A DNA stretch of 64,000 nt from Parcubacteria group bacterium (GTDB taxonomy: Bacteria; Patescibacteriota; Minisyncoccia; Phycocordibacterales; 21-14-all-47-15): the NCBI GenBank assembly GCA_016181845.1, contig JACOYO010000001.1:33133-97132 (forward strand), written 5' to 3'. The notes beneath the pieces were generated by a model. The model was given only the letters and a program-made list of their open reading frames with translations, did not search any database and was not told the DNA's origin. Position 1 is the stretch's first letter; every line of letters starts with the position of its first letter. Below are positions 1-64,000 of the stretch, one piece after another. A program made the translations under genes and the position numbers.

Positions 1-2
1 AA

Positions 3-410
3 TTGAAAAAAAATCCGAACGTCAAACTAATCAAGCCGAATATCAGCGGTCTTGATATCGTCGCGAAAGCAAAATTGATAATCACCATCACGAGCAGCGC
101 CGCATGGGAAGGAGTGATGTTAAAAAAACCGGCTATCGCGTTTGGCGATTGGTTTTATAATTTTCTCCCGATGGTGAAAAGATGCCGCAATATTGAAGAG
201 CTGCCTTCTTTGGTAAAAGAACAGCTTGAACATCACCAACACGATGAAGACGCTCTCTTGCTTTTCTTGGCGGCTATCTTTGAAGACTCCATATCCATAG
301 ACATGGTTCGCATCTGGGAACAGGAGCAGGATGAGGCAAAAAAGCGCGAGCTACTTGAACCGCTTGCGGATTTATTGGCAAAAAAGATTGGTTTGGGTTT
401 AATAAATTGA
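3..410 (+). CDS. C-terminal fragment of a capsule-polysaccharide-biosynthesis-like protein (KpsS/LpsZ-like family); 5' end cut by the window edge
   Basis: ORF runs from the window start with no upstream start codon. Family assignment by weak recall only; position in a polysaccharide locus. Confidence 0.35.
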   Translation: MKKNPNVKLIKPNISGLDIVAKAKLIITITSSAAWEGVMLKKPAIAFGDWFYNFLPMVKRCRNIEELPSLVKEQLEHHQHDEDALLLFLAAIFEDSISIDMVRIWEQEQDEAKKRELLEPLADLLAKKIGLGLIN

Positions 411-546
411 ATTACAAAACTCGCCGAAATCATAGTTTTTGAGAGACATTGCGGAGTGTCGCAACGCGAGCATAGCAAATTCTGCTCGCAAGCAGAATTA
501 TGCGCGTCTATCAAAAACTTATGATGAGGAAAGAGTTTTGTAATTA
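409..546. repeat. MITE-like intergenic repeat element, copy E1 (family also at 22994-23132, 31938-32168, 39235-39362)
   Basis: Shares the 5' module CATAGTTTTTGAGAGACATTGCGGAG and a 3' module ATGCGCGTCTATCAAAAAC..ATGATGAGGAA..GAGTTTTGTAATT with the other copies. Terminal inverted repeat ATTACAAAACTC / GAGTTTTGTAAT. Internal 9-bp hairpin AATTCTGCT-cgca-AGCAGAATT. Confidence 0.7.
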
Positions 547-563
547 AAAGTTAATACAAAAAA

Positions 564-1439
564 GTGGAAATCGTTAATACCATACGAAAAATATACAGAA
601 GACATATCCGCCTGCCGTGGTTGGATGCTTTTATCTACATAGTGCTTGATGCGCTTACAAATACGTACGCTTTTCTTGCACGCTTTGCTTTCCCGTCAAA
701 TTACATACGAAGGTGGAAATTAAACATGCTTTTTGGAAAATACGAGCCGGAAACGTATTCTTTTTTTAAAAGACTAATAAAACCGGGAATGATAGTGGTT
801 GATATCGGCGCGCACATCGGATACTTCACCCGCCTATTCTCTCGGTTAGCCGAACGCAACGGTTTTGTATACGCTCTGGAAGCCGACCCGGAAAATTTTT
901 CTCTTTTGAAAAAAAACACCGGACATTTGAAAAATGTAACGCTTCTCCAATTGGCGGTTTCAGATAAAACCGGAAGTATCAATTTTTATCGCAGTGAAAA
1001 AACCGGATGCCATAGCACCATAAAAGACACGGCGCAACACAAAGAAACCATCACCGTTGCATCTTCCGATTTGGACAGAATTTTGGACGAGAGACAAGTC
1101 CAAAAAGTGGACGTGATAAAAATGGATATAGAGGGTGGAGAATTAAACGCATTAAAAGGAATGCAAAAAACACTGAGCGCAAATCGCAACTTATCTCTCA
1201 TCATTGAATTTAACCCGAGATGTCTCAAGCAAACCGCCATCACCCCGAGAGCATTTATAATCTACCTATCGGACTTGGGATTTTATATCTACGCCATTCA
1301 TCAAGACGCACTCATCCACATAACAGCCACCGAACCCGAGCCCGAAAAATATCTATTGCCTGGGGCGACCTTTGTAAATTTGTATTGTAAAAAAAATAAT
1401 AACCAATTACTTGCGGGGGTTGACAAAACAAAAATATAA
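564..1439 (+). CDS. FkbM-family SAM-dependent methyltransferase
   Basis: Motifs VVDIGAHIGYFT and IKMDIEGGE are typical of the FkbM family. The true start may be an internal Met near position 727. Confidence 0.7.
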   Translation: MEIVNTIRKIYRRHIRLPWLDAFIYIVLDALTNTYAFLARFAFPSNYIRRWKLNMLFGKYEPETYSFFKRLIKPGMIVVDIGAHIGYFTRLFSRLAERNGFVYALEADPENFSLLKKNTGHLKNVTLLQLAVSDKTGSINFYRSEKTGCHSTIKDTAQHKETITVASSDLDRILDERQVQKVDVIKMDIEGGELNALKGMQKTLSANRNLSLIIEFNPRCLKQTAITPRAFIIYLSDLGFYIYAIHQDALIHITATEPEPEKYLLPGATFVNLYCKKNNNQLLAGVDKTKI

Positions 1440-1459
1440 ATGTACATAATAGACTAGAT

Positions 1460-2302
1460 ATGTATTCCCCAAAATATAATCAGGAGGGTCCCATGAAACA
1501 GACATCTCTTTCATCTCAAGAGGAGTTATTTGACAATCAAAAGAAGCGCTATTTTACGAATCTTTCGATACAGATGCGCGATGCTTTTAAACTACATCGC
1601 AACGCCGGACTTTGGGAGCGAGTAAATGGCAAACGAGACTGGGGTAATGTTTCGGAACACTGCTTGGTGGAAACCGCGCGTGTGGAAATATTAGCCGCAT
1701 GGTTGCGTCTGGACGAACAAATGAAAAGCCACCTAAAAACCGCTGCGGCCTTACATGATTTTTTCAAAAAAAGAGAAAAGGAGATAGCCGCATCGGAAGA
1801 ATATAGTTGGCATGGTTTTGAAAAGGCTGAGGCAGAATCGGAGCGCCTTTTGAAAGAGGCGGGGTTTGACAAGAGTATTGTACGTATCGCCGGATCGGTC
1901 GGGCACAGTTCATTGCTTGATATGCAAAAAATAATGGCACAAGCAAGGCCATCTGGAGAAGACATCGCCTGCATGATTATGCATTATGTTGATGATTATA
2001 CGTCCGGCAGTGTATGGGTAAAACCAGCAGAAATGTCCAACGGCGAAAATATCAATGATTTGGATAAACGCATAGCAAGCGCTGAACAAAACCAACGATA
2101 TACAAAAATAAATCTGTACGGGAAAGAAAATAATCTCTTCGAGAAAGGCGAGACCACCTATCAGGCGCAACGGCGGATAGGGCATCTGGTAGAATCAAAA
2201 TTAGCCAAACTAATGAGTGCCACTACAGGCAAAACTATAGCGCCACTTGATTTGCCTGAACTGATAGATAACGCGATACGTGAAAAAATCACCTCTAATT
2301 AA
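1460..2302 (+). CDS. HD-domain phosphohydrolase-like hypothetical protein
   Basis: His ... His-Asp spacing (SEHCL ... AALHDFF ... GHSS ... HYVDD) consistent with an HD domain. No firmer assignment. Confidence 0.4.
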   Translation: MYSPKYNQEGPMKQTSLSSQEELFDNQKKRYFTNLSIQMRDAFKLHRNAGLWERVNGKRDWGNVSEHCLVETARVEILAAWLRLDEQMKSHLKTAAALHDFFKKREKEIAASEEYSWHGFEKAEAESERLLKEAGFDKSIVRIAGSVGHSSLLDMQKIMAQARPSGEDIACMIMHYVDDYTSGSVWVKPAEMSNGENINDLDKRIASAEQNQRYTKINLYGKENNLFEKGETTYQAQRRIGHLVESKLAKLMSATTGKTIAPLDLPELIDNAIREKITSN

Positions 2303-2311
2303 CCTCTTTGT

Positions 2312-2341
2312 AAAAAACCGCGAGGTATCGCGGTTTTTTTA
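2312..2341. terminator. Bidirectional rho-independent terminator
   Basis: AAAAA-ACCGCGA-ggta-TCGCGGT-TTTTTTT hairpin between convergent genes (1460-2302 plus strand, 2351-2842 minus strand). Confidence 0.6.
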
Positions 2342-2350
2342 TACAACCCT

Positions 2351-2842
2351 TTAAAGAAGCTTTTTAATTTTTTTGATAATGCCCATAGTGGAAATATTTT
2401 CAAACTCAGTGGGACATTGTCTATCTAAAACAACCATCCTTATTCCGCGCTTGCTTGTTGCTTCTTCCCGCATTTCTTTATACGGGGCATCCTTATTTAT
2501 TATGTAAATATCGGGACGAAGAAGGTCTAATATTTTTTCGTCCAACCAAACATGCTCGGGTGTTAATGTATCCAAAAAACAATAATCAACTGATTTCAAC
2601 GAATCTACACTCTTTAGTCTTATATGTTCATTTAAAATCGGTCGGTTTGCACCTTTATATTTTTTAATTATAGCGTCACTTCCAACCGCGACAACCAATA
2701 TATCTCCGTACTGTTTACAATCTTCAAAAAATAGAGCATGCCCGGCATGTGTCAAATCAAAAGTACCGGTGCATAAAACTATTTTTTTATTTTGTGATTG
2801 TTGCCGTATGATAGGCAAATCATCATAACTAATGTAAGCCAT
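2351..2842 (-). CDS. Cytidylyltransferase-like nucleotidyltransferase (TagD / HldE-domain-II family)
   Basis: CTGTFDLTHAGH (HxGH nucleotidyltransferase signature) near the N-terminus; ~160 aa. Confidence 0.7.
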   Translation of the reverse strand: MAYISYDDLPIIRQQSQNKKIVLCTGTFDLTHAGHALFFEDCKQYGDILVVAVGSDAIIKKYKGANRPILNEHIRLKSVDSLKSVDYCFLDTLTPEHVWLDEKILDLLRPDIYIINKDAPYKEMREEATSKRGIRMVVLDRQCPTEFENISTMGIIKKIKKLL

Positions 2843-2843
2843 A

Positions 2844-4013
2844 TCAAATTACGCCAACAATAACTTTATTTAATTTCCGCCCCAAAACGCGATAATCCAA
2901 ACGCTTCGCACGAGTTAAAATATCTTTGGATAATTTGGTCCTCAAACGCTCATCCTCTCCGAGCCGATGGAGCTTTTCCGACAAATCTTTTGCGTCATCG
3001 GGCTTAAAAGTCAGCGCGGAACCTTCAGTCAACCATTCAAGCGCCCCTCCTCCTGGAATAATGCAGGGCATGCCAAACGCCATCGCTTCGGTCAGAAGCG
3101 CCGAGCCGTATTCAATCCACCATTTGGGGAAAATAAAAATCTGTGACGCGAGGAAAAAGTCAAACATTTTGTCTCTTGCCACCCAACCGGGAAATGAAAA
3201 ATATTTTCCCAAACCTGTCTCGCGCACCATTGCCTCAAGGCGTTCTTTGTCCGGCCCCCCGCCGCTCATGACAACACGATATTTTTCTTTATCCGGCAAA
3301 TCCGCAAAAGCCTTGATAACCAAATCAAATCCTTTTTCTTTAAACATCCTGCCGGTGCAAAATATGTTTACCATATCACTGGAATGCTGACGTTTTTCTA
3401 ATACCGCATCGGTAATATGGTTTCGTTCAATAATTCCCTCCATATCGACAAAATCTTCTATGACCGAGCATTTTTTGCCGTCTATGCCGAAATCTGTATA
3501 CATTTTTTGCACCATCGGCGTATTAAAAATGAACGCATCAAGATAATTGGCTATTGGGATACCAAATAGATGCTCCAAAAAAACTCTCATTTTCTTTTTC
3601 ACCGATTTCAGGAAAGACACCCGCTCCGGATTCCCCGTCATGTCCGCCCAGCAATTAAGCCTGATGTTAAAAAACGCCACTACCGGCTTTTTGCCGCCGA
3701 GCATCCGATACAGCCCGCCTCCGTACAAAAACATGTGCCCGTCTATATAAAAAGCGTCCGCGTCTTTTTCGTATTTTTTAAGCAAGCCATAGATGCCCTT
3801 CTGCATACTGAGTAAATTCCCTTTGGGCGCAATGTTTTCCTTTTTAACCGGATACGGTAAGTCAATCGTAATATTATTGGCACGAGAAAAAGCGGTCACG
3901 ACGGTGACCTCGTGCCCATGGTCAAGCAGACTTTTTGCTTTCCAGTGCAAATCCAGCACCGAGCCGCCCGCGGTTTCAAAATTCAGTTTTGAGGTAATTA
4001 AAATAATTCTCAC
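2844..4013 (-). CDS. Glycosyltransferase family 1 (GT4)
   Basis: GT-B C-terminal domain with an E..PL..EA-type motif region (EYGSALLTEAMAFGMPCI); ~390 aa. Confidence 0.75.
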   Translation of the reverse strand: MRIILITSKLNFETAGGSVLDLHWKAKSLLDHGHEVTVVTAFSRANNITIDLPYPVKKENIAPKGNLLSMQKGIYGLLKKYEKDADAFYIDGHMFLYGGGLYRMLGGKKPVVAFFNIRLNCWADMTGNPERVSFLKSVKKKMRVFLEHLFGIPIANYLDAFIFNTPMVQKMYTDFGIDGKKCSVIEDFVDMEGIIERNHITDAVLEKRQHSSDMVNIFCTGRMFKEKGFDLVIKAFADLPDKEKYRVVMSGGGPDKERLEAMVRETGLGKYFSFPGWVARDKMFDFFLASQIFIFPKWWIEYGSALLTEAMAFGMPCIIPGGGALEWLTEGSALTFKPDDAKDLSEKLHRLGEDERLRTKLSKDILTRAKRLDYRVLGRKLNKVIVGVI

Positions 4014-4390
4014 AAATTTACTTTGTCATTCATAAACGGTCCGTTTTTAATCTCAAAAATTTCCGAGTCTTCAAGCATCGTTATCGCGTGTCCGCCGGAA
4101 ACAAAAAGAAACGCCTCTCCGGCTTTTATGGGTACTGACGCCAGCCATTTTTTATTCGGAGTGTATAAATCGATTTTGACTTTACCTTTCCTGACAACCA
4201 AACACTCTTGGAGACTGGCGGTCGTTCTCTTTTTTGGAATGTGGGTATGCGGTTTTATTGAAACTCCCTTTTTATGCTTGAGGGTTAAAACCTGTAGGGC
4301 TTCAGAATCTCTGGTGATTGGGGTTACGTCCTGATTAAATTTTTGAATATGAATCCCTATGATTTCCTTTTTGTTTCTAAATACTTTCAT
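4010..4390 (-). CDS. Small cupin-fold protein (WbuC/FdtA-like), function unclear
   Basis: 126 aa; a His cluster (KPHTHIP) and beta-rich sequence typical of small cupins found in O-antigen loci. Overlaps neighbouring genes by 4 nt (operon). Confidence 0.35.
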   Translation of the reverse strand: MKVFRNKKEIIGIHIQKFNQDVTPITRDSEALQVLTLKHKKGVSIKPHTHIPKKRTTASLQECLVVRKGKVKIDLYTPNKKWLASVPIKAGEAFLFVSGGHAITMLEDSEIFEIKNGPFMNDKVNL

Positions 4391-4394
4391 GCGG

Positions 4395-5462
4395 CTAATC
4401 TATGCTAATACGTCTCCCTGGAGCAATCGAGGTGTGCAGTTCGGATTCTCGCTCGGCATGTTTTAAATCCGCTTCCGCCATCATTTGTGCCAATTTTTTA
4501 AAAGTAATTTTTGGTTTCCAACTCAAGACTTTCCGCGCTTTTCTTGGGTCTCCCAACAGTAAATCAACCTCGTTTGGTCTGAAATGTTTCGGGTCAATCT
4601 TGATAATAGTCTTGCCTGTTTTTCGGTCAACTCCCGTTTCTTTCAAGCCCCTGCCACGCCATACAATATCCATACCTAAATGATTCGCCGCCTCTTCGAC
4701 AAATTCCCGCACCGTGTGAGTCTCGCCGGTCGCAATCACGAAATCATCAGGCTTTTTGTGCTGTAAAATCTTCCATACAGCCTCCATATAATCTTTCGAG
4801 TATCCCCAGTCGCGTTTTGCATCAAGATTTCCAAGCATAAGCACCGGCTCAAGACCAAGCCTCACGCGCGACAAGCCAAGAGTGATTTTTCTTGTCACGA
4901 AATTAAATCCACGCCGCGGTGACTCGTGGTTAAAGAGAATCCCATTTGAAGCAAAGATGCCGTATCCATCACGAAAAATTTTTGTAATATGAAACGCAAA
5001 TACTTTTGAAAGCCCATACGGCGATTGAGGATTGAACTTGGTATTTTCATTTTGCGGAGTAGCGAGCACCTTGCCAAACATTTCAGAAGAGCTCGCCTGA
5101 TAGTATTTTGCCGGTAAATCAAAATTACGAATGGTTTCCAAAATGCGAAGTGGCCCGAGCGCATTCACATTCGCCGTATACTCCGGTTTATCAAAACTGA
5201 TTCGCACATGGCTTTGCGCCGCAAGGTTATAGATTTCATCCGGCTCTATTTTGTGAATAATACGGACCAAGTTAGAACTGTCAGATAAATCTCCGTATGC
5301 CATAAAAAGATTCGGGTCGGACAAATGGTCCAAGCGAATAGTATTCGGCATGCTTGAACGCCGCTGAATGCCATACACCTGGTATCCCTTCTCCAAAAGA
5401 AGCTCGGTCAAATATGAGCCGTCTTGTCCTGTTATGCCTGTGATTAATGCTTTTTTTGCCAT
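4395..5462 (-). CDS. gmd: GDP-mannose 4,6-dehydratase
   Basis: N-terminus ALITGITGQDGSYLTELLLEKGYQVYGI..RRSS and overall length ~355 aa match Gmd closely. Confidence 0.9.
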   Translation of the reverse strand: MAKKALITGITGQDGSYLTELLLEKGYQVYGIQRRSSMPNTIRLDHLSDPNLFMAYGDLSDSSNLVRIIHKIEPDEIYNLAAQSHVRISFDKPEYTANVNALGPLRILETIRNFDLPAKYYQASSSEMFGKVLATPQNENTKFNPQSPYGLSKVFAFHITKIFRDGYGIFASNGILFNHESPRRGFNFVTRKITLGLSRVRLGLEPVLMLGNLDAKRDWGYSKDYMEAVWKILQHKKPDDFVIATGETHTVREFVEEAANHLGMDIVWRGRGLKETGVDRKTGKTIIKIDPKHFRPNEVDLLLGDPRKARKVLSWKPKITFKKLAQMMAEADLKHAERESELHTSIAPGRRISID

Positions 5463-5495
5463 TTGCAGAATGAAACTAAAGATTGGCTAATAATA

Positions 5496-6044
5496 TCACT
5501 TGTTTTTAATGAAGGCAATAATATCCTTTGCGCCTTGCCGTATAGCGGAATGAAAATCGGAATGACTGACGTGCTCTGGAGATACCCATTGCAATGCAGC
5601 GTATTCGTCATTTGGCTTAAGCGCTGCCATTTCCTTATCGGTAATCGTTGCAGTCATTGTTATAGAAACCGTGTGTGAACCATTCTCAATCGGCTCTTGC
5701 GCCCTTTCTCCCCAGACCAAAGAGTACGTTCCGATATAAGACAGGCGCGACACTTCAATATCCAAACTAAGTTCTTCTTTTAATTTTCTAGAAGCCGCTT
5801 CTTCAAAACTTTCTCCCGGCATCATCCGCCCGCCGATAATCCACCAATCGGGCCATGGGGCTCTTGTTCTTTTTCCAAGCAATATTTCTCCGCGATTGTT
5901 GATAACCGCAATATCGGCAGTGGCAACCACCACACTATCAAGCACTTTTGCATACTCCTCAGCACTTAAAGACGCAGCATGACGATTAAACGCGCCAGTT
6001 ACAAAATGATGGTAATTCATTTTCATATGATAACATCTCCGCAT
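5496..6044 (-). CDS. NUDIX hydrolase (GDP-mannose mannosyl hydrolase-like)
   Basis: Nudix box GGRMMPGESFEEAASRKLKEELSL. Adjacent to gmd. Start overlaps the upstream stop codon. Confidence 0.7.
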   Translation of the reverse strand: MRRCYHMKMNYHHFVTGAFNRHAASLSAEEYAKVLDSVVVATADIAVINNRGEILLGKRTRAPWPDWWIIGGRMMPGESFEEAASRKLKEELSLDIEVSRLSYIGTYSLVWGERAQEPIENGSHTVSITMTATITDKEMAALKPNDEYAALQWVSPEHVSHSDFHSAIRQGAKDIIAFIKNK

Positions 6045-6850
6045 TAAACAAAGTCACTTTTGAGTAACCCGGTATCTGTTTCTTCCAATCTCCATCCGAC
6101 CGCTCCGCAAATTTCCTTCAAGTGTCCCGCGTTAGCGGTTTTTGGTATCACAACGATATCTTGGCTGATTAACCAATTGAGCGCTATTTGAATTGGCGTT
6201 TTTTGATATTTTTTACTCAAGGTATTGAGTATTTCTTTTTGCTCGAGCGCCAGCTTTCCTTTTGCAAGCGGGCGGTGCGCAATTACTTTTATATTATTCT
6301 CTTTGCAAAACGGAATAATTTCTTTCTCCGCCGAACGTTCGAGCAAGCTGTATTCGATTTGATTTGCCGCAAGAGTCGTCTTGCTCAAATACGATTGCGC
6401 CTCCTCCATAATCGGCACGGAAAAGTTGCTGACGCCGATATGGCGCACTTTTTTATTTGATACCAATTCCTCAAGCGCCCGCATAGTCTCCAGCAAAGGC
6501 GCCGCTTCGTTCGGCCAATGAATTAAATATAGATCAATATAATCGGTCTGTAACCGTTTCAGACTTTTCTCTGCCGCTGCCAAAACAGCATCATGGCGCA
6601 GATTGGTCTTCCAGACTTTTGTAATGAGAAAAATATCTTCTCTGTTGTGTCCTTTTATGGCTTGCCCTACTATCTCCTCGGTCAACCCTTCCCCATACAA
6701 TTCTGCCGTATCAATAAGCCTTATGCCGAGAGCAAGTCCTTGTTTCAAAATAGAAATTGATTGTTCGATATTGCTTTCGTCTCTTTCATATTTTCCGCCC
6801 ATGCCCCACGTACCCATGCCAAGCGCCGGAATGTTCATTTCTTTACCCAT
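6044..6850 (-). CDS. Aldo-keto reductase
   Basis: LGMGTWGMG ... IDTAELYG ... LITKVW motifs typical of aldo-keto reductases. Confidence 0.8.
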   Translation of the reverse strand: MGKEMNIPALGMGTWGMGGKYERDESNIEQSISILKQGLALGIRLIDTAELYGEGLTEEIVGQAIKGHNREDIFLITKVWKTNLRHDAVLAAAEKSLKRLQTDYIDLYLIHWPNEAAPLLETMRALEELVSNKKVRHIGVSNFSVPIMEEAQSYLSKTTLAANQIEYSLLERSAEKEIIPFCKENNIKVIAHRPLAKGKLALEQKEILNTLSKKYQKTPIQIALNWLISQDIVVIPKTANAGHLKEICGAVGWRLEETDTGLLKSDFV

Positions 6851-6855
6851 GTTTC

Positions 6856-8094
6856 TTATACAATGATTACTGCAGGCGTTGGTATGATAAATTTCCCCTT
6901 ATATCCGGCACCCCTTATTTTCGGAATCAATTCATCTGCAATGTTCCAGGAAAGGAGGAGCGCGTATTCCGGTTGGTCAACAAATAAACGGCTTTCCGGC
7001 ACGACGGGGATGCGTGTGCCGGGCGCAAAAAGACCGATTTTTAATGGGCTTTTTTCAACCAAATAATCAACGAGGCCAGGATTTGATGCGCAAAAATTGA
7101 GAAGCGTATTGCCTTTTGCCGGCGCGCCGATACCGACAACCCGCTTCCCCATACCCCGCTGTTCGGAAATGAATTTTTGAATGGAAATTTTATTTTGATT
7201 TGCCTTTTCGGCAAAATCGGCATATGTTTCTTTTTTATACAACCCCGCCGCTTCTTCTTTGTTGATAAGATGTTCAACAGTATCAAGCACTTTATGAGCC
7301 CCCTTTTTTGCTGCATAGATGCGGATTGAGCCGCCATGGGTAGAAATTTTTTCCGCATCAAACATTTCCAGCCCGTGAGCCGCAAACAACATCTTGAGCG
7401 GTTTCAATGAATAATACCGCAAGTGCTCATGATACACGGCGTCATATTGCAGTTTGGTAATCATATCGAGCAAATACCCCGATTCCGATACAAACACTCC
7501 ATCCTGAGTAAGCAGTTCCGCAACGCCGGCCAAAAAATCATTCAGTTTATTAACATGAGCAAAAACATTCGTTGCAGTTATTATTTTCGCATTGCCGTAT
7601 TTTTTCTCCACTTGCATAGCCACTGTCTTGGAAAAAAAATCAACGAGAGTCGGTATGTTATTTTTCAAAGCCAATTGAGCCGAGCTTGACGGGTCAATTC
7701 CTAAAATTTTCACACCGTACGGCACATAATTCGATAAAAGTGTCCCGTCGTTTGAACCGATATCAATTGCAAAATCGGTATTTTTTAATTGGAAACGCTC
7801 TATCAAGGTCTCAACGAGATTGTAAAAATTAACCTTGAGACTGTTGTTGGTCGCAGTATTGTATACATAATCCACAAACAATTTTTCCGGCGGAACAATA
7901 TGGTTTAGCTGAACCAAACCGCATGTCTCGCAAAAACAAAGTTCAAGCGGATATGTCGCTTCCGGTTTGCAAAGGTCTTCTGATTTCAAAAAAGCATCGC
8001 TTGGCGGCTGGTGCCCCAAATCAAGGAAATTAAAGAAGGTTGTGTTGTCGCAAATAAAACAATGCATGCCATTACTTATCAAATCGATAGACAA
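6856..8094 (-). CDS. SAM-dependent C-methyltransferase (TylCIII/NovU-like; N-terminal Zn-binding domain, C-terminal C-methyltransferase domain)
   Basis: N-terminal C-x2-C ... C-x2-C (CFICDN ... CFCETCG). Central DIGSNDG SAM-binding motif. ~410 aa architecture of NDP-hexose C-methyltransferases. Confidence 0.7.
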   Translation of the reverse strand: MSIDLISNGMHCFICDNTTFFNFLDLGHQPPSDAFLKSEDLCKPEATYPLELCFCETCGLVQLNHIVPPEKLFVDYVYNTATNNSLKVNFYNLVETLIERFQLKNTDFAIDIGSNDGTLLSNYVPYGVKILGIDPSSSAQLALKNNIPTLVDFFSKTVAMQVEKKYGNAKIITATNVFAHVNKLNDFLAGVAELLTQDGVFVSESGYLLDMITKLQYDAVYHEHLRYYSLKPLKMLFAAHGLEMFDAEKISTHGGSIRIYAAKKGAHKVLDTVEHLINKEEAAGLYKKETYADFAEKANQNKISIQKFISEQRGMGKRVVGIGAPAKGNTLLNFCASNPGLVDYLVEKSPLKIGLFAPGTRIPVVPESRLFVDQPEYALLLSWNIADELIPKIRGAGYKGKFIIPTPAVIIV

Positions 8095-9895
8095 ATAAAT
8101 TATTATCCTGAAAAACTATGTTCGGCCCATGAAGTTCATTCAATATCTTTTGGGGTAATGTCCCTTGAGACACGATGTAGTCAAGACGATAGGTACGGAG
8201 CATGTCTTCAAGATTGATAGCCGCCAATCGCCGATATATGTCGGCAAAATTGCCTATGCGTTCGTCCAATGACCGGCTTACGAAATCGGGAAAATCTGAA
8301 ACACCATATAAATCTTTCCAATCTGAAAAAATAAAATCCCTCGCCTCCACTATATGCTCTTTTACATATTCTTCAATGTGGTCATCGGTAATACCCCGCA
8401 TGCGAAGCTGAACTGCGTAATTATAATATGACCGCTCAATCGGCATGAGTGAAAATGACCATGGGGAAGCATAAACGTCGCAATGGGTAAACGCCGGTAT
8501 CAAACCAATTATTACATATGGTTCTTTCTCATTCTCGTTGGCCAAAACAACGCAATTTTTTTCTTGTTCATCAAGCCACTTGAGCGTCGGCCAAAATAGC
8601 TGGAGATTCGCGTCGTATTGATAAAATCGATTGAACGTACCTGCTTGAATATATACGCCATACACTAGAGGAACAGCCACCGCAAAAAAAACACCGATTG
8701 CCCATATAGCCCGCAACTGATGCCTTACTATGCGATACCAAAGCACCATTAACACGATCATGGCGAGCGGGATAGAATACTGCACAAAATGATAGGGCCA
8801 GACCGTTTGTCCGGTGATAATCTGCTGGCTATATGCCCAGAGCGATCCCAAAATAAAAGCAAGGGTAAACAAATGCCAATCCTCTATAAACCCTGTTGTT
8901 TTTTGTTCTACTAACTTTGTGTTTTTTCTATCTCGTATAAATTGCCATCCTACAAAAACCGCATACACAATCAAAACCAGAAAGAGCAATTTGTTCATAA
9001 GCGGGTAATGTGTATAAAAAATACCATTCCGTAAAAGAGCTTCTGCGTACCATGGACTTTTGCTTGCTTGCCAAACAAGGTACCAATACGGAAGGGTCAT
9101 CAAAAAAGCATACCCCGCAAGAACTCCCATGCTTTTGACAATCGTATATTCTTTTTTAAGAACATACATCAGGGCAAGCATAACAAGAATGGATACTGCT
9201 ATCCCCCAGCTGAAAAAATAACTCCCCACCATCAGTGCAAGAAAAATAGCCGCGCTTAAAAGCGCTCTTTTGTGCGGTCTTTCGTTTCTTATATTCGCTA
9301 TCATACGCCACAGAGAACCGAGAAAAGCCATGAGCAGAAGCGCTCCTAAAACAGGGTTAATGGGCCGAGCCCAAATCAAGAAACCGGCTGGGCTTGCGGA
9401 ACCGCTAAGAAAAGCAAGAAGACTTCTGTAATCAATCAGGTCATAACCGAGAGTAACGAGCAACGCGCCGGCAATCGCATTGATTTTTGCAAAAAAGGAA
9501 TCATCGTCTTCAAAAAGTTTGAGTAGAAGCGCATAAACCAAAAGAAACAAAATGAGCGGTAAAAAAAATTGGCTCGCAACAATAACGGCGGCTGGTTTTA
9601 CTTCAAATAACATCGCTGGGACCGCATACAGCATTTCTCCAACCGGCGGGGCAAGAGGAGTTTGGTTTTTGTATTCATAGAAAGCCTGTGACCCAACGAG
9701 CGGATGCCCATCGAGAATTTCTTGTATTCTTGCTATATAAAAATCATCATTCGCCGTATGCATCATCGGTATTCCGCGATACTCATCTCCCAAAGATAGT
9801 ATGAAAAAGATATTTGGTGCTACGTAAACAAACCCCACAAACAACGCCACCAAAATAGCTATATGATGTTCTTTGAAATAATCTTTGATGCTCAT
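8072..9895 (-). CDS. Polytopic membrane protein, possible GT-C-type glycosyl transferase/polymerase (function unknown)
   Basis: More than 12 predicted transmembrane helices followed by a ~200-aa soluble C-terminal domain. Embedded in a glycan operon. Overlaps the flanking genes. Confidence 0.35.
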   Translation of the reverse strand: MSIKDYFKEHHIAILVALFVGFVYVAPNIFFILSLGDEYRGIPMMHTANDDFYIARIQEILDGHPLVGSQAFYEYKNQTPLAPPVGEMLYAVPAMLFEVKPAAVIVASQFFLPLILFLLVYALLLKLFEDDDSFFAKINAIAGALLVTLGYDLIDYRSLLAFLSGSASPAGFLIWARPINPVLGALLLMAFLGSLWRMIANIRNERPHKRALLSAAIFLALMVGSYFFSWGIAVSILVMLALMYVLKKEYTIVKSMGVLAGYAFLMTLPYWYLVWQASKSPWYAEALLRNGIFYTHYPLMNKLLFLVLIVYAVFVGWQFIRDRKNTKLVEQKTTGFIEDWHLFTLAFILGSLWAYSQQIITGQTVWPYHFVQYSIPLAMIVLMVLWYRIVRHQLRAIWAIGVFFAVAVPLVYGVYIQAGTFNRFYQYDANLQLFWPTLKWLDEQEKNCVVLANENEKEPYVIIGLIPAFTHCDVYASPWSFSLMPIERSYYNYAVQLRMRGITDDHIEEYVKEHIVEARDFIFSDWKDLYGVSDFPDFVSRSLDERIGNFADIYRRLAAINLEDMLRTYRLDYIVSQGTLPQKILNELHGPNIVFQDNNLFVYRFDK

Positions 9896-10977
9896 GTAAT
9901 GTTATTCAAAATTGTCGCTATCTTTTTTATTTCTTGTTTTTTTAGATACGGGTACATCGGCAGTGAGAATATCTCTCGGGCGTAGCGTTCCGCCACAGGA
10001 AAGCTATTTTTTTCCTGTTTTGCGTAAAATGGGTGGCGATGGAGCGGGGTTCTATAATGGATGAGTGTTTGAATACCATGCTCTTTCAAGAGCTTCATTA
10101 TAGCATCCCTTTTTGGGGCGCGCACCACAAATAAATGATACACGCACTGGCTATCCCCCTGCGGGGTCGGTAATACAATCTTTGGATTCACAATTAAGTT
10201 CCGATACTGGAGAGCAAGCTGCTGTCTTGTTCGATTCCATGTATCTACATACTTTAATTTTACACTGAGTACAGCCGCTTGTATTTCATCAAGACGGCTA
10301 TTCATCCCCGGTATTGAACACACCTGCCTGTCTTTCTGCCCGTAAAAACGCTCCGCTAGAAGTTTTGTGTAATTTTTTTTGCTTTTTGTGATAATGGCGC
10401 CGCCGTCCCCATACGCGCCGATATTCTTGGTCGGATAAAAAGAAAAACATCCAAAATCTCCAAAACTTCCCACCTTTTTACCTTTCCACATTGCACCGGT
10501 CGCTTGGGCGCAATCCTCTATAAGCGTCAGGCGAAAACGCCGTGAAATTTTCTTTAGGGCGTCCATATCGCATGCTTGACCGTACAAATGTACCGCGATA
10601 ATCGCTTTGGTTTTTTTATTTATACGCCGAACAATCTGTTTACTATCAATTAAAAATGACTCATCGCAATCAACAAAAACGGGGCGCGCGCCGCTCATGG
10701 ATACCGCCATGGCAGTCGGCAATGCCGTGTTTACCGGCACAATCACCTCATCTCCTTGCCCGATACCCGCGCATAGAAGACTTAGGTAGAGCGCGTCGGT
10801 CCCGGAATTTACCCCCACGCAATATGGGGCATCGCAGTATTCGGCAAAACGTTTTTCAAAATTCTCTAATTCAGGCCCCAGGACAAACCACCCGCGCCGT
10901 AAGACACGATGAATTGCCTCATCAATTTCCTTTTTCAAGGATTTATATTCACGCGTAAAATCAACAAATGGGATCAT
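9892..10977 (-). CDS. DegT/DnrJ/EryC1/StrS-family PLP-dependent sugar aminotransferase
   Basis: FVLGPELENFEKRFAEYC ... GVNSGTDALYL, with the conserved Lys region; ~360 aa. Confidence 0.85.
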   Translation of the reverse strand: MIPFVDFTREYKSLKKEIDEAIHRVLRRGWFVLGPELENFEKRFAEYCDAPYCVGVNSGTDALYLSLLCAGIGQGDEVIVPVNTALPTAMAVSMSGARPVFVDCDESFLIDSKQIVRRINKKTKAIIAVHLYGQACDMDALKKISRRFRLTLIEDCAQATGAMWKGKKVGSFGDFGCFSFYPTKNIGAYGDGGAIITKSKKNYTKLLAERFYGQKDRQVCSIPGMNSRLDEIQAAVLSVKLKYVDTWNRTRQQLALQYRNLIVNPKIVLPTPQGDSQCVYHLFVVRAPKRDAIMKLLKEHGIQTLIHYRTPLHRHPFYAKQEKNSFPVAERYAREIFSLPMYPYLKKQEIKKIATILNNIT

Positions 10978-10978
10978 G

Positions 10979-11410
10979 TTACTTTTTTATATATTTTAAA
11001 AATTCATCATAATCACGTAGGTAATCGCTCTCGTCATGATGGTCGTTGGCAATCACCAGGATCACGCAATCCGGAGAAAATTTAGTCATGGTGTGCCACA
11101 CTTTTGGCCTCAGCAGCAGCCCTACCGAAGGATTATCCATGGGAATTTTCTGCTTATTTTCACCGTCATCCAACATCATCTCAAAAGAGCCATTCACGCA
11201 AAAAATAATTTGCTCTAATTTTTTATGCGCATGCTTCCCACGAATCGCTTTAGGGTTTTCTAATTGGTTAATAAAATAAAATCTTTTGATGGCAAAGGGT
11301 ATTTGTTTAAATTCTTCGCCAATAAATAACTGGCCATTCGGAGCATTGGAAAAGGCCCTGAGATAAACCATGTCTGCGTCAAAATAATTTTTATCACCAT
11401 TCGTATTCAT
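10979..11410 (-). CDS. dTDP-4-keto-6-deoxyhexose 3,4-ketoisomerase-like cupin (FdtA/QdtA/WxcM-like)
   Basis: RGKHAHKKLEQIIFCVNGSF motif of the FdtA family; ~143 aa. Immediately upstream of the aminotransferase. Confidence 0.7.
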   Translation of the reverse strand: MNTNGDKNYFDADMVYLRAFSNAPNGQLFIGEEFKQIPFAIKRFYFINQLENPKAIRGKHAHKKLEQIIFCVNGSFEMMLDDGENKQKIPMDNPSVGLLLRPKVWHTMTKFSPDCVILVIANDHHDESDYLRDYDEFLKYIKK

Positions 11411-11424
11411 AGGTATACTATATG

Positions 11425-12045
11425 CTATTTACCAAGAATAAAAACTTGGTATGGAGAGAGTCCGCTTTGCATATTAAAAGTCCTTTTTACGAGGAACCTC
11501 TCGGACAACAGCTTTTCGTATCCTTCTTTATCGCGTATGAATTCCCCATTATCAAGACGATGTAATAGACGTGTAATAACATTATTATCTGACCGATTGA
11601 CGTCCTCCATGATAAGTAATTCCCCATTTGGCGCAAGCACCCGTGACATTTCTTTTAAAACACGGCCGCTTGTCTCGTCGTCCAAATGATGCAGGACGCC
11701 AACAATAACAATTTTTTGGAAACTCCCGTCTTTAAACGGCAATGTTGTCGCGTCGCCCGCAAGAAAAGTTCCTTTGTAATTTTTCTTCGCGTAATCAATA
11801 TATTTTTTTTCAATATCAACGCCAGTATACATTTCCGGATTAAAAAAGACGGAAAATTCTCCAGTGCCACATCCGATATCAAGCACGCGCTCATCCGGCG
11901 CGCATACAAAATATTTTTTAAGCACTGATCGCTCACCCTTAAAATTATTCTCTAAAATCCGCCTCAAAAAGATAAAAATGCGCGGATTTTGCGATAGCGC
12001 GTGTATTGCTTGTTTAACCGTATCCATAGTTTTTACCGTATACAT
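11425..12045 (-). CDS. Class I SAM-dependent methyltransferase
   Basis: VLDIGCGTGEF motif I; ~200 aa. Confidence 0.7.
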   Translation of the reverse strand: MYTVKTMDTVKQAIHALSQNPRIFIFLRRILENNFKGERSVLKKYFVCAPDERVLDIGCGTGEFSVFFNPEMYTGVDIEKKYIDYAKKNYKGTFLAGDATTLPFKDGSFQKIVIVGVLHHLDDETSGRVLKEMSRVLAPNGELLIMEDVNRSDNNVITRLLHRLDNGEFIRDKEGYEKLLSERFLVKRTFNMQSGLSPYQVFILGK

Positions 12046-12112
12046 CTATTGTTTATATTTCCTAGCGAGGCCACGCGAAAATTTATTTTCGTGATGACCG
12101 AGCGACGGAAAT

Positions 12113-12865
12113 TCAAGAAATGCCGCGGCATTTCTTATTTTTATTCCCTACAAGCCTCTTCATCTTTAAAAAGAGTTTCAAATCACCAATAAACTTTTCT
12201 TTCAAAAGACCGATGGCGGTATAGTTTGATGTGCCATATTCGCGTTTGTAGTGGTTCACTGGAATTTCCACAAATCTTGCTCCGACCAATTCTAATTTTT
12301 TCACCAACTCTGCAAGAATGGAGGAATCTTTCGCCTCCAGAGAAACCCTATTTAAAACACTCCTCCGTATGAGACGAAAATCACAGTCAACATCACGAAT
12401 GGGAATTTGAAAGAGACGATGGACAAGAAAAGCATACCCATTCCCCAGAAAAACTCTTAAAAAATTATCCCCTCTCTTTTTTTTGTAGCCATTCACCACA
12501 TCAACTCCCGTTTGTGTCTGTTTCTCAGCCAAGAGCACCAGGTTTTCTTCCAGATGATACTGGGCATCCCCATCAGTATAAAAAATCCAGTCCTTTGTGC
12601 ACGCGGCAAATCCATATTTGATGACCGCGTATCCTTCAGTGTTATCTTTTTTGTCAACAATTTTGAGTTCCGGATATTTCTTTTTCATTTCCAAAATTTT
12701 TTGAAACGTCCAGTCTTTAGAATTGCCGCCGTGAAGCGCGATTACCTCAAGATTGTCTGTTAATGTTTCTCCGACCGCATACGCATACGTAAGTTGTCGT
12801 TCTACCGTCCCCTCATCATTATAGAACGGAAAAAAGATTGACAATGATGTTAATTTTTTTGTCAT
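12113..12865 (-). CDS. Glycosyltransferase family 2 (DPM1/GtrB-like polyprenyl-phosphate sugar synthase type)
   Basis: LSIFFPFYNDEGT N-terminus, DGD motif (FYTDGDAQ). Start taken at MTKK; the ORF track extends to 12910. Confidence 0.75.
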   Translation of the reverse strand: MTKKLTSLSIFFPFYNDEGTVERQLTYAYAVGETLTDNLEVIALHGGNSKDWTFQKILEMKKKYPELKIVDKKDNTEGYAVIKYGFAACTKDWIFYTDGDAQYHLEENLVLLAEKQTQTGVDVVNGYKKKRGDNFLRVFLGNGYAFLVHRLFQIPIRDVDCDFRLIRRSVLNRVSLEAKDSSILAELVKKLELVGARFVEIPVNHYKREYGTSNYTAIGLLKEKFIGDLKLFLKMKRLVGNKNKKCRGIS

Positions 12866-12878
12866 ACAGCGATTGATG

Positions 12879-14327
12879 CTATGATTTCCCGCCAAACCAT
12901 ACGATTGCAATCCATAACTTTGCGAGGCGTGCCACGATAACCATAATTCTCGGAATATTTAACGCTTGTGATTTCCCGTACATTCTAAAATAATGAGATA
13001 CGCCAACTTCCGCAAATTTGAATCCTTTGTTTTGGGCTTTCTTCAATAATTCAACTGAAATAACTCCCGACTCACTTTCCAAATTTAGATTATCCAAGAC
13101 AGCGCGTCTCATCAATCTAAAATCACAATCTGGGTCCTTGACGGATAGCCAAAAAATCAACTTCATTAAATGCCGATAGATAATGTCAATAATAATTCTA
13201 TGGAATGGTTCCACATTTCCTATCTTGTACCCACTAACAATATCAATACGACTATCTAATTGTTCTAATAATTTTGGCAATTCTCGTATATCATACGATG
13301 CGTCTGCTTCAGTATAACAAACAATATCTTTTTGGGTTGCCGCGAAACCGCTTCGGAGTGTAGCGCCATACCCTTGCTTTTTATGGTGAAAAATGAGTTT
13401 TAATTCAGGAATTGAATTTTTTAATTCCAAAAGCAATTCCTGGCTTCCGTCGGTAGAATAATCATCAACGACAATAATCTCAAAATCATTAGTAAGAGAA
13501 CGTGCGACTTTTTTTGCTTCTACTATCATTGTGGCAATTGTCCCCTTATCATTAAAGCATGGAAATACAATTGATAATGATGGCACACGCGCGCTAATCT
13601 GTTTTTTATATTGCATAAATTTCCCCGCTTCAAGCAGACTGTCCGTGGTCCCAATATCAAACCAGTTTTTTTCAAGTATTATTGCTTGCAACGCGCCATC
13701 CTCAATGTATTTATTATTGATATGAGTGATTTCATATTCTCCCCGTCCTGATTTCTGTTGTCCTAGCATTTTTTCAAAAACCGTATTGTCATAAAGATAA
13801 ACACCAGTAACCGCCTTGTTTGATTTCGGATTTTTTGGCTTTTCTTCAATCTCAATAATATTGTTGCTTCCATCAATAGTCGCGACACCAAACCGTTCCG
13901 GGTCATTTACTTCTTTCAAAAAAACAAGCGCCCCTTTCTTAAAATTTTCAACATATTCGCTTATATCATCTTCAAAAATATTATCACCTAAATATAAAAC
14001 ACAATTATCGTTGCCGACATACTCTTTGGCAATATGCAGTCCGTCGGCAATACCAGATGGCTTATCCTGAATCCCGTATACTATCTGAATACGTTTGCCC
14101 GTTTTGGGGGAAATAAAATTTTGACCGGAACCCACTAATTGAACAAAATGATGCTGATACTCCGGCGGAGTAACAATCATGATGTGGTCAATTCCAGCCG
14201 ATACCAGTTTTTCAATCGCGTAAAAAATAACCGGCTTATCATATATCGGCAAAAGATGCTTATTTGTAATGTGAGTAAAGGGCGCCAATCGTGTACCGCT
14301 CCCTCCGGCTAAAATAACTCCTTTCAT
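12879..14327 (-). CDS. Fusion protein: N-terminal RmlA-like sugar-1-phosphate nucleotidyltransferase + C-terminal GT2 (DPM1-like) glycosyltransferase
   Basis: N-terminus MKGVILAGGSGTRLAPFT..K..LP (G-x-G-T-R nucleotidyltransferase signature, ~240 aa). Then SIVFPCFNDKGT ... VVDDYSTDGS ... YTEADAS (GT2 DxD). Confidence 0.75.
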   Translation of the reverse strand: MKGVILAGGSGTRLAPFTHITNKHLLPIYDKPVIFYAIEKLVSAGIDHIMIVTPPEYQHHFVQLVGSGQNFISPKTGKRIQIVYGIQDKPSGIADGLHIAKEYVGNDNCVLYLGDNIFEDDISEYVENFKKGALVFLKEVNDPERFGVATIDGSNNIIEIEEKPKNPKSNKAVTGVYLYDNTVFEKMLGQQKSGRGEYEITHINNKYIEDGALQAIILEKNWFDIGTTDSLLEAGKFMQYKKQISARVPSLSIVFPCFNDKGTIATMIVEAKKVARSLTNDFEIIVVDDYSTDGSQELLLELKNSIPELKLIFHHKKQGYGATLRSGFAATQKDIVCYTEADASYDIRELPKLLEQLDSRIDIVSGYKIGNVEPFHRIIIDIIYRHLMKLIFWLSVKDPDCDFRLMRRAVLDNLNLESESGVISVELLKKAQNKGFKFAEVGVSHYFRMYGKSQALNIPRIMVIVARLAKLWIAIVWFGGKS

Positions 14328-15346
14328 GATAATTTAAGATGCGAGTTTATCTCTTTTTTTCGTTTTAAGATATTTTCAACCCAATCATTATTTTCTTTAT
14401 ACCATTGCAATACGTCTGGCAATTTATTTTCCAGAGAATATTTTGGCTTCCAACCAAGCCGGCGTAATCTTGATGAGTCAACAGCATATTTCCGATCATG
14501 CGCCGGTCTGTCTTTTACAAATGTGATCAGAGTTTGCGGTTTCCTTAACGCCGAGAGTATTTTTTGAGCAATAATTTTATTGGAATATTCTTTTCCTTCT
14601 GAAATTCCAAAGGTGTCCCCGCTTTTTGATTTTTGCAAAAGAAGAAGCAATGCATCGGTATGGTCATCAACATACAGCCAATCGCGCATATTTCGACCGT
14701 CTCCATACAACGGTAGTGATTCATCGTGCAAAGCGCGCACTGTAAAAAATGGTATCAATTTTTCCGGAAATTGTCGCGGTCCAAAATTATTGACTGAACG
14801 AGAGATAACTACCGGTACTCCATAGGTATGTACATACGCACGAATAAGCAATTCGGCAGCCGCTTTTGACGCGGCGTATGGCGAATTCGGTTTCAGGGGA
14901 GAATCTTCATTGAACTTTTTTTTAGAAGCAAGCGGCAAATCCCCCCACACTTCATCGGTTGAGACATGTACCATTTTTTTCACACGCGGAGATTTTTGAA
15001 GCGCTTTCATAAGCGAGTGCACGCCGATGATGTTTGATTGAATAAAAGCGTCGGCTCCTCCGTGAATAGACCGGTCCACATGCGTTTCTGCGGCAAAATT
15101 AACCACAAAATCAACCGAGCTCATGAGTTTTTCCACGAGCGCCGTATCGCAAATATCGCCTTTCACAAAAGAATACCTCGCTTGCGGCACGCCGAGAAGA
15201 TTATCTTGATTGCCGGCATAGGTGAGCGCGTCAAGGTTAATCACAGACGCATTTTTAACAACGCTTAAAAAGCGGTGGATAAAATTAGAGCCCATGAAAC
15301 CGGAGCCGCCGCAGACAAGAATCTTTTTGTGTTTGAAATAATTCAT
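14324..15346 (-). CDS. rfbB: dTDP-glucose 4,6-dehydratase
   Basis: ILVCGGSGFMGSNF Rossmann motif, YAASKAAAELL (Y-x3-K). ~340 aa, typical RfbB/RmlB. Confidence 0.8.
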   Translation of the reverse strand: MNYFKHKKILVCGGSGFMGSNFIHRFLSVVKNASVINLDALTYAGNQDNLLGVPQARYSFVKGDICDTALVEKLMSSVDFVVNFAAETHVDRSIHGGADAFIQSNIIGVHSLMKALQKSPRVKKMVHVSTDEVWGDLPLASKKKFNEDSPLKPNSPYAASKAAAELLIRAYVHTYGVPVVISRSVNNFGPRQFPEKLIPFFTVRALHDESLPLYGDGRNMRDWLYVDDHTDALLLLLQKSKSGDTFGISEGKEYSNKIIAQKILSALRKPQTLITFVKDRPAHDRKYAVDSSRLRRLGWKPKYSLENKLPDVLQWYKENNDWVENILKRKKEINSHLKLS

Positions 15347-15384
15347 AATATTTTGCTATTCAAAATTGTACACCCCATCCACCT

Positions 15385-17235
15385 TTATATCGCATCCCGC
15401 CCATGGTGTGTAAAAACAAAAATCTTATACCCAAAAAAATTACCGAAAAATGCGATTGGGATTTCTATGGCAAGAGCTATATTTACCCATATCTTAGGGT
15501 CTATGCCATTAGGCGCGCCGATAACATTAACGATAATATGAAGCAAAAATATATTCAAGAGAGATGTGGCGCTCGTTATGGTAAAAAATTTAATGTACTC
15601 TGCTCTTCCGTTGTCGGTATTGTGCGCACGAAATGTCCAGAATTTATTCCAAAAAAAACTGTGCGTGATGGTAATTATTGAAGAAATGATCGTAAAAAAA
15701 ATCACCTGCCAGCCGCGCGCTATGTCGGTAAACCAAATAAAAAGATTGGTAATACCGGCAAAAAGAAACGTATTTAAAAGCCCTATCAATCCATATTTCC
15801 CAATTTGGAAAATTGAGGAACGCCACCGCATGCCCAATAGATATGCGCCGTATAAACCGGCAACGGTCATAAACGGAAGCAAAAAAAGCCAGAGTCCAAT
15901 TACAAAAAAGGAGAGCCCATGATTGTAGCGCGCTAATATGTCAAACACTTTTATATTTTGAAACACAGGAATAGAAAGCAGAGCGATGGCTTCCCCAATA
16001 ATAAGCGTCCGCCAAAAATCGGTTTTGGTGAACACTAAAATTTCTCCAAGTTCTTTATACGTGTTGCCTGACGTCTGGCGTAAAACAGTCCCATTATTAT
16101 GTAGGATGTTTTTCATAAAATGAATAATATTCGCGGCCCTGTTGCTCCAAGAATATTCCACCACGGTCTCTCGCGCTTTTTTTGAGAATGTTTTTAGAGC
16201 CGCGCAATCAGACAATCCGAAAACAGTCTTTTTTGCCAAATCGTTCGGGTTATCCGCATCAAAAAATATGGCCGTTGTTTCATGCAGTATCTCGCGTACA
16301 GCAGGCGTATCAGAAGCAATAATCGGCGTGCCAGAAGCCATATACTCAAAAAGTTTCATTGGTGAAGTGTACTCCCTTCCTATTTTCTCTTTTCCGCTTG
16401 TTGGCAAGACTAGCACATCCGCTGCTCTAAGCCACAACGGAATTTCCTGATGCTGGCGATGCCCGACAAAAATAATGTTTTTATATTTTATATTTTGTAT
16501 TTTGTATTTTGAAACTTCTTCTGCAGTGCCGCCGACGAGATATACGAGCATATCTGCATCCAATTTTTTTGCCGCCTCAATCAAAGTGTTAACACCCTTC
16601 CACTTGTAAAGATGTCCAGCGTAAAGAATGATTTTTTTATCAAGCGGAAGATTAAGCGTTTTTCTCGCGGCTTCTTTTGATATAACAATATCAAAACGCC
16701 TCAAATCAACGGCATCCGGCGCACAAAGTATTTTATCTTCAGAGACTCCAAAGCGCATGAGGTCTTTTTTTATGCCGTTGCTGATGACGACCAATCCCAT
16801 ACTTTTGCGCAAAACAAAATTGTGAAGAAACGATGACTTTTGAGGAAGTGTATGAAGCTCATAAAATATAGGCTTATGGAATAAAGCGAACAGAAACGCA
16901 ACCAAAAAATCACGGGTATAAAATACTGCGTCTTTTTCAAAAACCGCTCGCGCAATTGCCGACACGGAAAACGTAACGCTTTCAATCCAAAACCAAAGGG
17001 GTTTAAAAAAAGGAATCGGAATCAAATCCAAAACTGGCAAACGTTTGATATTGAATACTGCATCAACGCCATAATACAGAAAAGGGTCCTGTTTTATCGG
17101 GTTAAGCCTCCACGGCACAACAAGCGTAATTTCAATATCTTTCCCCTGTTTAAAGGCGCGTGCGGTATTCATAATCTGAACCCCGTGTGCTTTCTCCGTC
17201 GGCAAGCGAATATTTGCAATATATAAGAGTTTCAT
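15385..17235 (-). CDS. Fusion protein: N-terminal GT4 glycosyltransferase + C-terminal GtrA-like 4-TM membrane domain
   Basis: GT4 body (residues ~1-380) followed by hydrophobic helices ending YIKFFTITSATSLLNIFLLHIIVNVIG ... FFGNFFGYKIFVF (GtrA-like). Contains a heptanucleotide tract at 16484-16511. Confidence 0.65.
   Translation of the reverse strand: MKLLYIANIRLPTEKAHGVQIMNTARAFKQGKDIEITLVVPWRLNPIKQDPFLYYGVDAVFNIKRLPVLDLIPIPFFKPLWFWIESVTFSVSAIARAVFEKDAVFYTRDFLVAFLFALFHKPIFYELHTLPQKSSFLHNFVLRKSMGLVVISNGIKKDLMRFGVSEDKILCAPDAVDLRRFDIVISKEAARKTLNLPLDKKIILYAGHLYKWKGVNTLIEAAKKLDADMLVYLVGGTAEEVSKYKIQNIKYKNIIFVGHRQHQEIPLWLRAADVLVLPTSGKEKIGREYTSPMKLFEYMASGTPIIASDTPAVREILHETTAIFFDADNPNDLAKKTVFGLSDCAALKTFSKKARETVVEYSWSNRAANIIHFMKNILHNNGTVLRQTSGNTYKELGEILVFTKTDFWRTLIIGEAIALLSIPVFQNIKVFDILARYNHGLSFFVIGLWLFLLPFMTVAGLYGAYLLGMRWRSSIFQIGKYGLIGLLNTFLFAGITNLFIWFTDIARGWQVIFFTIISSIITITHSFFWNKFWTFRAHNTDNGRAEYIKFFTITSATSLLNIFLLHIIVNVIGAPNGIDPKIWVNIALAIEIPIAFFGNFFGYKIFVFTHHGRDAI
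16484..16511. repeat. Heptanucleotide simple sequence repeat (TATTTTG)x3-4 inside the GT4-GtrA CDS
   Basis: Reads tatttta tattttg tattttg tattttg. Coding strand (CAAAATA)n encodes KYKIQNIKYKN in frame. Confidence 0.8.
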
Positions 17236-17901
17236 TTATTTTGATGCGCTAAAAAACAATCCGAGTGCGAATTTTTCACGCGGCAGTTTCGGCTTTATTA
17301 AAAAAACTATCCAATCAGCAAAAAAGGAACCGGGCAGAATCAAAAACCTGAGCACTCTTGGCAGAACAAACTCAACCTGCGAATATGCTGCCGAAAAAGG
17401 TCCACGGCCAAGCACCGTCACTTTTACATCGCGAAGTAAGGCGGTTTCATACGCCGCCGCAAGAGTTTCACTTGTATACCGCCAAAAATCATGCGGGTCC
17501 GGATGATACCCGACCAAAAAAGGAACAGCGCCAATCATGCGTCCACCGGGTTTTAAAATCCTATGTATCTCTTTGAGCAAAAAAGAGTACCGATAGACAT
17601 GTTCAAAAATATTGAACACAAGAACCGTGTCGATGCTATTATCTTGATACGGCAGCGCGTCTTTCTCGAAATCAATTGAAACATTTTTTTCAGACGGCTG
17701 ACTTCCAAAACCGACATCAAGCGCAGCAATTTCCATGGTCTTTCCTTTTTGAAAAAAACGATAGTAGCTCGCTTGGTTAACGCCACTCCCCAAATCAACC
17801 ACCTTTCCTGAAAGCGTATAATGCGCGCATTCATTGTTCATGAATATGCGGTATAGATCTTTCCCTCGCCATATTTCTTTTATATAATTCCATCCGCTCA
17901 T
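17236..17901 (-). CDS. Class I SAM-dependent methyltransferase
   Basis: VVDLGSGVNQ ... LKPGGRMIGAVPF motifs. Abuts the neighbouring genes. Confidence 0.6.
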   Translation of the reverse strand: MSGWNYIKEIWRGKDLYRIFMNNECAHYTLSGKVVDLGSGVNQASYYRFFQKGKTMEIAALDVGFGSQPSEKNVSIDFEKDALPYQDNSIDTVLVFNIFEHVYRYSFLLKEIHRILKPGGRMIGAVPFLVGYHPDPHDFWRYTSETLAAAYETALLRDVKVTVLGRGPFSAAYSQVEFVLPRVLRFLILPGSFFADWIVFLIKPKLPREKFALGLFFSASK

Positions 17902-19733
17902 ATTTCTATTTTATATGCCCTTGCCCATATTTGGAAAGTCATGACCGCCCAGAGAATGTTCAGATTGTACACTTTTGAATCTCGGTGTTCTTCCAAAATT
18001 TTTTTGATTTCTTCAAACAAAAAAAGTTGCGCTGTTGGCTTATAATACCCTTCCGACAATATATGCTCTGCCATTCTATAAATATCAGGATGACGGAGCC
18101 ACTTAGCCGCCGGAGAAAACCAGCCACGCTTTGGCTCTTTAAAAAGAAAGCTCGGCAAATCACTTTCAAACGCTTTTTTTAGTATAATCTTCGTATCAAA
18201 GAGGCTGATTTTTTCTTTGAGCGGAATTGTCGCGGCAAACTCCACCACCTCTCTATCAAGCAACGGCACTCGCGCTTCAAGCCCAGCTGACATGCTCATC
18301 TTATCGCTAAGCATGAGGGAAAAATCAACGAGCCAGCTCCTTCGGTCGGTGTCCATAAAAAGCTCTTCGAATAATCTATCCTCATTTCCTTTAAAATATT
18401 TTTTATTAAAAAAAGCTTCTGTCATTCCCTGCGATAAAAACGACTTTTGAATCACCGAGCTCAAAAGCGATTCTTTTTGAAACATAAAAAGTGAGAAGCG
18501 GTTAACCCCGCTCGGAGTATTTAATTTTTTGATATTGCTACTCACCCGAGCTAGCGGATCTCGTAGCCATTTCGGCACCGTTTGCCAATAACGCGCAGCC
18601 AAACTCAATCGATACCGCTCATAGCCGCCGAAAAGCTCATCGCCGCCGTCTCCGCCAAGCACAACATCGGCTTTTTGTTTCGCAAAGCCCGCCAATTTCA
18701 TCATCGCCAAAGCGGTCGGATTTGAGATCGGCTCATCCATGTGCCAGACGGCCCGCTCGAGCGTATCCAGCACATCAGGCACGCCAAGGAGCACTTCGTG
18801 ATGGTTTGTTCCGAAATGCTTTGCCGTACGACGCGCCAAATGAAAATCAGCATTAAACTTTTCCTGCTGTTCTTTTTCACCTAATCGGAACCCGACAGAA
18901 AAGGTATCGATATTTTTTCTTTGACCGGCAAGCGCCGAGAGCACAATACTTGAGTCTATGCCGCCCGATAAATATACGCCAAGCGGCTTGTCTGATACCA
19001 ATTGGCGCGTAACTGAAGAAATAATTTTTTGGCGAAGAGTGTGCGCCAATTCTCCCCTTTCTCCGGAGAAATACTTTCCGTGCGGCGCCCGCCAAAAGGT
19101 TTTGGTTTGCAACATTCCGTTTCTTAACACCAAACTGGTAGCCGGCGGCACTTTGTATATTCCTTCAAACATTGTGAAAGGCTCCGGCACGTACAATGCC
19201 CGAAAATAATGATTGAATGCCTCTCGGTTAAGTTTTCTCGGAACCCCGTGCTCAAGAATCGCTTTTATTTCGGAAGAAAATATAAATTTCTTGCCATCCC
19301 AAAAATAATAGAGCGGTTTTATGCCCACGTGGTCGCGCGCAAGAAAAAGCTCTTTCTTGCGCCTGTCCCAAATCGCAAACGCGAAAATTCCGTTAAATTT
19401 TTTAACGCAGTCATGCCCCCATTTTTCATAGGCGGCCAAAATGACTTCCGTATCACTCGCTGTCTTAAACTGATACGCGGTAGCGAGCTCCTGCTTGAGT
19501 TCTTTGAAATTATATATTTCTCCGTTAAAGACGATCACGAGGTTCCCAGTATTATTTTTCATCGGCTGTCCGGCTTCTTCACGCACGTCAATAATGCTCA
19601 ACCGATTGTGCCCAAAAGAAATGCCTCCATCTAAAAATATGCGGGTTCCGTCAGGCCCGCGATGCTTGGTGATTTGATTCATATTTTGAATCAAACGTTC
19701 GTCTTCAAAATTAAATCCATTGATTGAGCACAT
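17898..19733 (-). CDS. asnB: Asparagine synthase (glutamine-hydrolysing)-like amidotransferase
   Basis: N-terminal MCSINGF (Cys2 nucleophile), SGGIDSS PP-loop; ~610 aa. Common in glycan loci (WbpS-like). Confidence 0.8.
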   Translation of the reverse strand: MCSINGFNFEDERLIQNMNQITKHRGPDGTRIFLDGGISFGHNRLSIIDVREEAGQPMKNNTGNLVIVFNGEIYNFKELKQELATAYQFKTASDTEVILAAYEKWGHDCVKKFNGIFAFAIWDRRKKELFLARDHVGIKPLYYFWDGKKFIFSSEIKAILEHGVPRKLNREAFNHYFRALYVPEPFTMFEGIYKVPPATSLVLRNGMLQTKTFWRAPHGKYFSGERGELAHTLRQKIISSVTRQLVSDKPLGVYLSGGIDSSIVLSALAGQRKNIDTFSVGFRLGEKEQQEKFNADFHLARRTAKHFGTNHHEVLLGVPDVLDTLERAVWHMDEPISNPTALAMMKLAGFAKQKADVVLGGDGGDELFGGYERYRLSLAARYWQTVPKWLRDPLARVSSNIKKLNTPSGVNRFSLFMFQKESLLSSVIQKSFLSQGMTEAFFNKKYFKGNEDRLFEELFMDTDRRSWLVDFSLMLSDKMSMSAGLEARVPLLDREVVEFAATIPLKEKISLFDTKIILKKAFESDLPSFLFKEPKRGWFSPAAKWLRHPDIYRMAEHILSEGYYKPTAQLFLFEEIKKILEEHRDSKVYNLNILWAVMTFQIWARAYKIEI

Positions 19734-20925
19734 TGAGAATAATGTTATCTATTTTTTCTTGCGAAAATAGTGTTGACGAAAGCAACCGCGAATTTTTAGA
19801 TAATTCCCGTCGAAGCTCCGTGTCTCGGAGCCGTACTAGCGCATCTGCAAACTCTTTGGGCGTTCGCGCAAAAAGCACGTGAATATTTTCTTTAAACTGA
19901 TACCCGGCCATTCCTCTTGGAGAAATAACCGCGGGAATACCGCGCGCAAGCGGCTCAAAAATTTTTTGCTGCATGCCGGCGCCCATAAGCGAGGGGATAA
20001 GAGCAATATCCATTGTGTCCAAGAAATCATCTAATTCTTTACCGAGTTTGCGCCCTGCATATATGACGTATTCATTAAAATATCCGTTAAATTCTTGCGG
20101 TACTTTGGTTCCTAAAATATGAAACTTGAAAGATCTGGGATACGTGCGCATGACGCGCGGAGCAATATCTCTTAAAATAGAGCGGAGCGCTTCTTTGTTG
20201 TGGTGCACATTGTATGTTGAACCCATAAAAAAAACATTGAGTGGTTCTTTTTGTGAAAACATATGCCGTTCGCGCAAACACATAGGAAGCCCGCGAAGCG
20301 GCAGTATTTCCACTTTTTTTGCTCCGTATTTTTTATAGACTTTTTCCTCATCCGGCGTAATGGCAAAAAGAAAATCACTCTTTTTTATCGTAATCAGTTC
20401 GCTTATCAATTTCGGCAAAAATTTTAAATAATTGCCAAACGTGCGGCCGTCTTCTTCCAAAAAGTGCGTCGGCTCGACATTGATCGAGCGGGTAATAATC
20501 GGAATATGTCTTTTTTGAAAAATAAAATACAGCGGCCACAGATACGTGTAATCAAACCATACAACATCAGGTTGCCATTCATCGGTAATTTTTTTTACCG
20601 TTTCAATAGTTTCTTTGTGAGCATATTCATACGCGGCTCCATCCCAATAGAGCGGATTAATGAATCTTTTAAGATAGAAGAAAGCACGCTGGGCTCCGTT
20701 CTTCGCCTTTTGAGACTCATACGGAAGAAGCGTAATCGGAATATCATATTGACGCGAAAAATCTTCGATGTTCTTCGTACTCTGAAAATCAAATACTTTG
20801 CCAACAATGTGCATGTCAAAGCCGAGCCGCTTTAATTGCTTGATGCCTTCGAAACGGTCTTTCTCACAGGCGCCAAGTGCTGGCAATGGAAATCGCGGAG
20901 TAATCACTAAAATCCGTTTGCTCAT
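19711..20925 (-). CDS. Glycosyltransferase family 1 (GT4); first gene of the ~18.6-kb minus-strand glycan operon
   Basis: C-terminal GT-B domain with KIFEPLARGIPAV; ~400 aa. Long hairpin-rich leader upstream. Confidence 0.7.
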   Translation of the reverse strand: MSKRILVITPRFPLPALGACEKDRFEGIKQLKRLGFDMHIVGKVFDFQSTKNIEDFSRQYDIPITLLPYESQKAKNGAQRAFFYLKRFINPLYWDGAAYEYAHKETIETVKKITDEWQPDVVWFDYTYLWPLYFIFQKRHIPIITRSINVEPTHFLEEDGRTFGNYLKFLPKLISELITIKKSDFLFAITPDEEKVYKKYGAKKVEILPLRGLPMCLRERHMFSQKEPLNVFFMGSTYNVHHNKEALRSILRDIAPRVMRTYPRSFKFHILGTKVPQEFNGYFNEYVIYAGRKLGKELDDFLDTMDIALIPSLMGAGMQQKIFEPLARGIPAVISPRGMAGYQFKENIHVLFARTPKEFADALVRLRDTELRRELSKNSRLLSSTLFSQEKIDNIILNVLNQWI

Positions 20926-21049
20926 AAGGCAATACTATACTATTTAGTACTTCTTTGGAAATAAGGGCACTTTTTGTCTTCGCCTGTATACCGACAGGCA
21001 GGCTCTGACGAAACAAGAATCACGATTCTCATTTCGCTATCAGCTCAGC

Positions 21050-21090
21050 AGAAATAAAACACCCCGCTCAAAACAAGCGGGGTGTTAAAC
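21050..21090 (-). terminator. Rho-independent terminator for the epimerase gene (21105-22175)
   Basis: CACCCCGCT-caaaacaa-GCGGGGTG hairpin, followed on the minus strand by TTTTATTTCTG. Confidence 0.6.
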
Positions 21091-21104
21091 AACAAGATAA
21101 AAAA

Positions 21105-22175
21105 TCACATATTATTTCGAAGCAAGTCAAGATTATCTTTCGTCCAGTGTATCATTTTGTCGATACCATCTCCCATGTCTGTTTCCGGAAACCAACCTAG
21201 ATCATTCCGCGCTTTGCCGATGCAAGAAATATAAATTTTCTGATCTCCTGGCCGCCAATCAGAAAACGAGTAGTCGATTGTTTTGCCCAATTTTTTACCA
21301 AGCAAGCGGATAAAATCAACGACTGAAGTGATATTTCCTGGACCGCCGCCAATATTATAAATCTGCCCGGCAGTTTTTCCAATGTGCTCAATCGCCTGGT
21401 AAAAAGCACGGCACAAATCACTCATAAAAAGAATATCACGTACTTGTTTGCCATTGCCATAGATGGTAATCGGCATATCAAGCATGGCACGGGCAGTCAG
21501 ATACGCAACCCATCCTTGGTCGACAATTCCAAACTGCCGTTCACCGTATATACACGATTGACGAAACACAACGGTACGTAAGCCGTATATGCGATGATAA
21601 TCCCGCACATACTGGTCTGCGGCGCCTTTTGAACAACCATATGGTGAATGAAAATCAAGCGGATATGTTTCAGGGATCCCCAGCTTCAATTCTCCATCAT
21701 AAAAAGCGTATCTGTTGTCGTATTCATCTATGATTTCTTGCTCCATGCCGCCATACACTTTGTTCGTTGACGTGAAAATAAAGATTGGGTTTTTACAAGA
21801 TAATCTAGCCGCTTCAAGCACATTGAGAGTACCGAGCGCATTGACTTTAAAGTCGTGCATCGGGCTGGAAACAGAGCTTGTCACCGCCACTTGCGCAGCC
21901 GCATGCAATATCACATCAGGTTGTGTATCTTGCATCAATTTATTCAGAAAATATCCGCCTTTATCAACTATGTCTAACATCACGCAACGCAACGGATAAT
22001 CCTTTGGAGGACACTCGCTCAGTAACCACATCAAATTGACATCTGATCCTTTGCGCGACAAGTCATCAACTATTATCACGCGCCATCCTTTTTCCAAAAA
22101 ATATTTTGCGGCATTGACACCGATGAACCCGGCACCGCCGGTTATCAAGATAGTTTTCAAGATCTCTCCTTTCAA
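21105..22175 (-). CDS. NAD-dependent sugar epimerase (extended SDR; CDP-paratose/tyvelose 2-epimerase-like)
   Basis: ILITGGAGFIGVNAA Rossmann motif, YGCSKGAADQY (Y-x3-K); ~356 aa. Confidence 0.75.
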   Translation of the reverse strand: MKGEILKTILITGGAGFIGVNAAKYFLEKGWRVIIVDDLSRKGSDVNLMWLLSECPPKDYPLRCVMLDIVDKGGYFLNKLMQDTQPDVILHAAAQVAVTSSVSSPMHDFKVNALGTLNVLEAARLSCKNPIFIFTSTNKVYGGMEQEIIDEYDNRYAFYDGELKLGIPETYPLDFHSPYGCSKGAADQYVRDYHRIYGLRTVVFRQSCIYGERQFGIVDQGWVAYLTARAMLDMPITIYGNGKQVRDILFMSDLCRAFYQAIEHIGKTAGQIYNIGGGPGNITSVVDFIRLLGKKLGKTIDYSFSDWRPGDQKIYISCIGKARNDLGWFPETDMGDGIDKMIHWTKDNLDLLRNNM

Positions 22176-22283
22176 AAATTATACTTCGCGTAATCTGCTT
22201 TTTCTCTCACTCATTTGATTATAAAAGATCTCTTTGCCATCAAAGATAGTCTATTTACTTCAATTGTGCAACAGGCGGTGCAA

Positions 22284-22976
22284 TTATTTAAACACATTAA
22301 ACCGCACGATGTGCCACATGGCGGCCAGCCCGTCTTTCCAGTTTATTTTTTTACCTTCTTCGTAGGTGCGTCCGTAGTAAGAAATGCCGATTTCATACAC
22401 TCGCCATTTCCCTTTCGCAACATACGCCGTCAATTCCGGCTCAATACCAAATTTTTTTGACACTAATTTATTTTTAAAACTGTCTGCCACTTCGCGGCGA
22501 AATGCTTTGTAGCACGTTTCCATGTCGGAAAGATTGAGCCCTGTGAAAATATTTGAGAGCGCGGTCAAAAACTTATTCGCCATGTAATGCCAGATATAAA
22601 GCACCCGATGCGGTTCGCTTCCGATAAAACGCGAACCATATACCACGTCGGCATGCCCCGACAACATAGGCGCGAGCAATCTGTCGTATTCAGACGGGTC
22701 GTATTCCAAATCGGCGTCTTGGATAAGCAGTATATCGCCGGTCGCATTCTGAAAACCGGTTTTTATTGCCCCTCCCTTGCCTTGATTTTTCTCATGAAAA
22801 ATATAGCGTATCCCTTTTATGTTTTTCAGAATATCGCGCGTGCCGTCAGTTGAGCCGTCATCAATAACCAAAATCTCTTTTTCTACCTGCGGCAAAGATA
22901 CCGCTTGCACCTGCGAAATAAGCTCTTTGATTGTCAGCTTTTCGTTGTAGGCCGGAATGATAATAGATAGTTTCAT
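22284..22976 (-). CDS. GT2 polyprenyl-phosphate sugar synthase (DPM1/ArnC-like)
   Basis: LSIIIPAYNE ... VIDDGSTDGT ... QDADLEYDP motifs; ~230 aa. Confidence 0.8.
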   Translation of the reverse strand: MKLSIIIPAYNEKLTIKELISQVQAVSLPQVEKEILVIDDGSTDGTRDILKNIKGIRYIFHEKNQGKGGAIKTGFQNATGDILLIQDADLEYDPSEYDRLLAPMLSGHADVVYGSRFIGSEPHRVLYIWHYMANKFLTALSNIFTGLNLSDMETCYKAFRREVADSFKNKLVSKKFGIEPELTAYVAKGKWRVYEIGISYYGRTYEEGKKINWKDGLAAMWHIVRFNVFK

Positions 22977-22993
22977 AAATAAGTAATGACGAA

Positions 22994-23132
22994 TTATGAA
23001 ATAGTATTTTTAGCAGAGCCTTGCGGACCCCGACAGTTATCGTCGTGGGAGCAGAGCATCCGCCCTGGGCGGAAGCATCCGCCCTGGGCGGAATGCGTGC
23101 TGTGCGAGAAATACTATTTCGTAATTTATAGT
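22994..23132. repeat. MITE-like intergenic repeat element, divergent copy E4, containing a 19-bp tandem duplication
   Basis: GAAATAGTATTTTTAGCAGAGCCTTGCGGA aligns with the E1-E3 5' module. (GCATCCGCCCTGGGCGGAA)x2 at 23056-23093 matches the E3 hairpin. Ends with the family terminus TTTCGTAATTTATAG. Confidence 0.6.
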
Positions 23133-23141
23133 AATAAAATA

Positions 23142-24506
23142 TTAACTAAACAAATGTCCTATTCGTTCCCGAATCCTATCAAGATTTCTTAGCGCGTCAA
23201 ATAAGGTATTGCTGAAAAGAAGCAGTGTAACAAGAGCCAAGACTTTCAATTCCCTGCGACCGCGCCATAAATCAAACAACCCATAACTGGCAAATATCGC
23301 AAAAAACGGATACACAAGAAATCGATACCTCGTTTCCACAATGATACCAATAATAGCGATGGGCATCATCACAAGCATCCAGAGTAACATTTTTGCGCGT
23401 TCTTTTTCATCCGCGGAAAGCTCTTTCATACGATAGATGCCCCAAAAACCGAAAATAAAAAGAATGGCGGAGTAAACCGCAGACAATGTAAGTGTTAAGG
23501 CCTTGCTCATTCCTTCCAGATGAAACCAAAATCCGGTCGGGCGAGCGAAACTAAAATAAATGGAAATTCGCTTAAAAGTAATTTCCAAAAATTCTATCGG
23601 ACGAGAGAAAATAAAGCCAAGCGATTCTTTGAGCGCGAGCTTATTCCCTTCTATCCTTCCCTCTTTCATAAATATTTCATTACCCTCGTACGGCTCAAGT
23701 TCGCCAGAGGCACCAGGATGATTTCCGGCAAGCAAATCATACCCAAACGCAAGGTTGGTCGGGATAAAGGTGTGATACATGCGATAATTGCGGACCGTCC
23801 ACGGAGTAAAGACAAGCGTAAGTACGATAAGAAACACGCCTAGTTCTTTCCAAAATTTTTGCCAGATAAAATAGCCCGCCAGCGGAAAGATTAAAAAAAG
23901 CGCCGGAGTGCGCACCAAGACCGCAAAACCAAATACCACGGCCAACAACATCAACAACCATATTGATGCATTGGCATTTCTTTCGATATATCGAAAGAAA
24001 ATATATACGCTTAAAATAATAAAAAATATCCCGAGTGTCTCTGTCATGAGCATGCCGTTTATCGTAATTAAATCGGGAGAAAAGCCGATAAGCCCAGCGG
24101 CAACGAGCCCGATTGGCAAGCTCCAATGTTCTTTGAATATTTGTTTGCTGATAAGAAAAATAAAAAACGCAGAAAATGCCGACAAAAGCGCATTAATAAT
24201 CCACACGACTTGATAGTGATGCCCGAACAAATAATAAACGCCAGCCAAAAAAAATTCATAACCGGGTCCGACGCGCAAAATGGCCAAATCTTCATCGTAT
24301 GAAAGATCCGCCTGCTCTTTATATCCGTTCCCCTGCACAAGATTCCATGCAATGTTGTCATATGCTCGCGCGTCAACCGCAGGTGCAATGTAAAAATAAA
24401 GAGAGTACGCATAGGCAACCAGAAAAATACCGAGAACGAGAAGGCCGATTATTTTTTTCTCCATATCGTCTTGATACAAACGAGAGAACATATTCTGCAA
24501 GGACAT
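23142..24506 (-). CDS. GT-C-family membrane glycosyltransferase (PMT/ArnT-like, GT39/GT83-type)
   Basis: ~13 transmembrane helices. N-terminal loop motif DARAYDNIAWNLVQGNGY resembles the first extracytoplasmic loop of PMT/ArnT enzymes. Sits next to a DPM1-like GT2. Confidence 0.55.
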   Translation of the reverse strand: MSLQNMFSRLYQDDMEKKIIGLLVLGIFLVAYAYSLYFYIAPAVDARAYDNIAWNLVQGNGYKEQADLSYDEDLAILRVGPGYEFFLAGVYYLFGHHYQVVWIINALLSAFSAFFIFLISKQIFKEHWSLPIGLVAAGLIGFSPDLITINGMLMTETLGIFFIILSVYIFFRYIERNANASIWLLMLLAVVFGFAVLVRTPALFLIFPLAGYFIWQKFWKELGVFLIVLTLVFTPWTVRNYRMYHTFIPTNLAFGYDLLAGNHPGASGELEPYEGNEIFMKEGRIEGNKLALKESLGFIFSRPIEFLEITFKRISIYFSFARPTGFWFHLEGMSKALTLTLSAVYSAILFIFGFWGIYRMKELSADEKERAKMLLWMLVMMPIAIIGIIVETRYRFLVYPFFAIFASYGLFDLWRGRRELKVLALVTLLLFSNTLFDALRNLDRIRERIGHLFS

Positions 24507-24526
24507 ACGCCAATCTTACCGATATC

Positions 24527-24576
24527 TCAAAAAAACAGCAAGAAAAAAGCGTTCTGCTTTGTTGCAGAACGCTTTA
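24527..24576 (-). terminator. Rho-independent terminator for the epimerase/dehydratase gene (24587-25528)
   Basis: AAGCGTTCTGC-tttgtt-GCAGAACGCTT hairpin with a T-run on the minus strand. Confidence 0.5.
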
Positions 24577-24586
24577 AAAATAAACC

Positions 24587-25528
24587 TCATCCTTTATTAT
24601 GTTCTCTTGCCCAATCAATATACCGAGCAATCCCATCAAAAAGATTCATACGCGGAGAAAATCCGAAACTTTTTGCCAGAGATATGTCCGCAGGGAAACG
24701 CGACACTTCGCCCGGACGCGGCTCACCGCGCACAATATCTACTTTCAACACATGCGCAATATATGCGGCAATGTCACAAACTCTAGTTTCACAGCCACTT
24801 GCAAGGTTGATTGCCTCTCCCCGTAGCGCTTCAGTATCGTTTTCTAAAATCAAATTATATCCATCAACAATATCGCTGACATGCGAATAATCGCGCGTTG
24901 CCGTCCCGTCTCCAAAAACAGTCAGGTCTTGCCCGATGAGCGCCCGAGACACAAGAATGGGTATCAGCGCCCCAAACGTACCGCTTTTTTGGCGTTCGCC
25001 ATACACATTAAACGGTCTGACAATTGTCACGTTTACACCGTATGTTTTGAAGTATGCATGACACATCCTATCGGCCGCCGCTTTTGACGCGGCATAGGGG
25101 CTATTCGGGCGAAGTTCTGCATTCTCTCGCAAACCTTCTCTTTCAGACAATACATGCCCGTCTCCATACACTTCACAAGTAGAGGCATAAATGAGCCGAG
25201 CCTGTTCTTTCCGCACTGCCTCCAAAATATACATCGTGCCTAACACATTCGCGTGGTAAAACGAAAACGGATCTTTCCTAGACTCGTCCACGTTAACGCG
25301 CGCCGCCAGATGAAAAACCACTTCATGCCCGCGAATGCTTTTTTCTATCAACTCTTTATCCGTGACGCTTCCCCATATCAGATTTATGCTAGACAACACA
25401 CGAGCAAGATTATTTTTTGCCTGTTCCGAATAGGTATTCAGAACAGAAACGTGATGTCCTTTTGCAAGCAACAATTCCACCAAATGACTACCCTGGAACC
25501 CGCCACCGCCGGTAACTAAAATTTTCAT
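24587..25528 (-). CDS. NAD-dependent epimerase/dehydratase (SDR; UDP-GlcA decarboxylase / dTDP-glucose dehydratase-like)
   Basis: ILVTGGGGFQGSHL Rossmann motif, YAASKAAADRM (Y-x3-K); ~313 aa. Confidence 0.75.
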   Translation of the reverse strand: MKILVTGGGGFQGSHLVELLLAKGHHVSVLNTYSEQAKNNLARVLSSINLIWGSVTDKELIEKSIRGHEVVFHLAARVNVDESRKDPFSFYHANVLGTMYILEAVRKEQARLIYASTCEVYGDGHVLSEREGLRENAELRPNSPYAASKAAADRMCHAYFKTYGVNVTIVRPFNVYGERQKSGTFGALIPILVSRALIGQDLTVFGDGTATRDYSHVSDIVDGYNLILENDTEALRGEAINLASGCETRVCDIAAYIAHVLKVDIVRGEPRPGEVSRFPADISLAKSFGFSPRMNLFDGIARYIDWAREHNKG

Positions 25529-25650
25529 TTGCTTATCCTTATGAGGGTTTTGTTAATTTCTAAAAGAACCGATTCGCCACGAATAGTAACACGCAAGACG
25601 TAAGGAGGTCAATTTCTTGATTTATTCCGACGGAACAATATGATATATGT

Positions 25651-26289
25651 ATGTCATTTATCAAAACATTCGCGAAACTCCCCATTGATTTAGGTCAGGG
25701 ACAATTCCGCCACACCACAAAAGCAAAGCTCATCGCTTTTGACAGCGTCCCCAAAAATACAGCAGATCATACGGCACTTGATGTCGGATGCGGTGACGGA
25801 TATTGGTCTGAAAAATTAAAAAGTATCGGATATCGAACAACTTCGGTCGACATGAACAGACCATACCCGAATATAGACTGGGAAACCCCATACAAAGATA
25901 CTATTTTTACAGACCTCAATAAGAAACTGCCGTTTCAAGACGCTTCTTTTGATTTGGTTTGGTGTTCGGAAGTCATTGAACACCTGGAAAATCCTCAAGC
26001 GATAATAAAAGAAATCGAGCGCGTGATAAAACCCGGGGGAAAATATATTCTTACTACGCCAAACTCATTTTTTTGGCTTCATTATTTTTTGAAACTGTTC
26101 GGGTTCTCCCATAAAGATTGGCAAAATGAGGGACATAAATATTTCTTTCATATAGATGATATACAAAGTCTTTTCCCAAAGGCCAGTATTTACGGTTATT
26201 TCCCTTATCTAATATTAAAATTCAAAATTAAACACTTGATAGGCCTCCTCTCTCCAAACTTTGTTATCGTTGTGGAAAAAGCAAAATGA
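25651..26289 (+). CDS. Class I SAM-dependent methyltransferase
   Basis: LDVGCGDGYWS motif I, DLVWCSEVIEHL motif; ~210 aa. Overlaps the downstream GT-C gene start. Confidence 0.7.
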   Translation: MSFIKTFAKLPIDLGQGQFRHTTKAKLIAFDSVPKNTADHTALDVGCGDGYWSEKLKSIGYRTTSVDMNRPYPNIDWETPYKDTIFTDLNKKLPFQDASFDLVWCSEVIEHLENPQAIIKEIERVIKPGGKYILTTPNSFFWLHYFLKLFGFSHKDWQNEGHKYFFHIDDIQSLFPKASIYGYFPYLILKFKIKHLIGLLSPNFVIVVEKAK

Positions 26290-27770
26290 TTGAACGATTC
26301 AATACCATATTTGAAAAAGCAACCGGACAATACCTGCTTCAACTTACGTCAGGCAAAGCGGGCCTCTGGATTTCCGTATTGTTCATTTTTGTATTTATAA
26401 ATATTTTTTCCCTCTCGACACTTACGACAAAACCGGCGCTTTGGTATGACGAGGGAATAAATATAGAATTGGCGCGAAATTTTTCCGAATTTGGGAAACT
26501 TGATTTGATGGTTCGGCCGATGCAATTCTCCGGACAAGGCGCGCTTATCGGCTCAACTGGATACACAACCACGATTCCTCTTGCGGCATTTTTTAAACTG
26601 TTTGGCTTTGGACTGTCGCAGGCGAGAGTGTACATGCTCCTCTGGATGAACATCATGCTTTTCTGCTTATTTTATTTCGCGAGAAAAAAATGGGGCGTGA
26701 GTGTCGCTCTCGCCACATTATTTCTAGTCGCCACTTTCGCTCCTTTTTTTGGAAATGGCCGCAGTGTTATGGGAGAAATCCCCGGTTTTACGTTTTTGCT
26801 GCTTTCTCTTATTTGGTATACAGAAAAAAACAATCTATTTGGTGCGGGCTTTTTTCTTGGCTTGGCTGTGATAAGCAAGCCGTCCGTGTATGTTTTCTTT
26901 ATCCCAGCTTTTGTCATCTTGTTATTATTTGAAAAAAAAGATTTCTTTGCGCGCATTATTCGATCGGGTGCTGGCGCGGTATTGCCGCTTCTCATTTGGG
27001 CAGGCATATATCCCGACACTGCATTCTCCCCATCAACATGGAAAAGTTTGAGCGATCATGCGAGCAACCCATACGAGCAGGCGCAGGTCACTTCTTTAAT
27101 AAACATAAAAAATAATTTGGCGGCATTTTTTGAATCGCCAACCTTACTTTATTTCTTGCTGTTTGCAATCATAATCATAAGCGCCCTATACATAAAAAGA
27201 GATTTTTATGAACAGAACAAACAGATTATCATACTCACCGCCTCATACGGAATATTGGAATTTTTTTACTATTTAAAAAGCCTGGGCTATCTTCGGTATC
27301 TTATCGCCCTGCAATTCTTAATCTTCATACTCCTTGTCCCCGCTCTAGAGACGCTCGCGAGACGCTTCGCTCCTCCGCCATACGGCAGTATTGCCATACG
27401 CGCGTGCATAGCGATACTCGTATTGTTCCAAGCCGCGTATCTTTTTTCGGGGGCAAAACTTTTTTATTCGGACAGTTCACAAAAAACATTTCAATATCTG
27501 GAAAACAATTTTGAGGGGCAAATAATCGGTATCGTCAACCTGCCAACAATAGCAAGCCTTATTCCCTCAACCCAAAGAATGCAGACTATTTCTACATATG
27601 GGCTTGACAATGTGGGGGAACATCCTTTATCGCTTGTGGCGGAGGCCTTGCCGCCAGTTATTGTTTTTGAAAATAATCATGTCTTTGAACCCCAATACGC
27701 CGAGGTGTTAAAACAACATTATTTGCCGGAGAAAACAATCGGAAATATTTTGATATATCGAAAATATTAA
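26286..27770 (+). CDS. GT-C-family membrane glycosyltransferase (PMT-like)
   Basis: 12 or more transmembrane helices. First-loop motif LWYDEGINIELARNF (DE motif typical of GT39/PMT-like enzymes). Convergent with and overlapping a DPM1-like GT2. Confidence 0.5.
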   Translation: MIERFNTIFEKATGQYLLQLTSGKAGLWISVLFIFVFINIFSLSTLTTKPALWYDEGINIELARNFSEFGKLDLMVRPMQFSGQGALIGSTGYTTTIPLAAFFKLFGFGLSQARVYMLLWMNIMLFCLFYFARKKWGVSVALATLFLVATFAPFFGNGRSVMGEIPGFTFLLLSLIWYTEKNNLFGAGFFLGLAVISKPSVYVFFIPAFVILLLFEKKDFFARIIRSGAGAVLPLLIWAGIYPDTAFSPSTWKSLSDHASNPYEQAQVTSLINIKNNLAAFFESPTLLYFLLFAIIIISALYIKRDFYEQNKQIIILTASYGILEFFYYLKSLGYLRYLIALQFLIFILLVPALETLARRFAPPPYGSIAIRACIAILVLFQAAYLFSGAKLFYSDSSQKTFQYLENNFEGQIIGIVNLPTIASLIPSTQRMQTISTYGLDNVGEHPLSLVAEALPPVIVFENNHVFEPQYAEVLKQHYLPEKTIGNILIYRKY

Positions 27771-28483
27771 AAGTAAATATCAAAAAAAATCACGACGAAG
27801 TCTTTTATAATCCTCGGGATGTGCCCGAAGATACCGTAGACACTTTTTCTTTTCTCTTCACAAGTAACCGGAATTTCTTTTATTTTTAGGCCGGCACGAT
27901 TCGCGCGAATCAAAAATTCAGTATCAAGCAAATCGCGATGAGTCTTGCATTGGCTGAACACGGGGGCCGCTTTCTCTCGGTTAAAAATCTTGATGCCGTG
28001 GGTATCAGTCCCCGGATACCGAAAAAGCGCCCGCAACGCGAAATTAAATATTCGGTTGAGCATCCTTCTTGAAAGCGGCCTTAGGTCATGGGCTCCCGGC
28101 ATAGATTTAGAGCAAACGACAATATCGCTCTGCTCCTTTTCAAAAGAAACAAGCGCTTTTTTTACTGCATCCATGTCCCAAAAATCAATATTGAACACGG
28201 CAATATATGCGCCACTGCTTTTCAAAACACCTTGTTTAAGGGCGTTCCCGTATCCGGCAACCGGCAGAGATATGAGGCGTATTTGCGAATATAGAGAGGC
28301 AAGTTCTTTTGCAATCAATACCGTATTGTCAGTGCTGCCGTTTTCCACTAAAATAATTTCGTAGTCAGCACGGTACAAAAAAGTCTCCACCGCCACGATA
28401 ATCTTTTCAATTTCGGTTTTTAAAATTTCTTGCTCGTTATAAACGGGAATAACGATGGATAATTTCTTAGTGTCATGTTTCAT
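27767..28483 (-). CDS. GT2 polyprenyl-phosphate sugar synthase (DPM1-like)
   Basis: LSIVIPVYNEQE ... LVENGSTDNT ... DxD motifs; ~238 aa. Confidence 0.8.
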   Translation of the reverse strand: MKHDTKKLSIVIPVYNEQEILKTEIEKIIVAVETFLYRADYEIILVENGSTDNTVLIAKELASLYSQIRLISLPVAGYGNALKQGVLKSSGAYIAVFNIDFWDMDAVKKALVSFEKEQSDIVVCSKSMPGAHDLRPLSRRMLNRIFNFALRALFRYPGTDTHGIKIFNREKAAPVFSQCKTHRDLLDTEFLIRANRAGLKIKEIPVTCEEKRKSVYGIFGHIPRIIKDFVVIFFDIYF

Positions 28484-28511
28484 GTCTTTTTAATATTTGC
28501 TTATCATAGCG

Positions 28512-29561
28512 TCATTTTTCTCTATTGAGAAGGTCGGTCATTTTTTTTATGACAGAGACGCCGCTGTGGTTTTGTATCACCAGAGACTGAAGCTCGCGGA
28601 GTTCATATTTTGAGGCCGTCTTGATTTCTAATATTTTTTGGACAATATAATCTGCGTTGGTATTCCGCAAAAGATGTTTTTCTGGCAACATTGCAAAAAA
28701 AGCTTCGTTTGAAGTGAGCACGTTAACCCCTGACGCCATCGCTTCAAGGACCGCCTTATCAAGACTTCCGGTTTCGCTCAAATTGATAAAGAGATCGCTT
28801 TTTTGATAAAAGGAGTGGATATCGGAATACGAAACCGCGCCAACAAAAAACACGCTGTCATCTATCCCCTTCGCTTGTATCTCTTTTTTTAATCGAATGA
28901 AATAGTCATAATCCGCATTTGTAATCGGCGCCCCGACAATTTTCATTTCAAAAGAAACGCCTTCTTTTTTCAAAAGTTCTGCCGCTTCAAGCATCATGTG
29001 AATATTTTTTGCCGGCGTAATTCTACTGACAGAAAGAATATTCAATTTTTCGTGCGGCCACTTGTCCACCGGATGAAAACGCTCCGTATCAATCCCATGT
29101 CCTACTACATGCACCTTGTCGCTTTTCAAACGAAAACTTTCTTTTGAGGCGGTAAAGATAATATCGGATAATTTTTCCGCGACGCGCAATTTCATATCAA
29201 CCTGTTTGTGCGTATACCATAGCGCAATTTTTTTAGACAAAAGTTTCCAAAACACACCTCCGAGCAAAATATATATCGGATTCATGTGCACGAAGACCGT
29301 ATCGTAATTTTTTTTCTCATTCCAGATATATCTATAAAACCTTGCGATATATCGAAAGGTTTTTATTACAGTGGCACCAGCAAATTCTTCTTTGCCGAGC
29401 GATAATACGGAAACATTCTGCGGCAAATGGTATTTGCCTTTTTGCAAACAAATAACCGTAACTTTTTCAGCATGCTTGGCAAATTCTTCAATCCACCGGA
29501 CAAAAAAACCGAGGTTGTCGTCCTGTTCGTCCACTTTTTGAGTTATGATAAGCAGTCGCAT
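28512..29561 (-). CDS. Glycosyltransferase family 1 (GT4); contains the 28-bp palindrome, copy A, in frame
   Basis: C-terminal GT-B domain (GSLDKAVLEAMASGVNVL); ~349 aa. The palindrome encodes KTFRYIARFY. Confidence 0.8.
   Translation of the reverse strand: MRLLIITQKVDEQDDNLGFFVRWIEEFAKHAEKVTVICLQKGKYHLPQNVSVLSLGKEEFAGATVIKTFRYIARFYRYIWNEKKNYDTVFVHMNPIYILLGGVFWKLLSKKIALWYTHKQVDMKLRVAEKLSDIIFTASKESFRLKSDKVHVVGHGIDTERFHPVDKWPHEKLNILSVSRITPAKNIHMMLEAAELLKKEGVSFEMKIVGAPITNADYDYFIRLKKEIQAKGIDDSVFFVGAVSYSDIHSFYQKSDLFINLSETGSLDKAVLEAMASGVNVLTSNEAFFAMLPEKHLLRNTNADYIVQKILEIKTASKYELRELQSLVIQNHSGVSVIKKMTDLLNREK
29334..29366. repeat. 28-bp near-perfect palindrome AAAACCTTGCGATATATCGAAAGGTTTT (copy A), inside the GT4 CDS
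   Basis: Same palindrome at 42936-42966 and 49363-49393. Confidence 0.85.
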
Positions 29562-29567
29562 AAAAAA

Positions 29568-30677
29568 TTACAAATAAATAGCGCATGACTCCCACTGTTT
29601 TTTATATACCCGAAGATACTCTTCTTTTGAAATTTCATTTGATGCGCGTGTGAATCGCCCGCCGCTTGAAAGAGCCGCTGACAACGAGTCCGCGAGGCAG
29701 ATGGAATTGCCGACAGAGCATATAAAAACACCATCTCCTGAAACGACATCTCCCGCAATCCCCACATCAGTGGTTACTATGGGCAACCCTGCCCTATACG
29801 CCTCCACAAGCGAGAGCCCGTATCCTTCATAAAATGATGTGTGAAGATACACGTCGGCGGCGGCATAATAAGATGCAATTTCTTTTTGAGAGCCGACAAA
29901 TATAGCGCTGTCTTCCAATTTGAGATTTGAGATTTGGGACTTGAGATTTTTTCTCTCGCTTCCGTCACCAACAACAAGAAGCCCAGCTTTGGGATATGTT
30001 TTAATAATTTTTTCAAACACCTCAATCGCACGGGCAACATTTTTTTCCGGCTCAAGTCGCGAGACAACAAGAACGATTTTTTCAAACTGTGGAAACTCTG
30101 CGCGGACACGGCTGCCGTCCGCATTTTTGAATTTTTGAACATCGGTGAAAATCGGCAGTACGGCAATCGGCGCATTGGTGAATCCACTGATAGATTTTTT
30201 AATTCGCTCCGACACCACGCGGACACAATCGGCTTTGGGCAATAAAAATTTCGCAACCATCACCCGAATTTTATTTTTGATATTTTCCGCGGCAAAATAG
30301 TGGCTCATGAAATCGGTATGTACCTGCAGCTCAAGCCGCGCGCCAAGAGCGCGCGAGACGCGCCATCCGGCAAAACCGGTTTCAAACGGGTTTTGGCAAG
30401 TAACCAGGAAATCATGAGTCATGAATAATGAATCATGATTGATGCGCTTCGCGATTTTGTATGCGTCAAAAATATACAGCCAGCGGCTCAAAGAATTTGT
30501 GGAATAAATGAAAACATTGTCTGAAATCTTGATTCTTGATTCTTGATTCTTGATTCTTGCGCGGAAAATTATAATATGCAATTCTTCACACAATCTTCCA
30601 TACTCAATCATCCTCGCGCGCACCGCCGAGTCTTTTTCAAAAATTTTTGAATCAGTTGATAGCATTAGTACTCTCAT
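29568..30677 (-). CDS. Glycosyltransferase family 1 (GT4), paralogue 1 of a tandem pair, with two heptanucleotide tracts
   Basis: GT-B C-terminal domain (YGLSLVEAYRAGLPIVTT). Shares the peptide ERKNLKSQISNLKLE with the next gene. Confidence 0.8.
   Translation of the reverse strand: MRVLMLSTDSKIFEKDSAVRARMIEYGRLCEELHIIIFRARIKNQESRIKISDNVFIYSTNSLSRWLYIFDAYKIAKRINHDSLFMTHDFLVTCQNPFETGFAGWRVSRALGARLELQVHTDFMSHYFAAENIKNKIRVMVAKFLLPKADCVRVVSERIKKSISGFTNAPIAVLPIFTDVQKFKNADGSRVRAEFPQFEKIVLVVSRLEPEKNVARAIEVFEKIIKTYPKAGLLVVGDGSERKNLKSQISNLKLEDSAIFVGSQKEIASYYAAADVYLHTSFYEGYGLSLVEAYRAGLPIVTTDVGIAGDVVSGDGVFICSVGNSICLADSLSAALSSGGRFTRASNEISKEEYLRVYKKQWESCAIYL
29918..29952. repeat. Heptanucleotide repeat (GAGATTT)n, interrupted (gagattt gagattt gggactt gagattt), in GT4 paralogue 1
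   Basis: Coding strand AAATCTC units encode ..KSQISNLK.. in frame. One unit is degenerated by synonymous changes. Confidence 0.8.
30528..30560. repeat. Heptanucleotide repeat (TCTTGAT)x4.7 in GT4 paralogue 1
   Basis: Four perfect units plus a partial unit. Coding strand (AGAATCA)n encodes RIKNQESRIKIS. Confidence 0.85.
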
Positions 30678-31837
30678 AGTTGTTTAAAAAATTGAGTTAA
30701 ATTCTCAAGCATTTTTTCTTTTGAAAATCCCGCCGCTTTTTCACGCGCCGATTTTTCAAAACGCTGGCGCGCCACTGTCACATCCGCCAGTATTTCAATG
30801 ATTGCTTCTGCAAGAGCTTTTTTATCTTGATGCGTCACCAACCGCCCTGAAACGCTGTCTTCAATCAATTCAGAATTTCCGCCTACACGGGTCGTAACCA
30901 CGGGCACTCCCAAAGCCATCGCCTCAAGAATAGTGTGCGACAACCCTTCGTATCCGGTATTTAGCACGAATACATCCGCCACCATTAAATAAAGCATAGT
31001 GTCGTCGTGCGACAATTGCCCGATTAAGAATACGCTATTCTCCAATTTGAGATTTGAGATTTGAGATTTGAGATTCTTTCTTTCCGGCCCATCTCCGATA
31101 ATGTAGAGTTTTGCCTGCGGATATTTTTTTACTATTTCAGAAAACATTTCTATTAATGTTTCAAATCCTTTCCACGAAACAAGCCGCCCGATAGACACTA
31201 GTATCTCTCCTGGCCAGTCCCGCCCTTCAACGCGAGCCGGGGCGGACAAAAGAAGTCTCGCGCGAGCTTCATCGTGAGTGATATTTTGTTTCGGTAATTC
31301 AAACGCGTTATAGATAACTTCTACTTTTTCTGGAGCAACCCCCCATCCGTACACAATAATTTTTTTCAAATATTCGCTCGGCACAACTATCTTGTCCGCA
31401 TAGCGCGCCACATATTTTTGTATAGACCTACGCATTTCAATCCCAAGAGAATATTTTTTTCCCTGAAATTCATCCAACAAATCATATTCCTGATTTCTGA
31501 TTCCTGATTCCTGATTCACATATTCTTCCCACGCGCGGTCTCCTACAATTTTTACCACAAATTTTTTACCAAGTATTTTGGCGGCGCACAATGCGGGCAA
31601 GCCGACACCGAGCGGGTCTTGCGCGAAAATAATACCCGCCTCGGCTCCAGCGCGAAGCAGTTTGAAAAAATAAAAAAGATGTTTTACGCCAAAAGGCCAT
31701 TTTTTTACATCGCTCAATTTCACCACGGCAACCTGAAACCCACGGAGCGAGAGCTCGCGTTCCAAAAGAGCGGTGTATGTGGCCGGTCCGCCGATTTCGG
31801 GCGGATAGAGCGGTGTAGCAATAAGTATTTTTTGCAT
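30674..31837 (-). CDS. Glycosyltransferase family 1 (GT4), paralogue 2 of the tandem pair, with two heptanucleotide tracts
   Basis: GT-B C-terminal domain (YEGLSHTILEAMALGVPVVTT). Start taken at MQKILIATPLYPPEIGG; the ORF track extends to 31870 through a palindromic site. Confidence 0.8.
   Translation of the reverse strand: MQKILIATPLYPPEIGGPATYTALLERELSLRGFQVAVVKLSDVKKWPFGVKHLFYFFKLLRAGAEAGIIFAQDPLGVGLPALCAAKILGKKFVVKIVGDRAWEEYVNQESGIRNQEYDLLDEFQGKKYSLGIEMRRSIQKYVARYADKIVVPSEYLKKIIVYGWGVAPEKVEVIYNAFELPKQNITHDEARARLLLSAPARVEGRDWPGEILVSIGRLVSWKGFETLIEMFSEIVKKYPQAKLYIIGDGPERKNLKSQISNLKLENSVFLIGQLSHDDTMLYLMVADVFVLNTGYEGLSHTILEAMALGVPVVTTRVGGNSELIEDSVSGRLVTHQDKKALAEAIIEILADVTVARQRFEKSAREKAAGFSKEKMLENLTQFFKQL
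31049..31076. repeat. Heptanucleotide repeat (GAGATTT)x3 plus GAGATTC in GT4 paralogue 2
   Basis: Four tandem units. Coding strand (AAATCTC)n encodes NLKSQISNLK in frame. Confidence 0.85.
31489..31516. repeat. Heptanucleotide repeat (CCTGATT)x4, one imperfect, in GT4 paralogue 2
   Basis: Reads cctgatt tctgatt cctgatt cctgatt. Coding strand (GAATCAG)n encodes NQESGIRNQE. Confidence 0.8.
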
Positions 31838-31846
31838 AAGTTTATA

Positions 31847-31869
31847 TGTTGGACATCGGATGTCCAACA
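31847..31869. promoter_or_regulatory. 23-bp perfect palindrome TGTTGGACATC-G-GATGTCCAACA, ~10 nt upstream of the GT4 paralogue 2 start codon
   Basis: Perfect dyad symmetry. Positioned over the expected RBS / 5'UTR. Confidence 0.5.
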
Positions 31870-31902
31870 ATATCGTATGTTTTACTTAACCATCTTCAAC
31901 TT

Positions 31903-31937
31903 CCAAACTGTTGGACATCCGATGTCCAACAGTTTGG
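31903..31937. promoter_or_regulatory. 35-bp perfect palindrome CCAAACTGTTGGACATC-C-GATGTCCAACAGTTTGG, second copy of the same dyad core
   Basis: Shares the core TGTTGGACATC N GATGTCCAACA with the site 34 bp downstream. Abuts the E2 repeat. Confidence 0.5.
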
Positions 31938-32168
31938 AAGAAACTCGCTCTCTATCATAGTTTTTGAGAGACATTGCGGAGCCCACAGGCGAGCATAGCA
32001 AATCCTGCTCGCAAGCAGGTTCTGAAGCGAATATTTGAAGCTTCAGAAAACCTTTTGAGAATTTTTGCAAGTTTTGCGAAGTAAAAAATCCAAAAGGTGT
32101 ACTAATCCTGTAAGGATTATGCGCGTCTATCAAAAACTCATGATGAGGAAGAGTTTCGTAATTCATAG
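31938..32168. repeat. MITE-like intergenic repeat element, copy E2 (longest copy, ~230 bp)
   Basis: 5' module CTATCATAGTTTTTGAGAGACATTGCGGAGCCCACAGGCGAGCATAGCA. Hairpin AATCCTGCT-cgca-AGCAGGTT. About 100 bp of extra internal hairpins. 3' module ATGCGCGTCTATCAAAAACTCATGATGAGGAAGAGTTTCGTAATTCATAG. The 94-aa ORF 31882-32166 within it is treated as spurious. Confidence 0.7.
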
Positions 32169-33371
32169 TAAAGCAAACATTCGCTCAAAAACTTTTTCTT
32201 TCATTTGTTTAGCTATTATGTTCCAATCATATTTTTCTAGAACCATAGCCCGAGCATTCGCACTAATTTTTTCTTTCAATGCTTTATCTTCCATAAGCCG
32301 CTTCACTTGCACGGCAACGCTTTCTGGGTTATCCACCTCGCAAAAAAGCCCCGTCCCTTCGTCTTTCAAAAAGTCGGTAATGCCGCCAACTGGAGTACCA
32401 ATCACCGGCAACCCAGCCGCCATCGCTTCAATAAATGAGTTCCCCATGCCTTCTGAACGTGACGGGCGTACAAAAATATCAGCGATACTTAAATAACGAG
32501 GCACTTCGGCGCTATCCACCGATTTTATAAAAACGATTCGCTCCGACACGTGCTCTCTTTGAGCAAGCGCACGAAGGAACGCTTCATCCGGCCCTGCCCC
32601 CACAACAAGAAATTTCACATGTGAAGGCAAAAACGCGAGTGAGCGAATGACATCATCAACAGCGTTCTTGTGTACCAGGCGCGACGTGGTGATAAGCAAT
32701 ATATCATAACTAGAAAATCCGAGGGTGGCGCGCGCGTTCTGTCTCTCTTCTTTTGAAACATTTTGAGAAAATAGCGCCACATCAACGCCGTTTGGGATAA
32801 CTTCAGTGTGGCTTCTATACTTCATTGTCTTTTTTGCGAATACTTCAATCAAAAATGTGGAGATACCCTGAATGATGTCGGCTCGGTCAAAAATTTCTTG
32901 AAACCACCCACGCGCAAAACGCACGCGCCGCAAAATATGTGCTATCGGGTCACCCTCCTGCAAAGCCAGCACAAATGGCACATGAGGAAACTTCTTTTTG
33001 AAAAAAAGAGCGGCAAATCCGGCGTAATTTGCCATGATAGACCACACGGCATCATACGGATTCTCCCGATGCAGTTTTTTTGCGTATAGCGCCGCCAAAA
33101 AAGGAAATAAATATTTATTGATAGACAGAGGAAACCGAATTACCATATCTTTTACGGAACCTTTTTTTAATTCCGTAAATCCGATTCGGTGGACATTCAC
33201 GTTTCCAATTCTTTCATACCGCGGCAAATCAGAACTCAACCGGAGCGTGATCATATCAAACAGAAAATCCGGAAGCCGGTCCGTAATATTTCGCACCGCG
33301 ACTTCCGCTCCGCCCACAAACGGCTCGTACATGAGAGAAAATATTAAAATTCTTTTTTTATTTTTTTCCAT
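32163..33371 (-). CDS. Glycosyltransferase family 1 (GT4)
   Basis: GT-B C-terminal motif SRSEGMGNSFIEAMAAGLPVIGT; ~400 aa. Confidence 0.8.
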   Translation of the reverse strand: MEKNKKRILIFSLMYEPFVGGAEVAVRNITDRLPDFLFDMITLRLSSDLPRYERIGNVNVHRIGFTELKKGSVKDMVIRFPLSINKYLFPFLAALYAKKLHRENPYDAVWSIMANYAGFAALFFKKKFPHVPFVLALQEGDPIAHILRRVRFARGWFQEIFDRADIIQGISTFLIEVFAKKTMKYRSHTEVIPNGVDVALFSQNVSKEERQNARATLGFSSYDILLITTSRLVHKNAVDDVIRSLAFLPSHVKFLVVGAGPDEAFLRALAQREHVSERIVFIKSVDSAEVPRYLSIADIFVRPSRSEGMGNSFIEAMAAGLPVIGTPVGGITDFLKDEGTGLFCEVDNPESVAVQVKRLMEDKALKEKISANARAMVLEKYDWNIIAKQMKEKVFERMFALL

Positions 33372-33373
33372 TT

Positions 33374-34834
33374 TTATTCTACAATTTTGATGTCATCGGC
33401 GGTTAATTCTTCGCCATCTTTTTTCCTACTGAAAACGATGCCACCGACGGCAGTCAGCGTGATGCCGAGTACGCCCAAACCCCATAACCATGGCGAATAA
33501 CTTGACGCTTTTGGTAACTCCTTGACTGCGGGTAATGTTGCCGCAAGCGCAAGCACCGCCTCCTTTTTTGTTGTTTTGGTTTCCTGCGGTACCGGCAAAA
33601 AATCCTTATTTGAAGCCGTTAATTCTGTTTTTTGCAGCAATGACGCGCTTATCTGCGATTGAGATGAAGAGACTCTGCTCCGCGCAATAGGAGCCGCTTC
33701 TTCCACTTCAGTATACACCACGACGACTTCTCCGTTTGGATACAACAACGAAACCTCTTCTCTGTTCACAATAGGAAGTTTCGTAATTCTAAACGGAAAA
33801 ATTATCTTCGCGCCCGACAAAAGAAATGTATTTTTTGGAAAAGTAAAATATAAGTTCCCGGATTTTAGACGCCACCATGAAAGGTCAAGATCGCGAAGAG
33901 TCTTATTGTAGAGTTCAATAAAAGAATCAGCACCCGATGCGACACGAGAAATAATAATGTCAGCAGGCAACGCGTTGACTGTTAAAAAATCACTCGCGGC
34001 ATATTTTCCGGAAGACACGTCAAGCACGATACGATATTTGCCAGGATACAAAAACGCATGGAGCACTGATGCCCCTTCAATAGACGCACCGTCTCCAAAA
34101 CTCCACACAAACCGCGCGTCCTCAAGCGGTTTTCCAGCCGTGCCAATCGCCTTGCCCGAAAAAAGAGTGTCCGCGCCGACAATCACTTCTCTGTCATTCC
34201 CCGCAAAAGCGGAAATGCTATTGGTGTCAATGCTCCAGATGGAAGCACTTTCTGAAACAGCCGCTGACGATTCCTTTGGCGACTCACCTGCTGTCGTTGC
34301 ATCATTTGTAGTCTGTGCCATCGTATCAAGCGTCGTTGACGCCGCTTGCCATACGCCGTTTATCAATTGGAGAGATTTGCCGTCGCCGTTTGCGCCAAGC
34401 GCAGTGGTGTAGGAAGCCGTGTCTCCTGTTGAACCATCCGGCAAAACAAGCGCGACAGTATACACATTGTCATTCTGCTGTCCTATGTTCATAACAGTAT
34501 CAATCACGGAAATAGAAACCGTGTATTCGGCGACAAATTGCACCGCATCAGAAGCAAGAATTGCATACCCATGTGGAGAAAAAATCATTGAGCCAGTTCC
34601 TCCGTTTTTTGGCGGAGCATTCAACACATGATTGGAACCGTCATTAAATTTCCAGCCGGTTAAATCCACCGACTCTGTTCCATCATTGTATATTTTAATC
34701 CATTCGCGTCCGGCATCAGCACCTGGCAAGTCATACATGATTTCTACAATCCGCACGGAGGCATGCGTACAAAACGGCAAAAAAATTAAGACAAAAAGAA
34801 ATACAATTTTATACATTGTATAGAATTGTAACAA
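33374..34834 (-). CDS. Membrane-anchored surface protein with two lamin-tail-domain (LTD)-like modules and Ser/Thr-rich linkers
   Basis: N-terminal signal/TM segment. VRIVEIMYDLPGADAGREWIKIYNDGTESVDLTGWKFNDGSNH is an LTD signature. Second LTD-like segment IIISRVASGADSFIELYNKT..LSWWRL. C-terminal TM helix plus charged tail. First gene of the GT4 operon. Confidence 0.6.
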   Translation of the reverse strand: MLQFYTMYKIVFLFVLIFLPFCTHASVRIVEIMYDLPGADAGREWIKIYNDGTESVDLTGWKFNDGSNHVLNAPPKNGGTGSMIFSPHGYAILASDAVQFVAEYTVSISVIDTVMNIGQQNDNVYTVALVLPDGSTGDTASYTTALGANGDGKSLQLINGVWQAASTTLDTMAQTTNDATTAGESPKESSAAVSESASIWSIDTNSISAFAGNDREVIVGADTLFSGKAIGTAGKPLEDARFVWSFGDGASIEGASVLHAFLYPGKYRIVLDVSSGKYAASDFLTVNALPADIIISRVASGADSFIELYNKTLRDLDLSWWRLKSGNLYFTFPKNTFLLSGAKIIFPFRITKLPIVNREEVSLLYPNGEVVVVYTEVEEAAPIARSRVSSSQSQISASLLQKTELTASNKDFLPVPQETKTTKKEAVLALAATLPAVKELPKASSYSPWLWGLGVLGITLTAVGGIVFSRKKDGEELTADDIKIVE

Positions 34835-34919
34835 CAGAAAATCGCGCGCGCAAACAAAATACGTTATACTAAATATTAAGCATTATAAAACTCAAACAAA
34901 AGAAATTAATTTAAAAAAT

Positions 34920-35771
34920 ATGTTTGGCATTATTATTGCGGGTATTGCGACTTTTTTTAATGAGATAGCGACCGCCATCGGGAAATACGAGGTATCAGAA
35001 CGCAAAGAAAGTGTTTACACAATGGGTTTCCTAAACATGTTTTGGGCGGCGCTTATTTTTTTTGGCATCGCTCTGTTTATCCGCAAAACATTCGCCTTTT
35101 CGCTTGAATCTCTGCCAACATTTAGTGTTCGCGCTTTTCTTGAGGTACTGCAAGCGCATGTTGCAATCCTCGCTATTACCACGGCCGACCGCAGCACTTT
35201 TAGTTTTATCAGGACAATAACCATTCCGCTTTTGCTCGTGGTAGATATCATACTCGGCTATTCCATAACCACAGGCAATATCATAGGCATCATTGTCATC
35301 GCCTTAGGATTTCTTATTCTTTTCATAAATCACGGCATACAAAAAAGGGGCGCATGGCTCGTACTTTTTACTGCAATCAACGCCGTAGCCACACTTTCTT
35401 TGTATAAATACGACATCACTTATTTCAATTCAATTGAGGCGGAACAAGGGTTAATGACGCTCATTCTCATGTTCTATTTTTTTGGCATGGCTTATTTTTC
35501 AGCAAAAGAAAATCCGTTTTCTTTTTTCAAAAAACGGATTTTTTTCGGGCAATCAATCTCAAGCGGTATTGCCAGCATTATTAGCAGTTTCGCATACGGC
35601 TTTGCGCCAGCGTCCATTATTACCGCGGCGTCACGCTCATTTGAAATCTTTTGGGCGATTATTTCAGGAAAAAAATACTTCCACGAAAAAAGTACGGCAG
35701 TAAAATTTATTTCAATGTTTTTTATTATTATCGGGCTTTTTCTTCTTGCTTATTCCATACAAAACGGGTAA
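34920..35771 (+). CDS. Polytopic membrane protein, DMT/EamA-like transporter fold (tentative)
   Basis: ~283 aa with 9-10 hydrophobic helices. No diagnostic motif. Confidence 0.35.
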   Translation: MFGIIIAGIATFFNEIATAIGKYEVSERKESVYTMGFLNMFWAALIFFGIALFIRKTFAFSLESLPTFSVRAFLEVLQAHVAILAITTADRSTFSFIRTITIPLLLVVDIILGYSITTGNIIGIIVIALGFLILFINHGIQKRGAWLVLFTAINAVATLSLYKYDITYFNSIEAEQGLMTLILMFYFFGMAYFSAKENPFSFFKKRIFFGQSISSGIASIISSFAYGFAPASIITAASRSFEIFWAIISGKKYFHEKSTAVKFISMFFIIIGLFLLAYSIQNG

Positions 35772-35801
35772 TAATCAACCTGCGATATAGACGACGCTCA
35801 A

Positions 35802-37823
35802 TCACGCCTCATCGGTGTAAAGAATCTTTTTGAGCACGTCTTCAGGCACTTCCTTTTTTACCGCATGAACGAGGGATGATTTTTTTGTTTCTAACGAGGC
35901 GGTTGTTTTTGTAACCGAATCATCCGCTTTTTTTTCTGCGTCTGGTTCAGAGACTTTTTTTCCTTCTTTCTTTAGCGCATCAACATCTTTATGAAGCGCG
36001 GACGCAAGCGCTTCGCGCAGACCTTTCAGATTTTCCGGCGAGGCGCTTTTGTCAGACGGCGTCTTGTGCCCAAAACCATTTTTTAATGATGAAAGATGCA
36101 CAGGACGAATTGGCGCCACTTTTTTTTCTACCAATGAAGCTGGGGGTTGTTGTTCAAATTGTTTTTTTATTACAACCGAAGGAAGAGGATTTTTTGAAAT
36201 AGGTTGATGACGTTCAACCGGAGAGAATTTCATCGGTGGGTGTTTCATCGCTGTTGCCGCGCGAAATATGGGTGGTGAAATAGGACGCGGGGACACTGTC
36301 GTTTGTTTTGGAATTTCAATTTTTCGTCTTTCAAAAACAAGCGCCGGCTCTGGCTTGCGCGCTGAAATTTCATGGCGCTCTGTATGCGCTTTTTCACGCG
36401 CTACGACTTGTGGCAATGCTTGTTTTAATGAGGCGGCGCTTTGTTCCGGCTGTCGCGCCATTGTAGAGATAATGAAAGGGCGATAGGCACTTTCTTCGCT
36501 TTTTGGCGCCAACTTCTTGCTTGGAGCCGATTCCTCTGCCAAATGCCATTTTTCAATTTCTGCTTCCACCATCTCGCGCGGCCTGGCATATTGAGTGCGC
36601 GTATAGTCAATGATGCGTGTTTTATATGATACAGGCGGCCTTTCAATTGGAGGCAGTGTTTTTGCAGAAAAAGGATGCGAACCGACGCCGTCAATCATGA
36701 GCCGAAGATAAATCTGCGCGAAACCAAGTGACACGATATCTTCGCTCGTAAACACTTCACCGAATTCTTTTTCAAAAATTTCCGCGTCAAAAGAACCGAC
36801 GCGAAATACCGCCATGGTGCCGACGTTGCCGAATACCGCCGCGCGCACCTCCTCGGGCATCTGTTCCACGTACTGATGCGCGATGGTTAGGTTCAATTTG
36901 TATTTGCGCGCTTCCGACAAAATATCGGCAAATGACTCATTTGCAAATGATTGGAATTCATCTACATAAAAATAAAAATTCGGCAGGCGGGCGAGCTCAT
37001 GCTCAAGCAAATCTGCACGCGACATCGCCGAGAGATATATCTTCGTAATGAGCATACTGCCGATTAGACTCGCGTTCTGCTCCCCCATCCTTCCTTTTGA
37101 CAGGTTGACGATTAAAATTTTCTTGTCATCCAGAACTTTGCGCATATCAAAACTTGAATGCGGCTGGCCGATGATATTGCGAATCAGCGGATTGGAAATA
37201 AACTGTCCGACTTTGTTTTGAATCGCGGCGGTCGCTTCGGTAGCAAATTTATCGGAATACTTTGCAAACTCATCCACCCAAAACGCCTTTACTGACGGGT
37301 CGGTTACTTTTTCAACAACCTTCTTTCTATACGCCTTATCGGCAAACATTCGGTTCACCGACAAAAGCGTCGCGTCCGGATATTCAAGAAGCGCGAGCAG
37401 GGTGTTGTTCAATATATATTCCATGCGCGCAGACCACGCATCCACCCAGATTTTCTTAAACACCGACATGAGACCGTTGACAACCAAATGCCGTTTGTCT
37501 TTGCCGACGTCTTCCATGACGTTAAACGCAATCGGATAATCCAAATCAAACGGCGCAAAATAGACAACGTCTTGTATCCGCTCCTCCGGAATATATTCCA
37601 AAAGTTTTTCGGCAGTGCCTCCGTGCGGGTCAATAAAAGCAAGTCCTTCGCCGTTTTGAATATCTTGAATCGCCATGTTTTCAAGCATGGTACTTTTGCC
37701 CATGCCTGTTTTCCCGATAACATACAAATGCCGCGAGCGGTCGCTTGCTTTAATGCCGAATTTCACATGCTTATTGCGATAGTCGGTTTCGGCAAAATAG
37801 TTGATTGGATTTAGTTTATCCAT
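35802..37823 (-). CDS. TrwB/TraD/VirD4-family (type IV coupling protein-like) P-loop ATPase, soluble, with a ~250-aa Lys/Pro-rich disordered C-terminal tail
   Basis: HLYVIGKTGMGKST Walker A preceded by His (TrwB ATP-binding-domain pattern). YFYVDEFQSF Walker B. No N-terminal TM helices. No other T4SS genes nearby. Confidence 0.5.
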   Translation of the reverse strand: MDKLNPINYFAETDYRNKHVKFGIKASDRSRHLYVIGKTGMGKSTMLENMAIQDIQNGEGLAFIDPHGGTAEKLLEYIPEERIQDVVYFAPFDLDYPIAFNVMEDVGKDKRHLVVNGLMSVFKKIWVDAWSARMEYILNNTLLALLEYPDATLLSVNRMFADKAYRKKVVEKVTDPSVKAFWVDEFAKYSDKFATEATAAIQNKVGQFISNPLIRNIIGQPHSSFDMRKVLDDKKILIVNLSKGRMGEQNASLIGSMLITKIYLSAMSRADLLEHELARLPNFYFYVDEFQSFANESFADILSEARKYKLNLTIAHQYVEQMPEEVRAAVFGNVGTMAVFRVGSFDAEIFEKEFGEVFTSEDIVSLGFAQIYLRLMIDGVGSHPFSAKTLPPIERPPVSYKTRIIDYTRTQYARPREMVEAEIEKWHLAEESAPSKKLAPKSEESAYRPFIISTMARQPEQSAASLKQALPQVVAREKAHTERHEISARKPEPALVFERRKIEIPKQTTVSPRPISPPIFRAATAMKHPPMKFSPVERHQPISKNPLPSVVIKKQFEQQPPASLVEKKVAPIRPVHLSSLKNGFGHKTPSDKSASPENLKGLREALASALHKDVDALKKEGKKVSEPDAEKKADDSVTKTTASLETKKSSLVHAVKKEVPEDVLKKILYTDEA

Positions 37824-38025
37824 AAATGAAGTAAATGCGCTTTTATCCTTTTATAATTGTATAACATCTTTGTCGTAATGACCAGTATACGTTTGTAGGC
37901 GACAGAAACACAATTTTATGTCTTTTTCATAGAGCAACATTTATCCACTCGTGTACACTTGGCTATCATTTCTCGCGTGTTAGCATACAGAAAGATACTT
38001 GCCAATCTTTTCAATGGAGGCAACG

Positions 38026-38538
38026 ATGAAAACACTATGCCGATGTTTTTTGCTTGCAGCGGCGCTGGTGATGTTCACCGTTGCCGCGCCAAAAATAAAT
38101 GCCGAGGATGACGAGCTTGCTGTGCAAAAATGGATACAATGGGTCCAAGACGGCGGGAGATGGGACATCGCGCCAAATGGCGAATTGCTCATTCCGGTCT
38201 ATTATGACCCGATAAAAGAGATGTTCTACTTCACCATCCACACCATGCTTGATAACTATCCAATATCGGAAGGATACCGCCCCAAAGAAAGAACTTTCCC
38301 GGAGCCGTCAATACACCTTGAGTGGATAGCCGAAGACGGAAACGGGCACGCGTATGTCGCGGCGCTACAACCGCGAATAGCGGCGCAAGTGCGCACGACA
38401 TTGGAAAATATGCGGAGAAAAGGCGGCATCTTTTTTGCCGGCACTTGGGAGTACTGTAAAGATTTCGGGAAACCATTTGCCAACGACGAATGCGCCGAAG
38501 TTTTCAAGAAACGACTCCCATTTCTCTTTACTGATTAA
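38026..38538 (+). CDS. Small secreted hypothetical protein
   Basis: Start at MKTLCRCFLLAAALVMFTVAAPKINA (signal peptide), preceded by a GGAGG RBS at 38016-38020. The ORF track start at 37999 is less likely. Confidence 0.4.
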   Translation: MKTLCRCFLLAAALVMFTVAAPKINAEDDELAVQKWIQWVQDGGRWDIAPNGELLIPVYYDPIKEMFYFTIHTMLDNYPISEGYRPKERTFPEPSIHLEWIAEDGNGHAYVAALQPRIAAQVRTTLENMRRKGGIFFAGTWEYCKDFGKPFANDECAEVFKKRLPFLFTD

Positions 38539-38559
38539 GAATGGGCCCATATTTTAAAA

Positions 38560-38615
38560 ACCCGAGTTACTGCCCACAAAATGGAGCGACAACTCGGGTT
38601 TTCTCTATTTTTTTA
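38560..38615. terminator. Bidirectional rho-independent terminator
   Basis: AACCCGAGTT ... AACTCGGGTT 10-bp stem followed by TTCTCTATTTTTTT. T-run also present on the opposite strand. Lies between convergent genes. Confidence 0.55.
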
Positions 38616-39182
38616 TTAGGCTTGCTTTTTCCTTTCTAAAAAATGCTCTGTTAAACACATACCGATTGAAAGCCACAAAGCGCCGACAAGATAGCCGGCA
38701 ATAACATCGCTTACATAATGCACGCCCAAGTAAAGGCGGCTAAATCCTATCAACAAAACAATAAAGACCGCCGCAACAGACACAACGATTTTTTCTTTTC
38801 GCGTCCGGCACATTCGAAACAGTATATAAGCAAGAAATCCGTATAAGGCAACGGCAATGGTCGCGTGTCCGCTCGGAAACGAAAAGGAATTTTCAATGAC
38901 CTCCGCCATTTCAGGCCGCGGCCGCGCAATGATATTTTTTAACAGATAGGTGAAAACTTCAGCGCCGGCAACGCTTGTCAAGAAAGGAAAAATAAAGACA
39001 CGTTTGTGAAAAAACCACAACGCAATGGAAACGGCTACCAAAAAACCGCCTGCAACATACCACTCGCCCAACCACGTTACCGTTGAAAAAACCTGAAGCC
39101 ACGGCGATTCGCGTATTGTTGAAAAAAAATTGAACGCTTGTGTATCAAACGAAAGTATCACATTGCCGAATACGGTAATCAT
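38616..39182 (-). CDS. PAP2-family phosphatase (undecaprenyl-diphosphatase / phosphatidic acid phosphatase-like)
   Basis: K-x6-RP (KNIIARPRP), PSGH, SR-x5-H-x3-D (SRLYLGVHYVSD) motifs. Confidence 0.8.
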   Translation of the reverse strand: MITVFGNVILSFDTQAFNFFSTIRESPWLQVFSTVTWLGEWYVAGGFLVAVSIALWFFHKRVFIFPFLTSVAGAEVFTYLLKNIIARPRPEMAEVIENSFSFPSGHATIAVALYGFLAYILFRMCRTRKEKIVVSVAAVFIVLLIGFSRLYLGVHYVSDVIAGYLVGALWLSIGMCLTEHFLERKKQA

Positions 39183-39234
39183 TATCTCTATAGTATCGTA
39201 ATAGACCGATAAGAGCGAGCGGTTAATGTGTTTG

Positions 39235-39362
39235 AATTACGAAACTCGCCCTGAATCATAGTTTTTGAGAGACATTGCGGAGCCCACAGGCAAGCATAGC
39301 ATCCGCCCTGGGCGGAATGCGTGTCTTTCAAAAACCAACGATGAAGCAGAGAAATACAACCG
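39235..39362. repeat. MITE-like intergenic repeat element, copy E3
   Basis: GAATTACGAAACTCGCCCTGAATCATAGTTTTTGAGAGACATTGCGGAGCCCACAGG 5' module. GC-rich hairpin CATCCGCCC-tgg-GCGGAATG. 3' module ATGCGTGTCTTTCAAAAAC..ATGAAGCAGAG. The 94-aa ORF 39188-39472 is treated as spurious. Confidence 0.7.
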
Positions 39363-39365
39363 TTC

Positions 39366-40709
39366 TTAAGAAATAAACGTATACGCTTGTCCGCCTTTGC
39401 CGGCGCGTCCGGTGCGGCCGATGCGGTGGATATAATCTTCGCGCGTGTTCGGCTGGTCAAAATTGATGACATGGCTTACGTTTGGAATATCAAGCCCGCG
39501 AGCCGCCACATCCGTTGCGACCAAGATATTCACCTTGCCATCTCGAAATGCTCTGAGCGCGCGATCGCGCTGCGGCTGAGATTTATTGCCGTGAATCGCC
39601 TCCGCTTTGAAACCTTCTTTTGAGAGTGTGTCAGCCAATTTTTGCACACTCCGTTTCATTTCTCCAAAAATGAGCACCTTTTCAAAGGCACTATGCGCTA
39701 GCATTTCTTTTAACTTGGCAAATTTCTCTTCTTTTGAGTGCGCGCGAATGACGTCCTGCGCTATGTGCTCGCTTCGCACGTTTGACGTCACCGATACCGT
39801 AACCGGTTCATTCAATATTTTTTCAAGTATTTTTTTAATGTCCGGAGTAATGGTCGCGCTAAAGCAAAGCGACTGGCGATTTTTTGGAATCTTGCCGATT
39901 AAAAATTCAATATCTTTGATGAAACCCATATCAAGCATGCGGTCAAATTCGTCAAGCACGAGAATAGACACGGAATCAAGCGAAAGCGCTTTTCGGTTTA
40001 CTAAATCTTTGAGCCGGCCCGGTGTGCCGATGATGACATGCGGATGCCGAGTCAATTCTCTCATTTGCTTGCCGATAGGCATCCCGCCGACACAGAGCGC
40101 CGAGTAGACATGGAGACCGTGCGCAAATTTTGTGAGCTCGTCGTTGATTTGTCCGGCAAGTTCACGGGTTGGTGCCATGATGAGCGCCGTCTCCCCGCTC
40201 TTCCGCGCGTGCAATTTTTGAATAATGGGCAACGCGAAAGCCGCCGTCTTTCCACTGCCGGTATTGGCGAGCCCGATGACATCTTTTTGTTTAAGAATAT
40301 AATGGATTGCTTCGTCTTGAATACGCGTCGGCGTCGTGAAGCCGATGCGAGTGAGATTTCCTTCAAGGGTTTTGTTCAGCCCAAAATCGGCAAACAGATG
40401 TTTCGGTTTGTATTCGCCCATGGCAACATGCACCGGCGTTTTATTGATAAACGTATCGGGATGAATATATTTCCCTCTTGATTGCGGTCTGCCAAAATGA
40501 GCGCCTCCTCGGTGTGGACGTGGCGCATAGCGGCCGTGTCCGCCGTGTCCGTGCGAAGATGATTGCGGCTTCCCATGAAAATGAGAATCCTGGCGCGAAG
40601 ATGATTTGCCGCCATGAGGACTTCCGTGACTTCCGTGAGAAGAATGCGAGGAATGAGATGATGTGCGCGAAGAACGACGTCCCCCACGTTTAAATGAGTT
40701 ATGATACAT
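39366..40709 (-). CDS. DEAD-box ATP-dependent RNA helicase with an N-terminal His/Ser/Gly-rich low-complexity extension
   Basis: Q-motif region, ANTGSGKTAAF (motif I), DEFD (motif II; DEAD variant), SAT, HRIGRTGRAG (motif VI). Confidence 0.85.
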   Translation of the reverse strand: MYHNSFKRGGRRSSRTSSHSSHSSHGSHGSPHGGKSSSRQDSHFHGKPQSSSHGHGGHGRYAPRPHRGGAHFGRPQSRGKYIHPDTFINKTPVHVAMGEYKPKHLFADFGLNKTLEGNLTRIGFTTPTRIQDEAIHYILKQKDVIGLANTGSGKTAAFALPIIQKLHARKSGETALIMAPTRELAGQINDELTKFAHGLHVYSALCVGGMPIGKQMRELTRHPHVIIGTPGRLKDLVNRKALSLDSVSILVLDEFDRMLDMGFIKDIEFLIGKIPKNRQSLCFSATITPDIKKILEKILNEPVTVSVTSNVRSEHIAQDVIRAHSKEEKFAKLKEMLAHSAFEKVLIFGEMKRSVQKLADTLSKEGFKAEAIHGNKSQPQRDRALRAFRDGKVNILVATDVAARGLDIPNVSHVINFDQPNTREDYIHRIGRTGRAGKGGQAYTFIS

Positions 40710-40750
40710 GAAATATCGATGTTATTTTTAATTTCGCCAATGAACAGCGA

Positions 40751-40802
40751 AACTAAGAGCCTGTTCATAATCTAATACTAACTGCGTTTAGATTATGAAC
40801 AG
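40751..40802. repeat. Inverted-repeat unit AACTAAGAGCCTGTTCATAATCTAA-tact-AACTGCGTTTAGATTATGAACAG (hairpin), downstream of pit
   Basis: Same unit occurs twice in inverted orientation upstream of the phoU-like gene (42619-42644 and 42786-42812). Confidence 0.7.
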
Positions 40803-40961
40803 TTTCCAACAAGCCCGATATTCATCAATGATTATGTATGCTGTATAGCATTTTTCTATTATTTTGTCAAATCGCTCGGCCGTTATATATAAAAGAAAAG
40901 CCCTGCCATTGAAATACAATAGCAGAGCTTGGAAATAAAACTTTTTTATATTGCCAGCAAA

Positions 40962-41945
40962 CTACGAAAGAAACATCTCCGCGCGCATCAGCATGAAAGC
41001 AAAGAGCGCACACACGATGAAAGTGAATATCCACGCGGCAATGATATGTAGCGCGGTCCCCCAATGGACTCGCCCTATACCGCGGCTATACATCGCGCCC
41101 ATGAGAGACGAAAGTGTAGAGTGTGTCGTGGAAAGCGGGATCCCAAACGATGAGGCGAGAAGAATGACGAGCGACCCGGAAGTCTCCGTGGCGCACCCCT
41201 GCCATGATTCAATCCGCCCCATTTTTGAGCAGGTTTTGTGAATAATCTTCCTCCCGCCTAGAGCCGTCCCAAGCCCCATGATTCCTGCGCAAACATACGG
41301 CACCCACCATTCTATATGAAATTCAGAACTTGCGTGCCCAAGAACCATGGCAAGCGCTATGATACCGACAAACTTTTGTCCGTCATTCATGCCATGGTTG
41401 AATGCCATGAATCCGGCCGATAAAACTTGCGCGCGGTCAAAAAATCGCCGCATGGGTGTTACCGGTCTGTTTCCTGCAGTCGCTATAATTGTTTTGCAAA
41501 ACAAAAGCGAAAGAAAAAATCCGCCGATTGAGCAGAGAAACAACCCAAGCAGAACTTTAATCCAGCCAGTCCAAATCAACACTCCCATTCCTGCTTTTGC
41601 CACAGCGGCACCGCCGACGCTCGCGATAAGCGCGTGAGATTTGCTTATGGGGAAACCTTTTACAGCCCCCGCAAGAACTCCCCAGCACACGACCGAGAAT
41701 ATCGCGACTCCGAGCGTGGTCAAATCAATAAGCGCCGGATCTACGATTTCTTTTCCGACTGTTTTTGAAACTTTATCCCCAGCCAAGACACCGATGATAT
41801 TAAAAAATACCGCCATAGCAATGCCCATCGGCAGAGAAATGACACGCGTGCTCACCGATGTTGCGATAGCATTTGGCGCGTCAGTCCATCCGTTCACGAG
41901 CTCTGCGCACAGCGCAAGCACGATAACAACAGTTAAGAGTTCCAT
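40962..41945 (-). CDS. pit: Inorganic phosphate transporter, PiT family
   Basis: N-terminal LVNGWTDAPNAIATSV motif and a second GxNDGQK-type motif (NHGMNDGQKF); ~327 aa. Confidence 0.85.
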   Translation of the reverse strand: MELLTVVIVLALCAELVNGWTDAPNAIATSVSTRVISLPMGIAMAVFFNIIGVLAGDKVSKTVGKEIVDPALIDLTTLGVAIFSVVCWGVLAGAVKGFPISKSHALIASVGGAAVAKAGMGVLIWTGWIKVLLGLFLCSIGGFFLSLLFCKTIIATAGNRPVTPMRRFFDRAQVLSAGFMAFNHGMNDGQKFVGIIALAMVLGHASSEFHIEWWVPYVCAGIMGLGTALGGRKIIHKTCSKMGRIESWQGCATETSGSLVILLASSFGIPLSTTHSTLSSLMGAMYSRGIGRVHWGTALHIIAAWIFTFIVCALFAFMLMRAEMFLS

Positions 41946-41951
41946 GCTCGC

Positions 41952-42602
41952 TCACCGTCCTTCTTTGCGCACCACGCCGACGATAGTGACCGCGAGGTGA
42001 AAGCAGTGATTCGTCGTTTGTTCCAGTTTGGAAATGAGCTGCTCCCAGACATATCGCTCATTTTGAGCGATACCCAACACGAGAGCATCCTGCGACTTGA
42101 CCGCGCTACTGACATTGTCTGCCAATGTTTTGATACATCCCCATCGCAAGTCATCCGCTTCTCTTTCAAGTGCTTTGAGAATGCCGACAATCTCGCTTGC
42201 CCTCTGGGAAGAAAGCTTCGGGATTTGCGCCACCATCGCCTGAAGTTCGGATGTCATTTTTATGATAATCCACACAATCTGTACGCTGTGGGGAGTGAAT
42301 TGTTTTACGGAGTGACTCCGTATCCGGCGCACCACGCCTTCCATGCTGTCCAAAATATCATCCAGATTTTTGAACATGGCTTCAATGTCGCTTTTGTCCA
42401 ATTGGGTGATAAATGTTTTGGACAAGAGCTCATACCCCTGCCTCATACATTCATCGCCATCATGTTCACGGACAAGCACGCGGTCTTCTGCCGCTTGCGC
42501 TTTCTTTTCGTCACTGAAAACTGTATGCAAATGTGTTGCCGCATCAACGGCAAACTCAATTTGCTTTTCAAACAATTTTTGGAACTTATCATCCCTCGAC
42601 AT
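41952..42602 (-). CDS. PhoU-like DUF47-family Pit accessory/regulatory protein
   Basis: All-helical ~216-aa protein immediately upstream of pit in the same operon. Pattern typical of the DUF47 family. Confidence 0.6.
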   Translation of the reverse strand: MSRDDKFQKLFEKQIEFAVDAATHLHTVFSDEKKAQAAEDRVLVREHDGDECMRQGYELLSKTFITQLDKSDIEAMFKNLDDILDSMEGVVRRIRSHSVKQFTPHSVQIVWIIIKMTSELQAMVAQIPKLSSQRASEIVGILKALEREADDLRWGCIKTLADNVSSAVKSQDALVLGIAQNERYVWEQLISKLEQTTNHCFHLAVTIVGVVRKEGR

Positions 42603-42618
42603 TGCGCGCCTCCATTTA

Positions 42619-42812
42619 GAGCCTGTTCATAATCTAAACGCAGTCAGTATAAGACTAGACAATCGCTTGCCTGCCGAAATATTCAAAATTCTGCTGCAAA
42701 TTGCATATTTTTCGTCAGCGTATCTTGATATGCTTCCTCAAAATCCGCAATTTTCGCAACGAATTTTGAACATTCCGCCTAGGCATTAGATTATGAACAG
42801 GCTCTTAGTTTT
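42619..42812. repeat. Pair of perfect 19-bp inverted repeats (GAGCCTGTTCATAATCTAA ... TTAGATTATGAACAGGCTC) flanking 141 bp upstream of the phoU-pit operon
   Basis: Left arm 42619-42644 is extended by ACGCAGT. Right arm 42786-42812 is extended by TTAGTTTTTT. Same unit as at 40751-40802. Confidence 0.7.
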
Positions 42813-42935
42813 TTCAATTTTTCAAAGAATCGCCGCAAAAAAGCTTTACTAAAAGTAGCACGCGTAACCGTTTTTGTCAAAAAAAGTTTGGTATGCGAAA
42901 GCCGAATGATAAATTTTGCAAAGGAGGAATTCTTG

Positions 42936-42966
42936 TAAAAACCTTTCGATATATCGAAAGGTTTTA
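42936..42966. repeat. 28-bp perfect palindrome AAAACCTTTCGATATATCGAAAGGTTTT (copy B), intergenic
   Basis: Perfect dyad. Copies at 29334-29366 and 49363-49393 differ only by T to G at one position. Confidence 0.85.
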
Positions 42967-43002
42967 TGGGTAAAAAATTTGCTACGCGAAAGCAAAGTGA
43001 CT

Positions 43003-44672
43003 TTATAAAAACAGACGCGCGAGACGTAAATCATCAAATGAGTACTCGCCCTTGAGTTTGCGGTGCGCGGGAGTTAATTTCATGTCTTTTGTCGCGGCAA
43101 ATGCCTCTTTTATTTTTTTGAAATCGCGCGCATCCGGCCTGAATCTGATTAAATCGCAATCTGGAAAAAGTGCTTTTATTTTTTCCAAATGTGAAATAAT
43201 TGTCCCCGGCGTCATGCCGCGCTCCTTCGCGATTGCTTGCAAAGAAAGTCCTCGCGCCACATACTCACGTGTCTTTTCGTAAGTTGAGACGCGCTGTTTC
43301 GGCGATTCTTTTTCTTTTTTGTGTTTCTCTCTGTTTTTCGCGATTTCTTTTTTATTGAGCGTCCCTCCGCAGGCGATAATAAATTTTTCATGCATCGCTT
43401 CAAGCTCTTTTTCTGAAAATTGCCGGAGTGAGCGCTCCCATTTGGAAGAATCAGCGAGCAATCTTTTATCAAGTACCGCGACATCGGGATACACGGCAAG
43501 CGCCATGTCGTTCATGCCGCGAAGAAAAAGCCCCGAAAGCGAGCGGAGCCGCGAGAGCGCCACATATCCCTGCCCTGGCACAAACGCTTGCGAGAGATCA
43601 ATCTCCGCCGCGTCCATGCTCATCCCCTGACTCTTATGAATCGTTATCGCCCATGCGAGCCGAAGCGGTAATTGGCTCACGGACGCGAGCGTTTTTTCGT
43701 CTTCTTTGATTTCCCATTCCGCTGAAGAAACAGCAATGTCCCTCCCGTCAAACGTCCGCACGACTGGCTGCTCGTCGTCAAAATCTGTCACCGTACCAAG
43801 CGTGCCGTTATTGTATCCTCCTTCTATATTATTTTTTACAAACATAACGACCGCGTCTTTTTTTAATTTCAGCGTTTCCGGAGCCAAAATATTTTTTTTC
43901 AATGTTTCTACCAAATGCAGCTTTCCTTTCGAGCGCATCTCGTACGTTTTCTCCTCGCCCGAAAGTTTACCCAATTCAATTTCGTTTTCGGCATCAACAT
44001 CGGCGTTGTGCGTATAAAGCCGCGTCGGAAGCGCACCGCTCTTCCTCTCTTTATATCCTGAAGCCATGAGAATTTTTTTGGTGTGCGAAGACACGGCGCC
44101 ACCACGTATTTCATTCAAAAGATTTTCCAGCACCGCGTCTCCGTGCCGAAATTGTTCATCAAGATAACAGACGCGGATGTCCGACGCTTTCCACGCGTCT
44201 GATACATGAATAAACTCCACCGCCATATTGCCGCGCGTAATTGGCGGCAGCTGAAAAAAATCGCCAGCAAGCACAATCTGCATCCCACCAAATGGTTTGT
44301 CACTTCGCTTCATCTCTCGGCACACGCGCTCCACCGTATCAAACAAGCGCGGAGAAAGCATGGACACTTCATCAATAACCAATATTTTTGTCTTTTCAAA
44401 CCGCTTCCACAAATATTCTTTTTGCGCGAGCGCTTCCAACTCATATTGCGAGAGCGTATCTCGGACGCCAACGCCCGACCACGAATGGAGCGTCACCCCG
44501 CCCAAATGAGTCGCGGCAATGCCGGTGGATGCCGTTACCGCTATCGGTATGCCGCGCTCTTTGATATATGAAATATATTTGTTCAGGACGTGCGTCTTCC
44601 CGCTGCCGGCGGCACCGGTAAGGTAAACATTTTTCCCCGCTTTAAGCACCTCAAGCGCTTGCGTCTGTTTCA
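43003..44672 (-). CDS. PIF1/RecD-like superfamily-1 DNA helicase with a C-terminal helix-turn-helix domain
   Basis: Start taken at MKQTQALEVLKAGKNVYLTGAAGSGKTH (Walker A). The ORF track extends further upstream. C-terminal ~100 aa has an HTH-like segment LSLQAIAKERGMTPGTIISHLEK. Confidence 0.7.
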
Positions 44673-44768
44673 TAAAAAATATTGTAGCACAACATGGTTG
44701 CTTTAATCTCCAAAAAGACTTTCGGTTTATCACCTTGACATGGCAAGTGATTAGTATACACTTGTAAA

Positions 44769-44858
44769 TACAAATGGCCTTCGGGCTCGGTTCATCGCAA
44801 GATGAACCAGACAAGTTCAAAAACGCGATTATAGCATAGCTTTAATCGCGTTTTTGAT
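44769..44858 (+). ncRNA. Candidate small RNA (~90 nt) with UUCG- and GCAA-capped hairpins and an intrinsic terminator
   Basis: Putative promoter TTGACA (44735-40), N16, TACACT (44757-62). Hairpins GGCC-UUCG-GGCU (44776-87), GGUUCAUC-GCAA-GAUGAACC (44789-808) and AAAAACGCGAUUA ... UAAUCGCGUUUUU (44819-55), followed by a U-run. No ORF. Confidence 0.35.
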
Positions 44859-44892
44859 TTTTATGATAAATACAACCGAAAATCTATTTTTA

Positions 44893-45255
44893 CTATAGTA
44901 AACCAATAATAATTTGAACGACGCCAACAGCAACTCCAATAACAATAGCAGAGATTGCAATGCGCGTTGCTCTTGTACCACTTCTCTCTGCTTCTTTTAA
45001 CATGCGATATTCAATAATAGTGGATACACCCTTGGCTGTTATCGCATAACGATGTTTATCTTGCGCATCTAAATATTCAACATGTTCAATCACTCTGTCA
45101 CTAGATTGATCAGGTTTAAGTATCCTTATGTACCAATTCTTTTCTTTTGGTGTTAAAATAAATTTTTTTATCAAATCTTCTTCGAGAAACCCGCCCTCTT
45201 GTTTTTCATAAGCCCATTCTAGTATTTCCATAAAGATGCCATCTTTAGTTTTCAT
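44893..45255 (-). CDS. Hypothetical small protein with a C-terminal transmembrane anchor
   Basis: 120 aa; C-terminal hydrophobic segment RIAISAIVIGVAVGVVQIIIGLL. No recognisable domain. Confidence 0.3.
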   Translation of the reverse strand: MKTKDGIFMEILEWAYEKQEGGFLEEDLIKKFILTPKEKNWYIRILKPDQSSDRVIEHVEYLDAQDKHRYAITAKGVSTIIEYRMLKEAERSGTRATRIAISAIVIGVAVGVVQIIIGLL

Positions 45256-45266
45256 TGGATTTCAGT

Positions 45267-47075
45267 TTATTTAATCTTAAAAGTAAACGTGATTGGAAGA
45301 CTGGAGACAGCGCGATAGAGACCAGAAGTCTGACCGATCGCTCTCATTTCTTTTATAGTGAAAGTATGAGTGCCAGTTGGCATGCCAGTTGTGTCATATA
45401 TTTTGATTTGATATAGAGTGGTATTCTGATTTAGAGGCGCTCCAGATCCAAAAATATTAAAGTCTAAACTGCCAGCCCAAATGCGTAATTTATTAACATC
45501 AATATCAGATTCAAATTTTATCTCGCCAATTCTAAAAGGCTCATCTGCATTTGAAAGACCAAAGGCGGCAATAGTAGCTCCTTGATAGCCAATTGGATAT
45601 TCTGGTATTTCTATAGTGTAATCAATATTATTTGAATCTTGTTGATAAATAGTTCTTCTCTCAATTTTTGGATCAATCTTTATATATTCCACTGCTTTTA
45701 TATCAACGCTTTTACTTATGCCATTCCAAGAAAAAACTATGTTGTGTGTGCCAACCGTTTTTGGATAATAAGTAAAAGAGCCTCCATCAGAACGAGTCTG
45801 GTTTTGAGTAGAATCAGGAGTAAACATTGAAATATTCTTATTTGTTTGTAGCTGCCCATTTTTAAGAATACTTACTTTCAAAGAAGCGCTATTCCACTCA
45901 TTTGCTTGTACTGATGTTTTATCTGGTTGTATTAAAATATCATATTCATCTGGTTTAGTTAAAAAAGAACCTTCCTTTTTTACAACTTGGACACCTGCAA
46001 TAGATTCAATTTCATATGAATAGGTAGTTCCGCTAACTAAATTCGTGAGATTAACTATGTGGCGAGTAGACAGGCCAGATTCAGAATTGTAAACTTTCGA
46101 AGATAAACTTCCACCGGAAATAAATATTTTTGAGTCAGTTGGAATGTTTGTTTGCCATTCGATTCTTGCCGAGGACAGAGATACTTCCACATTAACTGCT
46201 GATATTTGAATATGAATAACAGTTGTGGGGACTTGAGATTGTGCCGATAATGGTAAAATATGGGTTTGTTCCAATGCTTCCTTGATCGTACGAACAATAT
46301 TCCCATTTGAATCCATTTCCACAACAGCACCGTTGGGCAAATTTACGGTGCTGTTTTTTGGCTCTTCTGTTTTGTCTTTTTTATCATCAATTTTCGCTTC
46401 TTTTTCTTTCGGCTCGCTTACTTTTTGTTTAAGATTTTCTATTTCATCTTTGAGTTTATTGATGGTTTTTATTTGTTCATCTTTTTTATCCTCGCCCACT
46501 TGCGGAGTTGCTTCTTTGTCTTTCAATTCCGCTTTCAAATCTTCAAGTTGTTGTTTGAGTCCCAACACTTCTTTTTTAAGTTCGGTCATTTGTTTCGCCG
46601 CTTCTTCCTGCCCTTTTTTGCTTGCTTCAATGGCTTTTTCAATCGCCGCTTTGGCTTCTTCGGGTACTTTAATCAGGACGGCAGACAATGCTTCATGATT
46701 TTTTGCAGTGGTGTCTTCAATGGAAGTGAACAGGTTTTCCGCTTGTATTTTGTCTTTGACATCTTTTGATTTTTCAATTGCTAGAGCGACATTTTCTTCA
46801 TAACTAGCGAGAGCTATTTTTACTGCGTCTGGGTTTTTGTCTTCCGCGACAGATTCTATTTCCGCCAATCGTTCATTCGCATATTCCAACGCTTTTTTCG
46901 CTTTCTGTTCGGGATTGAATGTGAAGAAAAGCCCGATTTTTTCGAAAGTGGTATCAAAGAGATAAAAGAAGCTCCCTGGTTTTACGCCTGCGCTTGTGGC
47001 AGCAGATACTGGGGCAGGCACTATAAAAGCAATTGAAATAAATAGTATTGATAATATTGTGAGTGATTTTTTCAT
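45267..47075 (-). CDS. Secreted surface protein: signal peptide, N-terminal helical domain, Lys/Glu-rich coiled coil, beta-rich (Ig/FN3-like) C-terminal region
   Basis: Start taken at MKKSLTILSILFISIAFIVPAPVSA. Coiled-coil heptads ELKKEVLGLKQQLEDLKAELKDKE. The ORF track begins 16 codons upstream. Confidence 0.45.
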   Translation of the reverse strand: MKKSLTILSILFISIAFIVPAPVSAATSAGVKPGSFFYLFDTTFEKIGLFFTFNPEQKAKKALEYANERLAEIESVAEDKNPDAVKIALASYEENVALAIEKSKDVKDKIQAENLFTSIEDTTAKNHEALSAVLIKVPEEAKAAIEKAIEASKKGQEEAAKQMTELKKEVLGLKQQLEDLKAELKDKEATPQVGEDKKDEQIKTINKLKDEIENLKQKVSEPKEKEAKIDDKKDKTEEPKNSTVNLPNGAVVEMDSNGNIVRTIKEALEQTHILPLSAQSQVPTTVIHIQISAVNVEVSLSSARIEWQTNIPTDSKIFISGGSLSSKVYNSESGLSTRHIVNLTNLVSGTTYSYEIESIAGVQVVKKEGSFLTKPDEYDILIQPDKTSVQANEWNSASLKVSILKNGQLQTNKNISMFTPDSTQNQTRSDGGSFTYYPKTVGTHNIVFSWNGISKSVDIKAVEYIKIDPKIERRTIYQQDSNNIDYTIEIPEYPIGYQGATIAAFGLSNADEPFRIGEIKFESDIDVNKLRIWAGSLDFNIFGSGAPLNQNTTLYQIKIYDTTGMPTGTHTFTIKEMRAIGQTSGLYRAVSSLPITFTFKIK

Positions 47076-47122
47076 ATATCTATAGTACAGAATAATTAAT
47101 GATTTAGGAACATATCCACACA

Positions 47123-48106
47123 CTACAAAACATCCTTTTCCGCCGCTTCTTTCAAAATGATTTTTTGGAGCGCTTGCACATCTTTGTCGTCGTACAATGA
47201 TACTGTCGTAACTATCGGCGCTAGTTTTTTCAATTTTTGAATATCTTTTTTAAGGCGCGCAACGTCGTGAGTGATGTCGGTTTTTGTGATGACCACGATT
47301 TCTTTTTTCTCAAGCAACACGGGGTCAAATTGTTTCAATTCTTTCCGCACCGTCTTATACGCCGCGAGCAAATCGTCGTTTTCAAGCGAAACAAGGTGCA
47401 CGAGTATCTTGGTGCGGCGAATGTGCCGCAAAAATTTATGCCCGAGCCCTTTCCCTTCTGCCGCGCCCTCCACAAGCCCCGGAACATCGGCGATGATATA
47501 TCCGAAACATTCTCCCAAGTTTGGTTCAAGCGTCGTAAACGGATAGTCGCCCACTTTCCCCCGCGCGTTTGAAAGCGCGTTCAAAATACTCGTCTTGCCC
47601 GCATTAGGAAAACCGATGAGCCCGATGTCGGCGATGAGCTCCACTTCAATATAAAACTCCGCATCTTCGCCCGGTTTCCCCGGCGTCGCTTTTTGCGGCG
47701 AACGATTGACCGAGCTTTTGAACGATTCATTGCCGCGGCCGCCCTGCCCCCCCGAAAGCAAGAGCACGCGTTCTCCTTCTTCGTACAATGAAATTTGCTG
47801 TCCTGTTTTTTTGTTGGTGATAATTGAACCGATTGGAAATAAAATATCAAGGTCTTTTCCGTTGGCGCCGTGCAAACTTTTTTTGCCGCCATTTTCACCG
47901 CGCTCCGCGGCAAATTCTTTGATCGCACGATACCGCGCGAGCAGATGCACATCGCGTACGGCTTTTGCATAGACATGCCCGCCGCGACCGCCGTCGCCAC
48001 CGGCAGGTCCTCCCAATTCAATCCCCTTCTCATGACGCCAGCGCACGACGCCGCCACCGCCGTCGCCCGCTTTCGCGTATATAGTTAATTCATCAATAAA
48101 AGCCAT
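47123..48106 (-). CDS. obg: GTPase Obg/CgtA
   Basis: N-terminal Obg fold with Gly-rich repeats (GDGGGGVV, GPAGGDGGRGG). GFPNAGKTS G1 motif, DVPG G3 motif. Confidence 0.9.
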   Translation of the reverse strand: MAFIDELTIYAKAGDGGGGVVRWRHEKGIELGGPAGGDGGRGGHVYAKAVRDVHLLARYRAIKEFAAERGENGGKKSLHGANGKDLDILFPIGSIITNKKTGQQISLYEEGERVLLLSGGQGGRGNESFKSSVNRSPQKATPGKPGEDAEFYIEVELIADIGLIGFPNAGKTSILNALSNARGKVGDYPFTTLEPNLGECFGYIIADVPGLVEGAAEGKGLGHKFLRHIRRTKILVHLVSLENDDLLAAYKTVRKELKQFDPVLLEKKEIVVITKTDITHDVARLKKDIQKLKKLAPIVTTVSLYDDKDVQALQKIILKEAAEKDVL

Positions 48107-48144
48107 AAAAAAATTATTAAGAAGTCCAACTTCTTGTGTGTGAG

Positions 48145-48222
48145 ACGTCCGACTTCTGCTGTGGTAATTACTTTATTTGTGGCCAATGCCGATGTTTTAC
48201 CACTTCAGAAGTCGGACGTCTA
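48145..48222. repeat. 16-bp perfect inverted repeat AGACGTCCGACTTCTG ... CAGAAGTCGGACGTCT with a ~46-bp loop, between obg and the rlmB-like gene
   Basis: Read directly from the sequence. Confidence 0.5.
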
Positions 48223-48239
48223 AACGGTCAATGCCGATT

Positions 48240-49022
48240 TTATGTTATTTTTTTACTTGGAGGTTGAGCCTCCAAGTGAAGCGCTTTCGGATGTCCCAAG
48301 CTCCATTGGTGGAGCGCCACAGCGGCGGACGCGCCGACATTGAGCGATTCGCATTGTTCGTTCGTGGCAATAGAGAGAAGCACATCACAGAGCTCGCGCG
48401 TCTTTGCGCGGATACCTTTTGATTCGTTGCCCAAAATAAATACCGCCGGCGCGTCAAAAACTTCTTTGGCAATCGGATGTGGCGCTTCTTCATCAAGCCC
48501 GTAAATCCAAAAACCTTTTTCTTTCAAATCACGCACGGTCATATTCACGTTGCCAATTTGCACCAAAGGAATCCGAAATGCCATACCCGCCGACACCTTA
48601 ACTACAGAGCCGGTAATCTGCGCCTGATTGTGTTCCGGCAAAAGCACGCCCGAAATGCCAAATGCCGCGGCGCTACGAATAATCGCGCCGACATTCTGTG
48701 GGTCTTCCAGTTCGTCCAAAAGCACGAGCGCTGTGTCGGGATTGACAGATAGTGTCCGTATAAATTCATCGTATGGCAACACGAGAGCATCAGTAGAAAC
48801 AAGCGCAATAAACCCTTGATGCACCGCGCCAGCATCAATGCCGCGCGGCGGCGTATCGGCAGGAAAGCTCGACATAAGCGCGCCGGCTTTCCGTATCAAT
48901 CCTTTCAGCGCGTCATCGTGTATATGCGTTGCCAAAAAAACCTGCTCCACCGTTTTCGGCGCGTGGGTGAGCGCCTCCATAAGCGCGTGCCGTCCATAAA
49001 TGTATGTTTTGCTTCGTATCAT
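48240..49022 (-). CDS. TrmH/SpoU-family RNA 2'-O-methyltransferase (RlmB-like)
   Basis: N-terminal substrate-binding domain plus SPOUT-fold C-terminus (LVLGNESKGI motif); ~260 aa. Confidence 0.75.
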   Translation of the reverse strand: MIRSKTYIYGRHALMEALTHAPKTVEQVFLATHIHDDALKGLIRKAGALMSSFPADTPPRGIDAGAVHQGFIALVSTDALVLPYDEFIRTLSVNPDTALVLLDELEDPQNVGAIIRSAAAFGISGVLLPEHNQAQITGSVVKVSAGMAFRIPLVQIGNVNMTVRDLKEKGFWIYGLDEEAPHPIAKEVFDAPAVFILGNESKGIRAKTRELCDVLLSIATNEQCESLNVGASAAVALHQWSLGHPKALHLEAQPPSKKIT

Positions 49023-49192
49023 AATTGTTTAGAGTGTAGCAGAAGACTTGCATCTGCGCGAGGTTGCAAAAAGTTGCATACGCAACTTGAAGGCTTAGCC
49101 TCCAAGAGCACACAGCGACAAACTATGCCAGTATACTGGCATAGTTTCATTTGTTGCAGAACGACACAAAAAAAAGATAGTATACAAACACA

Positions 49193-49981
49193 ATGCAAGA
49201 AAAGAGAAGGGAAAAGAAAAAAATGCGGTGGAGAAAACAAAAACGCCAAGCCAGCTCTTTTTGGGAAAAAGAATATAAGAGCGGCGAGCATTTGGCTCTC
49301 TCGACAAGCGCGAGCGAAGACCTGCAAAAATTCACGCGGTGGCTTTCGCGCGAAAATGATAATAAAACCTTGCGATATATCGAAAGGTTTTTACCAGTAA
49401 ATAAATACTCGACGACAAAAGCATCCGTTGCTGATTTAGGCACCGGCAATGGGAGAAATCTTATATACCTTGCAGAAACGTTCGGCATGAAAGGCACTGG
49501 ATTTGATATTTCCCGCGAGGCGATTGAACAGGCAAAAATCGCGAGCAAAAACAAAAATTTGCCGCTTGAATTTTTCGTGCGCTCAATCGCGGAGCCAATT
49601 CCACTGCCCGATAATTCACAAGACATCGTCCTTGATATGATGACCTCGCATTTTTTAAACAACTCCGAGCGAGCGATCCTCCTTTCCGAAATCGCGCGCA
49701 TTTTGAAACCGGGCGGCTTTCTTTTTTTCAAAACATTTCTTCTTGATGAGGATATTCACGCGGCGCGTCTTTTGCGCGAGCACCCAGCGGGAGAACCGGG
49801 CTCATACATTCACCCTGAAATCGGCAAAGCCGAGCATGTATTCACCGAAAATGAAATCGTTGCTCTCTTTTCTCACTATTTCACGATACGAAAAATTACC
49901 AAATCGCACCGCCACAAAATCAAAGGACATGCCGCCAAACGCAGAAGCATTTCCGTATACGCAGAAAAAGAAATCCGTTAA
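49193..49981 (+). CDS. Class I SAM-dependent methyltransferase; contains the 28-bp palindrome, copy C, in frame
   Basis: ADLGTGNGRNLIYLAE motif I, ILKPGGFLFFKTF. Start uncertain (Lys/Arg-rich N-terminus). The palindrome encodes KTLRYIERFL. Confidence 0.65.
   Translation: MQEKRREKKKMRWRKQKRQASSFWEKEYKSGEHLALSTSASEDLQKFTRWLSRENDNKTLRYIERFLPVNKYSTTKASVADLGTGNGRNLIYLAETFGMKGTGFDISREAIEQAKIASKNKNLPLEFFVRSIAEPIPLPDNSQDIVLDMMTSHFLNNSERAILLSEIARILKPGGFLFFKTFLLDEDIHAARLLREHPAGEPGSYIHPEIGKAEHVFTENEIVALFSHYFTIRKITKSHRHKIKGHAAKRRSISVYAEKEIR
49363..49393. repeat. 28-bp near-perfect palindrome AAAACCTTGCGATATATCGAAAGGTTTT (copy C), inside the methyltransferase CDS
   Basis: Identical to copy A. Flanking sequence is unrelated. 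Confidence 0.85.
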
Positions 49982-50413
49982 TTTTTTTGTTGGAACTGAA
50001 AACCCATATTCGCTCAATATTTCCATTTGCTTAAGAAAAGGGTTGCTTTTAAATCAAACGCATGTTTGGTATCAAAAATATGACAATAATTTTGTCGTCA
50101 CTTTTTCAAAGTTGTCCAAAAATTTGGCTTTGAAAAAACGGCTTCATATAATAATATAATATATATATTTCAATGATAAGCGGGGGAATTTTACTAATCA
50201 TGTATTTCAAACGGTAAAAAAATTATCAAAAAATGTTTTGGGCATATAGTTGTAGCAGAAAATAGTTTGATTGAAAATTTTTTATGTACTTCGGTAATGG
50301 TTCAGGAAAGGAGGCTCGGGGAGCATACACCTCTTATGCTGTAAAACATGTTGGCTTTCCCCAGCGCCAACACGCACCAACATTCATATCAAAATTCTAA
50401 ATGGGAGGAGCGT

Positions 50414-51517
50414 ATGAAAAAGATTTTAATTGCGGTTCTATCTGTATTCTTCCTTGTTGCCATGGTTGCAATTGGAATAAATACGGCGAGCGCCGCAGAA
50501 GATCCAAGCGCAAAAAAGGTGGCGTCTTTGTTTGAGGGATGGAAAGCGAGTGGCCATGTATTGTTTGGCGCGAATCTTTCCAATAAACGAGCCGCGCACG
50601 ACGCAGAAATGTATTTTGACCGCGGACGATTGGATTTAAAAAAAGAGGGTCTCTCGTTTTTTAAAGAACATGACGGCGGATTACGGTTTACGTTTGAGAC
50701 CTTCAACGATGCGAATTCAAAAAAGCCGGAATTCTTCCTGAAATATGTATATCCGTGGATTAAATTGACCGATGATATTACATTGCAGGCCGGATATATT
50801 CCGACACCGCTTGTCGGGCCGGAGGAAATGGAAATTCGATGGCTCGGTGAAGAAATCGGAAAATCCCTTATTGATACGCACCTGAAAATGTCCTCAAGAA
50901 CGCTCGGTGCCGGATTAGAATACACATTCCCCATCGGTAAAATATACGCGACCGCCGGCGAAGGTTCGTATAATAGCGGAAACGCAATTGAGGGGATTGT
51001 TGAACTTACGCCATTCAAATCATCGGAAAATTTTTTGAAGTATTTCTTCGCGCATGTAGGCGGTATGTATAACATGACCGCCGAGGAAGCAAATGCTAAT
51101 AGTTCAACTCTGTGGCTGGCGCGCGCCGGTTTTAAAGAAAAAGGCGTCTATAGCATATCCGGCATGGTCTTGACGACAAACGGACCGTCTTCGCGGCTTG
51201 CGAAAGAGTATCCCGGCCTTACAAAATATTTCAAAAACCAAGACATTGAAAACAGCGGTTTTGAACTGCTTGGGCGCGTATATCCCTGGAAAATTATCAG
51301 TGGTGATAGCGTCAGTGAAATGAAGAAGGTGTGGATTATGGCGCGACACAGAAACATTACCGGCGATTTTGATTACACTCAAAACTTGTTCATGACAGGT
51401 TATGACATAAGCAATAACCTGCAAATCGGTATCGGTACCGCCATCTCTTCAGCATCGGCAAATACCAGTATTGCAGACAACGCAAAAGTCGTTGTCGCTC
51501 TCCAATTAAAATTCTGA
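50414..51517 (+). CDS. Secreted hypothetical protein with an alternating beta-strand pattern and a C-terminal Phe (outer-membrane beta-barrel-like signature)
   Basis: Start at MKKILIAVLSVFFLVAMVAIGINTASA, with a GGGAGG RBS 7 nt upstream. Ends ..AKVVVALQLKF. A ~110-nt hairpin-rich leader precedes it. Confidence 0.4.
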   Translation: MKKILIAVLSVFFLVAMVAIGINTASAAEDPSAKKVASLFEGWKASGHVLFGANLSNKRAAHDAEMYFDRGRLDLKKEGLSFFKEHDGGLRFTFETFNDANSKKPEFFLKYVYPWIKLTDDITLQAGYIPTPLVGPEEMEIRWLGEEIGKSLIDTHLKMSSRTLGAGLEYTFPIGKIYATAGEGSYNSGNAIEGIVELTPFKSSENFLKYFFAHVGGMYNMTAEEANANSSTLWLARAGFKEKGVYSISGMVLTTNGPSSRLAKEYPGLTKYFKNQDIENSGFELLGRVYPWKIISGDSVSEMKKVWIMARHRNITGDFDYTQNLFMTGYDISNNLQIGIGTAISSASANTSIADNAKVVVALQLKF

Positions 51518-51586
51518 ATTTTAAAACATAAAAACCCCCATGCAATAAAATCGCATGGGGGTTTAAACTATCTAAAAAAGAACAAA

Positions 51587-54238
51587 CTAAACTTTTTCAA
51601 TGGTGACAATGGTGTCCATCCATCGTTGCTGTCCTCCAATCGGGTCTCCTTTATTTGGAATAATCCAATTGGGGTGCACACCTTTGTCTTTCCACCAAAT
51701 TCTCGCAATGTCTTCGTCTTCCCTTCCAAACGGAGATTTGACAGTGCCGGCAGTCGCGGCTCTTCCATGAGCCCAATGCCCGCAATGATGGGAAATGGCG
51801 ATAACTCCCGGGATAATTCCTTCCCGCAAACTGGCCTCGGTAATAATAGAACCAATTTCAGAAGTTACTCTGATTTTATCGCCGTTGTGAATCTTAAATT
51901 GCCGTGCAGTAAGCGGATGTATCATCGCTGGATTGCGATGATACAGCTCGCTCAACAACCAATTTCCTTGCGTCCTAGAGTGCGTTTGTTCGGCAACTTT
52001 ATAGGTAGTCAGCACGAGCTGACTTTCCTTGAGATTCTCAAATTCCGGAATTGGCATCCACGCCGGTAAAGCGGGGAAACCTTTTTCTTCAAGAAACTTT
52101 GAGTAAATCTCCAACAAACCGCTTTTATTGATTTTATCCGGCGTGAATCCTTTATACGGAGTACCGTCGACTATCTGGCCAACGTAGTTTTTATACGCGT
52201 CTTTTGTCGTCGTATAATCTTCTTCCGATTTGCCTTTCCAGATTACACCGGTTTTTTTATCAACAATGGTTCCTTCCATATCCTCTGGTTTAAGAATTTT
52301 TGCGTGTCCGTCATATGACGGTTTTTGAGCGCGGTCATACCATGCGCCAAACCGTTTCATATATTCAAACCCACTTATTCCAAGCTCTGCGCCGGCATCT
52401 TTCACGCCAGGCGTATTTTCGCACGCATCGCGGACAACTTCTTCCGCGCTTTCTACCACAAACGAGCCATCTCCATCTTTCCCCATTCCGAGACGACGGG
52501 CGAGTTCACAAACAACATTCTGAAAATCGCTGGCTTCGCCAGGTAATGTTTCATACACCGGCTGGCGAATATAGAATTCAGGAATCTGATCCATAGAGGC
52601 CATATCTTCCCATGCCCATCGTTCTAAATAATTGGCATCCGGAAGAACCAAGTCCGCGTACTTTGTTCCTTCGCCATACCCGACATCAACGGCGACGCTA
52701 AACGGAATAATCGATTCATCTTTGAGGATGGCGATATTTTCCCGGCAATTGCCGTTTGCATATGCCGCATTGTAGCAATACGCCATGTATATTTCAGGGC
52801 GTCCGTATTTTCCTTCTTTGATTAAGCGCAAGACATCTTGTCCGGCATGATGGTTTGGAAACGCATATCCTTCGCCATCAAGAACTTTTAGCTTTTTCGG
52901 ATGCCCTTCTGGTTTCTTGAAAGAATTTTTCCACTTCGCGCCGATAGCCATCATTCGTCCGCCTTTGCGATTCGTGTATCCGCAAAGCGCTTCAAGCATG
53001 ATGACGGCGCGTTCCGTCATGACACCGTTGTAATGAGCCACCGCTCCGCGATACGAAATGATTGTTCCCGGTTTTGCTTTTGCATAGCCGACAGCAATTT
53101 CACGAATCGTTTGCGCCGGAACACCGCTTATCTTTTCTGCCCATTCCGGCGTGTAACCGGCTACATGGTCTTTGATTTGAACAATGGTTGTATTCGTCCA
53201 TTTCTCAAAAAATTCTTTGTCATAAAGCTCTTCGGAAATGACGACATTCGCCATCGCAAGCACAACCGCGAGGTCGGTTCCGGGTTTAATCGGAATCCAC
53301 TTCGTTGATTTCGCCGCTGTGTTGCTTAAGCGAACATCAAACGTATACATAGGGACATTTTTCCCGATCGCTTTCATAAGCCGTTGGGCGAGCGGAATAT
53401 GCGAGGTATGCGCTTCAAGCGGATTTGAACCGAAATTCAAAATAAAATTCGTATGCACGACATCGTTGACATCGTAATGTTTTCCCCACGTCAGCTCTTG
53501 CGCTACAAATTTTCCGCCTTCGCAAATCGTCGTATGGTTCCCTATTGTTTTCGTGCCATACGCGGAAAGAAAAAGGTCTTTGATCAAAGTGCTCGTTGAA
53601 CCTTTCATTCTTCCGTATTGGAACATGAAATATTCAGGGCGACCTTCGTCCCGAAGCGTCTTCAAACCTTTCACGGAACGGCCAGCAATTTCTCCGCCGT
53701 TTACTAAAAGATTAAGCGCCTCTTCCCAACCGATACGCTCCCATTGGTCATCGCCGCGCTTGCTTCCGTTTTTTCTTTTCATCGGATACAAGAGACGGTC
53801 CGGATCATAGAGATGCTGCCAGCCGGAACGGCCTTTTGCGCAGAGTCCGCCGTTGTTTCTCGGCAAATTAGGATTCCCTTCAATCCTCTTTACTTTGCCG
53901 GTCTTTGTGTCAACAACGAATATTGCTCCGCACCGAGATACGCATTGCCAGCAAGCGCTTGGGACAAACGTTTCATATTCGTTTGACAAGCCGGCGATAT
54001 TAATCGCCGCGGGTCTGCCCAATACGTTCGTGTCCGTTTTTTGCTCCACTGTCATCAACGCTTTTTCTACCGTAATAAACGGCGACTTTTTGAGCGCGGC
54101 CAAGGCGTCTTTTTTGTTATGAAAGACATGCTCTTCCACCAATTTGAGCGCGACAGCATACGCCGAACCGCTAAAGACAGTCGCTCCGCCAAAAACAATG
54201 CCGCATTTTTTTAAGAAATCTCTTCTGGATGTATCCAT
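51587..54238 (-). CDS. Molybdopterin oxidoreductase catalytic subunit (complex iron-sulfur molybdoenzyme family; TtrA/PsrA-like) with a Tat signal
   Basis: Start taken at MDTSRRDFLKKCG (twin-arginine motif). N-terminal 4Fe-4S cysteine cluster C-x2-C-x3-C (CWQCVSRCG) plus a fourth Cys (GGLCAKGRSG). ~880 aa. Confidence 0.8.
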   Translation of the reverse strand: MDTSRRDFLKKCGIVFGGATVFSGSAYAVALKLVEEHVFHNKKDALAALKKSPFITVEKALMTVEQKTDTNVLGRPAAINIAGLSNEYETFVPSACWQCVSRCGAIFVVDTKTGKVKRIEGNPNLPRNNGGLCAKGRSGWQHLYDPDRLLYPMKRKNGSKRGDDQWERIGWEEALNLLVNGGEIAGRSVKGLKTLRDEGRPEYFMFQYGRMKGSTSTLIKDLFLSAYGTKTIGNHTTICEGGKFVAQELTWGKHYDVNDVVHTNFILNFGSNPLEAHTSHIPLAQRLMKAIGKNVPMYTFDVRLSNTAAKSTKWIPIKPGTDLAVVLAMANVVISEELYDKEFFEKWTNTTIVQIKDHVAGYTPEWAEKISGVPAQTIREIAVGYAKAKPGTIISYRGAVAHYNGVMTERAVIMLEALCGYTNRKGGRMMAIGAKWKNSFKKPEGHPKKLKVLDGEGYAFPNHHAGQDVLRLIKEGKYGRPEIYMAYCYNAAYANGNCRENIAILKDESIIPFSVAVDVGYGEGTKYADLVLPDANYLERWAWEDMASMDQIPEFYIRQPVYETLPGEASDFQNVVCELARRLGMGKDGDGSFVVESAEEVVRDACENTPGVKDAGAELGISGFEYMKRFGAWYDRAQKPSYDGHAKILKPEDMEGTIVDKKTGVIWKGKSEEDYTTTKDAYKNYVGQIVDGTPYKGFTPDKINKSGLLEIYSKFLEEKGFPALPAWMPIPEFENLKESQLVLTTYKVAEQTHSRTQGNWLLSELYHRNPAMIHPLTARQFKIHNGDKIRVTSEIGSIITEASLREGIIPGVIAISHHCGHWAHGRAATAGTVKSPFGREDEDIARIWWKDKGVHPNWIIPNKGDPIGGQQRWMDTIVTIEKV

Positions 54239-54269
54239 AATCAATTCTCCTTTCTTTCGTTGGCAATGT

Positions 54270-55157
54270 TTATGCGAGCGGAAGCGTGAGACCGCCGATA
54301 ACAACGGCATATCTCATCGCGAAAATACCAACCATGACCAGAATAGACGCAATCGTATAGCTTGCTACTGTTTTTTTGGAAAGCAATAGCGCAAGAGGAA
54401 CAAGCGCTCCCAGAAAAATTTCAACTCCCAAAAAGATCGGGGCAAAACTTCCCTGTGTTAAGAAAACAAAAGCCGCAAACGCCTCTTTTGAACCATACGC
54501 CAATGTCAGGAGATCGGTGCCGATTAAAAACATATCAAGCGCGATCATCCACACAAGCATGCCGCCAAGGTCAAAGATTAATTCCTTGCCAAATCGTTTT
54601 TCTTCCGGTAATAAAACATTCGCGAAAGATAAAAGGATAATAACAAGCGCCAATCCTGACACGGTCGCCGAAACTAAAAATAGCGTCGGCATAAGCGCCG
54701 TGTGCCAGAGTACGCGTGATTCAACAAGGCCTAAAATAAAGCCGGTGTAACCGTGTACCGAGATAGCGAGAGGAATGCCGATAGCACCAAACAATTTCGT
54801 AAGCGACCAATTCTTATTCCACATAAAATATCCGTACACAAGACAATTGATCGGATACAGAATCAGAAGAATCGTGCCCCAGCTTATTGCCGATGTTGCG
54901 TTAAAAGTAAAAAATAAATACCAAAAACGCATCGGTTGTTCCAAATCCGCAATAAGAAAAAGTGGCGCGATAACGAGCAATACAAATGCCAATACAAGAG
55001 CCGGCATCGCGATTTTTTTATATTTTTCTACACCGAATACATACGCGAGAGTCGATAACACGAACGACCCGGCGCTTAATCCGGTGAAGTAAAAATACAA
55101 CGCGATAAGCCAGCTCCACGCGGGGCCATTCGCAAAATCAGAGATTACTTCCGTCAT
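54270..55157 (-). CDS. NrfD/PsrC/TtrC-like integral membrane quinol-interacting subunit
   Basis: ~295 aa with 8 transmembrane helices. Positioned between the FeS and molybdopterin subunits. Confidence 0.7.
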   Translation of the reverse strand: MTEVISDFANGPAWSWLIALYFYFTGLSAGSFVLSTLAYVFGVEKYKKIAMPALVLAFVLLVIAPLFLIADLEQPMRFWYLFFTFNATSAISWGTILLILYPINCLVYGYFMWNKNWSLTKLFGAIGIPLAISVHGYTGFILGLVESRVLWHTALMPTLFLVSATVSGLALVIILLSFANVLLPEEKRFGKELIFDLGGMLVWMIALDMFLIGTDLLTLAYGSKEAFAAFVFLTQGSFAPIFLGVEIFLGALVPLALLLSKKTVASYTIASILVMVGIFAMRYAVVIGGLTLPLA

Positions 55158-55200
55158 GGCGTGTCCCTTTCTATAACAAAGGTTAATGAAAATTTCTTAT

Positions 55201-55986
55201 TCATTTTTCCATGTTTATCGGGTCAGTCTTCGCATGGACGGTATACTCATCCAAACCGATATAATAGACCTTCGGTTCAGTGCCGTGTTCCGAACCCAAA
55301 CGTTGTACCGAGTTTTGGCTTATCGTTTTACTGATTTCACTATTCGGGTCATTCAAATCCCCGAATATCCGCGCGCCGTAACGGCACGCGTCAACACAAG
55401 CCGGCAATTCGCCACGAAGAACTTTGTGCATACAAAAAGTGCATTTATCAGCAGTTTCTTTTTTGGGATCCATGTACCGCGCCCGATATGGACAAGCGCT
55501 AACGCACATGCCGCATCCGATACATTTATCGTATTGGATGAGCACGGCGCCAGATTTATCTTTGTAAGTCGCACCTGTGGGGCAATTTTTCTCACAGGGC
55601 GCCTTATCGCAATGCATGCACAATCTAGGCATGAAGTGTCGCGACACATCCGGGAATTTTCCACAGTCAACAACCTTCACCCAAGACCGAAATACACCCG
55701 GGGAAATATGATTTTCAGACTTGCACGCGACGTGGCATGCTTTACATCCAATGCATTTCCGCAGATCAATAACCATTCCCAATCTCTTTCCGGTTTCCTT
55801 GCCATTTTCTGTAAGATTTTTTTCTACAACAGTGGCAATAACCGGTTCAGGTAATGCGGCGCCTCCGACAACGACTCCGGCCGCTATAGCCGCGTTTCTT
55901 AAAAAATGCCTTCGGTCAATATGCCCGGTATCGTCCACGATTGAACATTCCTTAATGTCATTCGCTTCTTTTTTATTTTTTTCCAT
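55201..55986 (-). CDS. 4Fe-4S ferredoxin-type electron-transfer subunit (TtrB/NrfC-like) with a Tat signal
   Basis: RRHFLRNAAIAAG twin-arginine motif. Four C-x2-C-x2-C-x3-CP clusters. Confidence 0.8.
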   Translation of the reverse strand: MEKNKKEANDIKECSIVDDTGHIDRRHFLRNAAIAAGVVVGGAALPEPVIATVVEKNLTENGKETGKRLGMVIDLRKCIGCKACHVACKSENHISPGVFRSWVKVVDCGKFPDVSRHFMPRLCMHCDKAPCEKNCPTGATYKDKSGAVLIQYDKCIGCGMCVSACPYRARYMDPKKETADKCTFCMHKVLRGELPACVDACRYGARIFGDLNDPNSEISKTISQNSVQRLGSEHGTEPKVYYIGLDEYTVHAKTDPINMEK

Positions 55987-56310
55987 AACGTCCCGCTCCT
56001 TTCAAAAGTATACGGCGTTGCATTATTAAGTAACGCTAGTGCCAGAAAAAAATTCCTTCAGGTGAGATTCACCTTATAGCCAAATTCAAGCGAGCAACCA
56101 TTTCTTTCTGTTCAGTAGTTCAGATTGGATAATTCTATATTGTCAAAAAGCTTCTGCCATAACGGCATATTAAAATTCTCATTCTGGCTAACAGAATACT
56201 ACTAAAAAATTTCTTGACAAATTTTATGATTATTTTAAATACTTAATAAAAAATCATCGCGATAATGATCTGAATTATCTAAACAAAACCTATATGCAAA
56301 GCCGTTTTTC

Positions 56311-56345
56311 TTGACAAAAAAATTATTGATACTATCATAAATATG
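56311..56345 (+). promoter_or_regulatory. Putative sigma70-type promoter for the TrmB-like regulator (TTGACA, N17, TATCAT)
   Basis: Hexamer match read by eye, ~25 nt upstream of the start at 56369. Confidence 0.3.
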
Positions 56346-56368
56346 ACGACAAAATTATTGTCATATTT

Positions 56369-57100
56369 ATGCATTTACAACACACCATACAGCAATTGGG
56401 TTATACGCCAAATGAAGTAAGGGTATATCTTACCTCGCTTGAATTAGGTGAAGCGACCATTTCAGAGATTGCAGAAAAGGCAAAATTGCCGCGAACAAGC
56501 GTCCAGTTGATTATTCACGATTTGCATGCAAAGCGCCTTTTGTATTCATACGCCAAGAACCGCCGAAAATGCTATATCGCTGAAAATCCGGAAAAGTTGC
56601 TTATTCAATTGCGAGAACGCGAGGCGGCGCTGAAAGAAATATTGCCAGAATTGCACGGCATAAGGCACGAGACTGGCGTAAAGCCGACCGTACGTTCGTA
56701 TAATGGCACCGGTGGCATTTGGAATATCCTCAACGATATTCTGGAAACGAAACAAAATCTCCGCTCTCTTTCGTCAATTGACGACATGTCTTTGCTTCTT
56801 GGCGATGAATTCAATGATTTTGTTACCCTGCGACATAAAAACAATCTCCGCGTTCAATTGCTCACTCCGCGCTCCAGAGAAACAGAGGCGCTTAAAAAGC
56901 GCGACTCGCTTGAATTGCGGGAAGTGCGTTTTCTTAAACCTGAAGTAAAAATTCACAACGCAAACTTTATTTACGGAGAAAAAGTCGCCATTATATCACT
57001 TAATAAAAAACTGCCCGTTGGAATCATTATTAAAGACAGGGACATCGCCGCCACACAAGCAATGCTTTTTGATACGCTTTGGGAAACAAGCAGAGAATAA
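56369..57100 (+). CDS. TrmB-family transcriptional regulator (N-terminal winged HTH)
   Basis: LGYTPNEVRVYLTSLELGEATISEIAEKAKLPRTSV.LII.DL. Divergent from the ttrBCA-like operon. Confidence 0.55.
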   Translation: MHLQHTIQQLGYTPNEVRVYLTSLELGEATISEIAEKAKLPRTSVQLIIHDLHAKRLLYSYAKNRRKCYIAENPEKLLIQLREREAALKEILPELHGIRHETGVKPTVRSYNGTGGIWNILNDILETKQNLRSLSSIDDMSLLLGDEFNDFVTLRHKNNLRVQLLTPRSRETEALKKRDSLELREVRFLKPEVKIHNANFIYGEKVAIISLNKKLPVGIIIKDRDIAATQAMLFDTLWETSRE

Positions 57101-57569
57101 AAACATCGGGGCATTTTCGTGTGCGCAGAAAAAAAGTGACGCGCCAATTTATAGAAATAGTTCTTTGTGTTAAATCAGCATGTTTTTTGTGCTCAAGACA
57201 CACTGAATTGATGCAGTAGCGTTTTCCTCTCGGTGTGTGGCCGTCGTCAAACACATGCCCTAGATGCGAGCCGCATGTTGCACAAACCACTTCGGTGCGA
57301 TGCATGCCGTGCGAATCGTCGGTGATATATTCCACCGCGCCAGGAAGAGCGCTGTCAAAAGAAGGCCAGCCGGTGCCGGAATCAAATTTTGCATCGGAAG
57401 AAAAGAGTTTGTTTCCGCACACTTTGCACGCATACATTCCCGCTTCGTTTGTCTTTGCATACACGCCCGAAAAAGAGGCTTCGGTACCCTTATCACGCAA
57501 GACGGCATACTCTTCGGATGTGAGCCGTTTTTTCAATGCTTCTTCGTTTTTGATATATTTGTTATTCAT
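57030..57569 (-). CDS. msrB: Peptide-methionine (R)-S-oxide reductase MsrB with an unusual ~55-aa C-terminal extension
   Basis: Two CxxC pairs (CKVCGNKLF ... CATCGSHLGHVFDDG) and the RYCINS motif. Start taken at MNNKYIKNEEALKKRLT. The reading frame continues past the normal MsrB end and overlaps the TrmB-like gene's 3' end. Confidence 0.75.
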   Translation of the reverse strand: MNNKYIKNEEALKKRLTSEEYAVLRDKGTEASFSGVYAKTNEAGMYACKVCGNKLFSSDAKFDSGTGWPSFDSALPGAVEYITDDSHGMHRTEVVCATCGSHLGHVFDDGHTPRGKRYCINSVCLEHKKHADLTQRTISINWRVTFFLRTRKCPDVFILCLFPKAYQKALLVWRRCPCL

Positions 57570-57588
57570 ATAATTTATATCGCGTCTT

Positions 57589-58074
57589 TTATACATGGCA
57601 TGCGCCGCCGCCGTGTTTTTCAAAATACCGCTGATGATATTCTTCGGCACGATAAAACGGACTGGCTTTGGTAATTTCCGTCACGATAGGATTATTAAAT
57701 TTTTTTGACGTATCAAGCGTTTCTTTAGATTTTCGCGCCGCGATTTCCTGTGTCGCGCTATGAAAAAATATCGCCGAACGATACTGCTCTCCAACATCGG
57801 GACCCTGACGGTTTGCTGTCGTAGGATCGTGCATATCCCAAAACGCCTGGAGCAAAACTTCGTATGAAACTTCTTTCGGGTCAAAAAGCACATGAACGGC
57901 CTCCGCATGCCCAGTTTTTCCTCCGCATACGTCTTCATACGTTGGATGTTTTGTGTGTCCACCCACATAGCCGACGATGACGTCTTTCACCCCTTTGATT
58001 TTTCTAAACGCCTCCTCAACGCCCCAGAAACATCCTGCGGCAAACGTTGCTTTTTCAAGATTGATGGTTGTCAT
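57589..58074 (-). CDS. msrA: Peptide-methionine (S)-S-oxide reductase MsrA
   Basis: GCFWGVE active-site motif. Start taken at [18 protein letters not shown]. Confidence 0.85.
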
Positions 58075-58114
58075 GAAATACAGCGCCTTATTAACGACAC
58101 CTGTTTGTATCACG

Positions 58115-58378
58115 CTATTTCAACTCGGAAAACTTCTCTCGCAATTCTTTTTCGGTTGTCCCGCCCATGGCAAACAGCTCATCATTGATGATAATTCCAG
58201 GGCTCGACATAATACCGTATTTCCCAATGAGTTCCTGGCCTTCGGGAGTTGTCATGTCTACTTCCCTGACATCAAGTTCGGGATACTCCGAGCCTATTTT
58301 TTTTAATAATTCCTTGGTTTGCGCGCAGTGTATACATCCTTCGCGAGTTACTAGAGTCATTTTAATTGTTTTGCTCAT
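58115..58378 (-). CDS. Glutaredoxin/NrdH-like thioredoxin-fold protein
   Basis: 87 aa with CIHC (CxxC) near the N-terminus, and [13 protein letters not shown]. Confidence 0.6.
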
Positions 58379-58531
58379 AATGATTTGATTTTTTAATTTT
58401 TTTAATATGCTTGGCTGCGACTATTGCCAAGATGATAATAAGAAACGCCAAAACAGGACCAAGAGCATTGTCAATCGTTACAGTCGTAGCGCCCTCCTCA
58501 TGGGCATATGCAATTTGAATAATAGAAAAAT

Positions 58532-59503
58532 TCATAATGATTGACTTTGTGTTAATTTTTTGCGCTCCACAAACGCGTCACAAATAATAACCGCTCCGAC
58601 CATAAGCCCGATTAGCACCCACGGCAGTATTGTTGCGGTTCCGCCTTGAATGTTTAGCAATACTTCTATGTCCGCGCTCTCAGCGATACTTGGCAATGCT
58701 TTCGTGATTAAATTATTCCATGCGACATGAAATATTGATTCTTCCCAAAATGCCATCTTGAATGGAAGATACTGAAAAAGATAGGCGCCAATGCCGACCA
58801 GCCCCCAGCCCATTGCTCTTTCAATTTTCGTTTGCTGACGGCTTACCCAATCAATTGTGTTAATCCCCAAAATGGCAAGAATGGTTAAGAAAATAAGCGG
58901 CGTGGCTCTACCCAAACCGTGTATCACTCCTAGGGTAATCCCGTCTCCAACATTGCCGACAGTCGCAATATAGGTCAGCAAAACATAAAATGCGGGGTTG
59001 GGACAGCCCACACCGGCATTGCCCAAGAAAAGACCCATAAAAAATGATTTTGAATAATCACCGCTTTTTTGCAAGCGCGTCGGCAGAACCTTCGCCATGA
59101 AAGGCAAGCGTAGGGTGAACAGCCGCAATTCAGACAGCCCGAAAATAAATGCCATTGCTCCGGCAATGCCGAACATGAAACGGATAAGAGTATTCATGCC
59201 GATATATTGCCCGAACCATGAGACAGCCGCTCCATAGATGCTCAAAGTGATTGCGAGCCCAAGACCAAAAAGAATCGCCATCGTAAGCCCCTTCACTGGC
59301 GATTGCCGCATTGCAAGCGGAATAATCACGAATACCAATGGCAGTGTGCATGGCAGAAAAATCATGGAAAGACCGGCCGCGTATGCAAATACTAGACCGG
59401 CTTGCGCTCCGGGCGTGGTGACTAGCCAAAAAATGCCGATGATTGTTATTGAGAGAAGGAGAAAAGAAAAAATTATCAAACCGTTGCGGATTTTGGATGT
59501 CAT
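58532..59503 (-). CDS. DsbD/CcdA-family transmembrane thiol-disulfide electron transporter (cytochrome c biogenesis-like)
   Basis: Polytopic membrane protein; Cys within TM1 (LPCTLPLVFV). Larger (323 aa) than a typical CcdA. Confidence 0.5.
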   Translation of the reverse strand: MTSKIRNGLIIFSFLLLSITIIGIFWLVTTPGAQAGLVFAYAAGLSMIFLPCTLPLVFVIIPLAMRQSPVKGLTMAILFGLGLAITLSIYGAAVSWFGQYIGMNTLIRFMFGIAGAMAFIFGLSELRLFTLRLPFMAKVLPTRLQKSGDYSKSFFMGLFLGNAGVGCPNPAFYVLLTYIATVGNVGDGITLGVIHGLGRATPLIFLTILAILGINTIDWVSRQQTKIERAMGWGLVGIGAYLFQYLPFKMAFWEESIFHVAWNNLITKALPSIAESADIEVLLNIQGGTATILPWVLIGLMVGAVIICDAFVERKKLTQSQSL

Positions 59504-59599
59504 ATTACTTTTTCATAAACAATTTTGCGTTGTTGATAATTTTTTGAATTATTTGGTCAATTTTCTATAGTATAATCAAATTCCATACGCATTCTCATT

Positions 59600-60100
59600 T
59601 TAGCACAGAGTACAAACTTTACTTATCTTTCTTGCCGTCAGATAAATAGCAATGAGCAAAGCCAGGATTATGACAACAACAAAATACAACCGATAGTTCA
59701 GAGCAAAGACAACGCCACCAAATCCAATACCGAAAAATGAGAATAACGGTGCGAGACAAGAAGTGCAAAATGCCGTGCCGGCAATGCCGGCAAACAATGC
59801 ACCAACGCCTCCACTGACTGTGGTTCCTAATCCGTCAATCTTTTTTTTCTGACGCATAACATATATCTGCATCGTCATAAAAAGAGAATATAGTCCTGAA
59901 AGTAATCCGACCACTAAATAATCACGCAAAGTAAATATTTCAAGTTGTGTTGCGACAGTATTCCCAGCCACGGTAAATACAGGAATAAGTATAAAAAGAA
60001 TAAACATCACTACAAAAGCCAATAAAAATAGCACGATATAATTTTTGTCTTTAAATGGCGTTTTGATGCCGAACCAAGTTGTCAAGAAAATATTCTTCAT
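59600..60100 (-). CDS. Small membrane protein with intramembrane CxxC and C-terminal CxxC (possible metal/thiol transport component)
   Basis: 4-5 transmembrane helices; FCTSCLAPLF and a C-terminal ..VCTLC. Immediately downstream of the merA-like gene. No confident family assignment. Confidence 0.3.
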   Translation of the reverse strand: MKNIFLTTWFGIKTPFKDKNYIVLFLLAFVVMFILFILIPVFTVAGNTVATQLEIFTLRDYLVVGLLSGLYSLFMTMQIYVMRQKKKIDGLGTTVSGGVGALFAGIAGTAFCTSCLAPLFSFFGIGFGGVVFALNYRLYFVVVIILALLIAIYLTARKISKVCTLC

Positions 60101-60101
60101 A

Positions 60102-61508
60102 TTAAATACAGCAACTTAGTTGTGAGAGATCTTTGGTGAATGAGAGTGCAACATATTTGACTGCTTCTGACATTGTTGGAAACACTGGTTCAGAGTTAAG
60201 CACATCATCAATGGTATTTTTGTTTTTAACGAGCACCATTGCTTGGGCAATAAGATCAGCGGCGTTTGGAGCAAGAATATGAACTCCTAAAATAACTTTG
60301 GTCTTTGGGTGGATTCCCATTTTAATAAGTCCTTCTGTTCTGCGTGTGATACCTGCCTTTGGTATTACCTCAAAAGGCACGGTGCGACATGCGCATACGC
60401 CGTCTCTTTCCATTTGAGCGTCTTCAGTAAGTCCAACACTTGCATATCCCGGGTCAGTAAATATTGCATATGGAACAGTATCGTAATCAATACTGTTTTT
60501 CTCTTCATTAAGTGCATTTAGAGTAGCAATGGTGCCTTCATGACCAGCGGTTGTCTCTAGTCGTAGTGGTAAATTAGTTACATCTCCCACAGAATAGATA
60601 TACGGCACATTTGTCTTAAAATTAGTATTTACGACAACTGCTTTTCGTTCGTTTACATCAACACCTGGAATATCAAGGTTGAGTGATTCTGTGTTTGCTG
60701 TCTTACCTGCCGCAAGTAAAATTTCATCTACTGCAACTTCCTCGGTTTTTCCATTTATTGTGTACGAGAGAACTTTTTTACCGTTTTCACTTCGGGCGCT
60801 TTTAACTTCCGCGTTGGTTTTAATGATGATACCTTCTTTCTCCAGTAACTCTGCGAGCCTGGTTATAAGCTCAACTTCACCGTGAGGGAATATTCTTTCT
60901 CTGCTTTGTAGAATGGTGCATTTCGTACCAAATCGGGAATACATTTGTGCAAATTCAAGCCCAACTGGACCGGCGCCAATAATTGCCAACTCTTTTGGTT
61001 GTTCTTTCAACTTTAATGCCTCAACGTGCGTTATATATCCTACTTCTTTAATCTTGTCTATTTGCGGCACGTTGGCGGTAGAGCCGGTGGCGATAATGAA
61101 TTTATCTGCTGTAAGTTTTTTTCTATTAACCACCACTTCTTTTTCACCTGAAAACGAGGCTCGTCCTTCTATGTAGGTCACGTACTCCAGACTCTTTAGC
61201 ACTTTTTCATATTTTTCATTTCTAAACCCACCAACCATTTTCAGTTCATCGTCAATAACTTTATTGAAATCAAAGTTTTTTACTTCAAGCTCAATGCCTG
61301 AAACACCGTGGTTTTTCGCCATATAGAGCACTTCTCCCGCATGAAGCAGTAGCTTGGAAGGCACGCATCCAACATTCACACATGTTCCACCTGCGGGTAG
61401 TCCGCTATTAATAATCGCTGTCTTCTTTTTTAATTCGTTTGCTTTTATAGCAGAAGCAAATGCTGACGCTCCTCCTCCTAATATAATAAGGTCGTATTGA
61501 TTATTCAT
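60102..61508 (-). CDS. merA: Pyridine nucleotide-disulfide oxidoreductase, mercuric reductase (MerA)-like core without the NmerA domain
   Basis: FAD motif GGGASAFASA. Redox-active GGTCVNVGCVPSK identical to the MerA active-site motif. C-terminal Cys pair (..LSCCI). Confidence 0.6.
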   Translation of the reverse strand: MNNQYDLIILGGGASAFASAIKANELKKKTAIINSGLPAGGTCVNVGCVPSKLLLHAGEVLYMAKNHGVSGIELEVKNFDFNKVIDDELKMVGGFRNEKYEKVLKSLEYVTYIEGRASFSGEKEVVVNRKKLTADKFIIATGSTANVPQIDKIKEVGYITHVEALKLKEQPKELAIIGAGPVGLEFAQMYSRFGTKCTILQSRERIFPHGEVELITRLAELLEKEGIIIKTNAEVKSARSENGKKVLSYTINGKTEEVAVDEILLAAGKTANTESLNLDIPGVDVNERKAVVVNTNFKTNVPYIYSVGDVTNLPLRLETTAGHEGTIATLNALNEEKNSIDYDTVPYAIFTDPGYASVGLTEDAQMERDGVCACRTVPFEVIPKAGITRRTEGLIKMGIHPKTKVILGVHILAPNAADLIAQAMVLVKNKNTIDDVLNSEPVFPTMSEAVKYVALSFTKDLSQLSCCI

Positions 61509-61831
61509 ATATTGTTTAAGATATTTTTTAAAATTTTATTAAATCCCATATTGGCAAGTTTATAATATACGATTTTGTGGTCTCGGCGTGAATCAACAAG
61601 ATAATTTTCACGTAATCTCTTAAGAGAGTGCGACACAACGGATATAGAAACATCTAATATATCGGCAATTTCTCCTACAGAAAGTTCAGGGTGCTTACAC
61701 AACAACCAGCAAATCTTCATACGCGTAGGGTCGCCAACTAAACCAAACTGTTCAGCACATTGAAGTACTGATTCCTCATTCTCTAGCTCCTTTTTAATTT
61801 TTTTAGTCATATCACTTGAACGTATATTCAA
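61505..61831 (-). CDS. ArsR/SmtB-family metalloregulatory transcription factor
   Basis: wHTH GEIADILDVSISVVSHSLKRLRE. TTG start overlapping the merA-like start (ATGA-type coupling). Confidence 0.75.
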   Translation of the reverse strand: MNIRSSDMTKKIKKELENEESVLQCAEQFGLVGDPTRMKICWLLCKHPELSVGEIADILDVSISVVSHSLKRLRENYLVDSRRDHKIVYYKLANMGFNKILKNILNNI

Positions 61832-61909
61832 ATGATAACATCATTGTGCAATAGTTGTAAATGAGGCTAATGTTGTGGAAAATAAAGGGCTACCCTTTGT
61901 TTTCATACG

Positions 61910-63061
61910 CTATTTCAAATACCGCTCAATATTCGCCTGATGTTCTTTGAGTGTCGCAGAGCAGTGGATATTGCTGTCGCTATCGTGAAGGTAGTAGAAG
62001 CAATTTGTTTCTTTCGGATAAAGCACGGCTTCAATTGCATTGACGCCGGGGTTGGCTATCGGATGTGGCGGTAGCCCCTTATATAAGTATGTATTGTAGG
62101 GAGAATCAATACTTCGCGTATCGCTTCCGCCAATCGGCGCCCACCATTTTTCAATGCCTCGGTATTCCACACTTGGCTGAAGTATTTCAGAATTGAAGCA
62201 AAGATTATTTTTTGGATTACGCGCATAGCTGTCGGGGTCTTCACACGGGTCGTTTTTGTATGCGAGCCGTGTGTCTCGCGCGTACTGAACAGTCGCATCA
62301 ATATCTAGTTTTTGACCATTCAAAAGCCGGTTCCAAAGAATACCTGCGATGAGCGGCATGTCGTCCTTTCCCGCCGCTTCTCGTTGTACAAGCGAAGCTA
62401 TTTTGAGAAGCGTCGGCCATCTGATGTTTTGTTTATTTGCTTCTTTCAAATACGGCGCAAACATTTCGTTAAACTTGGCTCGCAAACGGTCGGCAACTTG
62501 AAGCAGGCCTTCGTCTACCGGAATGAGGTACGTGTCTGGGAAATAGACGCCTTCCACCTCATCAAACTTCATAGAAGTATGCGTGTTCACCCAGCTGTTT
62601 TTTTGCTGACCTGTCCAGCCAAGCGTGTCTCCGATGAGTTCGGCGATTTGTTCTTTCCGTAATCCTTCTGGAATAACCACCCATTTCATGTATGGTCCTT
62701 TCTTTAAAACGCCAGCGACCTCAAAGACATTCATCGACTTGGAGATTTTGTAAGCGCCAGACGCGATGCAGTCCACACAGCGCGATGAAATCCTACCGGA
62801 AAACGCGATACTGAAGCCCAAGGTACTTTTGATAAAGCCTTTTTCCTTAAGAAGTTCTGCGACCTCGCGCGAGTCATCAACGATTTTCTTGTCATGATCT
62901 TCCGCGGTGGTTATGGGAATCGTAAATTGCTCAAGTTCCGCCTGTTTTTGAGGAGCGCCAAAAAGCGATGTATATAGCAAAAAAGCCGCGCCTGTGGCAA
63001 GTAAAAAGCCAAATACGACGATGAGTATCGTCCTGTATTTTGAATCCTGCATAAAAAGCAT
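61910..63061 (-). CDS. mltG: Endolytic murein transglycosylase MltG (YceG family)
   Basis: N-terminal TM helix. YceG motifs NTYLYKGLPPHPIANPG. Confidence 0.8.
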   Translation of the reverse strand: MLFMQDSKYRTILIVVFGFLLATGAAFLLYTSLFGAPQKQAELEQFTIPITTAEDHDKKIVDDSREVAELLKEKGFIKSTLGFSIAFSGRISSRCVDCIASGAYKISKSMNVFEVAGVLKKGPYMKWVVIPEGLRKEQIAELIGDTLGWTGQQKNSWVNTHTSMKFDEVEGVYFPDTYLIPVDEGLLQVADRLRAKFNEMFAPYLKEANKQNIRWPTLLKIASLVQREAAGKDDMPLIAGILWNRLLNGQKLDIDATVQYARDTRLAYKNDPCEDPDSYARNPKNNLCFNSEILQPSVEYRGIEKWWAPIGGSDTRSIDSPYNTYLYKGLPPHPIANPGVNAIEAVLYPKETNCFYYLHDSDSNIHCSATLKEHQANIERYLK

Positions 63062-63265
63062 AACTACATTTTATACTTTTTTGTGTGTAAACGCTCGCCA
63101 CACAACAGAAAAATCCTCTCTGTCTTTTTTCACCATATTTTTTTGACTATCCACAGATTTATTGACTTTTTGTACTCATTTGGTATATACTAACTCTAGT
63201 AAGCATCGGCTTGCACGGATTTTGATCAAGGTCCCACCCGCAATGGTGGGACCTTTGATATTTGT

Positions 63266-63877
63266 TTACCGTCTCTGAAAACGATCCATGTTCAGTCGAT
63301 ACTCAAAATCATCAGCATACAAAATCTCCTCAATAATTCCATCGCGCTTGGCATCTATCACCTCACGTCCAATATGACCACGCGCCCCCATTATTATCGC
63401 TTGTTTTTTATATTCTTCCTTTAGATATTGAATCGCCGTAACCAAATCACCATCGCCAGAGAAAAGTACGACAGTATCATAATTATCCCTTTCACGAATG
63501 AGATCAACTACCATTTCTACATCAAGATCGCATTTTTTCTCAAAACCATATATGTTGTCAGTACTGTGAATATACTTTACTCTTTTATCCACGACATTAA
63601 AGCCATTGAGGTCTGCCGTACGAAGTATGTTTTTTGACCAAGGTACCAAATCTATTGATTTTTCCTTTTGTCCATAGTCTGCCCCATAATAAAATCGCCG
63701 CAAAAATTTTTGCCCAAATGAAAAATTTTTAACAAACGCCGCAAGCTCTCGAATGCCGACACGCCACCCTAGGTTATGTTTCCATTTTTCCACATTGCCA
63801 AAATCAACAATAACAATTGTTCTTTCTCGCCGTGGCATATATCCACTTAAGTATTGTTTGATATTATTCTGATTCAT
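63266..63877 (-). CDS. NYN-domain (LabA-like) protein
   Basis: IVIVDFGNV ... DLDVEMVVD ... VLFSGDGDL pattern of PIN-like NYN nucleases. Confidence 0.7.
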   Translation of the reverse strand: MNQNNIKQYLSGYMPRRERTIVIVDFGNVEKWKHNLGWRVGIRELAAFVKNFSFGQKFLRRFYYGADYGQKEKSIDLVPWSKNILRTADLNGFNVVDKRVKYIHSTDNIYGFEKKCDLDVEMVVDLIRERDNYDTVVLFSGDGDLVTAIQYLKEEYKKQAIIMGARGHIGREVIDAKRDGIIEEILYADDFEYRLNMDRFQRR

Positions 63878-63958
63878 AAAACTATTTTATCAATCCTTAA
63901 TCTCTATGTTCCATCTATCTGCTACACTTACCAACGACAAATAGACTCGAGCTCAAAA

Positions 63959-64000
63959 CTGCGGGACTAGGATTCGAACCTAGATGACATGATTCAGAGT
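63959..64000 (-). tRNA. Partial tRNA gene (3' half: acceptor 3' strand, T-arm, variable loop), truncated by the window end; no CCA encoded
   Basis: Minus-strand read ..GTCAT-CTAGG-TTCGAAT-CCTAG-TCCCGCA-G shows the canonical T-loop GGTTCGAATCC. Anticodon lies outside or at the window edge, so identity is undetermined. Confidence 0.55.

What the first reader, a model, noticed from the sequence alone, without database searches (positions are those of the whole stretch)
44735..44858. Candidate ~90-nt small RNA between the PIF1-like helicase and a small membrane-protein gene
The plus strand carries three consecutive hairpins. Two are capped by the canonical stable tetraloops UUCG (GGCC-UUCG-GGCU) and GNRA (GGUUCAUC-GCAA-GAUGAACC). 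They are followed by a 13-bp-stem intrinsic terminator with a U-run.
A plausible sigma70 promoter lies upstream: TTGACA, N16, TACACT.
There is no coding potential, and the flanking genes are both on the opposite strand. On the minus strand the loops would be the non-canonical UUGC and CGAA, which favours a plus-strand transcript.
Basis: seen in the sequence. Interest (0 to 1): 0.5.

Follow-up and report, generated by a model that had tools for sequence, protein, structure and literature searches.

The report
Orphan small RNA of MazF module
This is a real, conserved ~90-nt small RNA gene that, in related Parcubacteria, always sits tail-to-tail with a MazF-type toxin gene lacking any protein antitoxin, which points to an undescribed RNA antitoxin; in this genome the toxin gene is deleted and only the RNA remains.

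Summary

Comparative data support an independent plus-strand RNA. I collected 18 distinct homologues from groundwater Parcubacteria contigs. Seven of them were reached through a protein, not through the DNA pattern.
- 17 of 18 keep TTGAC, 16-18 nt, TAnnnT, with 6-7 nt to an almost invariant 5'-ACAAAUG(G)CC-UUCG-GGCU(C/U)G.
- Hairpin 2 keeps only its pairing (7 of 9 pairs covary).
- Hairpins 1-2 hold 12 G.U cells and no A.C cell, which fixes the strand.
- Rfam 15 has no match.

The RNA always lies convergent to a ~128-aa PemK/MazF-family gene, and its terminator is built from that gene's last codons. All 7 toxin homologues picked by protein alone carry it. No MazE-like gene accompanies any of them, and the surrounding genes differ from locus to locus.

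In the window only the toxin's last 11 codons survive (44864-44832). Two other loci carry toxin pseudogenes beside an intact RNA.

Best reading: an RNA antitoxin of a MazF toxin. Whether it binds the toxin or acts as antisense is unresolved, and the role itself is inferred, not shown.

The parts
44735..44740 (+). -35 box TTGACA of the sRNA promoter
   Evidence: TTGAC is present in 17 of 18 homologues at the same distance.
44757..44762 (+). -10 box TACACT, 16-nt spacer
   Evidence: The homologues have TAnnnT with a 16-18 nt spacer, 6-7 nt before ACAAAUG.
44770..44862 (+). Predicted sRNA transcript, about 91-93 nt. The 5' end is inferred from promoter geometry and the 3' end from the U-rich sequence after the terminator; neither is mapped.
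   Evidence: Covariance model R1 hits 44770-44811 (47.7 bits, E 1.8e-08) and nowhere else in the window.
44770..44775 (+). Single-stranded 5' leader ACAAAU. With the following G it reads ACAAAUG and is nearly invariant in the family.
   Evidence: Only C2->U (1 sequence) and A5->G (2 sequences) occur among 18.
44776..44787 (+). Hairpin 1, GGCC-UUCG-GGCU. The outer pair is G.U on the plus strand and would be A.C on the minus strand.
   Evidence: The UUCG loop is invariant. The middle pair flips C-G to G-C in L032 and L045.
44789..44808 (+). Hairpin 2, 8 bp with a GCAA loop. Only the structure is conserved.
   Evidence: 7 of 9 pairs have double-sided changes. Stem length varies from 5 to 9 bp, and the loops seen are GCAA, UUCG, UUUAUU or a 14-nt insert.
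44809..44818 (+). Purine-rich single-stranded spacer AGACAAGUUC. 'AGA' follows hairpin 2 in 15 of 18 sequences.
44819..44862 (+). Bidirectional intrinsic terminator (stem 44819-44855) plus U-rich sequence to 44862.
   Evidence: 15 consensus pairs, 7 with compensatory changes. 22 G.U cells against 4 A.C cells.
44829..44864 (-). Remnant of a deleted PemK/MazF-family toxin gene: the last 11 codons, IKIKNAIKAML, plus the stop. It overlaps the terminator.
   Evidence: tblastn 44864-44832, 9 of 11 identical to the C-terminus of the L020 toxin. Intact genes sit at this position in homologous loci.

Best explanation
The element is a small RNA gene, transcribed on the plus strand from its own strong sigma70-type promoter. 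The predicted transcript is 5'-ACAAAUG..., about 90 nt, ending at the intrinsic terminator.

It is the RNA half of a compact, mobile two-part module found in Parcubacteria. The other half is a convergent gene for a ~128-aa MazF/PemK-family endoribonuclease. That gene's last ~10 codons form one arm of the RNA's terminator. No protein antitoxin accompanies the toxin, so I infer that the RNA is the antitoxin.

The mode I think most likely is direct, type III-like neutralisation. In this model the invariant single-stranded ACAAAU plus the UUCG hairpin occupies the toxin's RNA-binding groove. It would act as an uncleavable, product-like pseudo-substrate, because the transcript starts at the ACA and so has no scissile bond 5' of it. 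Hairpin 2 and the terminator would serve as scaffold and stabilisers. The obligatory 3' antisense overlap with the toxin mRNA may add type I-like control.

In this window the toxin gene has been deleted, leaving an orphan but intact RNA gene. Its terminator now also ends the neighbouring membrane-protein gene.

Shown here:
- the RNA family, its structure and its strand;
- the conserved promoter;
- the strict linkage to the MazF-family gene;
- the absence of a conserved protein partner;
- toxin loss with RNA retention.

Inferred: transcription itself, the antitoxin role and the binding mode.
For: Structure and strand.
- 100% of 157 cells pair in my structural alignment and 8 of 13 pairs have double-sided changes. 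The covariation score is 0.527 against 0.156 for shuffles (0/500), and slid controls pair in only 29-59% of cells.
- The Infernal-made alignment gives 91% paired cells, with 7 of 9 hairpin-2 pairs covarying.
- The terminator has 15 consensus pairs, 7 of them with compensatory changes.
- Hairpins 1-2 hold 12 G.U cells and 0 A.C cells. The plus strand folds better than the minus strand in 16 of 18 sequences.

Promoter.
- 17 of 18 sequences have TTGAC(A/T/G), 16-18 nt, TAnnnT, then 6-7 nt to ACAAAUG. The spacers are unrelated.

Linkage to the toxin.
- All 11 family loci found by DNA pattern carry the convergent ORF or its end.
- All 7 toxin homologues chosen by protein alone carry the RNA just past the stop codon.
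- Model R1 finds exactly one copy per toxin locus and none in the non-toxin loci searched (L001-L003, L006, L008-L010, L016, L026).

Toxin identity.
- Pfam PF02452, E 1e-11 to 1e-13, above the gathering score.
- The predicted fold matches MazF structures with probability 1.00.
- The positions aligned to the MazF catalytic Arg and Thr are conserved (R53 nearly invariant, T72 invariant).

No protein antitoxin.
- The neighbours are unrelated to one another, and none has a MazE/AbrB/RHH domain.
- In L027 and L024 the toxin ORF abuts lemA or rpsI, and in L027 and L036 the downstream spacer is only 90-95 nt, which leaves no room.

Asymmetric decay.
- The toxin is deleted in the window, carries a nonsense codon at the invariant Q44 in L014, and is frameshifted in L018. 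Each of these loci keeps an intact RNA.
- No intact toxin without the RNA was seen.

For the direct-binding mode.
- The 5' 20 nt are nearly invariant across toxins only 39-78% identical, while the adjacent hairpin 2 drifts freely.
- The 5' domain lies outside the antisense overlap.
Against: - There are no expression data, so the 5' and 3' ends are predictions.
- Eleven of the 18 sequences were found with a pattern that fixed GCCTTCGGGC and CGCAAG. Part of the apparent invariance is therefore ascertainment, and only 7 sequences are free of it.
- The sample of toxin loci is small (7 protein-picked clusters among the best 120 hits) and close to the query profile.
- Strict linkage could reflect co-inheritance of an interlocked unit rather than a functional partnership.
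- Nothing computed here shows RNA-protein binding. The pseudo-substrate idea rests on the ACA-type specificities of other MazF enzymes (my own knowledge), not on this enzyme's unknown specificity.
- The convergent 3' overlap is what a type I antisense antitoxin would look like.
- The toxin's predicted N-terminal extension is of low confidence (pLDDT about 50-55) and could itself be inhibitory.
- Toxicity of the protein is untested, and L017/P0014 has W in place of the catalytic Arg.
Confidence: 0.6

Rival explanations
1. A type I-like antisense antitoxin. The RNA acts only through its perfectly complementary 3' segment, the shared terminator, which covers the toxin's stop codon and last ~10 codons. 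Duplex formation or convergent transcription would trigger RNase III or 3'-exonuclease decay of the toxin mRNA, or yield non-stop messages. The conserved 5' domain would serve only for stability or to bind a host factor.
For: - The convergent arrangement with a 3' overlap of about 30-40 nt holds in the 15 sequences that have a terminator.
- In the L015/L018/L023 subgroup no separate terminator is seen, so transcription may run further into the toxin gene.
- The RNA promoter is strong. The toxin genes are leaderless or merely coupled to an upstream gene.
- Precedents, from my own knowledge: par/Fst RNA I-RNA II of pAD1, and bsrG/SR4 and txpA/RatA of B. subtilis.
Against: - It does not explain the near-invariance of 20 nt that lie outside the overlap, next to a freely drifting hairpin 2.
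- There is no complementarity between the 5' domain and the toxin's translation start. RNAduplex z-scores run from -0.4 to +1.0 in 10 of 11 loci, and the interaction sites are inconsistent.
- Both partners lock the overlap into a stable hairpin.
- MazF is a stable enzyme, which is normally controlled at the protein level (own knowledge).
Confidence: 0.25
2. The RNA is linked to the MazF-family gene but is not an antitoxin. It could be a dedicated substrate, a cofactor or specificity factor of the nuclease, or a trans-acting regulator that merely travels with the module.
For: - Linkage and invariance show a partnership, not its sign.
- The orphan copy is kept intact in the window and in two further assemblies, which suits a function that is independent of the local toxin.
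Against: - An active-looking MazF enzyme with no other conserved partner needs an inhibitor.
- Decay is one-sided, with the toxin lost and the RNA kept, as expected for an antitoxin.
Confidence: 0.1
3. There is no independent RNA. The hairpins would be only a compound bidirectional terminator or 3'-UTR structure of minus-strand genes, or else a DNA-level site such as an operator or a recombination site at the end of the mobile module.
For: - The terminator is bidirectional and now lies 31 nt past the stop codon of the membrane-protein gene.
- Hairpin 2 is a perfect 8+8 DNA palindrome in the window.
- An imperfect palindrome overlaps the -35 box (44729-44751).
Against: - Promoter hexamers are conserved at a fixed distance, with unrelated spacers.
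- 12 G.U cells in hairpins 1-2 would be A.C mismatches on the minus strand or in a DNA cruciform.
- The stem sequences change completely while pairing is kept, which argues against a protein-binding DNA site.
- On the minus strand hairpins 1-2 lie beyond the terminator.
Confidence: 0.04
4. It is a near-leaderless micro-ORF. AUG 44774 lies 4 nt from the predicted start and opens 21 codons (MAFGLGSSQDEPDKFKNAIIA) that would encode a small protein antitoxin.
For: An AUG, or GUG in L024 and L036, is present at this position in all 18 sequences.
Against: - Sequences with one G fewer (AAAUGCC against AAAUGGCC) read a different frame, MPSG... against MAFG....
- Peptide lengths and sequences are unrelated.
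- The substitutions in hairpin 2 keep pairing, not amino acids.
Confidence: 0.01

Closest known systems
Type III toxin-antitoxin systems (ToxIN, CptIN, TenpIN)
   Same: An endoribonuclease toxin is paired with a structured non-coding RNA and no protein antitoxin. ToxN has a Kid/MazF-like fold (own knowledge). The RNA gene has a strong promoter and a terminator that sets the stoichiometry.
   Different: The toxin here belongs to Pfam PemK/MazF, not to ToxN, CptN or TenpN. The RNA is a single unit with no tandem repeats. It is convergent to the toxin gene rather than upstream on the same strand. Binding is not shown.
Type I systems with convergent genes and a shared terminator (par/Fst RNA I-RNA II of pAD1; bsrG/SR4 and txpA/RatA of Bacillus subtilis)
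   Same: A small RNA with its own promoter is transcribed towards the toxin gene, and the 3' ends overlap at a bidirectional terminator (geometry shown; precedents from my own knowledge).
   Different: Those toxins are small hydrophobic peptides, whereas this one is a 128-aa soluble RNase-family protein. There is no par-like 5' complementarity to the toxin's translation start. The most conserved part of the RNA lies outside the overlap.
Type II mazEF / pemIK
   Same: The toxin family and fold are the same, and the catalytic Arg and Thr positions are conserved.
   Different: No mazE/pemI gene is present, and the neighbours are unrelated. The toxin carries a ~28-residue N-terminal extension. The conserved partner is an RNA.
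pemK RNA motif (Rfam RF02913, listed there as cis-regulatory)
   Same: It is a conserved RNA structure named for its association with pemK genes. That RF02913 is the pemK motif, of type Cis-reg, is taken from the text found.
   Different: No match to RF02913 or to any other Rfam 15 family, even at E <= 10 around the element. This RNA is a separate convergent gene downstream of the toxin, not a 5' leader.
aMEF, the antisense RNA of E. coli mazEF (PMC8749433)
   Same: It is an antisense transcript associated with a mazF locus.
   Different: According to the abstract read, aMEF stimulates expression of a canonical type II mazEF operon that has MazE, and its promoter is poorly conserved. Here there is no MazE, and both promoter and RNA are strongly conserved.

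Membership tests
Structured small RNA gene (independent transcription unit) | Secondary structure maintained by compensatory substitutions | tested here: met
   100% of cells paired, 8 of 13 pairs with double-sided changes, 0 of 500 shuffles as high. Searches agree.
Structured small RNA gene (independent transcription unit) | Own promoter and terminator, conserved on the same strand | tested here: met
   17 of 18 promoters; terminator in 15 of 18. The strand is fixed by G.U against A.C counts.
Structured small RNA gene (independent transcription unit) | A transcript of the predicted size is detected | not testable with these tools
   No RNA-seq or Northern data are available.
Any Rfam 15 family, including the pemK motif RF02913 | Covariance-model score at or above the gathering threshold | tested here: not met
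   nothing at gathering except a tRNA in L027; only hits far below each family's gathering score, mostly to microRNA precursors and unrelated sRNAs, at E <= 10 and E <= 1.
PemK/MazF toxin family (the partner gene, of which the window keeps a remnant) | Pfam PF02452 above the gathering score; MazF fold; catalytic Arg and Thr | tested here: met
   45-49 bits against a cut-off of 23.1; MazF structures, probability 1.00, TM 0.6-0.7; R53, T72. In the window itself only 11 codons remain.
Type II mazEF | Adjacent co-transcribed protein antitoxin gene (MazE/PemI; AbrB or RHH type) | tested here: not met
   no such domain, and no homology among the neighbours of 11 loci. There is no space for one in L024, L027 and L036.
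Type III TA | RNA antitoxin made of tandem repeats, upstream of the toxin on the same strand | tested here: not met
   (no tandem repeats). The orientation is convergent in all loci.
Type III TA | The RNA binds and inhibits the toxin protein | not testable with these tools
   The only support is indirect: an invariant 5' domain outside the antisense overlap.
Type I TA | Antitoxin RNA complementary to the toxin mRNA | tested here: met
   The cis-encoded 3' overlap covers the stop codon and the last ~10 codons in the 15 sequences with a terminator. For the L015/L018/L023 subgroup the overlap is uncertain.
Type I TA | Base-pairing blocks translation or destabilises the toxin mRNA | not testable with these tools
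   No pairing to the translation start region is predicted. The effect of the 3' duplex is unknown.
Toxin-antitoxin module in general | The toxin is growth-inhibitory and is neutralised by its partner | not testable with these tools
   The only support is the one-sided decay pattern: toxin lost and RNA kept in the window, L014 and L018.

The most novel reading that the evidence does not exclude
These loci would be a previously undescribed class of toxin-antitoxin system. In it, a MazF-family endoribonuclease, the archetypal type II toxin, is neutralised by a single-copy, non-repetitive structured sRNA. The sRNA's invariant 5' ACAAAU-UUCG-hairpin domain would bind the toxin directly as a pseudo-substrate. 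The module is abundant and mobile in Parcubacteria, lineages reported to be largely devoid of CRISPR-Cas, where it could serve as an abortive-infection defence.
Probability: 0.3. Interest if true: 0.85.

Novelty: new variant of a known kind. Interest (0 to 1): 0.75.

Why it matters
MazF/PemK toxins are textbook type II toxins, defined by a protein antitoxin. A large Parcubacterial subfamily of them appears to have no MazE. The best 120 protein clusters all scored below E 1e-53, and 5377 clusters passed E <= 1e-10 among the 8000 candidates scored. If this subfamily instead has a conserved structured sRNA partner, the boundary between TA types I, II and III becomes blurred.

It would also add an RNA family that is absent from Rfam.

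It would give a concrete, testable regulatory RNA in candidate-phyla-radiation bacteria, whose RNA biology is almost unknown. These lineages are reported to be largely devoid of CRISPR-Cas (title of PMC4742961), so small TA or abortive-infection modules may matter for their phage defence; that last step is inference.

For annotation, 'orphan' MazF genes in these genomes should not be read as antitoxin-less. Orphan copies of the RNA, as in this window, mark decayed modules.

Tried and rejected
1. Orthologous-spacer comparison.
- Contigs carrying the identical small protein (L004, L005) are 100% identical across the region, so they are uninformative.
- Homologues of the small protein at 46-76% identity (L006-L013) and of the helicase (L001 at 67%, L002 at 47%) have no equivalent hairpins. 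The element is therefore not tied to either flanking gene.

2. Rfam at gathering and at permissive E-values: nothing.

3. A phage or plasmid origin for the window region: no phage match. The toxin and the RNA core are both absent from IMG/VR viral contigs.

The pattern actually used fixes 16 bases, which is a source of ascertainment bias.

5. Two of the 13 metagenome hits (L016, L026) are chance matches. They have no promoter, terminator or toxin, and model R1 does not hit them.

6. The MAFFT alignment of whole RNAs misaligns hairpin 2. I replaced it with an N-padded structural alignment and cross-checked it with an Infernal alignment.

7. A micro-ORF reading was rejected because the frame is not conserved.

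8. par-like pairing of the RNA 5' domain with the toxin's translation start was rejected.

9. PADLOC gave no defence-system model for the toxin.

10. Literature searches found no description of a MazF/PemK + sRNA module in CPR bacteria. The library is limited to open-access papers and preprints.

Full report
**1. Observation**

The window is a chromosomal fragment of a Parcubacteria (candidate phyla radiation) MAG. The 120-aa protein encoded at 44893-45255 is identical to NCBI entry HYT28_00345 of a 'Parcubacteria group bacterium'. Its neighbours are Obg, a SpoU methylase, a DUF5667 protein and a PIF1/HTH_40 helicase.

- TTGACA at 44735-44740, 16 nt, then TACACT at 44757-44762;
- hairpin 1, GGCC-UUCG-GGCU, at 44776-44787;
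- hairpin 2, GGUUCAUC-GCAA-GAUGAACC, at 44789-44808;
- a long terminator stem at 44819-44855 with U-rich sequence running to 44862.

The 99-nt plus strand folds at -40.9 kcal/mol, z = -8.0 against dinucleotide shuffles. The promoter is the best-scoring site in 43000-47000, but the number of promoter-like sites there is no more than chance. So the promoter could not be judged from this sequence alone. Rfam 15 gives nothing at gathering for the whole window, and only hits far below gathering, mostly to microRNA precursors and unrelated sRNAs, at E <= 10 around the element.

**2. The element is not tied to its present neighbours**

Two assemblies with the identical small protein (L004, L005) are base-for-base identical across the region. 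More distant homologues of the small protein (46-76% identity) and of the helicase (47-67% identity) have different spacers without these hairpins.

**3. A family exists**

I scanned the metagenome collection with GCCTTCGGGCN{2,5}YYYRYCGCAAGRYRRR and obtained 13 loci. Eleven of them share the whole architecture:
- a TTGAC -35 box, a 16-18 nt spacer and a TAnnnT -10 box;
- 6-7 nt further on, ACAAAUG(G)CC-UUCG-GGCU(C/U)G;
- a second hairpin whose stem sequence differs completely between loci but always pairs;
- an AGA-rich spacer;
- in most loci, a terminator with a U-run.

The other two hits (L016, L026) are chance matches.

**4. The partner gene**

In every family locus a ~128-aa ORF lies convergent to the RNA, and its last codons form the 5' arm of the RNA's terminator.
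- The protein belongs to Pfam PemK_toxin (PF02452; 45-49 bits against a cut-off of 23.1).
- Its predicted structure (pLDDT 72.7, core above 80) matches solved MazF structures with probability 1.00.
- The residues aligned with the MazF catalytic Arg and Thr are conserved (R53 nearly invariant, T72 invariant). The catalytic role of those residues is from my own knowledge of B. subtilis MazF.
- The protein has a ~28-residue N-terminal extension.
- The subfamily is large. The best 120 clusters all scored below E 1e-53, and 5377 clusters passed E <= 1e-10 among the 8000 candidates scored. Those named by their sources come from Parcubacteria, Paceibacterota or Patescibacteria.

**5. A test free of the DNA pattern**

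I chose seven toxin clusters by protein alone: P0037, P0072, P0088, P0126, P0041, P0115 and P0127. All seven have the RNA immediately past the stop codon on the opposite strand.

These copies show what is truly conserved.
- The hairpin-2 loop can be GCAA, UUCG, UUUAUU or a 14-nt insert.
- Hairpin 1 can be GGC-UUCG-GCC instead of GCC-UUCG-GGC, a compensatory flip.
- ACAA(A/G)UG, the UUCG loop and CU(C/U)G persist in all of them.

One genome, GCA_001004005.1, carries two modules. A covariance model of the 5' domain finds exactly one copy per toxin locus. It finds none in the other loci held (L001-L003, L006, L008-L010, L016, L026) and only 44770-44811 in the window.

**6. Structure and strand**

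| Measure | Result |
|---|---|
| Cells paired, my structural alignment of 15 distinct 5' domains | 100% of 157 |
| Pairs with double-sided changes | 8 of 13 |
| Covariation score | 0.527 against 0.156 for shuffles (0/500) |
| Cells paired when partners are slid | 29-59% |
| Cells paired, Infernal-made alignment | 91%, same 7 covarying hairpin-2 pairs |
| Terminator | 15 consensus pairs, 7 compensatory |
| G.U against A.C cells, hairpins 1-2 | 12 against 0 |
| G.U against A.C cells, terminator | 22 against 4 |
| Plus strand folds better than minus | 16 of 18 sequences |

My structural alignment was fitted by hand to the structure, so it leans towards it. The Infernal alignment is the cross-check. 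Together with the promoter (17 of 18), these results establish a plus-strand RNA gene as far as sequence can.

The micro-ORF that begins at the conserved AUG is not conserved in frame or in peptide.

**7. No protein antitoxin, and a mobile unit**

The genes next to the toxin differ from locus to locus: lemA and a TPM-domain gene, rpsI, lepA, the L27 gene, a NYN-domain gene, glycosyltransferase genes, and here the helicase. None has a MazE/AbrB/RHH domain and none resembles another.

In L027 the toxin ORF starts 3 nt after lemA, and only 95 nt separate its stop from the next gene. That spacer is filled by the RNA and its promoter. So the unit that moves is the toxin ORF plus the RNA gene, about 0.5 kb.

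Where the toxin has its own promoter, the -10 box lies 6-8 nt before the ATG, which implies a leaderless mRNA.

**8. The window copy is an orphan**

tblastn finds only the toxin's last 11 codons, at 44864-44832 (IKIKNAIKAML, then the stop). No other copy lies in the 64 kb. Homology to intact modules ends near 44866 (inspection).

Two other loci have inactivated toxins beside an intact RNA. L014 has a nonsense codon at the invariant Q44. L018 has a frameshift, although assembly error cannot be excluded for these two. I saw no intact toxin without the RNA. Loss of the toxin with retention of its partner is the pattern expected when the partner is the antidote.

**9. Mechanism**

What is shown:
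- a conserved structured RNA gene;
- strict linkage to a MazF-family gene that looks catalytically competent;
- no conserved protein partner;
- one-sided decay.

From this I infer an RNA antitoxin, with probability about 0.6. Two modes are possible.

(a) Type III-like direct binding.
- The 5' 20 nt are nearly invariant across toxins only 39-78% identical, while the adjacent hairpin 2 keeps only its pairing.
- This domain lies outside the region complementary to the toxin mRNA.
- Sequence-specific recognition by the one partner that is always present, the toxin, is the simplest account.
- Many MazF enzymes recognise ACA-containing motifs and cut 5' of the A (own knowledge). A transcript that begins at ACA could sit in the groove without a scissile bond. 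This last step is speculation.

(b) Type I-like antisense action through the shared terminator, which covers the stop codon and about 10 codons.
- The geometry matches pAD1 par and the B. subtilis bsrG/SR4 system (own knowledge).
- But I found no par-like pairing to the translation start.
- This mode also leaves the invariant 5' domain unexplained.

I rate (a) slightly above (b). Both may operate.

**10. Comparison with known systems, and novelty**

The RNA is in no Rfam family, including the pemK motif RF02913. It fails the defining features of three known classes:
- type II, because there is no protein antitoxin;
- type III as currently defined, because there are no tandem repeats, the RNA is not co-directional with the toxin, and the toxin is not of the ToxN, CptN or TenpN families;
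- typical type I, because the toxin is not a small membrane peptide.

Literature searches of the open-access library found no description of such a module. The E. coli aMEF antisense RNA concerns a canonical mazEF operon.

I therefore class it as a new variant of a known kind: a toxin-antitoxin module that combines a type II toxin family with an RNA partner.

The main caveats are the absence of any expression or functional data, the modest sample, and the ascertainment bias in 11 of the 18 sequences.

Noticed in passing
window 29336-29363, 42938-42965, 49364-49391: A 28-bp palindrome, AAAACCTT(T/G)CGATATATCGAAAGGTTTT, occurs three times (0-1 mismatch; none expected by chance) with unrelated flanks. 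The copy at 42938 lies just past the helicase stop codon. It could be a low-GC bidirectional terminator or an operator.
   Followed up: partly
window 31900-31940: A perfect 20+20 nt inverted repeat, CTTCCAAACTGTTGGACATC / GATGTCCAACAGTTTGGAAG, with 1 nt between the arms.
   Followed up: no
window 44671-44689 (minus strand): The helicase gene has an extended -10 box, TGcTACAAT (44689-44681), ending 7 nt before its ATG (44673), and no Shine-Dalgarno sequence, so its mRNA is probably leaderless. The toxin genes of L015, L021, L036 and L039 show the same arrangement, with a -10 box 6-8 nt before the ATG.
   Followed up: partly
window 44729-44751: An imperfect palindrome, ATCACCTTGACATGGCAAGTGAT, overlaps the -35 box of the sRNA promoter and lies between the divergent sRNA and helicase promoters. 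It may be a regulator binding site. It is not conserved in the other family members.
   Followed up: partly
L014 2773-3171 and L018 3772-4151: These are toxin pseudogenes next to intact sRNA genes. L014 has TAA at the invariant Q44. L018 has a frameshift after residue ~83. Assembly error is not excluded.
   Followed up: yes
L036 and L040 (both from GCA_001004005.1, Parcubacteria GW2011_GWA2_49_9): One genome carries two toxin+sRNA modules on different contigs, with different toxins (P0126, P0041) and different hairpin-2 sequences.
   Followed up: partly
L032 2623-3905: Directly beside the module lie two nucleotidyltransferase (Polbeta/NTP_transf_2) genes and a HepT-like gene, that is, MNT/HEPN-type toxin-antitoxin genes. 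This suggests a small TA or defence cluster.
   Followed up: no
L015, L018, L023 (sRNA 3' region): This subgroup lacks the separate terminator hairpin. A 9-bp GC-rich hairpin 2 is followed by GGCAAAC... and runs straight into the toxin's stop codon, so either hairpin 2 terminates transcription or the RNA reads further antisense into the toxin gene.
   Followed up: partly
L016 587-616: A GC-rich, apparently highly structured region from an unrelated organism matched the search pattern by chance. Its identity was not determined.
   Followed up: no
L017 / P0014: This toxin has Trp in place of the otherwise nearly invariant catalytic-position Arg (GEWP instead of RRP or DRP). It may be an inactive variant that still keeps the sRNA.
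   Followed up: no
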